Shown: positions 1-34,356 of the stretch, piece by piece | Layout: each line of letters starts with the position of its first letter | Numbering within the stretch: position 1 is the first letter of the stretch | Assembly (NCBI GenBank): GCA_034659175.1 | Contig: JAYEGR010000028.1 | Span: 13,156-47,511 of the forward strand | Direction: 5' to 3' | DNA from: Thermodesulfobacteriota bacterium | GTDB taxonomy: Bacteria; Desulfobacterota; Desulfobulbia; Desulfobulbales; DAOVYS01 | Length of the DNA stretch: 34,356 nt | Position numbers and translations under genes: made by a program | Notes under the pieces: model-generated | What the model was told of the DNA's origin: nothing | Database searches by the model: none | The model's input: the letters and a program-made list of their open reading frames with translations, nothing else

Positions 1-1307
1 CGTCGTCCCTTTATCCTGCCACCCTTAAGGAACCCGTCATAGTTTCGCATCACCATGTGTGACTCTATTTGCGCAATAGTATCAATGGCAACGCCGACCA
101 CGATCAAAAGAGCAGTCCCCCCGAAATAAAAGGGCACATTGAGTTCACTGATAAGAATTGTGGGCAGTACGCAGACGATACTGACGTATGCTGCGCCGAT
201 AACGGTCAAACGCACCGTTACCTTGTCGATGAATGCCGCTGTTTTTTTCCCAGGCCGTATTCCGGGAATAAATCCACCGTTCTTTTTTAAATTTTCCGCA
301 ACATCAATGGGATTAAACGTTACCGCGGTATAAAAAAAGCAAAAGAAAACTATCATGCCGACATAAAATACCGTATGGAGCAGACTGCCCCACTGAAGGG
401 TTGCTGCGGCCCGCTGGACCCAGTCAATCTGGATCATTCCACCGACAGTTGCAGGAAACATCATGATAGATGAAGCAAAAATCGGAGGGATAACCCCGGA
501 CATGTTGATTTTTAACGGCAGATGGGTCCTCTGGCCGCCGTACATGCGTCTGCCGACCACCCGTTTTGCATATTGGATCGGAATACGGCGCTGGGCGGTC
601 TCAAAAAATATAATGATTCCGACCACTCCCGCCATCATAACAATCAGGATCGGGATAAAAATCATAGTAAGTTCGCCCGCCTTGACCAGGCTGATTGTAT
701 TTCCGATCGCAGCAGGCATCCTCGCTACAATGCCTGCAAAAATGATCATGGATATCCCGTTTCCAATCCCCCTTTCAGTCATCTGCTCACCCAGCCACAT
801 AATGAATGCCGTGCCGGTTGTCAGGGTCAATATGGTTAGTAATCGAAAACTCCAGCCAGGGTCGATTACGATCATCTGATTACCGACCGGGGCTGCCATA
901 CTTTCAAGGCCTACGCTTATCATGAGCCCCTGGATTATACTCAGGCCCACAGTAGCATAGCGGGTATATTGTGTTATCTTTCTGCGCCCCTGCTCGCCTT
1001 CCTTTTTAAGAGCCTCAAGGTGAGGAATAACGACCGTCAGGAGTTGGAAGATAATGGATGCGCTGATATAGGGCATAATGCCCAGCGAAAAAATCGAGAA
1101 CTTTTCAAGCGCCCCGCCGGAAAACATGTTGAACATGCCGAACAGGGTATTTATGTTTTTAGCAAAAAATTCAGCCAGGGCATCGGTATTGATCCCTGGT
1201 GTCGGGATCTGGACACCGATTCTGTATACAGCCAGCATCAACAAGGTAAAAATTACCCTGCGTTTTAATTCCGGAATATTAGCAGCGTTCTGAAGTCCGC
1301 TTTGCAT
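1..1307 (-). CDS. secY: Preprotein translocase subunit SecY (stop codon just outside window)
   Basis: Not in the ORF track. Manual translation from ATG at 1307 gives MQSGLQNAANIPELKRRV..., internal IFSLGIMPYISASII and GVIPPIFASS motifs, and ends ...MRNYDGFLKGGRIKGR at the edge. Follows rplO. Confidence 0.97.
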   Translation of the reverse strand, partial: MQSGLQNAANIPELKRRVIFTLLMLAVYRIGVQIPTPGINTDALAEFFAKNINTLFGMFNMFSGGALEKFSIFSLGIMPYISASIIFQLLTVVIPHLEALKKEGEQGRRKITQYTRYATVGLSIIQGLMISVGLESMAAPVGNQMIVIDPGWSFRLLTILTLTTGTAFIMWLGEQMTERGIGNGISMIIFAGIVARMPAAIGNTISLVKAGELTMIFIPILIVMMAGVVGIIIFFETAQRRIPIQYAKRVVGRRMYGGQRTHLPLKINMSGVIPPIFASSIMMFPATVGGMIQIDWVQRAAATLQWGSLLHTVFYVGMIVFFCFFYTAVTFNPIDVAENLKKNGGFIPGIRPGKKTAAFIDKVTVRLTVIGAAYVSIVCVLPTILISELNVPFYFGGTALLIVVGVAIDTIAQIESHMVMRNYDGFLKGGRIKGR

Positions 1308-1310
1308 TAA

Positions 1311-1751
1311 CTATTCCTCAACAGTCCCGCCGGCGGCCTCGATCTTTTGCCGCGCGGCACTGCTCATTTTGTTGACTTCGACAGTCAGAGCCTTTGTGAT
1401 TTCACCATTGCCAAGCACTTTAACGAGATCATATTTCCCGGCAACCAGACCGGCCTTTACAAGGGCGTCCCGGTCAACCTTGGCACCTGCCTCAAACCTG
1501 TCCAGGTCCTTAATGTTAACAATAGCGTACAATTTTTTAAAAATATTGGTAAAGCCCCGTTTCGGAAGCCGTCTCTGCAGGGGCATCTGACCACCCTCAA
1601 AACCGGGCCTCACTCCACCGCCCGACCTTGAATTGTAGCCATTGTGACCACGGGTACATGTTTTACCGCGACCGGAACCAGGCCCACGCCCTACTCTCTT
1701 TGGGGGTTTCCTTGATCCGGGATGCGGCGATAAATTGTTCAACGTCAACAT
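1311..1751 (-). CDS. rplO: 50S ribosomal protein L15
   Basis: RVGRGPGSGRGKT and GFEGGQMPLQRRLPKRGF motifs; spc operon position. Confidence 0.98.
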   Translation of the reverse strand: MLTLNNLSPHPGSRKPPKRVGRGPGSGRGKTCTRGHNGYNSRSGGGVRPGFEGGQMPLQRRLPKRGFTNIFKKLYAIVNIKDLDRFEAGAKVDRDALVKAGLVAGKYDLVKVLGNGEITKALTVEVNKMSSAARQKIEAAGGTVEE

Positions 1752-1756
1752 AGCTG

Positions 1757-1936
1757 TTACTCCTCAACCTTTACCATATGCTGTACTTTATTAATCATCC
1801 CCCTGATTTCCGGGGTGTCTTTCCTGATAATAGTCTTGTTGGTCCTTGTAAGGCCCAGACCGGTCAGGGTTGCCCTGATCCGCTTAGTGCTGCCGATCCT
1901 GCTTTTAACCAGGGTAACCTTAAGCTTTTTTTCCAT
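1757..1936 (-). CDS. rpmD: 50S ribosomal protein L30
   Basis: Manual translation, 59 aa (absent from the ORF track): [59 protein letters not shown]; between rpsE and rplO. Confidence 0.96.
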
Positions 1937-1982
1937 GACTTACCTGCAATAGGCCCCTCTATTCCAACTCGGACCGGAAAAC

Positions 1983-2066
1983 TGGGACTTTTAATAAGAC
2001 TTTGATATTATTTAACTAGTTCTTTTTGACAATTATTTTTACAGTTGCCTGATTATTAAAATCCCA
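1983..2066. repeat. Degenerate AT-rich inverted repeat, possible decayed MITE
   Basis: TGGGACTTTTAATAA (1983-1997) pairs with TTATTAAAATCCCA (2053-2066) with one bulge. Confidence 0.45.
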
Positions 2067-2116
2067 ATAAGATCCATTAATTTTGGTTCAAGGTCCCACG
2101 TTCAGGCAAACTATAT

Positions 2117-2204
2117 TGAATATCGAATGTCGAACAAGAAATATCGAATGATGAAGTACCGCACTTCGAAATTCTGCGGTTACTTGTTCGACATTCGATA
2201 TTCA
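2117..2204. repeat. Heptamer-periodic palindrome (CGAATRT-type units)
   Basis: Perfect 22-bp inverted repeat TGAATATCGAATGTCGAACAAG (2117-2138) / CTTGTTCGACATTCGATATTCA (2183-2204); left arm has 7-nt periodicity; inner GAAGT/ACTTC stem. Confidence 0.9.
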
Positions 2205-2251
2205 TCAAAGGCCTTCCACTTTCAGCTTGTCCACCTGCTGATCTGGTCATA

Positions 2252-2758
2252 CTATGCCATGATTTCCTCAACAGACTTGTTTCTCAACGCTGCAACCTGC
2301 TCTGCGGTACGGAGGTTTCTGAGGCCGTTCAAAGTCGCCTTCACCAGATTATGAGGGTTGTGAGAGCCAAGACATTTGGTCAGAATATTCTGAATTCCTA
2401 CGGCCTCCAGAACGGCCCGAACAGCGCCGCCGGCAATCACGCCCGTACCGGCTGAAGCTGGTTTCAGCATTACAAGTCCGGCACCGTATTTCCCCTTGAT
2501 TTCATGAGGAATGCTGATCTCTGTAATAGAAACGTATTTCATATCGCGCCGAGCCTTTTCAATGCCCTTCCGGATAGCCTCAGGCACCTGATTTGCTTTT
2601 CCAAGACCGTAACCGACTTTGCCATTGCCGTCACCCACCACGGCAATTGCACTAAAGCTGAAGCGGCGGCCGCCTTTTACAACTTTTGCAACTCTGTTGA
2701 TAAAGACAATTTTTTCTATGAGCTGTTCATCAGCCTTGCCACTTTTAAAATCAGACAA
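2252..2758 (-). CDS. rpsE: 30S ribosomal protein S5
   Basis: [16 protein letters not shown] motif; TTG start at 2758 chosen because GGAGG lies 5 nt upstream (ORF track starts at 2770). Confidence 0.97.
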
Positions 2759-2858
2759 TGTTGCCTCCAAAAAATTGTGTTATTTTACTACCGTTAACAA
2801 CGGCCATGTGTAATCATCAGATGCCGGTCGTTCTGAATTGTGTGCTTCTAATAAGGTA

Positions 2859-3224
2859 CTAAAAAACAAGTCCGCCTTTTCGCGCTCCTTCAGAAAACGC
2901 CTTGACACGACCATGATAAATATAACCGCCACGGTCGAAAATCACCTCTGAAATACCCTTGGACTTAGCCAGCTCTGCCAAAAGCATACCCACCTTATGG
3001 GCCTTTCCGGTCTTTCTCTCTTCGCCGGAATTTATCATCGCCTGGTTCAGGGTTGACATTGCAACCAGAGTATTACCTGCCACATCATCGATAATCTGCC
3101 CGTAAATATGCCTGGAACTCTTGAATATACGCAGACGCGGTCTTTCCGGTGTTCCTGAAATTTTTTTTCTAATCCGCTTGACACGTTTTGACCGAGCGAT
3201 TGTTTTAGGATTTGTTTTAGCCAT
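2859..3224 (-). CDS. rplR: 50S ribosomal protein L18
   Basis: GTPERPRL and [14 protein letters not shown] motifs. Confidence 0.98.
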
Positions 3225-3242
3225 TCTCGTTGCCTGATTTAT

Positions 3243-3290
3243 ATTTATTGGTGGTTCTAGCTATTTTACGGCATCAAGCCGAATATTTAC
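3243..3290 (+). repeat. Solo 48-bp tail of the GTAA-ended MITE family G
   Basis: TGGTGGTTCTAGCTATTTTACGGCATCAAGCCGAATATTTAC matches 15980-16023 and the reverse complement of about 11097-11130. Confidence 0.85.
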
Positions 3291-3301
3291 ATTAAAAGTT
3301 A

Positions 3302-3438
3302 GGGGTTGGTTTTATTCTCGGCCACTTAGAGTTGCGTGTTGAGTAGTGAGTGATGAAGAAAACCGGATTGTATCTTTATTCTCAATAATCAACACTCATA
3401 TCTCATATCCTGAGATGTCCGAAATTAAAACCAACCCC
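3302..3438. mobile_element. Putative 137-bp MITE with GGGG termini
   Basis: 20-bp terminal inverted repeat GGGGTTGGTTTTATTCTCGG / CCGAAATTAAAACCAACCCC with 2 mismatches; AAAGTT occurs 1 nt outside each end (3295-3300, 3440-3445); single copy in window. Confidence 0.65.
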
Positions 3439-3452
3439 GAAAGTTCACATCA

Positions 3453-3995
3453 TTATGCTGTTTTGCCTGCTGCCTTGCCGACCTTTCTCACAATGTATTC
3501 ATTTTCATACCGAATTCCCTTTCCCTTATACGGTTCAGGCTTTCTAACGGCACGAATCCGGGCAGCAGTGAGACCAAGGAGTTCTTTATCTATAGATTCA
3601 AGCTTTATGCCGGATTTATCGACATCGGCCGTGACCTTCTCAGGGAGGTGAAATGCAACAGGGTTTGAATATCCAACGTTTAAGGTGAGAACATTGCCGG
3701 AAACTTCGACCTTGTAGCCAACGCCTTCTATTATCAATTTTTTTTTAAAACCCTTATTAACACCCTGAATCATATTATTAATAAGAGACCGGGTAAGACC
3801 GCTGAATGCGTCTGTTCTTTTGGAATTATCCCTGCATTTAACCAGGAGAGTCCCTTCTGACGACACCAGTTCAATCTCCGGCCTGATATCTCTCTCCAAG
3901 GCACCTTTAGGACCCTTTACTTTTACATGTGTTCCGTTGAAATCTACTGTAACGCCTTCTGGAATCACCAAAGGATTTTTGCCGATCCTGGACAT
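3453..3995 (-). CDS. rplF: 50S ribosomal protein L6
   Basis: MSRIGK N-terminus; RKPEPYKGKGIRY motif. Confidence 0.98.
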   Translation of the reverse strand: MSRIGKNPLVIPEGVTVDFNGTHVKVKGPKGALERDIRPEIELVSSEGTLLVKCRDNSKRTDAFSGLTRSLINNMIQGVNKGFKKKLIIEGVGYKVEVSGNVLTLNVGYSNPVAFHLPEKVTADVDKSGIKLESIDKELLGLTAARIRAVRKPEPYKGKGIRYENEYIVRKVGKAAGKTA

Positions 3996-4042
3996 AACTT
4001 TTCTCCACTAGTAATCAATGACATTTGATTTTTCAATGTCGT

Positions 4043-4100
4043 AGGTTCCGGGTTTAAGGTTTATTTGATCGAAATTTTTCCCAATTTAACCCTGAACCCT
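4043..4100 (+). repeat. GGTTCAG/CTGAACC heptamer palindrome (family C)
   Basis: AGGTTCCGGGTTTAAGGTT...ATCGAAATTTTTCCCAATT...AACCCTGAACCCT; similar to 17167-17223 and 21544-21630. Confidence 0.8.
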
Positions 4101-4498
4101 TACCATACCTCGCAGATCAACTCGCCGCCGATCCCCATGGACCTCGCCTGTTTATCCGTAATGATGCCTTTTGAACTCGAAATAATACCTACACCGAGCC
4201 CACTCATCACCTTGGGTATCTTGTCAGACTTCACATAGACGCGCCTTCCAGGCTTACTGACCCTCCGAAGGCCTGTGATCGCCTTCCTGCTATGCTGATC
4301 ATATTTCAGGTCGATCTTTAAAATACCCTGCACTTTAGCGCTCTTGATCTGGAAATCAGTGACATAGCCTTCACTCTTTAGAAGCCGAACCACTCCAACC
4401 TTCATCTTGGACACCGGCATTTCCAAACTCGTAAACTTTGCCATGCCGGCGTTTCTTATCCTGGTCAGCATGTCCGCTATCGGATCGGTCATTGACAT
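4100..4498 (-). CDS. rpsH: 30S ribosomal protein S8
   Basis: MTDPIADMLTRIRNA and SKPGRRVY motifs. Confidence 0.98.
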   Translation of the reverse strand: MSMTDPIADMLTRIRNAGMAKFTSLEMPVSKMKVGVVRLLKSEGYVTDFQIKSAKVQGILKIDLKYDQHSRKAITGLRRVSKPGRRVYVKSDKIPKVMSGLGVGIISSSKGIITDKQARSMGIGGELICEVW

Positions 4499-4635
4499 GG
4501 GGCCAACTCCTCAAATTCAAATTTGTAATTGTTGCTTACAATATTTTATATACTATGGCAAATCTCGAGCTTGAAACTTCCGGCCCGATCAGTCAATTTT
4601 TCTACGCTTAAACAGCTTAACAGACCTTAATACAA

Positions 4636-4821
4636 TTACCAGCTCGACTTGATCACACCGGTAATTTCGCCGCGTGACGCCAGGGTCCTGAAACAAATCC
4701 GACAAATGCCGAATTTTTTCATATAGGCTCTCGGTCTGCCGCAAAGCGGACATCTATTGTAAGCCCGAACAGCGAATTTAGGCTTACGCTTACTCTTTGC
4801 TATCAGTGATTTCTTAGCCAA
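4636..4821 (-). CDS. rpsN: 30S ribosomal protein S14, short zinc-binding type Z
   Basis: 61 aa with CPLC...CRIC zinc motif; TTG start. Confidence 0.97.
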
Positions 4822-4835
4822 GCTCTTTCTCCCTC

Positions 4836-5375
4836 TTATTTCTTGAAAGGCATTCCAAGTACCTTCAGCAATGCCCGTCCAGCTTGATCATTTTGGGCGG
4901 ATGTGCCGATGACTATGTTGAGCCCTTTGATCTTGTCGATTTTATCATAATCAATTTCGGGAAAGATAATCTGTTCTTTGATTCCAAGGGCATAATTACC
5001 ACGGCCGTCAAAACTTTTTGGGGAGACTCCCCTGAAATCGCGCACCCTCGGTAAAGCGATGTGAACGAGCTTACTGAAAAAGTCGTACATACGCTCACCA
5101 CGCAGGGTGACACTGCAACCGATCGGCATGCCCTGGCGAAGTTTGAAACCGGCTATTGATTTCTTTGCCCTTCTTGTCACCGCTTTCTGACCCGCGATAT
5201 ATGAAAGTTCACGGGATGCGCTGTCAATGATTTTCGGATTCTGTACAGCCTCGCCCAGACCCATATTAAGTACTATCTTTGTGAGCTTAGGCACCTGCAT
5301 AATATTTTTATAGTTCAACTCATTCATGAGTTGGGGAACACATTCTTTTTTGTAAAATTCCTTTAACCCAGCCAT
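4836..5375 (-). CDS. rplE: 50S ribosomal protein L5
   Basis: [10 protein letters not shown] and FDGRGNY motifs. Confidence 0.98.
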
Positions 5376-5414
5376 TATTCCCTCCGGAACACCCCTGTGA
5401 TCTGTTACCTCTGA

Positions 5415-5750
5415 TTATGCCTTGGATTCTATTACTTCACCACACTTTTTACAAACACGAACCTTAGACCCGTCTTCCAGAATTTTCATACCGGCGCGTA
5501 CCGTTTTAGTGCATTTCAGACAGATCAACATGAGGTTCGAGACATGTATCGGAGCTTCCTTTTCAATAATGGCGCTTTGCTGGTTCTTAGTGTCCTGTTT
5601 CTGGTGTTTCTTGATCATATTGATTTTCTCAACCAGAGCCTTGTCTGTTTTTTTGAAAATCTTGATGATCTTGCCGACACGTCCCTTATCTTTGCCGGCA
5701 ATTACCTCTACCTGATCGTCAATTCTTAAAATATTCACACCCTTGCTCAT
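5415..5750 (-). CDS. rplX: 50S ribosomal protein L24
   Basis: KOW motif VIAGKDKG and EAPIHVSN. Confidence 0.98.
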
Positions 5751-5772
5751 TTATGTGCCTCTTTGCAGTGAA

Positions 5773-5830
5773 AGGTTCAGGTTCCCGAATTAATCGCTAA
5801 GCTATTTTAAGTCTCTGAACCTCTGAACCT
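5773..5830 (+). repeat. GGTTCAG/CTGAACC palindrome (family C variant)
   Basis: AGGTTCAGGTTC...CTCTGAACCTCTGAACCT. Confidence 0.7.
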
Positions 5831-5836
5831 GTTTAT

Positions 5837-6205
5837 TCAAACAACCTCCGGCGCCAACGAAATAATCTTCATAAAACCCTTGGCCCTTAATTCCCTTGCA
5901 ACCGGGCCGAAAATCCGGGTGCCGATGGGTTCACTGCTATTGCTCAACAGTACCGCAGAATTGTCATCAAACCTGACAAAAGAGTCGTCCATGCGGCGAA
6001 TCTCCTTAACGGTACGGACAATTACGGCTTTCATGACCTCACCTTTTTTTACCTTGGAATTCGGTATGGCTTCTTTGATCGTGACAACTATTATATCGCC
6101 GACCCTGGCATAACGACGACGCGTTCCGCCCAGTACCCGAATGCACAGCACTTTCTTGGCGCCGGAGTTATCCGCAATATTCAGCATGGTTTCGGTTTGT
6201 ATCAT
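5837..6205 (-). CDS. rplN: 50S ribosomal protein L14
   Basis: [17 protein letters not shown]... and [13 protein letters not shown]; canonical ATG start at 6205. Confidence 0.98.
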
Positions 6206-6348
6206 AATCTTCACCAACTGCAGTGCAGTTATATTTAATGCATACGTAATGCTTTACATCCCAAAGCATCAGCACACATATAACTTTAAAAATTCTCTAA
6301 TCAGAACCAGTTTGAAAAAAAGGTTTAAGGTTACTTATACAAAAAAAT

Positions 6349-6600
6349 CTACACGGCTTTTTCTACGATGTCTCTTACCCGCCAACGTTTGCGCTTGCTC
6401 AATGGACGGCATTCTTCAATAAGCACGCTGTCGCCGATGCTGCAGCGCTCTTGCGGATCATCAACCATATACTTGATGTGACGTCTTATATATTTCCCGT
6501 AAAGTTTGTGGCGAATAATACGTTCGCATTGAACAACCAGACTCTTGTCCATCTTGTTGCTCAACACAACACCAACCATTATTTTTTTTCCAGTACTCAT
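6349..6600 (-). CDS. rpsQ: 30S ribosomal protein S17
   Basis: [10 protein letters not shown] and [11 protein letters not shown] motifs. Confidence 0.98.
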
Positions 6601-6635
6601 TCGGACACCATATTTTTATCACCCATATCTTAATT

Positions 6636-6848
6636 CTACTCTTGATTACCGACCTCAAAAGTCAAGCGCTTCTGATTAATTATAGTCTTTACTCTTGCTA
6701 TGTCTTTACGGAGCTGACCAAGTTTCGCCGTATTTTCAAGCTGGCGGATGCCGTGCTGAAATTTAAGCTTAAAGCGGTCTTCAGCCAAATCACGCTCTTT
6801 TTTTGTCAGTTCCTCATCAGACAGATCACGAAGTATTTTAGCTTTCAT
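6636..6848 (-). CDS. rpmC: 50S ribosomal protein L29
   Basis: [10 protein letters not shown] motif; overlaps the rplP stop. Confidence 0.97.
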
Positions 6849-7261
6849 AAGGAGGTGCTCCTGGTAATCACCTTTGTGGCGAAAGGCAGTTTGTTACCCG
6901 CCAGCGTCAGGGCCTTAATGGCAACATTTTCTTCTACTCCCAGCAGTTCATACAGAATCCTGCCGGGTTTGACCGGAGCAACCCAATATTCCGGACTGCC
7001 TTTGCCTTTACCCATACGAGTTTCGGCAGGCTTTTTAGTAATAGGCTTATCCGGGAATACGCGGATCCACATCCTTCCTCGACGCTTGATGGTCCTGTTA
7101 ATGGTTATACGGGCAGCCTCAATCTGCTGGGCTGTCATTTTACCACGCCCTATCGCCTTTAATGCATAATCGCCAAATGAGATCGACGCGCCGCGATTAG
7201 CCTTTCCTCGAAGACGTCCCTTCATCTGTTTTCTGTGTTTTATCTTCTTTGGACTGAGCAT
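6845..7261 (-). CDS. rplP: 50S ribosomal protein L16
   Basis: [12 protein letters not shown] motif. Confidence 0.98.
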
Positions 7262-7286
7262 GTATTACCTCATCTTCATGAGAGGA

Positions 7287-7931
7287 TTATATTACCTGGT
7301 CGGCATCAGAGAGTACTTCACCTTTGAATATCCAAACCTTGACTCCAATGATGCCGTAGGTGGTCTTTGCTTCGGCTACACCATAATCCACGTCCGCCCT
7401 GAGCGTGTGCAGAGGAACTCTTCCTTCCCGGAACCACTCCCGTCTGGCCATCTCAGCGCCACCCAGCCGACCGGAACAAGCGATCTTAATACCTTTTGCT
7501 CCGAACTTCAAGGCAACATTTACGGCCTTTTTCATGGCCCTCCGAAAAGCGATTCTCTTTTCCATCTGAAGAGCTACATTTTCTGCAACCAACTGAGCAT
7601 CAGCCTCGGGTCTTCGAACTTCCTGAATGTCAACTACGCAATCACGTCCCGTGAGTTTATCTAGTTCTTTTTTTAAATTTTCAATTTCAGACCCTTTCTT
7701 GCCGATCACTATTCCAGGACGTGCGACGTGGAGCTTAATGCGAACCTTCTCACCGGTCCGGGCTATTTTCATCTTTGAAATGCCCGCATGATATAACCGT
7801 TTTTTAAGAAATTTCCGGATCTTCTGATCTTCGATAAGATATTTGGAATAGTCCTTGTCTGCATACCATGTTGACTCCCACGTCCTGACAATGTTTAATC
7901 GCAGACTAATCGGATTGACTTTCTGACCCAA
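7287..7931 (-). CDS. rpsC: 30S ribosomal protein S3
   Basis: [17 protein letters not shown] and [10 protein letters not shown] motifs. Confidence 0.98.
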
Positions 7932-8023
7932 AATTTTTCTCCTTCAAGAAATGAATTTAATTAACATCCTTCATTGCAAAAGAGGTTGAAAACACTCTGC
8001 ACGCCGGTGAACGTTTACAGTTT

Positions 8024-8356
8024 TTATGCTTCTTCCAGCAGGACCGTTATGTGACTCGTCCGTTTTAATATCTTTGTGGCCCTGCCCATTGCGCGGGGAC
8101 GAATCCTCTTAAGCATCGGTCCCCCGTCAACGAAAATACGCTTCACATACAATGTATCCACATCAATTGCATCATTCTGAGCGGCATTGGCAATGGCCGA
8201 CTCAATCACCTTTCGAATGATTCGCGCACCTTTTTTAGGCATGAACCGCAATGTATTTATAGCTGATTCCACTTCCCGTCCCCTTACAAGATCAGCAATC
8301 AGCCTGGCCTTCTGAGGTGAGATTCGTATATATTTGGCTACAGCCTTTGCTTCCAT
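8024..8356 (-). CDS. rplV: 50S ribosomal protein L22
   Basis: RISPQKARL and RPRAMGRA motifs. Confidence 0.98.
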   Translation of the reverse strand: MEAKAVAKYIRISPQKARLIADLVRGREVESAINTLRFMPKKGARIIRKVIESAIANAAQNDAIDVDTLYVKRIFVDGGPMLKRIRPRAMGRATKILKRTSHITVLLEEA

Positions 8357-8468
8357 TGTTTCTGTAACTCCTTATCCGTAACGAGACTGTCTGAACAACT
8401 TATTTTAAGGCAGACATGACTACGGCAAACGGCTTTCAGACCAGCTTTATTGCTGCTACAAGCCGTTA

Positions 8469-8650
8469 GGGATGTGGAAACAAATAACTTACCCATCTTC
8501 CATCCCATCTTCAGGGCATCTTCGATCAAGTAACCACTTTTAAAATCCTCAACGTAGTCCGACTATGCCTGCGGTTTTAAAAGTGGTTACTTGATCGAAC
8601 CTAACCTAAATCTGAGCGCTATATGGGTAAGTTATTTATTTCCACATCCC
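8469..8650 (+). mobile_element. MITE family D, copy 1 (182 bp)
   Basis: 28-bp TIR GGGATGTGGAAAYAAATAACTTACCCAT with 1 mismatch; TTA on both flanks; internal perfect 25-bp hairpin; near-identical copy at 26223-26405. Confidence 0.92.
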
Positions 8651-8741
8651 TTAGCATTCAGGTTTCAGCCATTAATTCATGGTTATTTTTAATATAGATA
8701 GCTAACAGCAAAGCAGTAATAGCTGTTCAAGTGGATTACCC

Positions 8742-8866
8742 AACCCGGATAAACTGAAATTCTTTAAAGGTCCTGGACTATTTTCAGTACCCCCTTGAGG
8801 GGTATAAGTACCTTAGAAAATATTTTCTGCCAAAAAGCGCAGTATATATTTTCTAAGGTACTAAGT
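8742..8866 (+). repeat. Repeat family F, copy 1 (carries one 27-nt insertion)
   Basis: AACCCGGATAAACTG...TTTAAAGGTCCTGGA head plus AGTACCTTAG...CTAAGGTACT inverted repeat; homologous to 13487-13672 and to 30631-30764 reversed. Confidence 0.88.
8777..8803 (+). repeat. 27-nt micro-insertion, type 2
   Basis: ACTATTTTCAGTACCCCCTTGAGGGGT; absent at the homologous site of family F copy 3 (30727/30728). Confidence 0.85.
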
Positions 8867-8882
8867 AATCCGCTATGAACCC

Positions 8883-9158
8883 TTATTTCTTGCCTTTTTT
8901 GCCTCCGGCATGACTATAAAAAGTTCTGGTCGGTGAGTATTCTCCAAGTTTCTGGCCCACCATATTTTCCGTTACAAGAACCGGTATGAATTTTTTTCCG
9001 TTATGGACCGCAAAAGTCAGACCAACCATTTCCGGAATTATATGTGAACGTCTGGACCAGGTTTTAATGACCTTTCTTGATCCCGTTTCCTTGGAATGAC
9101 TGACTTTCTTAAGCAGATGGTCGTCAACGAACGGACCTTTTTTTACCGAACGCGGCAC
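8883..9158 (-). CDS. rpsS: 30S ribosomal protein S19
   Basis: [10 protein letters not shown] and IKTWSRRS motifs. Confidence 0.98.
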
Positions 9159-9174
9159 TTTACTACCCCCCTAA

Positions 9175-9996
9175 TTACGACCTTTTCTTAACAATATATT
9201 TATCAGAAGTCTTTCTGCGTCTAGTTTTAAAGCCCTTGGCGGGAATACCCCACGGCGAACATGGATGACGTCCACCGGAACTTTTTCCCTCGCCCCCGCC
9301 CATGGGATGATCATGGGGATTCATAGCCACGCCTCGCACTTTGGGACGACGACCTTGCCAGCGACTCCGACCGGCCTTACCGGCCTTCTGACTCTCATAC
9401 TCAATATTGCCGACCTGTCCGATGCATGCCCTGCACTTTCTGTGGAATCTCCGGACCTCCCCGGAAGGCAGCTTTACAAGCACATAATCACCTTCTTTAG
9501 CCATGAGCTGAGCTGCGCCGCCCGCGCTTCTCACCATCTGGGCACCCTTGCCGATACGCATCTCGATATTGTGAATAATGCTGCCTAGCGGCATATTACC
9601 CATGGGCAGGCAGTTACCAGGTTTGATATCCACAGTATCACCAGCCTCAACCACATCTCCGACCTTGACACCCGCCGGCGAGATGATATAACGTTTTTCA
9701 CCGTCTTTATAAAAGAGAAGAGCAATATTAGCCGACCTGTTAGGATCATACTCAAGGGACGCAACTCTTGCCGGAATGTCTACCTTGTTTCTCTTAAAAT
9801 CAATTATCCGATATTTCCTTTTATGTCCTCCGCCAATATGTCTGGCAGTGATCCTTCCGTTGTTGTTCCGCCCGCCGGACTTTTTCAGCGGTCGCACAAG
9901 GCTCTTTTCAGGACCTTTCTTGGATAACTCAGGATTGACGATTGAAACGTAATTCCGTCTGCCTGGTGATGTCGGTTTATAGGTTTTAATTGCCAT
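9175..9996 (-). CDS. rplB: 50S ribosomal protein L2
   Basis: [12 protein letters not shown] and [17 protein letters not shown] motifs. Confidence 0.99.
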
Positions 9997-10108
9997 TAAG
10001 AACCCCGATTTTTTTTTTGCAGTTCAAAAAATACCAATTAGTTAACTGCTTTCACTAAATTATGTATATCCGTTGACGCCTGTTTGTTGGACTAAAGGTT
10101 TGCGCAAT

Positions 10109-10131
10109 CTCCGTATGTAATCGTTCACAGG
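10109..10131 (-). repeat. Remnant of GTAA-ended MITE family H
   Basis: 23 nt identical, reverse-complemented, to 26143-26165 (CCTGTGAACGATTACATACGGAG); lies just after the rplW stop. Confidence 0.8.
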
Positions 10132-10132
10132 C

Positions 10133-10423
10133 TTACAGATCTTTACGGAAGTCAATCTTATATCCTTCTTTCAGGGTCACAACAGCCTTTTTCCAATTCG
10201 AGGTGTGTCCTATATACTTTCCGACTCTCTTCTTCTTTCCGTGCATGTTCGCCGTACGAACTTTCGCGACCTTAACATTGAAAAGCTTTTCCACGGCATC
10301 CATGATCTCGATCTTATTGGCCCCGGAATCCACCTTGACCACAATCTGATTATAATCATCCTGCAGTTTAGTCGCCTTCTCTGTAAGGCAAGGTTTTTTA
10401 ATCACTGAAAACACGTCATTCAT
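10133..10423 (-). CDS. rplW: 50S ribosomal protein L23
   Basis: ANKIEI...[10 protein letters not shown] and WKKAVVTL motifs. Confidence 0.98.
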
Positions 10424-11043
10424 GACAACAACCTCTCTTCCAGCTTGCTGATGCAGGACCGTACCAGGATGATATGGTCGTAAAGCAGGATATCATAGAC
10501 ATTCAAGCCATTACTCAAAAGCACCTTAAATCCGGGCACATTTCTTGAAGACTTCAGAAGCTGTTCATTCTGCTCTGATATCACGATAAGCCCGTTTTTG
10601 ACACCAAGGGTACTCATGATATCTACAAAAGTCTTGGTCTTGATTTCGTCTATTATGAAATCGTCCAAAACCGTCATCAGACCGTCCTCGAAACGGGAAC
10701 TGAGCGCCATTCGCAGACCAAGCTTGCGCACTTTTTTAGGCAGCTTGTACGCGTAGCTTCTGGGCTTTGGGCCGAACACGGTCCCGCCGCCACGCCACAA
10801 CGGGGAACGTCTGTTACCCGCCCTTGCCCGGCCTGTGCCCTTCTGCCTCCATGGCTTAGCTGAACAACCCCGGACTTCGGCCCTGGTCTTGGTAGATGCT
10901 GTTCCAGCCCTGCGGTTTGCCAACTGCATTCGTACTACATCATGGAGGATATGTGAGTTAACCGTCACGCCAAACAGGGAGTCGTTTAACTCAATCTCTC
11001 CGACTTTTTCTTTTTTAATATTGTATATTTCCGTCACTGCCAT
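10420..11043 (-). CDS. rplD: 50S ribosomal protein L4
   Basis: [14 protein letters not shown] and [11 protein letters not shown] motifs. Confidence 0.98.
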
Positions 11044-11062
11044 CTTCAGGCTCCCCCCAAAA

Positions 11063-11090
11063 AAGGTTCAGGGTTCAGGGTTCAGGTTCC
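11063..11090 (+). repeat. Tandem GGTTCAG heptamers (family C half-element)
   Basis: AAGGTTCAGGGTTCAGGGTTCAGGTTCC. Confidence 0.75.
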
Positions 11091-11261
11091 TGGGCCATTC
11101 GGCTTAATGCCGGAAAACAGCTAGAACCATCAAAAAAGTAAATGTTTGGCAGCGCTTCACAGGGAGGTGAGCAGGCTGATCAGCAGATAAGCGCAGACTT
11201 CGATACTTAGGTATGCTGGGCAGCCTGATCGCCTTCCTGTGGAGTGCTGCCGAATATTTAC
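11091..11261 (-). mobile_element. GTAA-ended MITE family G, copy 1 (outer end decayed; no micro-insertion)
   Basis: Reverse complement aligns along its length with 15843-16023; long hairpin at 11138-11261; begins immediately after the rplC stop. Confidence 0.87.
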
Positions 11262-11897
11262 TCAAAGCGTCTTCGTGTAGATCCGCAGTATGCCTTGCTT
11301 TGCTCCCGGCACGCCCCCTTTCACCAGCATGACGTTGTCCTCATCACGAATGTCAACAATCGTGATATTCTTCTTGGTGACCTGCTTGTTTCCCATATGG
11401 CCCGGCATTTTTTTACCCTTGACCACTCTGGATGGCCATGCACTGCAGCCAATGGAACCTGGAGCCCTGTGGAACATGGAACCATGAGTCTTTTTTCCGC
11501 CCTTGAAACCATAGCGTTTCATAACGCCCTGAAAGCCGCGCCCCTTAGTGATCCCGCTTATGTCCACAATATCACCGATTTTAAAAAAGTCGCCTGCCTT
11601 AAGTTCCTGTCCCACTTCATATTGGTTAGGATCATCAACCTTAAATTCCTTGATGTGATAAAATCCACCTTTGCCTGCGGCTGCGATATGTCCTGCCATG
11701 GGTTTATTCAAACGCGATTCTTTTTTCTCGCTAAAACCAAGCTGAATGGCATTGTATCCATCCTTATCAACGGATTTCTTCTGAAGAACTATACACGGGC
11801 CGGTCTCAATGACCGTTATTCCAATGGCCGTGCCATCCTCTGAATAAATACGAGTCATCCCGACCTTTTTCCCAAGTAATCCAATCATGCTGCCCAT
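11262..11897 (-). CDS. rplC: 50S ribosomal protein L3
   Basis: GKKVGMT, KGRGFQGVMKR and KGKKMPGHMG motifs. Confidence 0.98.
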   Translation of the reverse strand: MGSMIGLLGKKVGMTRIYSEDGTAIGITVIETGPCIVLQKKSVDKDGYNAIQLGFSEKKESRLNKPMAGHIAAAGKGGFYHIKEFKVDDPNQYEVGQELKAGDFFKIGDIVDISGITKGRGFQGVMKRYGFKGGKKTHGSMFHRAPGSIGCSAWPSRVVKGKKMPGHMGNKQVTKKNITIVDIRDEDNVMLVKGGVPGAKQGILRIYTKTL

Positions 11898-11933
11898 TTT
11901 TTTTCCTGTATTGCTGATAATGAATTAATGCCT

Positions 11934-12245
11934 TTACAACTTGATTTCTACATTCACGCCTGCGGAAAGCTCCAGCTTCATCAAGGCATCAATGGTCTGC
12001 TGTGTAGGTTCCAGAATATCAAGAAGGCGCCGGTGCGTTCTCATCTCAAACTGCTCTCTGGATTTCTTATCTACATGGGGCGACCTGAGCACACAGTACT
12101 TATTGATTGATGTCGGCAACGGAATCGGTCCTGCCACTGTTGCCCCGGTACGTCTGGCCGTTTCGACTATCTCGCCGGTCGACTGGTCCAGAAGTTTGTG
12201 GTCATACCCTTTCAGCCTGATACGAATTTTCTGTGTCTGTATCAC
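11934..12245 (-). CDS. rpsJ: 30S ribosomal protein S10
   Basis: GPIPLPT and [14 protein letters not shown] motifs. Confidence 0.99.
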
Positions 12246-12257
12246 AACAACTCCACT

Positions 12258-13448
12258 TTATTCAATAATTTCGTTAATCACGCCAGCGCCTACTGTGCGT
12301 CCGCCTTCGCGTATTGCAAAACGAAGTTCCTTTTCCATGGCGATCGGCGTGATCAGCGCACCTTCTATGGTCACGTTGTCGCCGGGCATTACCATCTCTA
12401 CCCCTTCGGGAAGCGTTACTATGCCCGTAACGTCTGTTGTACGAAAATAGAACTGTGGACGATAACCGTTAAAAAACGGGGTGTGACGTCCGCCTTCTTT
12501 CTGGCTCAGTATGTAGCACTCAGCCTTGAACTTCGTGTGCGGCGTGATGCTTTTCGGCTTGGCCAGTACCTGCCCCCGCTCTATCTCATCACGCTTGACC
12601 CCGCGAAGCAGAACGCCAACATTATCGCCTGCCTCGCCACGATCCAGGATCTTACGAAACATTTCGACCCCGGTTACCGTGGTCTTCTCGGTATCCTTTA
12701 TCCCTACGATCTCAACCTCTTCGCCTACTTTTATTACGCCCCGCTCTATCCTGCCCGTTGCAACCGTGCCACGGCCGGAGATAGAAAAAACGTCCTCCAC
12801 CGGCATCAAAAAGGGCTTGTCTATATCTCGCTCAGGCTGAGGAATAAAAGAGTCTACCGCATCCATCAGCTCAAAGATGCACTTGTTGGCTTCCTCATCT
12901 TCCGGGTTTTCAAGCGCCTTTAAAGCGCTTCCGGTAATGATCGGAGTGTCGTCGCCCGGAAAATCGTATGAGCTTAAGAGTTCCCGAAGCTCCATGTCCA
13001 CGAGTTCGATAAGTTCTTCGTCGTCAACCATGTCGCATTTGTTCAAAAATACGACTATTGCGGGAACGCCTACCTGACGGGCCAAAAGAATATGCTCACG
13101 TGTCTGGGGCATGGCGCCGTCATCTGCGCCCACAACCAGGATGGCGCCGTCCATCTGGGCGGCCCCGGTGATCATGTTCTTGATATAGTCCGCATGACCG
13201 GGACAGTCCACATGCGCATAATGACGTTTTTCAGTCTCATATTCAACATGTGCTGTTGCGATTGTTATTCCACGTTCCTTTTCTTCAGGCGCCTTGTCAA
13301 TGTCGTCAAACGCGGTGAATTCCGCTAATCCCTTATAGGACAACACCCTGGTTATTGCCGCGGTCAACGTGGTCTTCCCATGGTCAATGTGACCTACAGT
13401 CCCAATATTCACATGCGGTTTGGTTCGTTCATATTTCGCCTTTGCCAT
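12258..13448 (-). CDS. tuf: Elongation factor Tu (str-operon copy)
   Basis: [17 protein letters not shown] and NKCD GTPase motifs; 396 aa. Confidence 0.99.
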
Positions 13449-13486
13449 CCCTTTGTCCTCACTTGTTGTATGATTTCAATAGAGTC

Positions 13487-13672
13487 TAACCCAGATAAAC
13501 TGGAATTTTTTAAAGGTCCTGGACTATTTTCAGTACCCCCTTGAGGGGTATAAGTACCTTAACAGCTGCGTGTAACTATTTAAAAATATTTCACCTTTTT
13601 GATTTCTTGCCACTCATTTCAGTACCCCCTTGAGGGGTATAAAAAACAAGAAAATTGCCACTAAGGTACTAA
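13487..13672 (+). repeat. Repeat family F, copy 2 (two 27-nt insertions, at 13523-13549 and 13612-13638)
   Basis: Head and tail (AAAAAACAAGAAAATTRCCACTAAGGYACTAA) match 30631-30764 reversed; its end overlaps the fusA stop codon. Confidence 0.88.
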
Positions 13673-15753
13673 ATAAATCCCCTGACTTTTTTTATTATCC
13701 GTTCGGCAATATTTTCCGGCACCTTATCGTAACAGGCAAATTGCATTGTAAAAATTGCTCTGCCCTGTGTGACGGAGCGAAGATCTGTTGAATATCCGAA
13801 CATCTCGGCGAGCGGCGCCTGGGCCTTGACGGCTTGATAACCGTTATCACGGCCTTCCATCCCGAAAATCCGTACCCGCTTGCTGTTTAAGTCCGAGATA
13901 ACGTCCCCAAGGTATGCCTCGGGCAGTATAACTTCAAGTTTCATGATCGGCTCGAGTAGGACGGGCCGAGACTCTAATGCGCCTTTCCTGAATGCCATGG
14001 CGGCGGCAACACCGAATGCCTGTTCAGTGGAATCTTCCTGATGATAGGATCCGCCGACCAGGCTGATTTTGACGTCCACTACCGGAAACCCTAAAAGTGG
14101 ACCGGAATCAAGGCCGGACTCTACCGCCTTTTTAACCGCAGTTATGAATTCAGCGGGAACAATCTCTTCATCCACACAGTTTTCAAACTCAAATCCCGAT
14201 CCCCTTGCCATGGGCTGAAACTCCAGCCACACGTGACCATACTGGCCTTTTCCGCCGGTATGCTGATCAAATTTGCCCTCGGCCTTTGCAGTTCCCTCAA
14301 AGGTTTCCTTGTATGCGACCTGGGGCTTTCCAACATTGACGCCGACCTTGAATTCGCGGACCAGCCGATCCGTGATAATTTCAAGATGGAGTTCACCCAT
14401 ACCGGAAATTAGGATCTGGCCTGTATCAGTATCAGCACTGGTCTTAAATGAGGGGTCTTCTATTGCAATCTTTGCAAGGCTTTCGCGCAGTTTTTCTTCA
14501 TCCGCCACCCCTTTAGGCTCAATCGCCGTACTGATAACCGGCTCAGGAAAATCCATGGTGTCAAGCCTGAGGCTGTCGCCTGCCTGACATAAGGTGTCGC
14601 CGGTGGTGGTGAACTTCAGGCCGACAACTGCTGCAATATCGCCGGGCCCGACCTGCTTCAACTCTTCACGCTTGTTGGCGTGCATTCTGACAATTCGGGC
14701 TATTTTTTCCTTTTTTCGCTTTGACGGGTTGTATATCTTGTCTCCGGCCTTTAACACGCCTGAATATACGCGCAGGTAAGCAAGATTACCCACAAATGGA
14801 TCTGTGGTTAGCTTGAACGCCAGAACACAGAGCTTTTCCTTCTCGTTCGTCTCTCTGACCTCAATTTTACCCTCTTTGTTTATACCCTTTATAGCCGGCA
14901 CATCCATGGGAGAAGGCAGATATGAAATCACGGCGTTCAAGAGTGGCTGAACGCCTTTATTCTTGAATGCGCTGCCGCAAAAAACCGGCACCAGCTCCAA
15001 CCGTAAGGTTGCGAGCCTGATTGCCTGAATTATCTCAGAGGCGGATATAGGTTGCTCTTCCAGATATTTTTCCATGACCCTTTCATCGAAGTCGGCCAAC
15101 TTCTCGATAAGGGCCATTCGTGCGGCCGTGACTTGATCTATGAAATCAAACGGGATCGGTTTTTCAATTACATTTAATCCATGGGACTTCTTATCAAAAA
15201 CCAACATTTTTTCTAAAATGAGGTCTATGACACCCTGAAACTGATCCTCGCTGCCAACCGGTATCTGGACGGGAAGGGGATTGGCTCCTAAGCGATCGAC
15301 CATCATTTCGATGACACGCTCGAAGTCCGCTCCGATCCGGTCCATTTTGTTTATAAAGGCGATCCGGGGGATCGAATAGTGGTCGGCTTGATGCCAGACT
15401 GTCTCGGATTGGGGCTCAACTCCCCCAACCGCGCAAAATATTGCGATTACGCCATCCAACACCCTTAAACATCGCTCCACTTCTATGGTAAAGTCAACAT
15501 GTCCTGGGGTGTCGATTATATTTATTTTGTGATCGTTCCAGATGCAGGTCGTGGCTGCCGAGGTTATTGTAATGCCCCGCTCCTGCTCCTGTTCCATCCA
15601 ATCCATGACCGCGGCGCCGTCATGTACCTCGCCTATCTTATGGGATCGGCCAGTGTAATATAAAATTCGTTCAGTGGTAGTGGTCTTGCCCGCATCGATG
15701 TGGGCCATTATACCGATATTGCGTACTCGCGCAATTGAGACGTTGGGTTCCAC
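13669..15753 (-). CDS. fusA: Elongation factor G (str-operon copy, somewhat divergent)
   Basis: [27 protein letters not shown] and GMGELHLEI motifs; between rpsG and tuf. Confidence 0.96.
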
Positions 15754-15842
15754 GACTGATTATTTCCCTCAACCCCTCTGTTGCTTTCACCAAGCAATCT
15801 CTCCTAACTGTCCGTGGGGCCGGAACAATGAGGCCGACCTAC

Positions 15843-16023
15843 GTAAATATTCGGCAGCACTTCACAGAAAGGCGATCAGGCTGCCCAGCATACCAAAGTA
15901 TAGCTGGTCAGCCTGATCACCTCCTGTGAAGCGCCCCGCAGGAAGTGCCCTTGGGGTGCGCTGCCGAATATTTACAATTTGGTGGTTCCAGCTATTTTTT
16001 CCGGCATCAAGCCGAATAGTTAC
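15843..16023 (+). mobile_element. GTAA-ended MITE family G, copy 2 (181 bp, IS66-like ends)
   Basis: GTAAATATTCGGC ... GCCGAATAGTTAC termini; perfect 8-bp direct repeat CGACCTAC at 15835-15842 and 16024-16031; additional internal right end finishing at 15975. Confidence 0.92.
15931..15960 (+). repeat. Micro-insertion type 1 with GCG duplication
   Basis: GCG-CCCCGCAGGAAGTGCCCTTGGGGT-GCG interrupts the right arm of the hairpin; the homologous site in copy 11091-11261 is empty (GTGAAGCGCTGCC). Confidence 0.87.
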
Positions 16024-16126
16024 CGACCTACTTGCTTTACCCTGAAAAATGCTGCCTGATAATTGTTTCCGTCAGATGGTCAGGCAGGATACATTCTCAT
16101 GACAGATTTGAACCAGCAAATCTTGT

Positions 16127-16155
16127 ATAATAACCTAAAACGACATTCCTGTCAA
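16127..16155 (-). promoter_or_regulatory. Sigma70-type promoter between rpsG and fusA
   Basis: Minus strand TTGACA-17 nt-TATTAT. Confidence 0.75.
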
Positions 16156-16173
16156 CGGGAGATAATTTTGCCC

Positions 16174-16647
16174 TTACCACCGATAATGGGCAAAGGCCTT
16201 GTTGGCTTCGGCCATCCTGTGCGTGTCCTCACGCTTCTTAACAGAGGCGCCGCGGTTGTTGTATGCATCCTGCAACTCAGCCGCAAGCTTTTCAGCCATG
16301 AATTTCCCGGAATGTTTCTGTGAAAAATTGACGATCCACCTGATTGCCAGGGCATTACGCCTTTCAGGCCTGACTTCCACCGGAACCTGATATGTAGCGC
16401 CGCCTACCCGCCTGGACTTTACTTCCACGCGGGGCCGAACCTTGTCCATGGCCTTTTCGAAAACCGCAATCGGATCCTCTTCGGAAATTCTTTTTTTCAG
16501 AATATCCATTGCATCGTAAAAAATCCGCCTGGCAATACTCTTCTTGCCTTGCAACATAATCCCGTTGATAAATTTAGATACCAACAGGCTGTTATATAGC
16601 GGATCAGGGATGCCTGGTCTCTTTGCGATCAGTTTACGTCTCGGCAT
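16174..16647 (-). CDS. rpsG: 30S ribosomal protein S7
   Basis: [12 protein letters not shown] and [15 protein letters not shown] motifs. Confidence 0.99.
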
Positions 16648-16762
16648 TGTTCACTCCTATTCGCAATAAAGGAGCCCTGTATCAGAACATTGCCCATCCT
16701 CAAAAACCCCAACCAACGGACAGGCATTTGTTCCCGGACCCCTTTTTATCTCCGGCTGAATA

Positions 16763-17134
16763 TTATTTAGGCCGTTTTGCTCCATACTTGGAACGACCCT
16801 GTCTGCGGTCACTCACACCCAGTGCATCCAGAGTTCCACGAACTACATGATATCGCACGCCCGGCAGATCCTTTACCCTTCCACCCCTGATGAGCACCAC
16901 TGAATGTTCCTGGAGGTTGTGTCCAATGCCGGGAATGTATGATGTCACCTCTATCCCGTTTGTAAGCCTGACCCTGGCAACCTTACGCAAGGCGGAATTA
17001 GGCTTTTTCGGCGTAGTGGTGTAAACACGAACACACACACCTCTTTTCTGAGGTGACCCTTTTAGTGCAGGCGTGTTGGTCCTGCTTAAAATCTTCTTGC
17101 GTCCGTGCCTCACGAGTTGATTGATAGTCGGCAT
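16763..17134 (-). CDS. rpsL: 30S ribosomal protein S12
   Basis: [13 protein letters not shown] and [13 protein letters not shown] motifs. Confidence 0.99.
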
Positions 17135-17166
17135 AAATCAAAGCTCCAAAAAACTTATTTAACTAA

Positions 17167-17223
17167 AGGTTCCGAGTTCAAGGTTCATCGGAATTTTTTC
17201 CTATTTAACCCTGAACCCTGAAC
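17167..17223 (+). repeat. GGTTCAG/CTGAACC heptamer palindrome (family C)
   Basis: AGGTTCCGAGTTCAAGGTTC-ATCGGAATTTTTTCCTATTT-AACCCTGAACCCTGAAC. Confidence 0.82.
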
Positions 17224-17267
17224 ACAGCATCTTGAAACGAGCTGTGTAATAAACGGAAGAACAGAGA

Positions 17268-17296
17268 TTAATAATAGAACCTGCCCTACTTGTCAA
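17268..17296 (-). promoter_or_regulatory. Probable rpsL (str operon) sigma70 promoter
   Basis: Minus strand TTGACA-17 nt-TATTAA(T), just downstream of the rpoC terminator; imperfect -10. Confidence 0.5.
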
Positions 17297-17325
17297 GGAC
17301 AATCTGTGATCCCATTCCGACAACC

Positions 17326-17368
17326 AAAAAATAACCCGCTGACACCATCCACATCAACTGGTTATTTT
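17326..17368 (-). terminator. Probable intrinsic terminator after rpoC
   Basis: Imperfect stem AAAATAACCAGTTGA / TCAGCGGGTTATTTT ending in a T run on the minus strand. Confidence 0.55.
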
Positions 17369-17459
17369 GCGATTTTTTATGCCATATACCATGGATTTCA
17401 CCAGGCAAGCATTACAAGTCCGTCAACTCCTAAACATCTGAACCCTTGTGGAATCAGGT

Positions 17460-20400
17460 CTATGTGAGTTCCCAGTTAGCTGTATAAGGCTCAATGCCTG
17501 TGCCGGCGGGAACCAGACGGCCCATGATCACGTTTTCTTTAAGTCCGACCAGGTGGTCAACGCGTCCAGCCATGGCTGAGTTTGTGAGGACCTTGGTGGT
17601 CTCCTGAAACGATGCGGCTGAAATAAAGCTGTCCGTACTCAAGGATGCCTTTGTCACTCCAAGAAGAAGCGGCTCAGCCACAGCGGCCTTGCCACCCGTT
17701 TTTACAATCTTTTCATTCTCTTCGACAAACCGCCACCACTCAACCTGCTCACCCAACATGAACGTACTATCGCCGACATTCGTAATCTGTACCCGGCGCA
17801 GCATCTGGCGAACTATCACTTCGATATGCTTGTCATTAATTTTAACGCCCTGCAGACGGTAAACCTCCTGGATCTCGTTGACAAGAAACTTGGCCAGTTC
17901 CTTGACTCCCTTAACGCGCAAAATGTCGTTGGGGTTGGGTGACCCATCCATGAGCGCTTCACCGGCCCTTACATAATCTCCCTCGTGGACGCCGATATGT
18001 TTGCCTTTGGGAATCAGGTATTCCTTGGAATCACCTAAGTCAGGCGTGACAATGACCCGTCTTTTGCCCTTAAGATCCTTGCCAAAGCTCACCCTGCCGT
18101 TGATCTCCGTGATGATCGCATATTCCTTGGGTTTACGGACCTCAAACAATTCGGCTACACGCGGCAGACCACCTGTAATGTCCTTGGTCTTGGTAGTTTC
18201 TCTCGGAATTTTTCCCAATATCTTGCCGGGTTCGATTAAGTCCCCTTCCTTAACGTTTATAATCGTTCCTACAGCCAGTGAATAGCGGGCAATGGACCCT
18301 GATGGGAGCTTAGTGCTCCGGCCCCTGGAGTCCTTGATCGTGATTCTCGGGTTCATCTGTGTTGCCCTGGACTGAATAATTACGTAACTGGACTTGCCGG
18401 TTATCTCGTCCACGCGCTCCTGCATGGTCGAGCCTTCAACGATATCACCGAACTTGATCGTACCGCCGATTTCGCTCACTATTGGAATCGTGTATGGATC
18501 CCAGTCCGCAAGCAGGGCGCCGGACTCAACTTCCGAACCATCGGCAACCAGCATCTGAGCGCCGTAGTTCAGGTGATAACGTTCACGTTCTCTGCCCTGC
18601 GGTCCGATGATGCCGACCTCTCCATTCCTGTTCATGACCACTATTTTTCCTTCATGATTGGTCACCACATGAAGATTTTCGTATTTAACAACCCCTGAGT
18701 GCCTGGTCCGGATTTCCGCCTGCTCAACGGTCCGACTGGCTGTCCCGCCTATATGAAATGTCCGCATGGTAAGCTGGGTTCCAGGCTCACCGATCGACTG
18801 AGCCGCGATTATACCGATCGCCTCCCCCTTATTGACCATGTGTCCCCTTCCGAGGTCACGACCGTAACACATTGCGCAGACGCCGCGTTTTGACCTGCAT
18901 GTCAACACTGAGCGAATAAGTACCCGGTCCAATCCTGCATCCTCGATCAACTTGACACTGTCCTCCGTGATCTGCTTATTTGCATGTACCAGGACATTGC
19001 CTGTAAAAGGATCTTCAATATCCTCTAAAGCCACACGGCCTAAAATACGGTCCCCGACCTGTTGAATTATCTCGCCTCCCTCCATGAGCGGTTCCATCTG
19101 GATGCCGTCCATTGTGCCGCAGTCGTGCTCTATAATGGTTGAGTCCTGGGAAACATCTACAAGCCGCCTTGTGAGATAGCCGGAATTCGCGGTTTTAAGC
19201 GCTGTGTCGGCAAGACCTTTTCGGGCGCCGTGGGTTGAGATGAAGTACTCCAGTACGCTTAAGCCTTCGCGGAAATTAGCCTTGATCGGCGACTCGATAA
19301 TCGCGCCGGACGGTTTGGCCATCAGTCCACGCATGCCGGCCAGTTGCCTGATCTGATCCTTGCTGCCCCTTGCGCCTGAGTCGGCCATAATAAAAATGGG
19401 GTTGAAACTAGGGAATTCCACGAGATTTCCTTCCTTGTCCCTCAGGTACTGGACGCTCATCTCCTGCATCATTTCCTTGGCAACCTGATCGGTTGACTTG
19501 GACCAGATGTCGACCACCTTGTTATATTTTTCACCTGCTGTAATGAGACCGTCACTGTACTGCTGTTCAACGTCCATGACCTCATTTTCCGACCGTGCAA
19601 GAATATCCTCTTTCTGTGTCGGAATCAGCATATCGCTTATGGAAATGGAAATGGCCGCCCTGGTGGCATACTCATACCCCATGTCCTTCAGCCGGTCGGC
19701 AAGGATTACGGTATTCTTGACCCCGGCATGGCGATAAGAATAGTCAATCAGCTTGGCCAGTGTTTTTTTGTTCATCACCTTGTTTACAAAACTGAACGGT
19801 ATAGCATCAGGCAGCAGCTCGGACACCAGGATTCGACCCACTGTGGAATCAATGATCTCGCCGTTCATCCTGACCTTTATTTTTGCCTGCAGGTGTGCTT
19901 CATCGTACGCATATGCAACCCCGACTTCGTCCGGAGAACTGAAGCATCTGCCCTCGCCCTTGACATTAATCCGCTCTCTGGTCATGTAGTAAAGGCCGAG
20001 CACTATGTCCTGACTCGGAATAATAATCGGCTCGCCATGGGCGGGTGAAAGGATATTATTTGTGGACATCATCAATACCCTGGCCTCCATCTGGGCCTCC
20101 ACGCTCAATGGGACGTGCACCGCCATCTGGTCCCCGTCAAAATCAGCGTTAAAGGCTGTACACACAAGCGGATGGAGTTGAATGGCCTTGCCCTCGATAA
20201 GTACCGCCTCAAATGCCTGCATTCCAAGACGATGGAGAGTCGGCGCACGATTTAAGATTATCGGGTACTCTTTTACCACGTCTTCCAGGACGTCCCAGAC
20301 CTCTTTGGTGCCCTTTTCCACCATCTTTCGAGCGCTTTTGATAGTTGTAACATATCCTAACAGCTCAAGTTTATTGTAAAGAAAAGGCTTAAAGAGTTCG

Positions 20401-21521
20401 AGCGCCATCTTTTTGGGCAGTCCGCACTGGTGAAGCCTGAGATGTGGGCCGACCACGATAACGGTCCTGCCTGAGTAATCCACGCGCTTACCTAAAAGAT
20501 TCTGGCGAAACCGTCCCTGTTTACCTTTCAGCATGTCGCTTAAGGACTTGAGAGGTCTCTTGTTGGGGCCGGTGATGACCTTTCCTCTACGGCCGTTGTC
20601 AAACAAAACGTCCACAGCCTCCTGAAGCATCCTTTTTTCATTTCGAATAATAATCTGTGGCGCATCCAGCTCCAGAAGCCTTTTGAGACGGTTATTCCGG
20701 TTGATGACGCGTCTGTATAGATCATTCAGGTCGGATGTGGCAAACCGACCGCCGTCAAGGGGCACAAGAGGTCTGAGGTCAGGCGGCAGCACGGGAATAA
20801 CCTCAAGGATCATCCATTCAGGGCGGTTCCCGGAATCACGAAAAGCCTCCACGATATTAAGCCGCTTGGCATATTTTTTACGCTTTGCCTCGGAACCGGT
20901 CGTGCGCATATCTTCTCTTAATACAATAGAGAGGGAACTCAAATCCAGATTTTTAAGCATTTCTCTGATTGCAGCAGCGCCGATACCTACGGAAAATTTT
21001 CCTGTAAACTCCTCTTTTGCCTGGCGGTAATCATCTTCGCTTAAGAGAGTGGCCACAGGAAGAGCGTCTGTCTCGGATTTGACTACCACATATGAATCAA
21101 AGTAGAGGACCTTTTCAAGCTCCTTCAAGGTCATGTCCAGGAGGTGTCCGATCTTGCTCGGCAGGCTCTTTAAAAACCAGATATGGGCAACAGGCGCTGC
21201 CAGCTCGATGTGTCCAAGCCGTTCACGTCTGACCTTTGACTGAATCACCTCAACGCCGCACTTTTCGCATACAACCCCCCGGTGCTTCATGCGTTTATAT
21301 TTACCGCAATTACATTCGTAATCCTTCACCGGCCCGAATATCTTGGCGCAGAAAAGGCCGTCTCTCTCCGGCTTAAAGGTACGGTAGTTGATAGTCTCCG
21401 GCTTTTTGACCTCACCGTGAGACCAGTCGAGGATCTTTTCCGGAGATGCCAATGTGATACGTACTGAATTGAATTTTACAGGCTTCTTGGCTTTGGCAAA
21501 AAAACTGAAAAGTTCTTCCAC
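17460..21521 (-). CDS. rpoC: DNA-directed RNA polymerase subunit beta'
   Basis: [12 protein letters not shown] catalytic motif and N-terminal zinc finger; GTG start at 21521 has a purine-rich RBS (the ORF-track extension to 21557 runs into a repeat). Confidence 0.99.
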
Positions 21522-21543
21522 GGCTTCCCCCCTAAAAAAATTT

Positions 21544-21630
21544 GGTTCCGGGTTCAAAGTTCAAAGGTTCAGAGGTTAATCGAAATTTTTTCCTATTCAA
21601 CCCTGAACCCTGAAATCTGAACATGGAACC
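21544..21630 (+). repeat. GGTTCAG/CTGAACC heptamer palindrome (family C, longest copy)
   Basis: Five GTT(C) units, then ATCGAAATTTTTTCCTATTC, then AACCCTG-type units. Confidence 0.85.
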
Positions 21631-21689
21631 TTTAATCGCATATGGTCGAAAAATTGATTGATTTCCAATCCTGATCAAGGCTGTCCAGA

Positions 21690-21851
21690 AATAAACGATC
21701 ACAGGTGCTGTAGCTGCACGCGCCCAACGGAAGTGCCCTTGGGGTATGATCAGGGCAATCAGCTATAGCTCACCTATGCTGGTTGCCCTGATCACGTGCA
21801 GGTAAGCGAGCCTGTGAGACTCCGGATGCACAGTGCCTGTGATCGTTTATT
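21690..21851 (-). mobile_element. MITE family H copy (decayed ends) overlapping the rpoB stop
   Basis: 16-bp inverted repeat AATAAACGATCACAGG / CCTGTGATCGTTTATT; shares CATCCGGAGTCTCRCAGGCTCGCTTACCTGCACG with 25985-26205 in the opposite orientation. Confidence 0.85.
21720..21748 (+). repeat. Micro-insertion type 1
   Basis: GCG-CCCAACGGAAGTGCCCTTGGGGT-ATG splits the CTGCACG|TGATCAG arm; the partner arm CTGATCACGTGCAG is uninterrupted. Confidence 0.87.
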
Positions 21852-24800
21852 CGTCCAGCAGTTCCATGTCCAGGCACAATCCCTGGAGTTCCTTTACAAG
21901 GACGTGGAACGACTCAGGCAGCCCTGCTTCTAAAAAATTGTTGCCCTTGACGATCCGTTCATACATCCTTGTCCTGCCTCCCACGTCATCCGACTTGACA
22001 GTCAGAAATTCCTGCAGCGTATAGGCGGCGCCATATGCCTCCATGGCCCAGACCTCCATCTCACCCAGACGCTGACCGCCGAACTGGGCCTTGCCTCCTA
22101 AAGGCTGCTGGGTAACCAGCGAGTACGGGCCTGTGGACCTTGCATGGATCTTGTCGTCAACCAGATGGTGCAGTTTCATCATATACATCGTGCCGACAGT
22201 AACCGGGTTATCAAATTTTTCACCGGTCATTCCGTCGTACAGCAATGCCTGACCCACTACATCCAGTCCGGCGTCCGCCAGCATAGTCATGATTTCGCCT
22301 TCCCCTGCGCCATCAAAGACCGGGGTTGCCATATGGATTCCCGTCCGCATCTCCCGGGCCCATGCCAGCAAGTCATCTTCACTCATGTCCTTGGTCAGGT
22401 CCTTGTACTCTTCAGATGAATAGACCGCTTCCAGAGCCGTTTTAAGATCCTTGACCCGGTTCCGGACAGCCAGCTCATAAAATCTTTCTCCAATCTGTTT
22501 GCCGGCCCGGCCTAAGTGAACCTCCAGCACCTGGCCGACATTCATACGTGAAGGCACGCCCAGGGGATTTAATACAATATCAACAGGTGAGCCGTCCTCG
22601 AAAAAGGGCATGTCTTCTTCCGGAAGAAGCCTTGAGACAACACCCTTATTCCCATGGCGGCCGGCCATCTTATCACCCACGGAAAGTTTTCTTTTGGTGG
22701 CAAGGTAGACCTTGACCATCTTGATAACGCCCGGAGGAAGATCATCGCCTTTCCGAAGACGGTTGACCCGGGCCTCGTGCTCGTCCCTGACGTGTTTCAC
22801 CTGACTTTTAAAACGTTCATTTATCAGATCCAACTCGCCTTGAAATTTTTCACGGTCCGTGAAATCAATCTCAAGTAAGGCCGAAAACGCCATCTTTTCA
22901 AATATTTCTTCAGAAATATTCTCACCTTTTTCAAGAATGAGTTCTCCTTCTTCAGAAAGTATGGCGGATGCTGTTGTTTTATCCTTGAGCATAGCCGCCA
23001 TTTCTTTGCGAACAGCATTTTCAAGGCAGTTGATCTCGTCCTCCGCATCCCGGTCAAGCTCAGCGATTTCTATCTTCTCAATCGCCAGAGCACGTTCATC
23101 TTTTTCAACACCCTTTCTGGAAAAAACCTTGGTATCAACTACAGTGCCCTCAACACCAGGCGGTACCCGGAGCGACGTATCCTTGATATCTCCCGCCTTT
23201 TCGCCGAAAATGGCCCGCAAAAGCTTTTCTTCCGGTGAAAGCTGGGTTTCTCCCTTTGGAGTGACCTTGCCGACCAGGGTATCCCCTGACCTGACCTCGG
23301 CCCCGATCTTAACTATTCCGCTTTCATCAAGATTCCTTAAGGTCTCCTCGCTCACATTAGGGATGTCCCTGGTAATCTCCTCTTTCCCAAGCTTTGTGTC
23401 ACGGGCAACCGTCTCAAACACCTCAATGTGGAGCGAGGTAAATGTGTCGTTTTTTAAAAGCCTTTCACTGATCAGAATTGAATCCTCAAAATTAAATCCG
23501 CGCCACGGCATAAAGGCAATAGTGACATTTTTACCGAGAGCAAGTTCTCCGCACTCGCATGCAGGGCCGTCTGCCAGTATGTCGCCTTTAGTTACTCGCC
23601 GGCCGGGAATAACACACGGCACCTGGTTAAAGCAGGTATTCTGATTGGATTTTTTATATTTTTCCAGCCTGTAGACTCCAATGCCCGTGGCAAAATCGTC
23701 AGTTCCAGGCTCATCATACCGCACTACAATACGGTTGGCGTCAACCTCTTCCACAACCCCGTCTCCGCCCGACAAAAGGCAGACACCGGAATCACGGGCA
23801 ACCGTTTTCTCATATCCGGTACCTACAATAGGCGCGGCACAACGCAGCAGGGGCACTCCCTGACGCTGCATGTTGGAGCCCATCAGCGCGCGGTTGGCAT
23901 CGTCATTCTCTAAAAACGGAATCAGAGACGCGGCCACGCTGACCAACTGATTAGGGGATACATCCATATAGGTGACCCTATCAGATGTGGTCATAACCAC
24001 CTCGCCTTCTTCTCTTGCAATAAGAGAATCGCCTATGATGCGATTTTTTTTATCTAATTCAATCTTTGCCGGGGCGATGATTTGCCCCTTCTCCTCAAGT
24101 GCGGTCATGTAGGCCACATCTTCCGTGATTTTTTTATTCTCTACTTTACGGTAAGGAGTCTCGATGAACCCGAACTTGTTGACCCTTGCAAAGGTTGCCA
24201 GGGAGACAATTAAACCGATATTCGGCCCTTCAGGGGTCTCAACCGGACAGATCCGTCCATAGTGAGTCGGGTGGACGTCCCTGACCTCAAAACCGGCCCT
24301 CTCCCGTGAGAGACCGCCGGGGCCGAGAGCGCTGAGTCTCCTCTTATGGGTCACTTCAGAGAGCGGATTCGTCTGATCCATGAACTGAGATAACTGACTT
24401 GTGCCGAAAAATTCCTTGATTGCCGAAGTTATAGGCTTAGGGTTGATCAGGTCATGGGGCATGAGGGTGTCGATCTCCTGGAGACTCATCCTCTCACGGA
24501 TTGCCCTTTCCATGCGCACGAGTCCCATCCTGTACTGGTTTTCCACCAGTTCGCCAACGGTCCTGACACGCCGGTTACCCAGATGATCGATGTCGTCAAT
24601 CGGCCCCTGGGCATCCTTGAGACGCGCCAGGTAGCGGACCGCAAGCACGATGTCATCCTTGGTCAAGGTCCTTTGAGCAATGTCCGTATCAACGCCTAAT
24701 TTTGCATTTATCTTGAAACGGCCCACCACGGACAGATCGTATGTGTCTGAATTAAAAAAAAGATTATTAAAAAAGGTGGACGCTACTTCAATTGTCGGCG

Positions 24801-25938
24801 GGCTGCTTGGCCGAAGGCGCCGGTAGATTTCGATCAGAGCGTCATCCGTGGTACCCACCTTGTCCTGTAACAGGGTCTTACGAAATGAATCCGTTACATT
24901 GATCCCGTCAATAAAAAGTATTTCAAAGGAGGAAATCTTGGCCTCGACCATGCTTTCAAGGATTTCTTCCGTTAATTCGCCGTTGCATGAAAGCAAGACC
25001 TCGCCGGTCTCAGTATTAATGATGTCGTGTGCAATATAAGCGCCTATCAGTTCATCCAATTTAATCTCAAGTTCGGTGATTCCGGCGGCAACCAGCCGCT
25101 TGGCCAGGGCCTTGCCGATCTTACGGTTCTTCTTGGCAAGGAGGTCCCCGGTTTCAGGATGGATAAGATCAAAGGTGGCGCGCTTGCCGATTGCAAGTTC
25201 AGGGTCAAAGGTTTTGCGGAATCTCTGGCCGTCAATCGAGACCTTTTCAATATTGTAAAAGATCCTCAAAAGTTCCTCGGCGTTGTATCCAAGCGCTTTT
25301 AAAAGCGTAGTTACAGGGAATTTCCTGCGCCTGTCAATGCGGACGTAGAGGATGTCCTTGGCGTCAAACTCAAGGTCAATCCATGATCCGCGAACAGGGA
25401 TAATTCTTGCGGAGTAGAGGAATTTGCCAAGGGAATGGGTTTTGCCTCCGTCATGGGTATAAAACAGGCCGGGTGAACGTTGAAGCTGACTCACAATGAC
25501 TCTCTCGGTACCGTTTATCACAAAGACACCGGCCTTGGTCATAAGAGGAATACTTCCCAGGTACACAGCCTGTTCCTTTATATCACGGATATTCTGGACC
25601 TCGCCTTCCTGGTCGATATCATAGGTGACCAGCCGTACCGTGATCTTGATCGGAACCTCGTAGGTCATGCCCCTTTCAACACACTCCTCCACGGTATACT
25701 TGGGTTCTCCAAAATTATAACGGACGTATTCCAGGGTACACGCCCCGTTAAAATCATTTATGGGAAAAACACTGCGGTAGATGCCTTCAATCCCGGCGTC
25801 GTCCCTCTGGTCAGGGTCTTTCAAACGCTGGAGAAATTTTTCATAGGAAAGTCTCTGCATCTCGATAAGATGCGGCATATCCACAACCTTTTTACTCTTT
25901 GCAAAACTCTTTCTGACTCTTTTCATCGTCTTCATCAA
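21847..25938 (-). CDS. rpoB: DNA-directed RNA polymerase subunit beta
   Basis: [21 protein letters not shown] and [12 protein letters not shown] motifs; start could be TTG at 25938 or ATG at 25935. Confidence 0.99.
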
Positions 25939-25984
25939 GCGCTGCCCTCATGTGTAGTCCATAAGACTGCGAAACAAAAAAATC

Positions 25985-26205
25985 GTAATCGTCCACAGGT
26001 ACCCCATCCGGAGTCTCGCAGGCTCGCTTACCTGCACGCGCCCAACGGAAATGCCCTTGGGGTGCGATCAGTCCGGTTCACATAGGTTTTACTAAGTTCG
26101 CCGGCCTGGAGTTTATGCCCTTTAGGGTACACATATGGGGCACCTGTGAACGATTACATACGGAGGAATCTGCTAAAAATAGGGGGACCCTCTCTGAACG
26201 TTTAC
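25985..26205 (+). mobile_element. GTAA-ended MITE family H (221 bp, IS66-like ends)
   Basis: GTAATCGTCCA ... TGAACGTTTAC termini; perfect 8-bp direct repeat AAAAAATC at 25977-25984 and 26206-26213; additional internal right end finishing at 26157. Confidence 0.9.
26038..26066 (+). repeat. Micro-insertion type 1 with GCG duplication
   Basis: GCG-CCCAACGGAAATGCCCTTGGGGT-GCG; the homologous arm in 21690-21851 is empty. Confidence 0.88.
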
Positions 26206-26222
26206 AAAAAATCCAGCCCTTA

Positions 26223-26405
26223 GGGATGTGGAAATAAATAACTTGCCCATCTCCCAACCCATCTTCAGGGCATCTTCGATCAAGTAACTACTTTTAAAAT
26301 CCTCAACGTAGCCCGCTATGCCTGCGGTTTTAAAAGTAGTTACTTTTGATCGAACCTAACCTAAATCTGCGCGCTATATGGGTAAGTTATTTATTTCCAC
26401 ATCCC
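26223..26405 (+). mobile_element. MITE family D, copy 2 (183 bp)
   Basis: Same 28-bp TIR and TTA flanks as 8469-8650. Confidence 0.92.
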
Positions 26406-26413
26406 TTACCGTC

Positions 26414-26460
26414 AAAAAGCGATAAAACGCCATAGAGGATAACCTCCATAGCGTTTTATC
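26414..26460 (-). terminator. Terminator/attenuator-like hairpin between rplL and rpoB
   Basis: GATAAAACGC...GAGG-ATAA-CCTC...GCGTTTTATC stem, followed by GCTTTTT on the minus strand. Confidence 0.6.
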
Positions 26461-26492
26461 ATTTTAAATAAATCAAGATTGATTTTTTTTGA

Positions 26493-26642
26493 CGGGCTAT
26501 CCACTTGACTCGACTCAAATTGGATTAACTTGTTGAAACTAAAGGTTTTTGTTTTTTTTCTAAAGATCAAAGAAAAATCATAAAAAATCATAAGTTATCA
26601 AACTGTTAAGCGTTTATTCGATTAAGTCAAGCAGATACCCCG
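26493..26642. repeat. Degenerate 150-bp palindromic element (decayed MITE)
   Basis: CGGGCTATCCACTTGACT / AGTCAAGCAGATACCCCG ends (3 mismatches in 18); AT-rich interior is also loosely self-complementary. Confidence 0.55.
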
Positions 26643-26649
26643 AATTTTT

Positions 26650-27030
26650 TTATTTGATTTCAACGGTTCCGCCCACAGCTTCAATTTTGGACTTTATTTC
26701 CTCTGCCTCATCCTTGGAAACGCCTTCCTTGATCGGCTGAGGAGCATCATCAACGAGCTGCTTGGCTTCTTTCAAGCCAAGAGAAGTAATCGAACGAACT
26801 TCTTTGATTACCTGGATCTTTTTGTCGCCGATTGCAGTAAGAACCGCGTCAAATTCGGTTTTTTCTTCAACAGCGCCGCCTGCATCAGCGGCTGCCGGCC
26901 CCATGGCCATTGCGACAGGCGCTGCGGCGGAAACACCAAACTTTTCTTCCATCTCCTTTATGAGTTCGGATAGATCAAGAACACTCATATTTGAAATAAA
27001 CTCAATTACATCCTCTTTGGTTACAGCCAT
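26650..27030 (-). CDS. rplL: 50S ribosomal protein L7/L12
   Basis: [18 protein letters not shown] and LGLKEAK motifs. Confidence 0.99.
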
Positions 27031-27066
27031 CTTGCATATCCTCCTGACGAAGCATTTCGTCCTATT

Positions 27067-27594
27067 TTAATTGTCTGCCTGCTCCTTTTGTTCCTTTACG
27101 GCCTGAAGCATGTAAACCAGCTTTCTGGGCACTCCATTGAGCAACTGGACAAAGTTCGTGGGTACTGCCTGCATAACGGATAAAAGCCTTGCGAGCAGAA
27201 CCTCTCTGCTTGCAAGCTTGGCCAGCACCGCCAGATCGGCCGGCGTCAGGGTCTTTTCATCCATGACAGCGGCTCTGAGTTCAACCATGGGATGATCCTT
27301 TGCAAATTCCGTCAGGATCTTCGCCGGGGCTACCGGTTCCGTATTGGATACCGTAATTGCAGTGGTCCCTTTAAAAAACTCTTCCATCGGCTCGAAGGAG
27401 GTACCCTTGACCGCCCTGCGCAAAAGCGTATTCTTGGCGACCCGGATTTCAGCGTTGTTCTTTCTCAGTTCACGCCGAAGCTCCTGGAATTCCGGTACCG
27501 TCAGACCCCGATAGTCGGTGACAATGGCAATTTTTGCATCAGCTAACTTACCAATCAATTCTTCGACTATGGCTGCCTTTTCCTCACGATTCAA
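27067..27594 (-). CDS. rplJ: 50S ribosomal protein L10
   Basis: DYRGLTV and VAKNTL motifs; TTG start with AAGGAGG upstream. Confidence 0.98.
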   Translation of the reverse strand: MNREEKAAIVEELIGKLADAKIAIVTDYRGLTVPEFQELRRELRKNNAEIRVAKNTLLRRAVKGTSFEPMEEFFKGTTAITVSNTEPVAPAKILTEFAKDHPMVELRAAVMDEKTLTPADLAVLAKLASREVLLARLLSVMQAVPTNFVQLLNGVPRKLVYMLQAVKEQKEQADN

Positions 27595-27866
27595 AGTCCT
27601 CTACCTCCTTTTAACTGTCTGCCGCCATAAAAAAAAGCGCTTTCCTTGCCGACAGGCCGTATCCCATACATTTTGCCGGCTTTTAAAGCAAAACCAATGG
27701 GATCGACCGTAGCGTAAAAGTTCCTGTTTCAGGACGGACAATATTTAAAATTTTGATTTGTTAAAAGCAGTCGAGGTCGACCAGGACAGACAAAGTGTTC
27801 AAAAATCAGGCTGTTTTAAACGCGAAATGCAACATACCTGACATATTGTAATGCAATGACTGATTC

Positions 27867-27931
27867 GTCTCGGCGGGCCGCTATTTTCTGTTGATTAAAC
27901 CTTTTCTCAAAAGGTACCCGCTGTCTTCGAC
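27867..27931 (-). ncRNA. L10 leader (autoregulatory cis-element)
   Basis: Minus strand GTCGAAGACAGCGGGT-ACCTTTT/AAAAGGT hairpin-TTAA...CCCGCCGAGAC matches the GAAGACAGYRGG...UUAA...CCYRCCGAG consensus; upstream of rplJ. Confidence 0.85.
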
Positions 27932-27948
27932 ATCAAAACTGCTCACAT

Positions 27949-27998
27949 CCTTGAGGGGTATAAGTACCTTCACGAAAATATTTTCTAAGGTACTTATA
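27949..27998 (+). repeat. Truncated family F element with a partial type 2 micro-insertion
   Basis: CCTTGAGGGGTATAAGTACCTT...GAAAATATTTTCTAAGGTACTTATA resembles 8793-8862. Confidence 0.8.
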
Positions 27999-28201
27999 GT
28001 TAGTATTAAATGACAATTGTTTCCGTGATTGCGCTTCATGGTTACCGTTCAGTCTGAAGCCGGTTTATAAACATAACAGCACAACGACTTCACGCAATCC
28101 CTGATAAAGGATGGGAAAGTTATTTTGTCCCCTTCCCTAACCTGTATATTTTGATCAGAGCAAAAATGGCGCGCAGATAATTTGTTATGATTAGGGCTGC
28201 A

Positions 28202-28912
28202 TCAGGCTTGTTTAACCAAAGTGCGGAGTTCCATAGGATCAATCTTGATCCCGGGACCCATTGTAGTAGACAGGCTTACACCCTTAAGGTATATGCCCTT
28301 GGCTGAAGCCGGCTTTAATTGAATAATTTTGTCAACAAAAGCCAGGATGTTGTCTTTTAATTTAGATGATCCAAAGGAGGTCTTTCCGAGCATGGCATGA
28401 ACCACGCCGGCCTTGTCCACCTTGAAATCAACCTTTCCGGACTTGATTTCCCTGACCACTCCGGCCACGTCAAAAGTAACCGTGCCGACTTTGGCATTGG
28501 GCATCATTCCGCGAGGACCAAGAATGCGGCCGATTTTTCCCACGACGCTCATCATGTCAGGTGTGGCAACGGTCTTATCAAATTCCAGCCAGCCTTCTTT
28601 AATCTTTTTAATATATTCATCCTCTCCGGCGTAATCAGCACCTGCATCAAGGGCCTCCTTCTGTTTCTCTCCCTTGGCAAACACCAGTACCGTTACGTTC
28701 TTGCCTATACCGTGCGGAAGAACAATAGAACTCCTGACCATCTGGTCCGCATGTCTCGGATCTACGCCCAACCGAATCGCGATGTCCATTGATTCGTCAA
28801 ATTTGGCATATTTAAATTTCAGGGCTGTGTCAATGCCTTCCTGAATCTCAAATATCCTTCCGGCCTCAAAATCCGCGGTGTTATTTCTATAATTTTTGCC
28901 TCGTCTAGCCAT
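28202..28912 (-). CDS. rplA: 50S ribosomal protein L1
   Basis: [13 protein letters not shown] and [14 protein letters not shown] motifs; ATG at 28912 (MARRGK) preferred over the ORF-track start. Confidence 0.98.
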
Positions 28913-28999
28913 GATACCTACCAACCTTAAGCGTTTTTGTTGTTTTTCCAACCCAGCGTAGCTGGACTCTTTTCAGTGTCCCCAAGACATATTAGACAC

Positions 29000-29425
29000 T
29001 TACCCGCCAATATTTAATCCGCAGCTTTTTGCCGTCCCCATAATAATTCGCATGGCCCCATCGATGTCATTGGCATTCAAATCCGGCATTTTCAATTCAG
29101 CTATTTCCTTAATTTTTTGTAAGGGAACCGTTGCTATACGCTCCCTTCTCGGATTACTCGAACCCTTGTCTATGCCCACGGCCTTAAGCAGGAGCATGGA
29201 TGCAGGCGGTGTCTTGGTGATAAACGAAAAAGAACGATCCTTATAAACGGTAATTACCACCGGAATAATCATGTCGCCTTCATTTTGGGTCTTTGCGTTA
29301 AATGCCTTGCAAAACTCCATAATGTTTACACCATGCTGGCCAAGGGCCGGCCCTACAGGTGGGGACGGATTGGCCTTCCCTGCAGGAATCTGAAGTTTTA
29401 TAAATGCTGAAATCTTTTTTGCCAT
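29000..29425 (-). CDS. rplK: 50S ribosomal protein L11
   Basis: [24 protein letters not shown] motif. Confidence 0.99.
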
Positions 29426-29444
29426 TTTATCTTACCTCAATTTA

Positions 29445-29602
29445 GGGCTCGCCCTAAAATAAATTTACATTTTCAGGTGTTGAGGCGCCCGCATGGAAAG
29501 GCGCAGGGAGGGCAAAAGTAGGGGGCTGTTTAACCGACAAGCAACGTAGCCATGCGAAATAGATCGGCGCATTAAAATGTGAAGTTATTTTTGAGCGAGC
29601 CC
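29445..29602 (+). mobile_element. MITE family E, copy 1 (158 bp)
   Basis: TIR GGGCTCGCYCWAAAATAA...; TTA on both flanks; inverted homolog at 30204-30357. Confidence 0.9.
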
Positions 29603-29612
29603 TTAAATAAAC

Positions 29613-30143
29613 CTACCCTCTGGTCACCTGGAAAAATTCAAGTTCAATCGGAGTTTCTCTTCCAAAGATACTGACAAGGACACGCACCCTGCCTTTATCC
29701 GGATTTACATGATCCACAATGCCCTGGAAATTTGAAAAGGGTCCGTCAACCACACGAACATTGTCTCCCTGCTCAAACATTACCTTTGGCCTGGGCTTTT
29801 CAGTTCCTTCTTTAATTCTGTTGATGATTTTTTCGGCATCTTCATCATGTAGAGGTTCAGGGTTCAGGTCGTTTCCTACAAAGCCGGTGATCTTAGGAGT
29901 ATCTCGTACCGTATGCCATGTTTCATCGTTTAGTTCCACGTTCAAAAGAATGTATCCTGGAAAAAATTTCCTCGATGATGTCCGTTTGGCCCCTTTGAAC
30001 ATCTCGACAACCTGTTCGGTCGGCACAAGAATTTCCCCGAAGAATTCCTCCTGGTCAGCATTCTTTATCCGCTCCTGCATTGCGGTCTTTGCTTTTTCCT
30101 CAAAGCCGGAATACGTATGCAGGATATACCATTTTTTAGCCAT
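29613..30143 (-). CDS. nusG: Transcription termination/antitermination factor NusG
   Basis: WYILHTYSGFE, FFPGYIL, KOW motif VVDGPF and SIFGRETPIELEF. Confidence 0.99.
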   Translation of the reverse strand: MAKKWYILHTYSGFEEKAKTAMQERIKNADQEEFFGEILVPTEQVVEMFKGAKRTSSRKFFPGYILLNVELNDETWHTVRDTPKITGFVGNDLNPEPLHDEDAEKIINRIKEGTEKPRPKVMFEQGDNVRVVDGPFSNFQGIVDHVNPDKGRVRVLVSIFGRETPIELEFFQVTRG

Positions 30144-30203
30144 TCGGTTTTCCGCCCGGGTATTGCCCGATCACACTTACGGATGGGCGTTTGTTTAGAC
30201 TTA

Positions 30204-30357
30204 GGGTTCACTCAAAAATAAATTTACATTTTAATGCGCCAATCCATCTCATGGCTGCGTTGCTCGTCGGTTAAATAGCCCTGCTATTCGCCCTCCTCGC
30301 GCCTTGCCATGCGGGTGCACAACACATGAAAATGTAAATTTATTTTTGAGCAAGCCC
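30204..30357 (-). mobile_element. MITE family E, copy 2 (154 bp)
   Basis: TIR GGGTTCACTCAAAAATAAATTTACATTTT / AAAATGTAAATTTATTTTTGAGCAAGCCC; flanks TTA and TTT. Confidence 0.9.
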
Positions 30358-30362
30358 TTTAA

Positions 30363-30629
30363 TCAATTAAGGATAAGGCTTATCATTTTCCCTAAAAACA
30401 GATCAACTGCCCCAAGATACATGGAGATGAGCATTACCAGAATAACCACTACCACCGTTGATCCAAGCGTCTGCTTCCTGGCCGGCCAGGAAATTTTGCC
30501 GAACTCGGTCTTAACCTCTGCGGAAAATTGTTTTACCCGCTCCAGTTGAAATCCGATGCCGTTGCCGGCCGGCTGTTCAGGCACAGCCCTTTTCTTTTTA
30601 CCTGTCCGATCCGGTTTCTTGTTAGCCAT
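30363..30629 (-). CDS. secE: Preprotein translocase subunit SecE
   Basis: EFGKISWP motif followed by one hydrophobic helix; between tRNA-Trp and nusG. Confidence 0.95.
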   Translation of the reverse strand: MANKKPDRTGKKKRAVPEQPAGNGIGFQLERVKQFSAEVKTEFGKISWPARKQTLGSTVVVVILVMLISMYLGAVDLFLGKMISLILN

Positions 30630-30630
30630 A

Positions 30631-30764
30631 ACTTAGTGCCTTAGTGGTAATTTTCTTGTTTTTTGTGGCAGAAAAACTCCGTGCTTATTTGTAACGCCCG
30701 CGGTGCCACATGTTTTAAGGCACTTATCCAGGACCTTTAAAAATTTCCAGTTTATCCGCGTTAG
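30631..30764 (-). repeat. Repeat family F, copy 3 (no micro-insertions)
   Basis: Reverse complement TAACGCGGATAAACTGGAAATTTTTAAAGGTCCTGGATAAGTGCCTTA...GCCACAAAAAACAAGAAAATTACCACTAAGGCACTAAGT. Confidence 0.88.
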
Positions 30765-30929
30765 CCGTGTCGATCCTTTAAACAACTATTAACGCTTATA
30801 CGAATAATAATAAAATTTACTGATAACAGCTAATGGATTATGACAACAACGCAATAGGTGTATGTCCAATGAATCAGCAGAGTTTTCCCACTAATCAGCA
30901 ATAAACCTGGAAATCATGTCAATAAGAAA

Positions 30930-31006
30930 TGGCAGGCCAGGAGGGAGTCGAACCCCCAGCATCCGGATTTGGAGTCCGGCGCTCTGCCAATTAGAGCTAC
31001 TGGCCT
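30930..31006 (-). tRNA. tRNA-Trp (CCA)
   Basis: Cloverleaf; anticodon arm CCGGA-CTCCAAA-TCCGG; encoded CCA end. Confidence 0.97.
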
Positions 31007-31018
31007 ACCCTATCAGAT

Positions 31019-31168
31019 TTATTTCGTTTCCTTGTGGAGGGTGTGAGTTTTACAAAAACGGCAGTACTTCTTGAATTCAAGTTTCTGCGGAGTCAGCCGT
31101 TTATTCTTGGTAGTCGTATAGTTTCTACGTTTGCATTCCGTGCATCCTAAGGTAATTATAGTTCTCAT
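31019..31168 (-). CDS. rpmG: 50S ribosomal protein L33 (zinc-binding type)
   Basis: Manual translation [49 protein letters not shown] (49 aa). Confidence 0.97.
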
Positions 31169-31213
31169 GCCAATATCCTCGGGCCGGCAAAGCCGAACTG
31201 ATCTTTGACCATT

Positions 31214-32404
31214 TTATTCAATAATTTCGTTAATCACGCCGGCGCCTACTGTGCGTCCGCCTTCGCGTATTGCAAAACGAAGTTCCTTTTCCATGGCGAT
31301 CGGCGTGATCAGCGCACCTTCTATGGTCACGTTGTCGCCGGGCATTACCATCTCTACCCCTTCGGGAAGCGTTACTATGCCCGTAACGTCTGTTGTACGA
31401 AAATAGAACTGTGGACGATAACCGTTAAAAAACGGGGTGTGACGTCCGCCTTCTTTCTGGCTCAGTATGTAGCACTCAGCCTTGAACTTCGTGTGCGGCG
31501 TGATGCTTTTCGGCTTGGCCAGTACCTGCCCCCGCTCTATCTCATCACGCTTGACCCCGCGAAGCAGAACGCCAACATTATCGCCTGCCTCGCCACGATC
31601 CAGGATCTTACGAAACATTTCGACCCCGGTTACCGTGGTCTTCTCGGTATCCTTTATCCCTACGATCTCAACCTCTTCGCCTACTTTTATTACGCCCCGC
31701 TCTATCCTGCCCGTTGCAACCGTGCCACGGCCGGAGATAGAAAAAACGTCCTCCACCGGCATCAAAAAGGGCTTGTCTATATCTCGCTCAGGCTGAGGAA
31801 TAAAAGAGTCTACCGCATCCATCAGCTCAAAGATGCACTTGTTGGCTTCCTCATCTTCCGGGTTTTCAAGCGCCTTTAAAGCGCTTCCGGTAATGATCGG
31901 AGTGTCGTCGCCCGGAAAATCGTATGAGCTTAAGAGTTCCCGAAGCTCCATGTCCACGAGTTCGATAAGTTCTTCGTCGTCAACCATGTCGCATTTGTTC
32001 AAAAATACGACTATTGCGGGAACGCCTACCTGACGGGCCAAAAGAATATGCTCACGTGTCTGGGGCATGGCGCCGTCATCTGCGCCCACAACCAGGATGG
32101 CGCCGTCCATCTGGGCGGCCCCGGTGATCATGTTCTTGATATAGTCCGCATGACCGGGACAGTCCACATGCGCATAATGACGTTTTTCAGTCTCATATTC
32201 AACATGTGCTGTTGCGATTGTTATTCCACGTTCCTTTTCCTCAGGCGCCTTGTCAATGTCGTCAAACGCAGTGAATTCCGCTAATCCCTTATAGGACAAC
32301 ACCCTGGTTATTGCCGCGGTCAACGTGGTCTTCCCATGGTCAATGTGACCTACAGTCCCAATATTCACATGCGGTTTGGTTCGTTCATATTTTTCCTTTG
32401 CCAT
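31214..32404 (-). CDS. tuf: Elongation factor Tu (tRNA-operon copy)
   Basis: Near-identical to 12258-13448; ATG at 32404 with GAGGAG RBS. Confidence 0.99.
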
Positions 32405-32521
32405 GTTTATTCTCCTCAAGCCGAAATAGCGCCCTTCCTTAACAGGAGGAACATAAGATAAAAACAAACATAATTATCCTGGGTAATTATCCTGCAAACA
32501 AAAAAACTGTTTATTTATTTC

Positions 32522-32597
<76 letters not shown>

Positions 32598-32611
32598 AAT
32601 CAGCATGATGA

Positions 32612-32687
32612 TGGAGCGGGAAACGGGTCTCGAACCCGCAACCCTCAGCTTGGAAGGCTGATGCTCTACCAATTGAGCTATTCCCGC
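32612..32687 (-). tRNA. tRNA-Gly (TCC)
   Basis: Anticodon arm TCAGC-CTTCCAA-GCTGA; CCA end. Confidence 0.97.
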
Positions 32688-32743
32688 CATGTTAAAAAAA
32701 ATTGTAAATGGTAAGGATTACATGCATCTGTGATCGGTTATGT

Positions 32744-32828
32744 TGGTGGAGGGGGGAGGATTTGAACCTCCGAAGGCGTCGCCGACAGATTTACAGTCTG
32801 TTCCCTTTGACCACTCGGGAACCCCTCC
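32744..32828 (-). tRNA. tRNA-Tyr (GTA)
   Basis: Anticodon arm ACAGA-CTGTAAA-TCTGT; long variable arm; CCA end. Confidence 0.97.
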
Positions 32829-32921
32829 ACATAATAAAAAAATTCTTTACAGCCTGGAATTTTACAGGTCGGAATATCAGAATTTACGTCCTCTAATCGA
32901 TCTGAAAATGGCGTTCACTCC

Positions 32922-32997
32922 TGGAGCTGGCGATGGGACTTGAACCCGCAACCTGCTGATTACAAATCAGCTGCTCTGCCAATTGAGCTACGCCAGC
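32922..32997 (-). tRNA. tRNA-Thr (TGT)
   Basis: Anticodon arm GCTGA-TTTGTAA-TCAGC; CCA end. Confidence 0.97.
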
Positions 32998-33007
32998 GAA
33001 ACGTGAG

Positions 33008-33036
33008 ATACTAACCGATTTCCAGCCATACATCAA
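33008..33036 (-). promoter_or_regulatory. Sigma70-type promoter of the tRNA-tuf operon
   Basis: TTGATG-17 nt-TAGTAT, 10 nt upstream of the first tRNA, with AT-rich sequence upstream. Confidence 0.7.
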
Positions 33037-33060
33037 TACAATATTTCCAATTTAAAGCAA

Positions 33061-33098
33061 ACAAACAAAAAGCGGCACTGCAGTTAAGCAGTGCCGCT
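33061..33098 (-). terminator. Intrinsic terminator after qmoC
   Basis: Perfect 11-bp stem AGCGGCACTGC / GCAGTGCCGCT followed by TTTTGTTTGT on the minus strand. Confidence 0.85.
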
Positions 33099-33160
33099 AT
33101 ATTATCAGACAGGTCTTTTTTTGCCTTGTGGAAGTTATTTCCTTCCCATACCTTAGGATC

Positions 33161-34356
33161 TTAGGCTTGTTTTTGTATCACAAAACCGCTCTCCCTGTAC
33201 TTTTCAAATGCCATGGCGGCAGTCCGGTATATGAGATGAGCAAATTTTGTGTAAGGCATGTAAAGGAACAGCATCAGAACTGACACAAGATGCATGTAAT
33301 AGAAGACATAGGCCAATCCTGGAACGCAGGCCAGCCTCGCAACCTCGGCGCCGATTCCGGTTATGCCGACGACAGCGATTTCCACGATCAGGAACCAATC
33401 GTAAAAGGTCCCTGCAGTCCCGGCTTCTTTTTCCGACTTTATCCTGTTAGTCCACAGAACCATGATGCCGAAAATAAAGGCTATTGCGCTTATGTTTGCC
33501 AGCAATTTGAACGGATCCATCAGCGGGATGGGACCGTGCAGGCTTGGAATAAAGATACCGACAAAATCTTTCCGCACAAGCGAATAAACCGTAACGGTTA
33601 GAAGACCGATAAAAGAGTACAAAAGCGGCAGATGACCGCGCACCCGGTCTAAATTGGTTCCACACTGTTCAAAACGTTTGTGCTGAACAATCTCAACAAC
33701 AGCCGGCCAGATAAAGTCCACCACGTACTGATAAATGGAAGGCTTGAAATCCTCATTCTCCTCAATCCCCTCCGACATTTTCTTCCACATGGCTGAAACG
33801 CCCCTATATGAAGCATAAACTGCAAAGAAAAAGACGGGAACAAAAATTATGTCAATAAAAAAAACATTTTTTGACAACCAGGGCCAGTCCCAGTGACCGA
33901 AAAAGTGACCAAAACCGACTGCCTTAAAGGTTTCCGCGTCAGGAATATGAAAACCACCGGATACCAACAGGGCAACCAGAAGAAGAAAAGCGGGACCGCC
34001 AATCAGCACGGGCAGATTTTTTGCGCTTGTAGCCAACCTGGCAAGTTCTTTGGGAAAGCCGTAATGGGTGTAAACATATGCCCGAATCGCGCCCAGTACC
34101 TCACCAGGCTTGGCACCCCTGGGACAATAAGCGGTGCAATCACCGCAGTGATGGCATAGAAAGACATCAGGATCAGCAATCAGCCGGTCCTTCATGCCCC
34201 ACTGTGCCCAGATCATTTCCTTCCTGGGGAACGGTTTCTCATCCGTTGCCAGAGGACAGACCGCTGAACAGGTCGCACACTGATAACACTTTTTCAAGGT
34301 GTCGCCCCCGGCGCTCTTCAGATATCGAATAAATTCCATATCCGGTTCTACTTTTA
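33161..34356 (-). CDS. qmoC: Quinone-interacting membrane-bound oxidoreductase subunit C (probably 5'-truncated)
   Basis: Two 4Fe-4S motifs (CYQCATCSAVCP, CHHCGDCTAYCP), PFPRKEMIWAQWG, a transmembrane cytochrome b-like domain ending LPY/MPYTKFAH-type; frame stays open to the window edge (...KVEPDMEF). Confidence 0.88.
   Translation of the reverse strand, partial: KVEPDMEFIRYLKSAGGDTLKKCYQCATCSAVCPLATDEKPFPRKEMIWAQWGMKDRLIADPDVFLCHHCGDCTAYCPRGAKPGEVLGAIRAYVYTHYGFPKELARLATSAKNLPVLIGGPAFLLLVALLVSGGFHIPDAETFKAVGFGHFFGHWDWPWLSKNVFFIDIIFVPVFFFAVYASYRGVSAMWKKMSEGIEENEDFKPSIYQYVVDFIWPAVVEIVQHKRFEQCGTNLDRVRGHLPLLYSFIGLLTVTVYSLVRKDFVGIFIPSLHGPIPLMDPFKLLANISAIAFIFGIMVLWTNRIKSEKEAGTAGTFYDWFLIVEIAVVGITGIGAEVARLACVPGLAYVFYYMHLVSVLMLFLYMPYTKFAHLIYRTAAMAFEKYRESGFVIQKQA

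Follow-up and report, generated by a model that had tools for sequence, protein, structure and literature searches.

A 27-nt hairpin unit nested in larger repeats of Thermodesulfobacteriota is a candidate for one of the smallest site-specific mobile DNAs

A 27-nt unit that recurs in the genome of a relative of marine sulfate reducers and in many related bacteria may be among the smallest site-specific mobile DNAs. We identified it in a window of 34,356 nt (the whole stretch of DNA analyzed) from a Thermodesulfobacteriota bacterium, and followed it through this genome (G000), three genomes of the same genus (G001, G002, and G003), and more distant relatives. The observations are best explained by a nested micro-repeat that probably inserts and excises on its own, with a Y1 HUH transposase as the most likely route. 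We read the unit as mostly riding on a larger host repeat, family F, yet as having been independently inserted several times.

As read from its sequence, the unit consists of ACTNNTTTCAG followed by TACCCC-loop-GGGGT, that is, an 11-nt conserved 5′ part (ACT-NN-TTTCAG) and a C/G hairpin of 4–5 bp. Three full copies are on the forward strand of the window. Two have the 5′ variant ACTAT and the sequence ACTATTTTCAGTACCCCCTTGAGGGGT, at 8777–8803 (site 1 of F copy 1) and 13523–13549 (site 1 of F copy 2). The third has ACTCA and the sequence ACTCATTTCAGTACCCCCTTGAGGGGT, at 13612–13638 (site 2 of F copy 2), and sits in the loop TTTCTTG-CC/ATAAAAAA-CAAGAAA (slashes mark junctions). The 16-nt core occurs without mismatch at 8788, 13534, and 13623. 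A search allowing up to 2 mismatches returned 3 matches in the window, a number that none of 100 shuffles reached (mean 0.02), so the copies claimed in the original prediction are indeed present. Its claimed 3′ part at 27949–27959 (forward strand) was also recovered, as the 5′-truncated remnant CCTTGAGGGGT, directly followed by a palindromic b-type module (ATAAGTACCTT..AAGGTACTTAT, 27960–27997). The claimed hairpin TACCCC-CTTGA-GGGGTA folds as predicted but is weak by itself (−4.4 kcal/mol as DNA, z −1.6, equalled by 15 of 200 shuffles), and we rejected the fold alone as a significant structure. A suggested third variant, TATGCCCTTTAGGGTA at 26114, is the sole match in the whole genome to T[AG]TGCCCTTTAGGG[TC]A (n = 1) and thus represents no repeat family here. 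The unit termed type 1 ([AG]TGCCCTTGGGGT), which was proposed to belong to the same class of micro-element, has 71 copies, and ATAA does not follow it.

Family F, a small non-coding transposable element, has ~125 copies in this genome and inserts just 3′ of TAA or TGA, with no visible target duplication. F copy 1 (8744–8864, forward strand) comprises a left arm, the unit, and a d-like hairpin module in the rpsS-rplV spacer, and is missing from this spacer in G001, G002, and G003. F copy 2 (13490–13672, forward strand), of subfamily a, lies between tuf and fusA; CTAA precedes its left end and the complement of the fusA stop codon is within its right end. F copy 3 (30633–30760, reverse strand), of subfamily c, stops 3 nt short of the start codon (ATG) of the ORF at 30363–30629. 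As had been claimed, both of its unit sites are empty: on the minus strand, site 1 reads CCTGG/ATAAGT between 30728 and 30727, and site 2 reads GCC/ACAAAAAACAAG between 30667 and 30666. Logan contigs over 13300–13900 are dominated by a ~1000-fold deeper family-wide signal and are uninformative for the unit at F copy 2; in three runs from three studies, a different element of 35 nt replaces this F copy.

Genome-wide, the unit occupies three sites in F, CCTGG/ATAAGT (site 1), TTGCC/ATAAAAAAC (site 2), and CTGCC/AGAAACGCG (site 3), the last two being within hairpin loops and not at element ends. Of 108 classified site 1 junctions, 53 carry the unit and 55 do not; site 2 is filled in ~13 and empty in ~45 copies, and site 3 is filled once. 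Sites 1 and 3 are both filled in a Desulfonema-labelled record (L026). We extracted 88 full F elements from G000. When the unit was stripped, subfamilies a, b, c, and d returned to 128, 69, 127, and 94–96 nt, respectively. Copies with none, one, and two units number 24, 6, and 4 in subfamily a and 8, 6, and 1 in subfamily d; copies with none and one number 9 and 7 in subfamily b and 6 and 6 in subfamily c. The indel at these fixed points is 23–29 nt long, mostly 27–28 nt. The 128-nt F backbone has too few variable sites for a tree. The proposal that the unit is an insert at two F sites holds as to its exact boundaries and gains a third site and unrelated hosts elsewhere, but units in G000 are confined to F. 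A minimum of two independent insertions is a fair reading for this genus.

All true units in G000 (68 by pattern search) are inside an F context, and every other match in a 12-mer search of this genome was without the hairpin. The 5′ variant follows the site with one exception: the 53 site 1 units have ACTAT, and those at sites 2 and 3 have ACTCN (ACTCA). A rare ACTCTG variant, ACTCTGTTCAG, occurs at site 1 (C131:4476, and L193 and L231 of G001) and at site 2 (C78:1096). The site-tied variants are not what free hopping within this genome would produce, and riding on F or gene conversion between F copies would explain them; together with the confinement to F, they suggest that most copies multiplied by riding on F and not by jumping. 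Unit-free copies of subfamily a outnumber all others and are among those closest to the consensus (1–5 differences vs 2–9 in filled copies), and filled as well as empty copies are represented among the F insertions of G000 that G003 lacks. F thus moves with or without the unit, and most unit copies in G000 are passengers. Among the matches listed, no unit occupies the CAG/ATAAAC step of the F left arm, and therefore ATAA alone appears to be insufficient as a target.

Sister genomes differ in the unit at the same locus. Four F copies common to G000 and G003 are readable at site 1 in both; three of them differ (filled in G000, empty in G003), two of the three lying at contig ends in G003, >55 nt from a unique anchor. 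For the differing copy C131:8178, the unique flank and a private left-arm SNP serve as anchors. In the fourth common copy, both genomes have the unit, and its hairpin has decayed in the same way. The outgroup G001 is without F at two polymorphic loci and has a different small element at the third, so the comparison has no polarity and does not distinguish gain from loss.

The unit pattern occurs 44 times in G000 and 157, 10, and 40 times in the three other genomes of the genus, and in other families of the order, 1–4 copies are present in 8 of 37 genomes. The reversed-pattern control gave 0 matches in every genome counted. In a contig scan, at least 117 Thermodesulfobacteriota stretches carry the unit, against a chance expectation of ~1 by rough arithmetic. 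Among the matches listed, 144 occurrences grouped by flank into 50 clusters, including one chance match. The genome search and flank alignment proposed with the original prediction yielded a target: of the 49 real contexts among these matches, 43 have ATAA directly 3′ of the unit and 2 have AGAA; another unit follows in tandem in 3, and GCAA in 1. The orientation of the unit relative to this asymmetric 3′ target (ATAA, rarely AGAA) is fixed, and the unit is found on either strand of host elements. In family B, an element family of another genus, site 1 is filled in 11 and empty in 7 copies, and site 2, on the opposite host strand, is filled in 8 and empty in 13; the unit boundaries are identical to those in F. 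Head-to-tail arrays of 2–3 units were detected at five loci (L028, L092, L056, L066, and L086). Between families of the order the unit hardly changes, and its hosts differ strongly. In all other genera it lies either in hairpin loops or in a single arrangement of short arm, unit, and ATAAG-hairpin; given this recurrent architecture, the hosts may be distant relatives that inherited the unit. Moreover, left arm, unit, and ATAA together form a complete 63-nt insertion 3′ of TAA (L059 compared with C127 of G000), so the unit could be the right-end hairpin of that element itself.

Overall, we consider it likely that the unit is an independently inserting element. That a Y1 transposase is the enzyme is a more tentative proposal, somewhat short of an even chance. 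In the mechanism proposed here, the unit itself would enter and leave DNA, handled in trans as a single-stranded hairpin by an IS200/IS605-RAYT-type Y1 HUH transposase, with insertion 3′ of TTAT on the complementary strand and seamless excision. IS200/IS605 elements enter single-stranded DNA 3′ of a fixed tetra- or pentanucleotide and are recognized through subterminal hairpins (PMC3597680). The PF01797 (Y1_Tnp) profile has 14 matches in G000. CCCC-(C)TTNA-GGGG hairpins, such as CCCCTTTGAGGGG, occur downstream of IS200-like tnpA genes of the genus, a likeness to the unit only. No unit flanks a Y1 gene among the 14 PF01797 matches in G000 or the loci L140–L147 (G000–G003). The copy nearest to a Y1 gene is inside an F element ~580 nt upstream, in L146, and the RAYT-like genes here carry other flanking repeats. 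In a bolder version, which we regard as less likely than not, the 27-nt single hairpin would be a complete Y1 HUH substrate that moves seamlessly in and out 5′ of ATAA and has spread phylum-wide via hairpin feet and loops of other single-strand mini-transposons, with a 21-nt cousin landing in frame in genes.

Alternatively, the unit may be an ancestral module of this superfamily of TAA-targeting mini-elements, such as the hairpin at the right end of their short form (left arm, unit, and ATAA). It would then not be mobile, empty copies would be precise deletions, and the patchwork would have arisen by recombination or gene conversion among ~100 near-identical copies. This reading, which we consider rather unlikely, accommodates the confinement of G000 units to F, the 5′ variant decided by site, the complete 63-nt insertion 3′ of TAA, and the architecture repeated in other genera. 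It also fits three recombinant copies in which a site 1 unit is joined to a site 2 or site 3 downstream flank (C75:9183, C52:8665, and C111:7728), and backbone SNPs common to filled and empty F copies. However, the 27-nt boundaries are equal at three non-homologous F sites and on the opposite host strand in family B, sites 2 and 3 are in hairpin loops away from element ends, and units form head-to-tail arrays. The direct repeat at the boundary is a single A, so slippage would not delete the unit exactly, and a 21-nt relative has been inserted into a conserved gene.

Two further explanations are less probable still. Insertion could be real and proceed via RNA or templated repair, with reverse transcription or template switching at stalled forks copying the unit into hairpin feet or loops and no HUH transposase involved; a reverse-transcription or templated-copy route has reportedly been proposed for the small dispersed repeats (SDRs) of cyanobacteria. 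The sites at the foot or in the loop of hairpins and the lack of a unit-flanked cognate transposase gene among the Y1 loci read would fit this, and the hairpin is a mutational hot spot (37 distinct versions in the 53 site 1 units of G000), as expected of error-prone copying, although slippage in C and G runs also explains the variability. We consider this route improbable, as strict orientation to an asymmetric 4-nt target and seamless empty sites are the outcome of Y1 single-strand transposition (PMC3597680). The unit might instead be a selected cis-acting signal, an RNA hairpin or protein-binding site that regulates neighboring genes, and not selfish DNA. Near-identity across the families of the order despite divergent hosts, and F copies within ribosomal-protein and translation operons, could be taken in this sense. 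Yet the three full units in the window are antisense to the operons while the F copy with empty sites is sense, the hairpin decays rapidly in G000, and about half of the F site 1 junctions are without the unit. An Rfam scan likewise returned no family at gathering score except tRNA (five tRNAs), and we judge this explanation very improbable. Matches on 13440–13720 in E-value mode, to PreQ1 (18.8 bits, E 0.13) and CRISPR-DR37 (E 1.9), were taken as chance.

In-frame gene insertions, proposed as a further check, were seen for no 27-nt unit here but were found for a related 21-nt hairpin unit, of which one helicase gene has three in-frame copies, adding 7 residues each. In an alignment, 15 of 15 homologues are without the 7 residues at two of the three places. 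An orthologue was found in G003 alone among 12 relatives searched, and it has the same three inserts, so the inserts are not datable. In a metagenome scan, the number of matches to the 21-nt type was near chance for 16 fixed bases (by rough arithmetic), and the exact G000 21-mer was absent from 80 metagenome loci; tandem arrays of this type in L259 and L312 stand out.

We read the unit as a nested micro-element like the cyanobacterial SDRs and REPs. SDR1–8 of heterocystous cyanobacteria, 21–27 nt long, were reportedly described by Elhai et al. in 2008 (Genome Res 18:1484). They are said to form a hairpin with conserved flanks, to be nested in miniature transposons and in or beside their own copies, and to have been recognized by presence or absence in otherwise identical repeats. 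We know of no enzyme or established mechanism for them. Going by this description, the unit resembles SDRs in being a dispersed 27-nt hairpin (44 pattern matches in G000), present or absent in the mini-elements of F and family B, and found in tandem arrays. It differs in phylum, in its defined 4-nt target (ATAA), and in its one orientation. The 2008 paper is cited in PMC3116915 and PMC5861425. REP/REPIN elements of Proteobacteria are associated with RAYT (Y1 HUH) transposases (PMC3116915, PMC3479197, PMC3733652) and have a GTAG or CGTC head beside the stem (PMC3733652). Like them, the unit is a 20–40 nt extragenic hairpin repeat of high copy number, in a genome with RAYT-like Y1 genes and in mosaic clusters with other motifs. 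Unlike them, it has CAGTAC before the stem, reading GTAC and not GTAG or CGTC, it flanks none of the Y1 genes examined (14 in G000 and 8 loci in G000–G003), and it is nested in other mobile elements and not free intergenic.

The unit shares with IS200/IS605 elements a position beside a fixed asymmetric tetranucleotide (TTAT on the other strand), one orientation, no duplication, seamless empty sites, and a hairpin near the end, and its host F has the same IS200/IS605-like rules, with TAA. These elements and their gene-less derivatives (PATEs) are >100 nt with two subterminal hairpins, whereas the unit has 27 nt and one hairpin at one end. It is also unlike a classical DDE-derived MITE, as its ends (ACT.../...GGGGT) are not inverted repeats and there is no duplication beyond one ambiguous A. 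Rickettsia palindromic elements are in-frame insertions in genes, and pneumococcal BOX and enterobacterial ERIC have modules that are present or absent within a larger repeat; all three are 45–150 nt long. The 21-nt relative in the helicase gene recalls the former, and the unit as a module present or absent inside a larger repeat recalls the latter, but the unit has 27 nt and was itself seen in no gene here. A literature search found no report of such units in Desulfobulbales-like bacteria, which is not proof of their absence in print.

To our knowledge, mobile DNA below ~100 nt is barely documented, and the cyanobacterial SDRs have stood nearly alone since 2008. The unit could make the mechanism testable, as its boundaries are exact, its four-base target is oriented, its empty sites are clean, sister genomes disagree at shared loci, and candidate enzymes in this genome are few. 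It is also relevant to annotation, as the units and their hosts sit at stop and start codons within operons for ribosomal proteins and translation, and the 21-nt relative adds seven residues at three places in a helicase. If the 27-nt unit is indeed a Y1 substrate, it would be the smallest site-specific mobile DNA with a defined target, and would suggest that the cyanobacterial SDRs share its mechanism of movement.

The 27-nt unit, an 11-nt 5′ part (ACT-NN-TTTCAG) followed by a hairpin of TACCCC, loop and GGGGT, occurs in the window at 8777, 13523 and 13612, as in the original prediction. Its 16-nt core is exact at all three places, a count that none of 100 shuffles reached. The 3′ part claimed at 27949 is also present, as a truncated piece of 11 nt. 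The units lie in full copies of the small non-coding repeat family F, at 8744-8864 (+, copy 1) and 13490-13672 (+, copy 2). A third full copy, at 30633-30760 (-), had been proposed as the empty-site copy, and both of its unit sites are indeed empty. From ORF size and order, the minus-strand genes of the window are read as the rpoB-rpoC, str and S10 ribosomal operons. The window, positions 13156-47511 of contig C28, also holds five tRNAs and two near-identical tuf stretches, which share 300 nt (12253-12552 versus 31209-31508) at 99% identity, as expected if gene conversion homogenises them. Copy 2 (13486-13672) provides the complement of the fusA stop codon, and copy 3 stops 3 nt ahead of the ATG of an ORF at 30363-30629. 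The rpsS-rplV spacer (8447-8875) has about 430 nt that are missing in the sister genome G003, where the spacer is 4 nt, and in the same-genus genomes G001 and G002. Within this extra stretch lie copy 1 and, at 8461-8653, another repeat that recurs at 26215-26408 with 93-98% identity. The type 1 hairpin, [AG]TGCCCTTGGGGT, is found in the window at 15941-15960, 21729-21748 and 26047-26066; its 71 genome copies occupy several host contexts and are followed by GCG or ACG, not ATAA.

Across the source genome (157 contigs, 2.65 Mb, G+C 46%), family F is a composite of a left arm, CCCAGATAAACTGGAAWTTTTTAAAGGTCCTGG with (C)TAA directly before it, an optional unit and one of four palindromic modules (a, b, c and d) that start with ATAAGTRCCTT and end with AAGGYACTAA. 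The left arm has 125 BLAST matches of at least 18 nt, and 88 full elements were extracted from 254 matches to its core. All four subfamilies include copies with and without units. Elements with none, one and two units number 24, 6 and 4 in subfamily a and 8, 6 and 1 in d; those with none and one number 9 and 7 in b, 6 and 6 in c, and 4 and 7 among unclassified elements. Two of the copies scored as having none (C131:4459 and C138:5521, 155-156 nt) actually carry decayed units missed by the pattern. With units stripped, the elements measure 128 nt (a), 69 nt (b), 127 nt (c) and 94-96 nt (d). Among the matches to a 14-nt anchor, 53 have a unit at site 1 and 55 have the site empty; 51 further anchor matches are nearly all chance matches outside F, four being F copies of other kinds. 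Site 2 (TTGCC|ATAAAAAACAAG, the bar marking the insertion point) is filled about 13 times and empty about 45 times, and site 3 (CTGCC|AGAAACGCG) is filled once, on contig C153, and empty about 18 times.

All 68 units found by pattern search in the source genome are inside F, and the remaining matches there to the 12-mer TTTCAGTACCCC have no hairpin. The 5′ variant at site 1 is ACTAT (n = 53), and at sites 2 and 3 it is ACTCA or near variants (15 by pattern, including one site-1 copy). A rare variant, ACTCTGTTCAG, occurs both at site 1 (C131:4476 and the G001 loci L193 and L231) and at site 2 (C78:1096). Almost no variation is seen in the 11-nt 5′ part or in the host backbone. The hairpin part is hypervariable: the 53 site-1 units show 37 distinct versions, many of them differing by length changes in the C or G runs. 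Backbone SNPs are common to filled and empty copies, so the unit state has either switched repeatedly or been transferred from one copy to another.

Four F copies are common to the source genome and its sister G003 and readable at site 1 in both, and the unit state differs in three of them. The copy at C131:8178 is filled in the source genome and empty in the sister, where the tail of contig C274 runs from unique flank into a left arm with the identical private SNP (CTAGAAA) and on to CCTGG|ATAAGTGCC. The outgroup G001 has no F at this locus. The copies at C131:4460 and between fusA and tuf in the window (the latter filled at site 2) are also filled at site 1 in the source genome and empty in the sister. 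These two comparisons are weaker, since in G003 the junctions are at the ends of contigs, a long way from a unique anchor. The fourth copy, at C12:12611, is filled in both genomes with an identical decayed hairpin.

Family F itself moves, and it can do so without the unit. We examined 14 copies in the source genome. For 12 of them the same-genus genomes provide orthologous flanks, and each of the 12 is absent from the orthologous place in at least one of these genomes. The empty sites read AACTAA|AAATTT, TATTTAA|TGAAAT, GCGTAA|ACAACA and CCCTGA|ATCATG. As F starts directly after the TAA or TGA of the empty site, and itself ends in TAA, insertion occurs 3′ of a stop-like triplet in a single orientation. 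No target duplication is visible for copies on C27, C131, C147 and C12 or in the window, and none is present at the TGA site, a triplet used once. Copies missing from G003 include filled (C27:29814 and C27:39204) as well as empty ones (C147:12267 and C147:15237). Subfamily a without the unit is the most numerous form and has 1-5 differences from consensus, versus 2-9 in filled copies. In contrast to F and the unit, a different small element inside an F left arm (C8, about 39649-39845, -) is of a type that duplicates its target, with the 9-bp direct repeat AGGTCCTGG on both sides. In contigs from three metagenome runs of three studies (X1, X2 and X3), the place of copy 2 between tuf and fusA (13486-13670 of the window) is taken by a different element of 35 nt, and G001 has an element like it at this position.

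The unit is not confined to the genus. The pattern TTTCAGTACCCC-N3-9-GGGTAT has 44 matches in the source genome, 157, 10 and 40 in three same-genus genomes, and 1-4 in 8 of 37 genomes from other families of the order; none of the genomes searched matched the reversed pattern. When one genome per species was scanned, the unit pattern turned up in at least 117 stretches, and among the matches listed the record labels include Desulfopila, Desulforhopalus, Desulfocapsa, Desulfurivibrio, Desulfotalea, Desulfonema, Syntrophorhabdus and Smithellaceae. Records related to the source genome bear labels of Thermodesulfobacteriota and of Desulfobulbaceae type. At least four contigs labelled Promethearchaeota (L027, L043, L059, L081, L085; low coverage) carry ordinary F copies with the unit and are probably mis-binned bacterial contigs. 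The 144 unit occurrences fall into 50 flank clusters, a number that over-splits related hosts and includes one chance match; by eye, at least 15 upstream contexts are mutually unalignable. On the 3′ side, 43 clusters have ATAA, two have AGAA, three have another unit and one has GCAA. In family B, a mini-element family of another genus with the left arm CTAACACCGGTAAACGGTAAGTGAGGCCGGC, 11 copies carry a unit at site 1 and 7 do not. A second site, on the opposite host strand (CTGTC|ATAAAAAACAAG), is occupied in 8 copies and vacant in 13. Because the loci were found via a unit, the filled counts are inflated. Both ACTCA and ACTCT variants are found at both sites. Units also form head-to-tail arrays of two or three copies (L028, L092, L056, L066 and L086), which set the boundaries as ACT...GGGGT. 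Two metagenome contigs, L259 (3486-3565) and L312 (2560-2619), have 3-5 head-to-tail 20-nt hairpin units, CTTGTGCCCC-loop-GGGGTA.

The main rival reading starts from L059, where left arm, unit and ATAA together form a complete 63-nt insertion, with none on C127 of the source genome. The unit could thus be the right-end hairpin of this short element, and F with and without it could be two old lineages shuffled through gene conversion. Such a history would account for the site-bound 5′ variants, but not for the loop sites (sites 2 and 3), the opposite-strand site of family B or the units in tandem.

The unit is discrete, with exact ends and seamless empty sites, and has neither inverted ends nor a duplication. 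Its 4-nt site is asymmetric, on one side only, and on either host strand the unit has a single orientation relative to it. These features follow the rules of Y1 (HUH) single-strand transposition, in which, as outlined in PMC3597680, an element is recognised through a hairpin and enters 3′ of a fixed tetra- or pentanucleotide. This would be the most likely mode of its insertion. On the complementary strand the unit reads TTAT|ACCCC-loop-GGGGGTACTGAAANNGT. ATAA is not sufficient: among the matches listed the CAG|ATAAAC step in the F left arm is never filled. Site 1 is at the foot of a long hairpin, and sites 2 and 3 are in hairpin loops. There are 14 Y1_Tnp matches in the source genome, where hairpins such as CCCCTTTGAGGGG follow the IS200-like genes. 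The IS200-like TnpA genes include those at C70:11117 and C39:566. None of the Y1 genes examined (these matches and same-genus loci) is flanked by the unit, so the link to such an enzyme is drawn from likeness. The RAYT-like Y1 genes of the source genome (C97:33196, C96:34062, C54:6513, C127:5533 and C58:12918) have stop-to-stop frames of about 170-330 residues, each with its own short flanking repeats (GGGGTCAGAGTAA, GGGGACAGACCACG, GGGTCAGGTCTTGAAA).

The closest known elements are the cyanobacterial small dispersed repeats (SDRs) and REP elements. SDRs are described in part of the literature citing them (PMC5861425) as confined to Nostocaceae. Unlike REPs, the unit has no REP head and does not flank any of the RAYT genes examined. 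Its target and orientation agree with those of IS200/IS605 elements, whose two-hairpin anatomy it lacks. As far as the two are comparable, at the level of description, it fits the SDRs.

A related 21-nt unit, CTTGTGCCCCCTTGCGGGGTA, is found outside the window in a helicase ORF of 2031 residues (C88:2140-8235, -), whose homologues have Pfam DEAD/helicase_C and AAA_11/AAA_12 domains. Three identical copies (3143-3163, 4491-4511 and 4906-4926) lie in both orientations, all in frame, and the 21-mer was not found elsewhere in the source genome. Their 3′ flanks (ATAAGCG, AGACGCG and AAACTC) are reminiscent of the flanks of the 27-nt unit, and a kinship of the two is suggested by likeness. The G003 helicase has all three. 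At two of the three places exactly seven residues are missing from 15 of 15 aligned homologues (40-74% identity), and the third is in a variable stretch. These inserts show that small C/G hairpin units of this lineage can insert de novo.

Follow-up and report, generated by a model that had tools for sequence, protein, structure and literature searches.

A 26–27-nt hairpin unit in the MITEs of a sediment bacterium and in many unrelated bacteria appears to be inserted independently by a mechanism not yet described

The MITEs of a sediment bacterium and the genomes of many unrelated bacteria contain a discrete, non-coding, dispersed micro-element of 26–27 nt, which appears to be inserted independently by a mechanism not yet described. 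Our starting point was a window of 34,356 nt, that is, the whole stretch of DNA analysed (Thermodesulfobacteriota bacterium, assembly GCA_034659175.1, contig JAYEGR010000028.1). The consensus of the unit is C-GCCC(C)-NNN-GGAAGTGCCCTTGGGGT-R, and the window holds three copies, each nested in a MITE (Table 1). Matches to the 17-mer GGAARTGCCCTTGGGGT lie at 15941, 21729 and 26047, on the + strand throughout, where shuffles predict 0.01 matches for the window. A sequence-only reading had placed three copies at these positions, flanked by GCG...GCG at copies 1 and 3 and by GCG...ATG at copy 2, and had pointed to uninterrupted homologous sites; positions and flanks were confirmed, and both empty strings were found once each in the window. 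Its description of a discrete, ultra-small and foldable element without an ORF, lodged in different MITE families, is likewise supported. The first observation was right, and indeed too modest. The unit has probably been inserted independently. For the whole reading, a discrete micro-element that is itself rarely inserted in trans via a single-stranded DNA hairpin, with a mechanism that we infer, we see about even chances.

Table 1 Unit copies, empty target sites and host MITEs in the window.
Feature	Position	Strand	Form or sequence	Location or remark
Unit copy 1	15932..15958	+	27-nt form, CGCCCC-GCA-GGAAGTGCCCTTGGGGT-G	inner right arm of family-A MITE
Unit copy 2	21721..21746	+	26-nt form, CGCCC-AAC-GGAAGTGCCCTTGGGGT-A	left arm of H/C-type MITE
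Unit copy 3	26039..26064	+	26-nt form, GGAAATG (one substitution)	B-type MITE
Empty target site	11148..11160	-	GTGAAGCGCTGCC	another family-A MITE copy in the window; single occurrence in window
Empty target site	21788..21801	-	CTGCACGTGATCAG	partner arm of copy 2's own MITE; single occurrence in window
Host family-A MITE carrying copy 1	15843..16024	.	GTAAATATTCGGCAGC-type ends	
Host H/C-type palindromic MITE carrying copy 2	21689..21853	.	ends AAATAAACGATCACAGG / CCTGTGATCGTTTATTT	
Host B-type MITE carrying copy 3	25985..26211 (approximate limits)	.		~227-nt repeat, query 15986-16212, in sister genomes

Comparison of filled with empty sites gives 27 nt of added DNA for copy 1 and 26 nt each for copies 2 and 3. 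The limits of copy 1 were set against empty family-A sites reading CTGTGAAGCGCTGCC, the junction of copy 2 shows zero ambiguity relative to the empty arm, and empty B-type sites, such as CTGCACGCGATCAG, are present elsewhere in the genome of the window (G000). The copy-bearing MITEs that we looked at are themselves recent, strain-specific insertions. The family-A MITE with copy 1 is missing at the orthologous site in G002 and G003, where a 9-bp overlap fits a target duplication, and its empty site is also bridged by a contig from an independent sample. In the sister-genome alignment of the copy-2 MITE, G003 has an orthologue with the same insert, G001 lacks the MITE and G002 is arranged otherwise, while the region of copy 3 measures about 665 nt in the window versus 65–175 nt in sister genomes. 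No shared orthologous MITE differing by the unit alone was found. Since copies 2 and 3 agree in the AAC form and occupy one and the same site of related hosts (B and C2) and the bearing MITEs are strain-specific, most unit copies hitch-hike, being made passively by transposition of the host MITE. For the same reasons, the three copies of the window give no evidence of the up to three independent insertions that had been read from them.

The unit is widespread and patchy at the same time. At ≤2 mismatches, G000 has 83 copies (0 for the reversed control), and among 61 genomes of the same order 26 carry the unit, as do 6 of 201 in a phylum-wide sample. At least 117 stretches from other taxa contain it as well, but most relatives are without it. 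The complete Thiodiazotropha chromosome has 85 copies and a Thiomicrorhabdus isolate 78. Further carriers belong to the Gamma-, Alpha- and Betaproteobacteria, Campylobacterota, Bacillota and Patescibacteria, and the unit is known from at least five phyla (Thermodesulfobacteriota, Pseudomonadota, Campylobacterota, Bacillota and Patescibacteria), whereas it is barely present in plasmid and phage collections. Most of the distant copies were found by patterns demanding an intact unit, and therefore its apparent invariance is partly a matter of ascertainment. The unit had at first been tied to a sulfate reducer, but its sequence recurs in several phyla, and it is therefore no peculiarity of such an organism. 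Some MAG labels are untrustworthy: contig L096, labelled 'Promethearchaeota', bears a G000-type MITE.

With similar flanks merged, the copies occupy at least 57 independent flank contexts, and the limits of the unit are sharp and constant across dozens of unrelated contexts in several phyla. Thus the copies do not share one flanking context, nor does any larger IS end in the motif, the two findings that would have spoken against the sequence-only reading. Insertion sites have the form (T)R|Y(R), with a purine at position -1 in 54/56 contexts and a pyrimidine at +1 in 50/56. T-R, which also ends the unit, closes the left flank in roughly half of the contexts, a preference and no fixed word; a purine follows GGGGT in 213/213 copies. 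The bases on either side of the unit are uncorrelated. Junction microhomology averages 1.9 nt (0.65 in the control) and ranges from 0 to 7 nt, 11 of 57 contexts having no repeat whatever, and short direct repeats (GC to GCGCC) border many copies. The length of the junction repeat depends on the target and the two flanks do not correlate, so a genuine target-site duplication is absent: alignment of the flanks yields the (T)R|Y(R) preference, and the GCG previously taken for a fixed duplication is junction microhomology. A classical DDE-transposase MITE, with TIRs and a duplication of fixed length, is excluded by the same variation, the junctions of zero length and the uncorrelated flanks.

Head-to-tail arrays of one to four perfect units are found at a single site, with a period of 27 in G031, G015, G026, Thiodiazotropha and a Betaproteobacterium; this period and the lack of a spacer exclude a CRISPR repeat. 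In each of two unrelated genomes, an array breaks off within its last unit, at ...GTGCCC, beside a flank that can supply an alternative microhomology. Both the integer numbers of identical units and these partial ends would suit enzyme-free copy-choice, the main alternative chemistry. Here, stable mini-hairpins would stall replication, and the nascent strand would switch to another unit by GC-rich microhomology of a few bases, copy one or more units and switch back, a reverse slip deleting units. It is also in keeping with a microhomology that follows the likeness of the target to the unit's 5' end, with the pausing of polymerases at mini-hairpins described in passages of a review, and with the fact that no dedicated enzyme was found. 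We nevertheless regard copy-choice as unlikely, since pure structure leaves the cross-phylum invariance of the unpaired GGAAGTG... unaccounted for and gives no reason why this hairpin should spread over any other, and since microhomology is missing at the 11 junctions mentioned above.

At least four MITE families of G000 harbour the unit, which lies at two positions in the C-type MITE, at a mirrored left-arm site (C121) and in the A, D and B families, and every host family has filled and empty members. Family A comprises 113 empty and 23 filled sites among 140 flank-anchored ones, and empty sites were also found in families B, C and D; G011 has a B-type MITE with a different unit variant, 2–3 nt away. 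On a host tree of family A, built on ~150 columns with a 'quick' search, the filled state is distributed at random (13 changes versus 13.7 ± 1.3 for shuffled labels). Nine of ten supported clades are mixed, some filled/empty pairs being 99.3% identical. Unit diversity in this family is 0.014, compared with at least 0.053 in host windows, none of which (0/101) is as low. The intermixing of filled and empty copies on the host tree, together with a unit 4–8 times less diverse than its host, suggests repeated gain in family A; gene conversion between MITE copies could mimic this pattern.

Host form B1 shows no excess of uniformity in the unit over its host (12/78 windows as low). This equality would be in line with a passive module, which joined a small number of MITE lineages in the distant past, cannot insert by itself and spread by MITE transposition, by recombination or arm conversion between related MITEs and by horizontal MITE transfer. 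Its 'empty' sites would stem from recurrent precise deletion, in which slippage between short direct repeats skips the hairpin, a kind of loss favoured by the repeats that flank many copies. Such a history also agrees with the youth of the bearing MITEs, the AAC form and site common to B and C2, and one MITE with two unit sites, each of 0–4 units, between which recombinants are seen. In Thiomicrorhabdus, moreover, 20/20 sampled copies lie at one site of one MITE and are pure hitch-hiking. As an account of the whole, however, the passive module is improbable in view of 57 unrelated contexts with identical sharp limits across phyla, differing positions inside one MITE family and junctions devoid of any repeat. 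In addition, the low diversity of the family-A unit relative to any host window is the opposite of what is expected for old inserts that survived deletion.

The top strand of the unit folds at -19.3 kcal/mol (z = -2.8), the bottom strand worse. The variable triplet is mostly G-N-A (20/24 contexts for the 27-nt form and 17/33 for the 26-nt form; chance 1/16) and is closed by C and G, giving a DNA mini-hairpin triloop, and passages of a review describe GNA triloops closed by C-G as a mini-hairpin motif (PMC13037366). We propose that the unit may be inserted rarely, in trans, through a single-stranded DNA form. This form would fold by the C(GNA)G mini-hairpin together with CCC(C)/GGGG pairing that includes a conserved G.T, on account of which the top strand alone folds well. 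Where a circular or tandem unit is joined (...GGGGT-R|C-GCCC...), the sequence would have the same form as the preferred target. Nick-and-join strand transfer of the HUH type would leave no duplication, would use an end-like target and, by self-adjacent insertion, could produce arrays. By analogy with such enzymes, an HUH-like route is conceivable, if rather doubtful. No replichore strand bias was seen in the complete Thiodiazotropha chromosome and no gene-orientation bias in G000 (37 vs 39 and 44 vs 34), hitch-hiking blunting both tests.

The unit is not accompanied by a reverse transcriptase. Searches for RVT_1 detected none in G000, G002, G003, G004 and G031, nor in Thiomicrorhabdus or two Patescibacteria. 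In the genus of the window, three of four genomes are without a detected RVT_1 and have 67–92 unit copies each, and in the fourth (G001) the matches were partial and weak, with a best E of 1.4e-15 and open frames of at most 233 aa; G031 is 99% complete and has 23 copies, including a 3-unit array. These results weigh against retro-insertion, by which a small hairpin RNA would be reverse-transcribed and integrated, possibly in a telomerase-like addition of repeats from a template with short overlap. Its appeal lies in the strong, strand-specific RNA fold with conserved G.U pairs, in arrays of one to four identical units with an overlap-like junction and in A', a 5'-truncated derivative family. 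But A' may equally well be a deletion at a shared CAG, and the G-N-A rule speaks for a mini-hairpin made of DNA, so that retro-insertion is very improbable. Y1_Tnp is present in 56/61 relatives, unit carriers or not, and in 4/5 distant carriers. Four RAYT-like genes are present in G000, with GGGGTCAGAGTAA-type or GGGTCAGGTCTTGA-type repeats on their flanks instead of the unit; no cognate RAYT and no other enzyme was linked to the unit.

The uniformity of the unit might instead be kept by a function for the cell or the carrier, for example as a priming site or promoter on single strands, or as a hairpin that binds protein or stabilises RNA. Spread would then be a by-product of carriage on mobile DNA, and such a role is compatible with mobility. 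Extreme constancy across phyla, unpaired bases included, a family-A unit more uniform than its hosts and the finding that no copy in G000 lies inside real coding sequence are consistent with selection. Passages of a review also place C(GNA)G mini-hairpins in ssDNA initiation sites and ssDNA promoters (PMC13037366). A selected cis-element seems improbable to us, given an unbiased gene orientation, inconsistent neighbouring genes with no protein family enriched near the copies, and a patchy presence. The unit also matched no Rfam family, either at the gathering threshold or at E≤1, and the MITE body gave generic hairpin matches only, far under threshold. Among hairpins built on C(GNA)G, which include RSF1010 ssiA, phage G4-type origins and phage N4 promoters, the unit shares with ssiA the CC-GNA-GG mini-hairpin, its GAA form reading CCGAAGG; the minimal ssiA DNA, according to the same review passages, also has 27 nt (PMC13037366). 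However, in ssiA, a signal recognised by a RepB'-type primase, the mini-hairpin forms the tip of a symmetric stem within a plasmid origin, whereas that of the unit sits near the 5' end, with flanks that do not extend the stem, and unit copies are dispersed by the dozen. An RSF1010-type ssi signal is therefore excluded: its architecture is missing, CCGAAGG occurs in the GAA form only, and such plasmids were not matched.

The small dispersed repeats of Nostoc and its relatives (SDR1-8) are reportedly 21–27 nt long and nested in minitransposons, and an RNA intermediate is said to have been proposed and favoured for them. Likened by description, these repeats and the unit share size class, dispersal in many contexts, nesting in minitransposons, self-adjacent or self-nested placement, hairpin formation, a non-coding nature and the lack of a known enzyme. 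The resemblance, noticed in the sequence-only reading, holds in size (26–27 nt), copies (83), contexts (57) and nesting (filled and empty MITE members). In contrast to the intermediate favoured for SDRs, no reverse transcriptase accompanies the unit. Furthermore, as far as passages of a citing paper indicate, no SDR was found outside the Nostocaceae (PMC5861425), whereas the unit extends over at least five phyla. REP and REPIN sequences are also short, extragenic and hairpin-forming, often lie within or beside other repeats, and are thought to be mobilised as ssDNA, without target duplication, by a trans-acting HUH enzyme (RAYT, Y1). They are described, in passages of one paper, as 20–40-bp near-perfect palindromes with an unpaired GTAG or CGTC tag that are mostly species-specific (PMC3733652). 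Both tags are missing from the unit, an asymmetric hairpin whose unpaired bases are invariant and which is identical from phylum to phylum. A REP/REPIN is excluded, as the unit starts with CGCCC, ends in GGGGT-R and is not the repeat beside the RAYT-like genes of G000. Miniature derivatives of IS200/IS605, known as palindrome-associated transposable elements, have distinct left and right subterminal hairpins, a fixed tetra- or pentanucleotide target and a length of about 100 nt or more. The unit resembles them in the absence of a duplication and may also share a target like its own end, one active strand and imperfect hairpins that mark the strand, but it is a single hairpin with only a T-R|Y-R preference and no replichore bias.

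Altogether, the best reading is a trans-mobilised ssDNA hairpin micro-element, like the Nostoc small dispersed repeats yet cross-phylum, whose mechanism we infer. Going further, the unit might be pan-bacterial 27-nt selfish DNA, a double mini-hairpin without a transposase of its own, for which a conserved host activity on ssDNA would provide the copying into T-R|Y-R sites, a proposal that we consider a long shot. Candidates for such an activity in replication or repair would be a primase, a polymerase, a topoisomerase or a ubiquitous HUH enzyme, and its conservation would explain both a sequence frozen across phyla and the lack of a co-occurring partner gene. If this is true, no smaller mobile element that ranges across phyla would be known.

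A search of the window with the 17-mer GGAARTGCCCTTGGGGT gave three matches, all on the plus strand, against 0.01 in shuffled sequences, and confirmed the three copies of a 26-27-nt hairpin unit nested in MITEs where a sequence-only reading had placed them. The triplets flanking each copy agree with that reading, and the two uninterrupted strings that it had cited are both present, once each in the window. It had also taken the unit to duplicate GCG on insertion, which is contradicted by window copy 2: here, the target ...G/TGATCAG (slashes mark junctions) corresponds to a filled form ...GGGGTA/TGATCAG with zero junction ambiguity, so duplication of a fixed GCG cannot hold in general.

In the window's genome (G000, a 2.65-Mb draft, 87.9% complete, whose contig C28 holds the window), the unit motif occurs 83 times at up to two mismatches (reversed control, 0), and the copies sort into recurring flank contexts (Table). 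The short derivative A' arises most simply by deletion at a shared CAG. The copies on contigs C21 and C52 were considered as singletons, which was rejected, since they represent a second variant, itself repeated, nested in a MITE and containing the mini-hairpin word GCGAAGC. This variant is also dispersed in sister genomes and other families. Querying with pairs of host flanks separated by a short gap, we found uninterrupted members for every host MITE family among the matches listed. For example, of 140 flank-anchored family-A sites, the anchors lie 2 nt apart in 113 and 29 nt apart in 23, with a different arrangement in the other 4. Comparison of filled and empty sites, i.e. MITE sites with and without the unit, defines the added DNA as 27 nt (CGCCCC-NNN-GGAAGTGCCCTTGGGGT-R) or 26 nt (CGCCC-NNN-...). 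No G000 copy was seen inside a real coding sequence or as an in-frame insertion in a real gene; the 25 long open frames across copies are either real genes extended upstream or spurious frames. Orientation relative to neighbouring genes showed no bias in this genome.

Table. Positions and contexts of the unit, its host MITEs and further features (positions without a genome or locus refer to the window; C, contig; L, locus).
Feature	Position	Context or remark
Copy 1	15932-15958 (+); 17-mer at 15941	flanks GCG...GCG
Copy 2	21721-21746 (+); 17-mer at 21729	flanks GCG...ATG
Copy 3	26039-26064 (+); 17-mer at 26047	flanks GCG...GCG
Uninterrupted string	11148-11160 (-)	
Uninterrupted string	21788-21801 (-)	partner arm of copy 2's own MITE
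tRNA genes	30933-31006 and 32525-32997 (-)	five, clustered (Rfam tRNA, 58-73 bits)
Active MITE, family A	15843-16024	
Active MITEs	L241 (G000:C27) 6979-7155, 2772-2877, 18418-18650	
Family A	G000	...CTGTGAAG/unit/CGCTGCCAAACATTTAC
Family D	G000	kin of family A, unit-bearing
A'	G000	short derivative without the unit's first 9 nt
B-type hosts	G000	...CTG[CA]ACG/unit/[CT]GATCAG
C-type hosts, position one	G000	GCTGTG/unit/CGTGATCAGGG
C-type hosts, position two	G000	GCTGTGCG/unit/CGATCAGGG
C121 element	G000	second unit, inverted, at mirrored site in other arm
Second variant	G000:C21:44195, G000:C52:10831	GCCGCGAA-GCAAATGCCCTTGGGGT; among a few other contexts
Second variant, other loci	L079-L084, L086 (G011, G013)	L084 (G011): in B-type MITE, 2-3 nt off the main variant's site in G000
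RAYT-like Y1 genes	G000:C97:32863-33588, G000:C96:33729-34475 (also C54, C127)	flanked by inverted GGGGTCAGAGTAA and TTACTCTGACCCC repeats
Small hairpins	L089 647-765 (Parcubacteria MAG)	CCCTAAAGGGCA, GCCCAAAGGGCGC

As a discrete insertional micro-element, the unit is mostly carried along by MITEs and, we infer, has occasionally inserted alone. In the window and a second 20-kb region, copy-bearing MITEs are missing in the sister genomes of the same genus, with 9-15-bp overlaps at the empty sites; at 21.7 kb, the sister genome G003 has the copy-bearing MITE in common with G000, already filled. Other copy-bearing MITEs compared with the three sisters (G001-G003) are absent or differently arranged, and among the MITEs examined no unit-only difference was found at an orthologous MITE. 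In Thiomicrorhabdus, 20/20 sampled copies lie at one position of one MITE. Strain-specific or ready-filled MITEs, together with this single site, therefore identify most copies as passengers.

The MITEs themselves are very active in this genus, and each of those marked as active in the Table is lacking in at least one sister genome, with a 9-15-bp overlap at the empty site. At ~2772-2877 of L241, G001 has a different insertion of ~359 nt in the same place, suggesting a hot spot for insertion. The sequence is contained in 20 read sets from 8 studies, all cold-seep or marine-sediment metagenomes; the four runs that we assembled locally gave short contigs only. Polymorphism of the family-A MITE at 15843-16024 is confirmed by a contig from an independent metagenome, which spans the site without the MITE; nothing unit-specific emerged from the four runs. 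Read joints near 26025-26063 are repeat-confounded and unlike a simple empty site. The metagenome reads weigh neither for nor against mobility of the unit.

Signs of repeated gain come from different positions within one MITE family, from insertion in the mirrored arm and from homologous MITEs that, in different genomes, carry different variants at neighbouring positions; deletion cannot explain these sites. A host tree was made of 53 near-full-length family-A MITEs, of which 16 are filled and 37 empty. On it, the filled state requires 13 changes, compared with 13.7 +/- 1.3 for shuffled labels (205/500 shuffles as low), and 9/10 clades with an SH-aLRT of 85 or more hold both states. Filled/empty pairs reach 99.3% identity, and the filled copies among themselves average 90.7%. 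Old inserts surviving recurrent deletion are another explanation for this mix, but such inserts should match the divergence of their hosts: unit diversity in the 16 filled copies is 0.014, whereas all 101 host windows of 27 nt lie at 0.053 or more (mean 0.108). For family A, repeated gain or conversion therefore fits better. The low diversity was not replicated in host form B1 (unit 0.078; 12/78 windows as low); in host form B2, 0/89 windows are as low, but this set is contaminated by one non-unit insert and non-MITE flanks. The cleanly bounded B-type MITE has 1 filled member versus 18 empty ones.

Across 213 distinct copies, the base 3' of GGGGT is a purine throughout, and the base 5' of CGCCC is mostly G (156 copies; A 35, T 21, C 1), with no correlation between the two sides (matching pairs 57% versus about 49% expected). 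Merging the copies into 56 independent flank contexts revealed a site preference, namely T at -2 (27/56), purine at -1 (54/56), pyrimidine at +1 (50/56) and purine at +2 (44/56), and the unit's own 3'-to-5' joint (T-R/C-G) has the form of this preferred target. With two further loci (57 contexts), junction microhomology ranges from 0 to 7 nt, with zero in 11 contexts, and its mean is 1.9 nt, against 0.65 nt when the flanks are displaced by 6 nt. Target and unit start overlap in G000 by 4 nt (A), 3 nt (B, first C position), 2 nt (D) or 0. The same unit ends were recovered when just the central 15-mer served as anchor.

In addition, head-to-tail arrays with a period of 27 occur in the genomes G031 (3 units), G015 and G026, in a Betaproteobacterium and repeatedly in Thiodiazotropha. 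One Thiodiazotropha MITE has two unit sites, ...GGGTT/GCGCCTG... and ...CTCCTC/GCGCCTT..., each of which holds from 0 to 4 identical units, depending on the MITE copy; some copies are recombinant between these sites, and the target has 5 nt in common with the unit start. In two unrelated genomes (L085 on G015:C53; L166 in the Betaproteobacterium), the array ends in a partial third unit, exactly after ...GGAAGTGCCC, which may mark an alternative switch or cleavage point. At both loci, GCCC can pair with the bases that come next.

As a rule, mobile DNA can be linked to an enzyme gene. Y1 transposase domains are found in 56/61 relatives, with the unit present or not, and in 4/5 distant carriers, and the Y1_Tnp profile is uninformative about the unit's enzyme. 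G000 has IS200-type and RAYT-like genes; a connection to RAYT-associated REPs, raised by the sequence-only reading, is not borne out, as the repeats around these RAYT-like genes are their own and differ from the unit. Two of the genes are 97.5% identical, and downstream of the C97 gene there is a REPIN-like doublet made of its flanking repeat; this looks like a separate REP/RAYT-type system. RVT_1 occurs in 37/61 relatives and does not track the unit; it was not found in G000, G002, G003, G004 and G031, nor in Thiomicrorhabdus or two Patescibacteria, and G001 gave weak partial matches only. Clustering of all ORFs located within 1.5 kb of a copy, each against every other, revealed no enriched protein family (largest cluster, 10/58 members near a copy versus ~10% background), and at L138 and L147 there was no transposase among the ORFs adjoining the fixed-distance context.

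Folded as RNA, the 27-nt form has a single dominant top-strand hairpin (-19.3 kcal/mol, z = -2.8; 89% of the ensemble) with two G.U pairs and one bulge, and the complement folds worse. The fold is weak under DNA parameters, in which mini-hairpins are not modelled. Between a closing C and G, the variable triplet reads G-N-A in 20/24 contexts of the 27-nt form and 17/33 of the 26-nt form (chance 1/16), with all four N seen. According to a 2026 review (PMC13037366), only GNA among all 64 GCNNNGC loops gives an extraordinarily stable DNA mini-hairpin, and such motifs occur in single-stranded DNA replication and transcription initiation sites. The C/G-closed G-N-A triplet points to a single-stranded DNA form. 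The minimal ssiA of RSF1010, 27 nt long, holds a CCGAAGG mini-hairpin according to the same review; the unit as an RSF1010-type ssiA was rejected, as it does not match the ssiA architecture.

The unit may move by a single-strand DNA nick-and-join reaction in trans, for which HUH-type chemistry is the nearest known, and with which several features are compatible: there is no fixed duplication, the target mimics the unit's own joint, arrays are self-adjacent, the fold is strand-specific with a GNA mini-hairpin, and reverse transcriptase is lacking. The main alternative is that a polymerase makes a copy-choice switch at the hairpin. Neither an intermediate nor an enzyme nor a de novo insertion was observed in this analysis.

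Within the order, 26/61 genomes have the 17-mer at up to one mismatch (reversed controls 0 or 1), with 67-92 copies in three sister genomes, up to 44 in other families and none in many genomes. In an even sample of the phylum, 6/201 genomes carry the plain 17-mer. A scan of prokaryotes (one genome per species; pattern with 21 specified bases) gave at least 117 stretches with the unit. By record label, the matches listed include Thermodesulfobacteriota, many Candidatus Thiodiazotropha, Thiomicrorhabdus, Chromatiales, Thiotrichales, Robiginitomaculum, a Betaproteobacterium, Sulfurovum, many Ruminococcus, Oscillospiraceae and Clostridia MAGs, and two Patescibacteria; many copies among them lie at contig ends. 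A 3.9-kb contig labelled Promethearchaeota archaeon (L096) holds a unit-bearing B-type MITE near-identical to that of the window's genus and is probably a mis-binned bacterial contig; taxon labels therefore need care. The MAG 'Pseudomonadota bacterium CSMAG_1789' also has the A, B and C MITE families. A complete Thiodiazotropha chromosome contains 85 copies, with no replichore pattern visible by eye (origin unmapped), and a Thiomicrorhabdus isolate contains 78. Phage records gave no match, two viral contigs matched, and of four matching plasmid records only a Sulfurovum megaplasmid is convincing, with no mobile features in the annotated region near its copy.

The range is patchy and cross-phylum and the sequence nearly identical, although invariance of the core is partly ascertainment, as distant copies were mostly found with intact-unit patterns. 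This combination therefore implies horizontal spread and sequence constraint, and a selected cis-function may add to the constancy. In about half of the host MITE copies of the Thiomicrorhabdus isolate (L204-L223), a ~20-nt insert, ACCCTCAAGGGGCACCTAGA, lies on the other strand ~35 nt downstream of the unit; it occurs in filled and empty forms and resembles the unit core, a hint that micro-inserts of this sort form a wider superfamily. In a Parcubacteria MAG (L089), the short intergenic region with the unit contains two more small GCCC-loop-GGGC hairpins, and the unit sits at the apex of an inverted repeat, TCAGGAAT...ATTCCTTGA, possibly a terminator.

To our knowledge, the smallest accepted bacterial elements (MITEs, REPINs) measure 50-200 nt and are lineage-specific. 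Elements of 21-27 nt have reportedly been described once, in one cyanobacterial family, with no mechanism given; these small dispersed repeats (SDRs) of Nostoc are the closest known thing to the unit. According to a paper citing them, SDRs are found only in Nostocaceae (PMC5861425). REPs have GTAG or CGTC tags and are species-specific (PMC3733652), and the unit differs on both counts. No Rfam family matches the unit. Text searches with unit sequence strings returned mammalian primers only, and neither strings nor keywords retrieved a description of the unit in the article texts searched; repeat surveys could list the motif in their supplements. We rate the unit as belonging to a known but barely studied kind, in which it stands out for its range across phyla, its defined target preference, its arrays and the architecture of its mini-hairpin.

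Altogether, one unit of 26-27 nt, with sharp boundaries, empty sites, arrays and a target preference, recurs near letter-for-letter across sulfate reducers, sulfur-oxidising symbionts, rumen Firmicutes and Patescibacteria. For genome analysis, the unit breaks assemblies, because many copies fall at contig ends; its indels in MITEs could be mistaken for phylogenetic signal, and it can expose mis-binned contigs. Two carriers, Thiomicrorhabdus sp. Milos-T2 and Sulfurovum mangrovi, are cultured isolates, and the long-standing question of how such micro-elements move therefore becomes directly testable.
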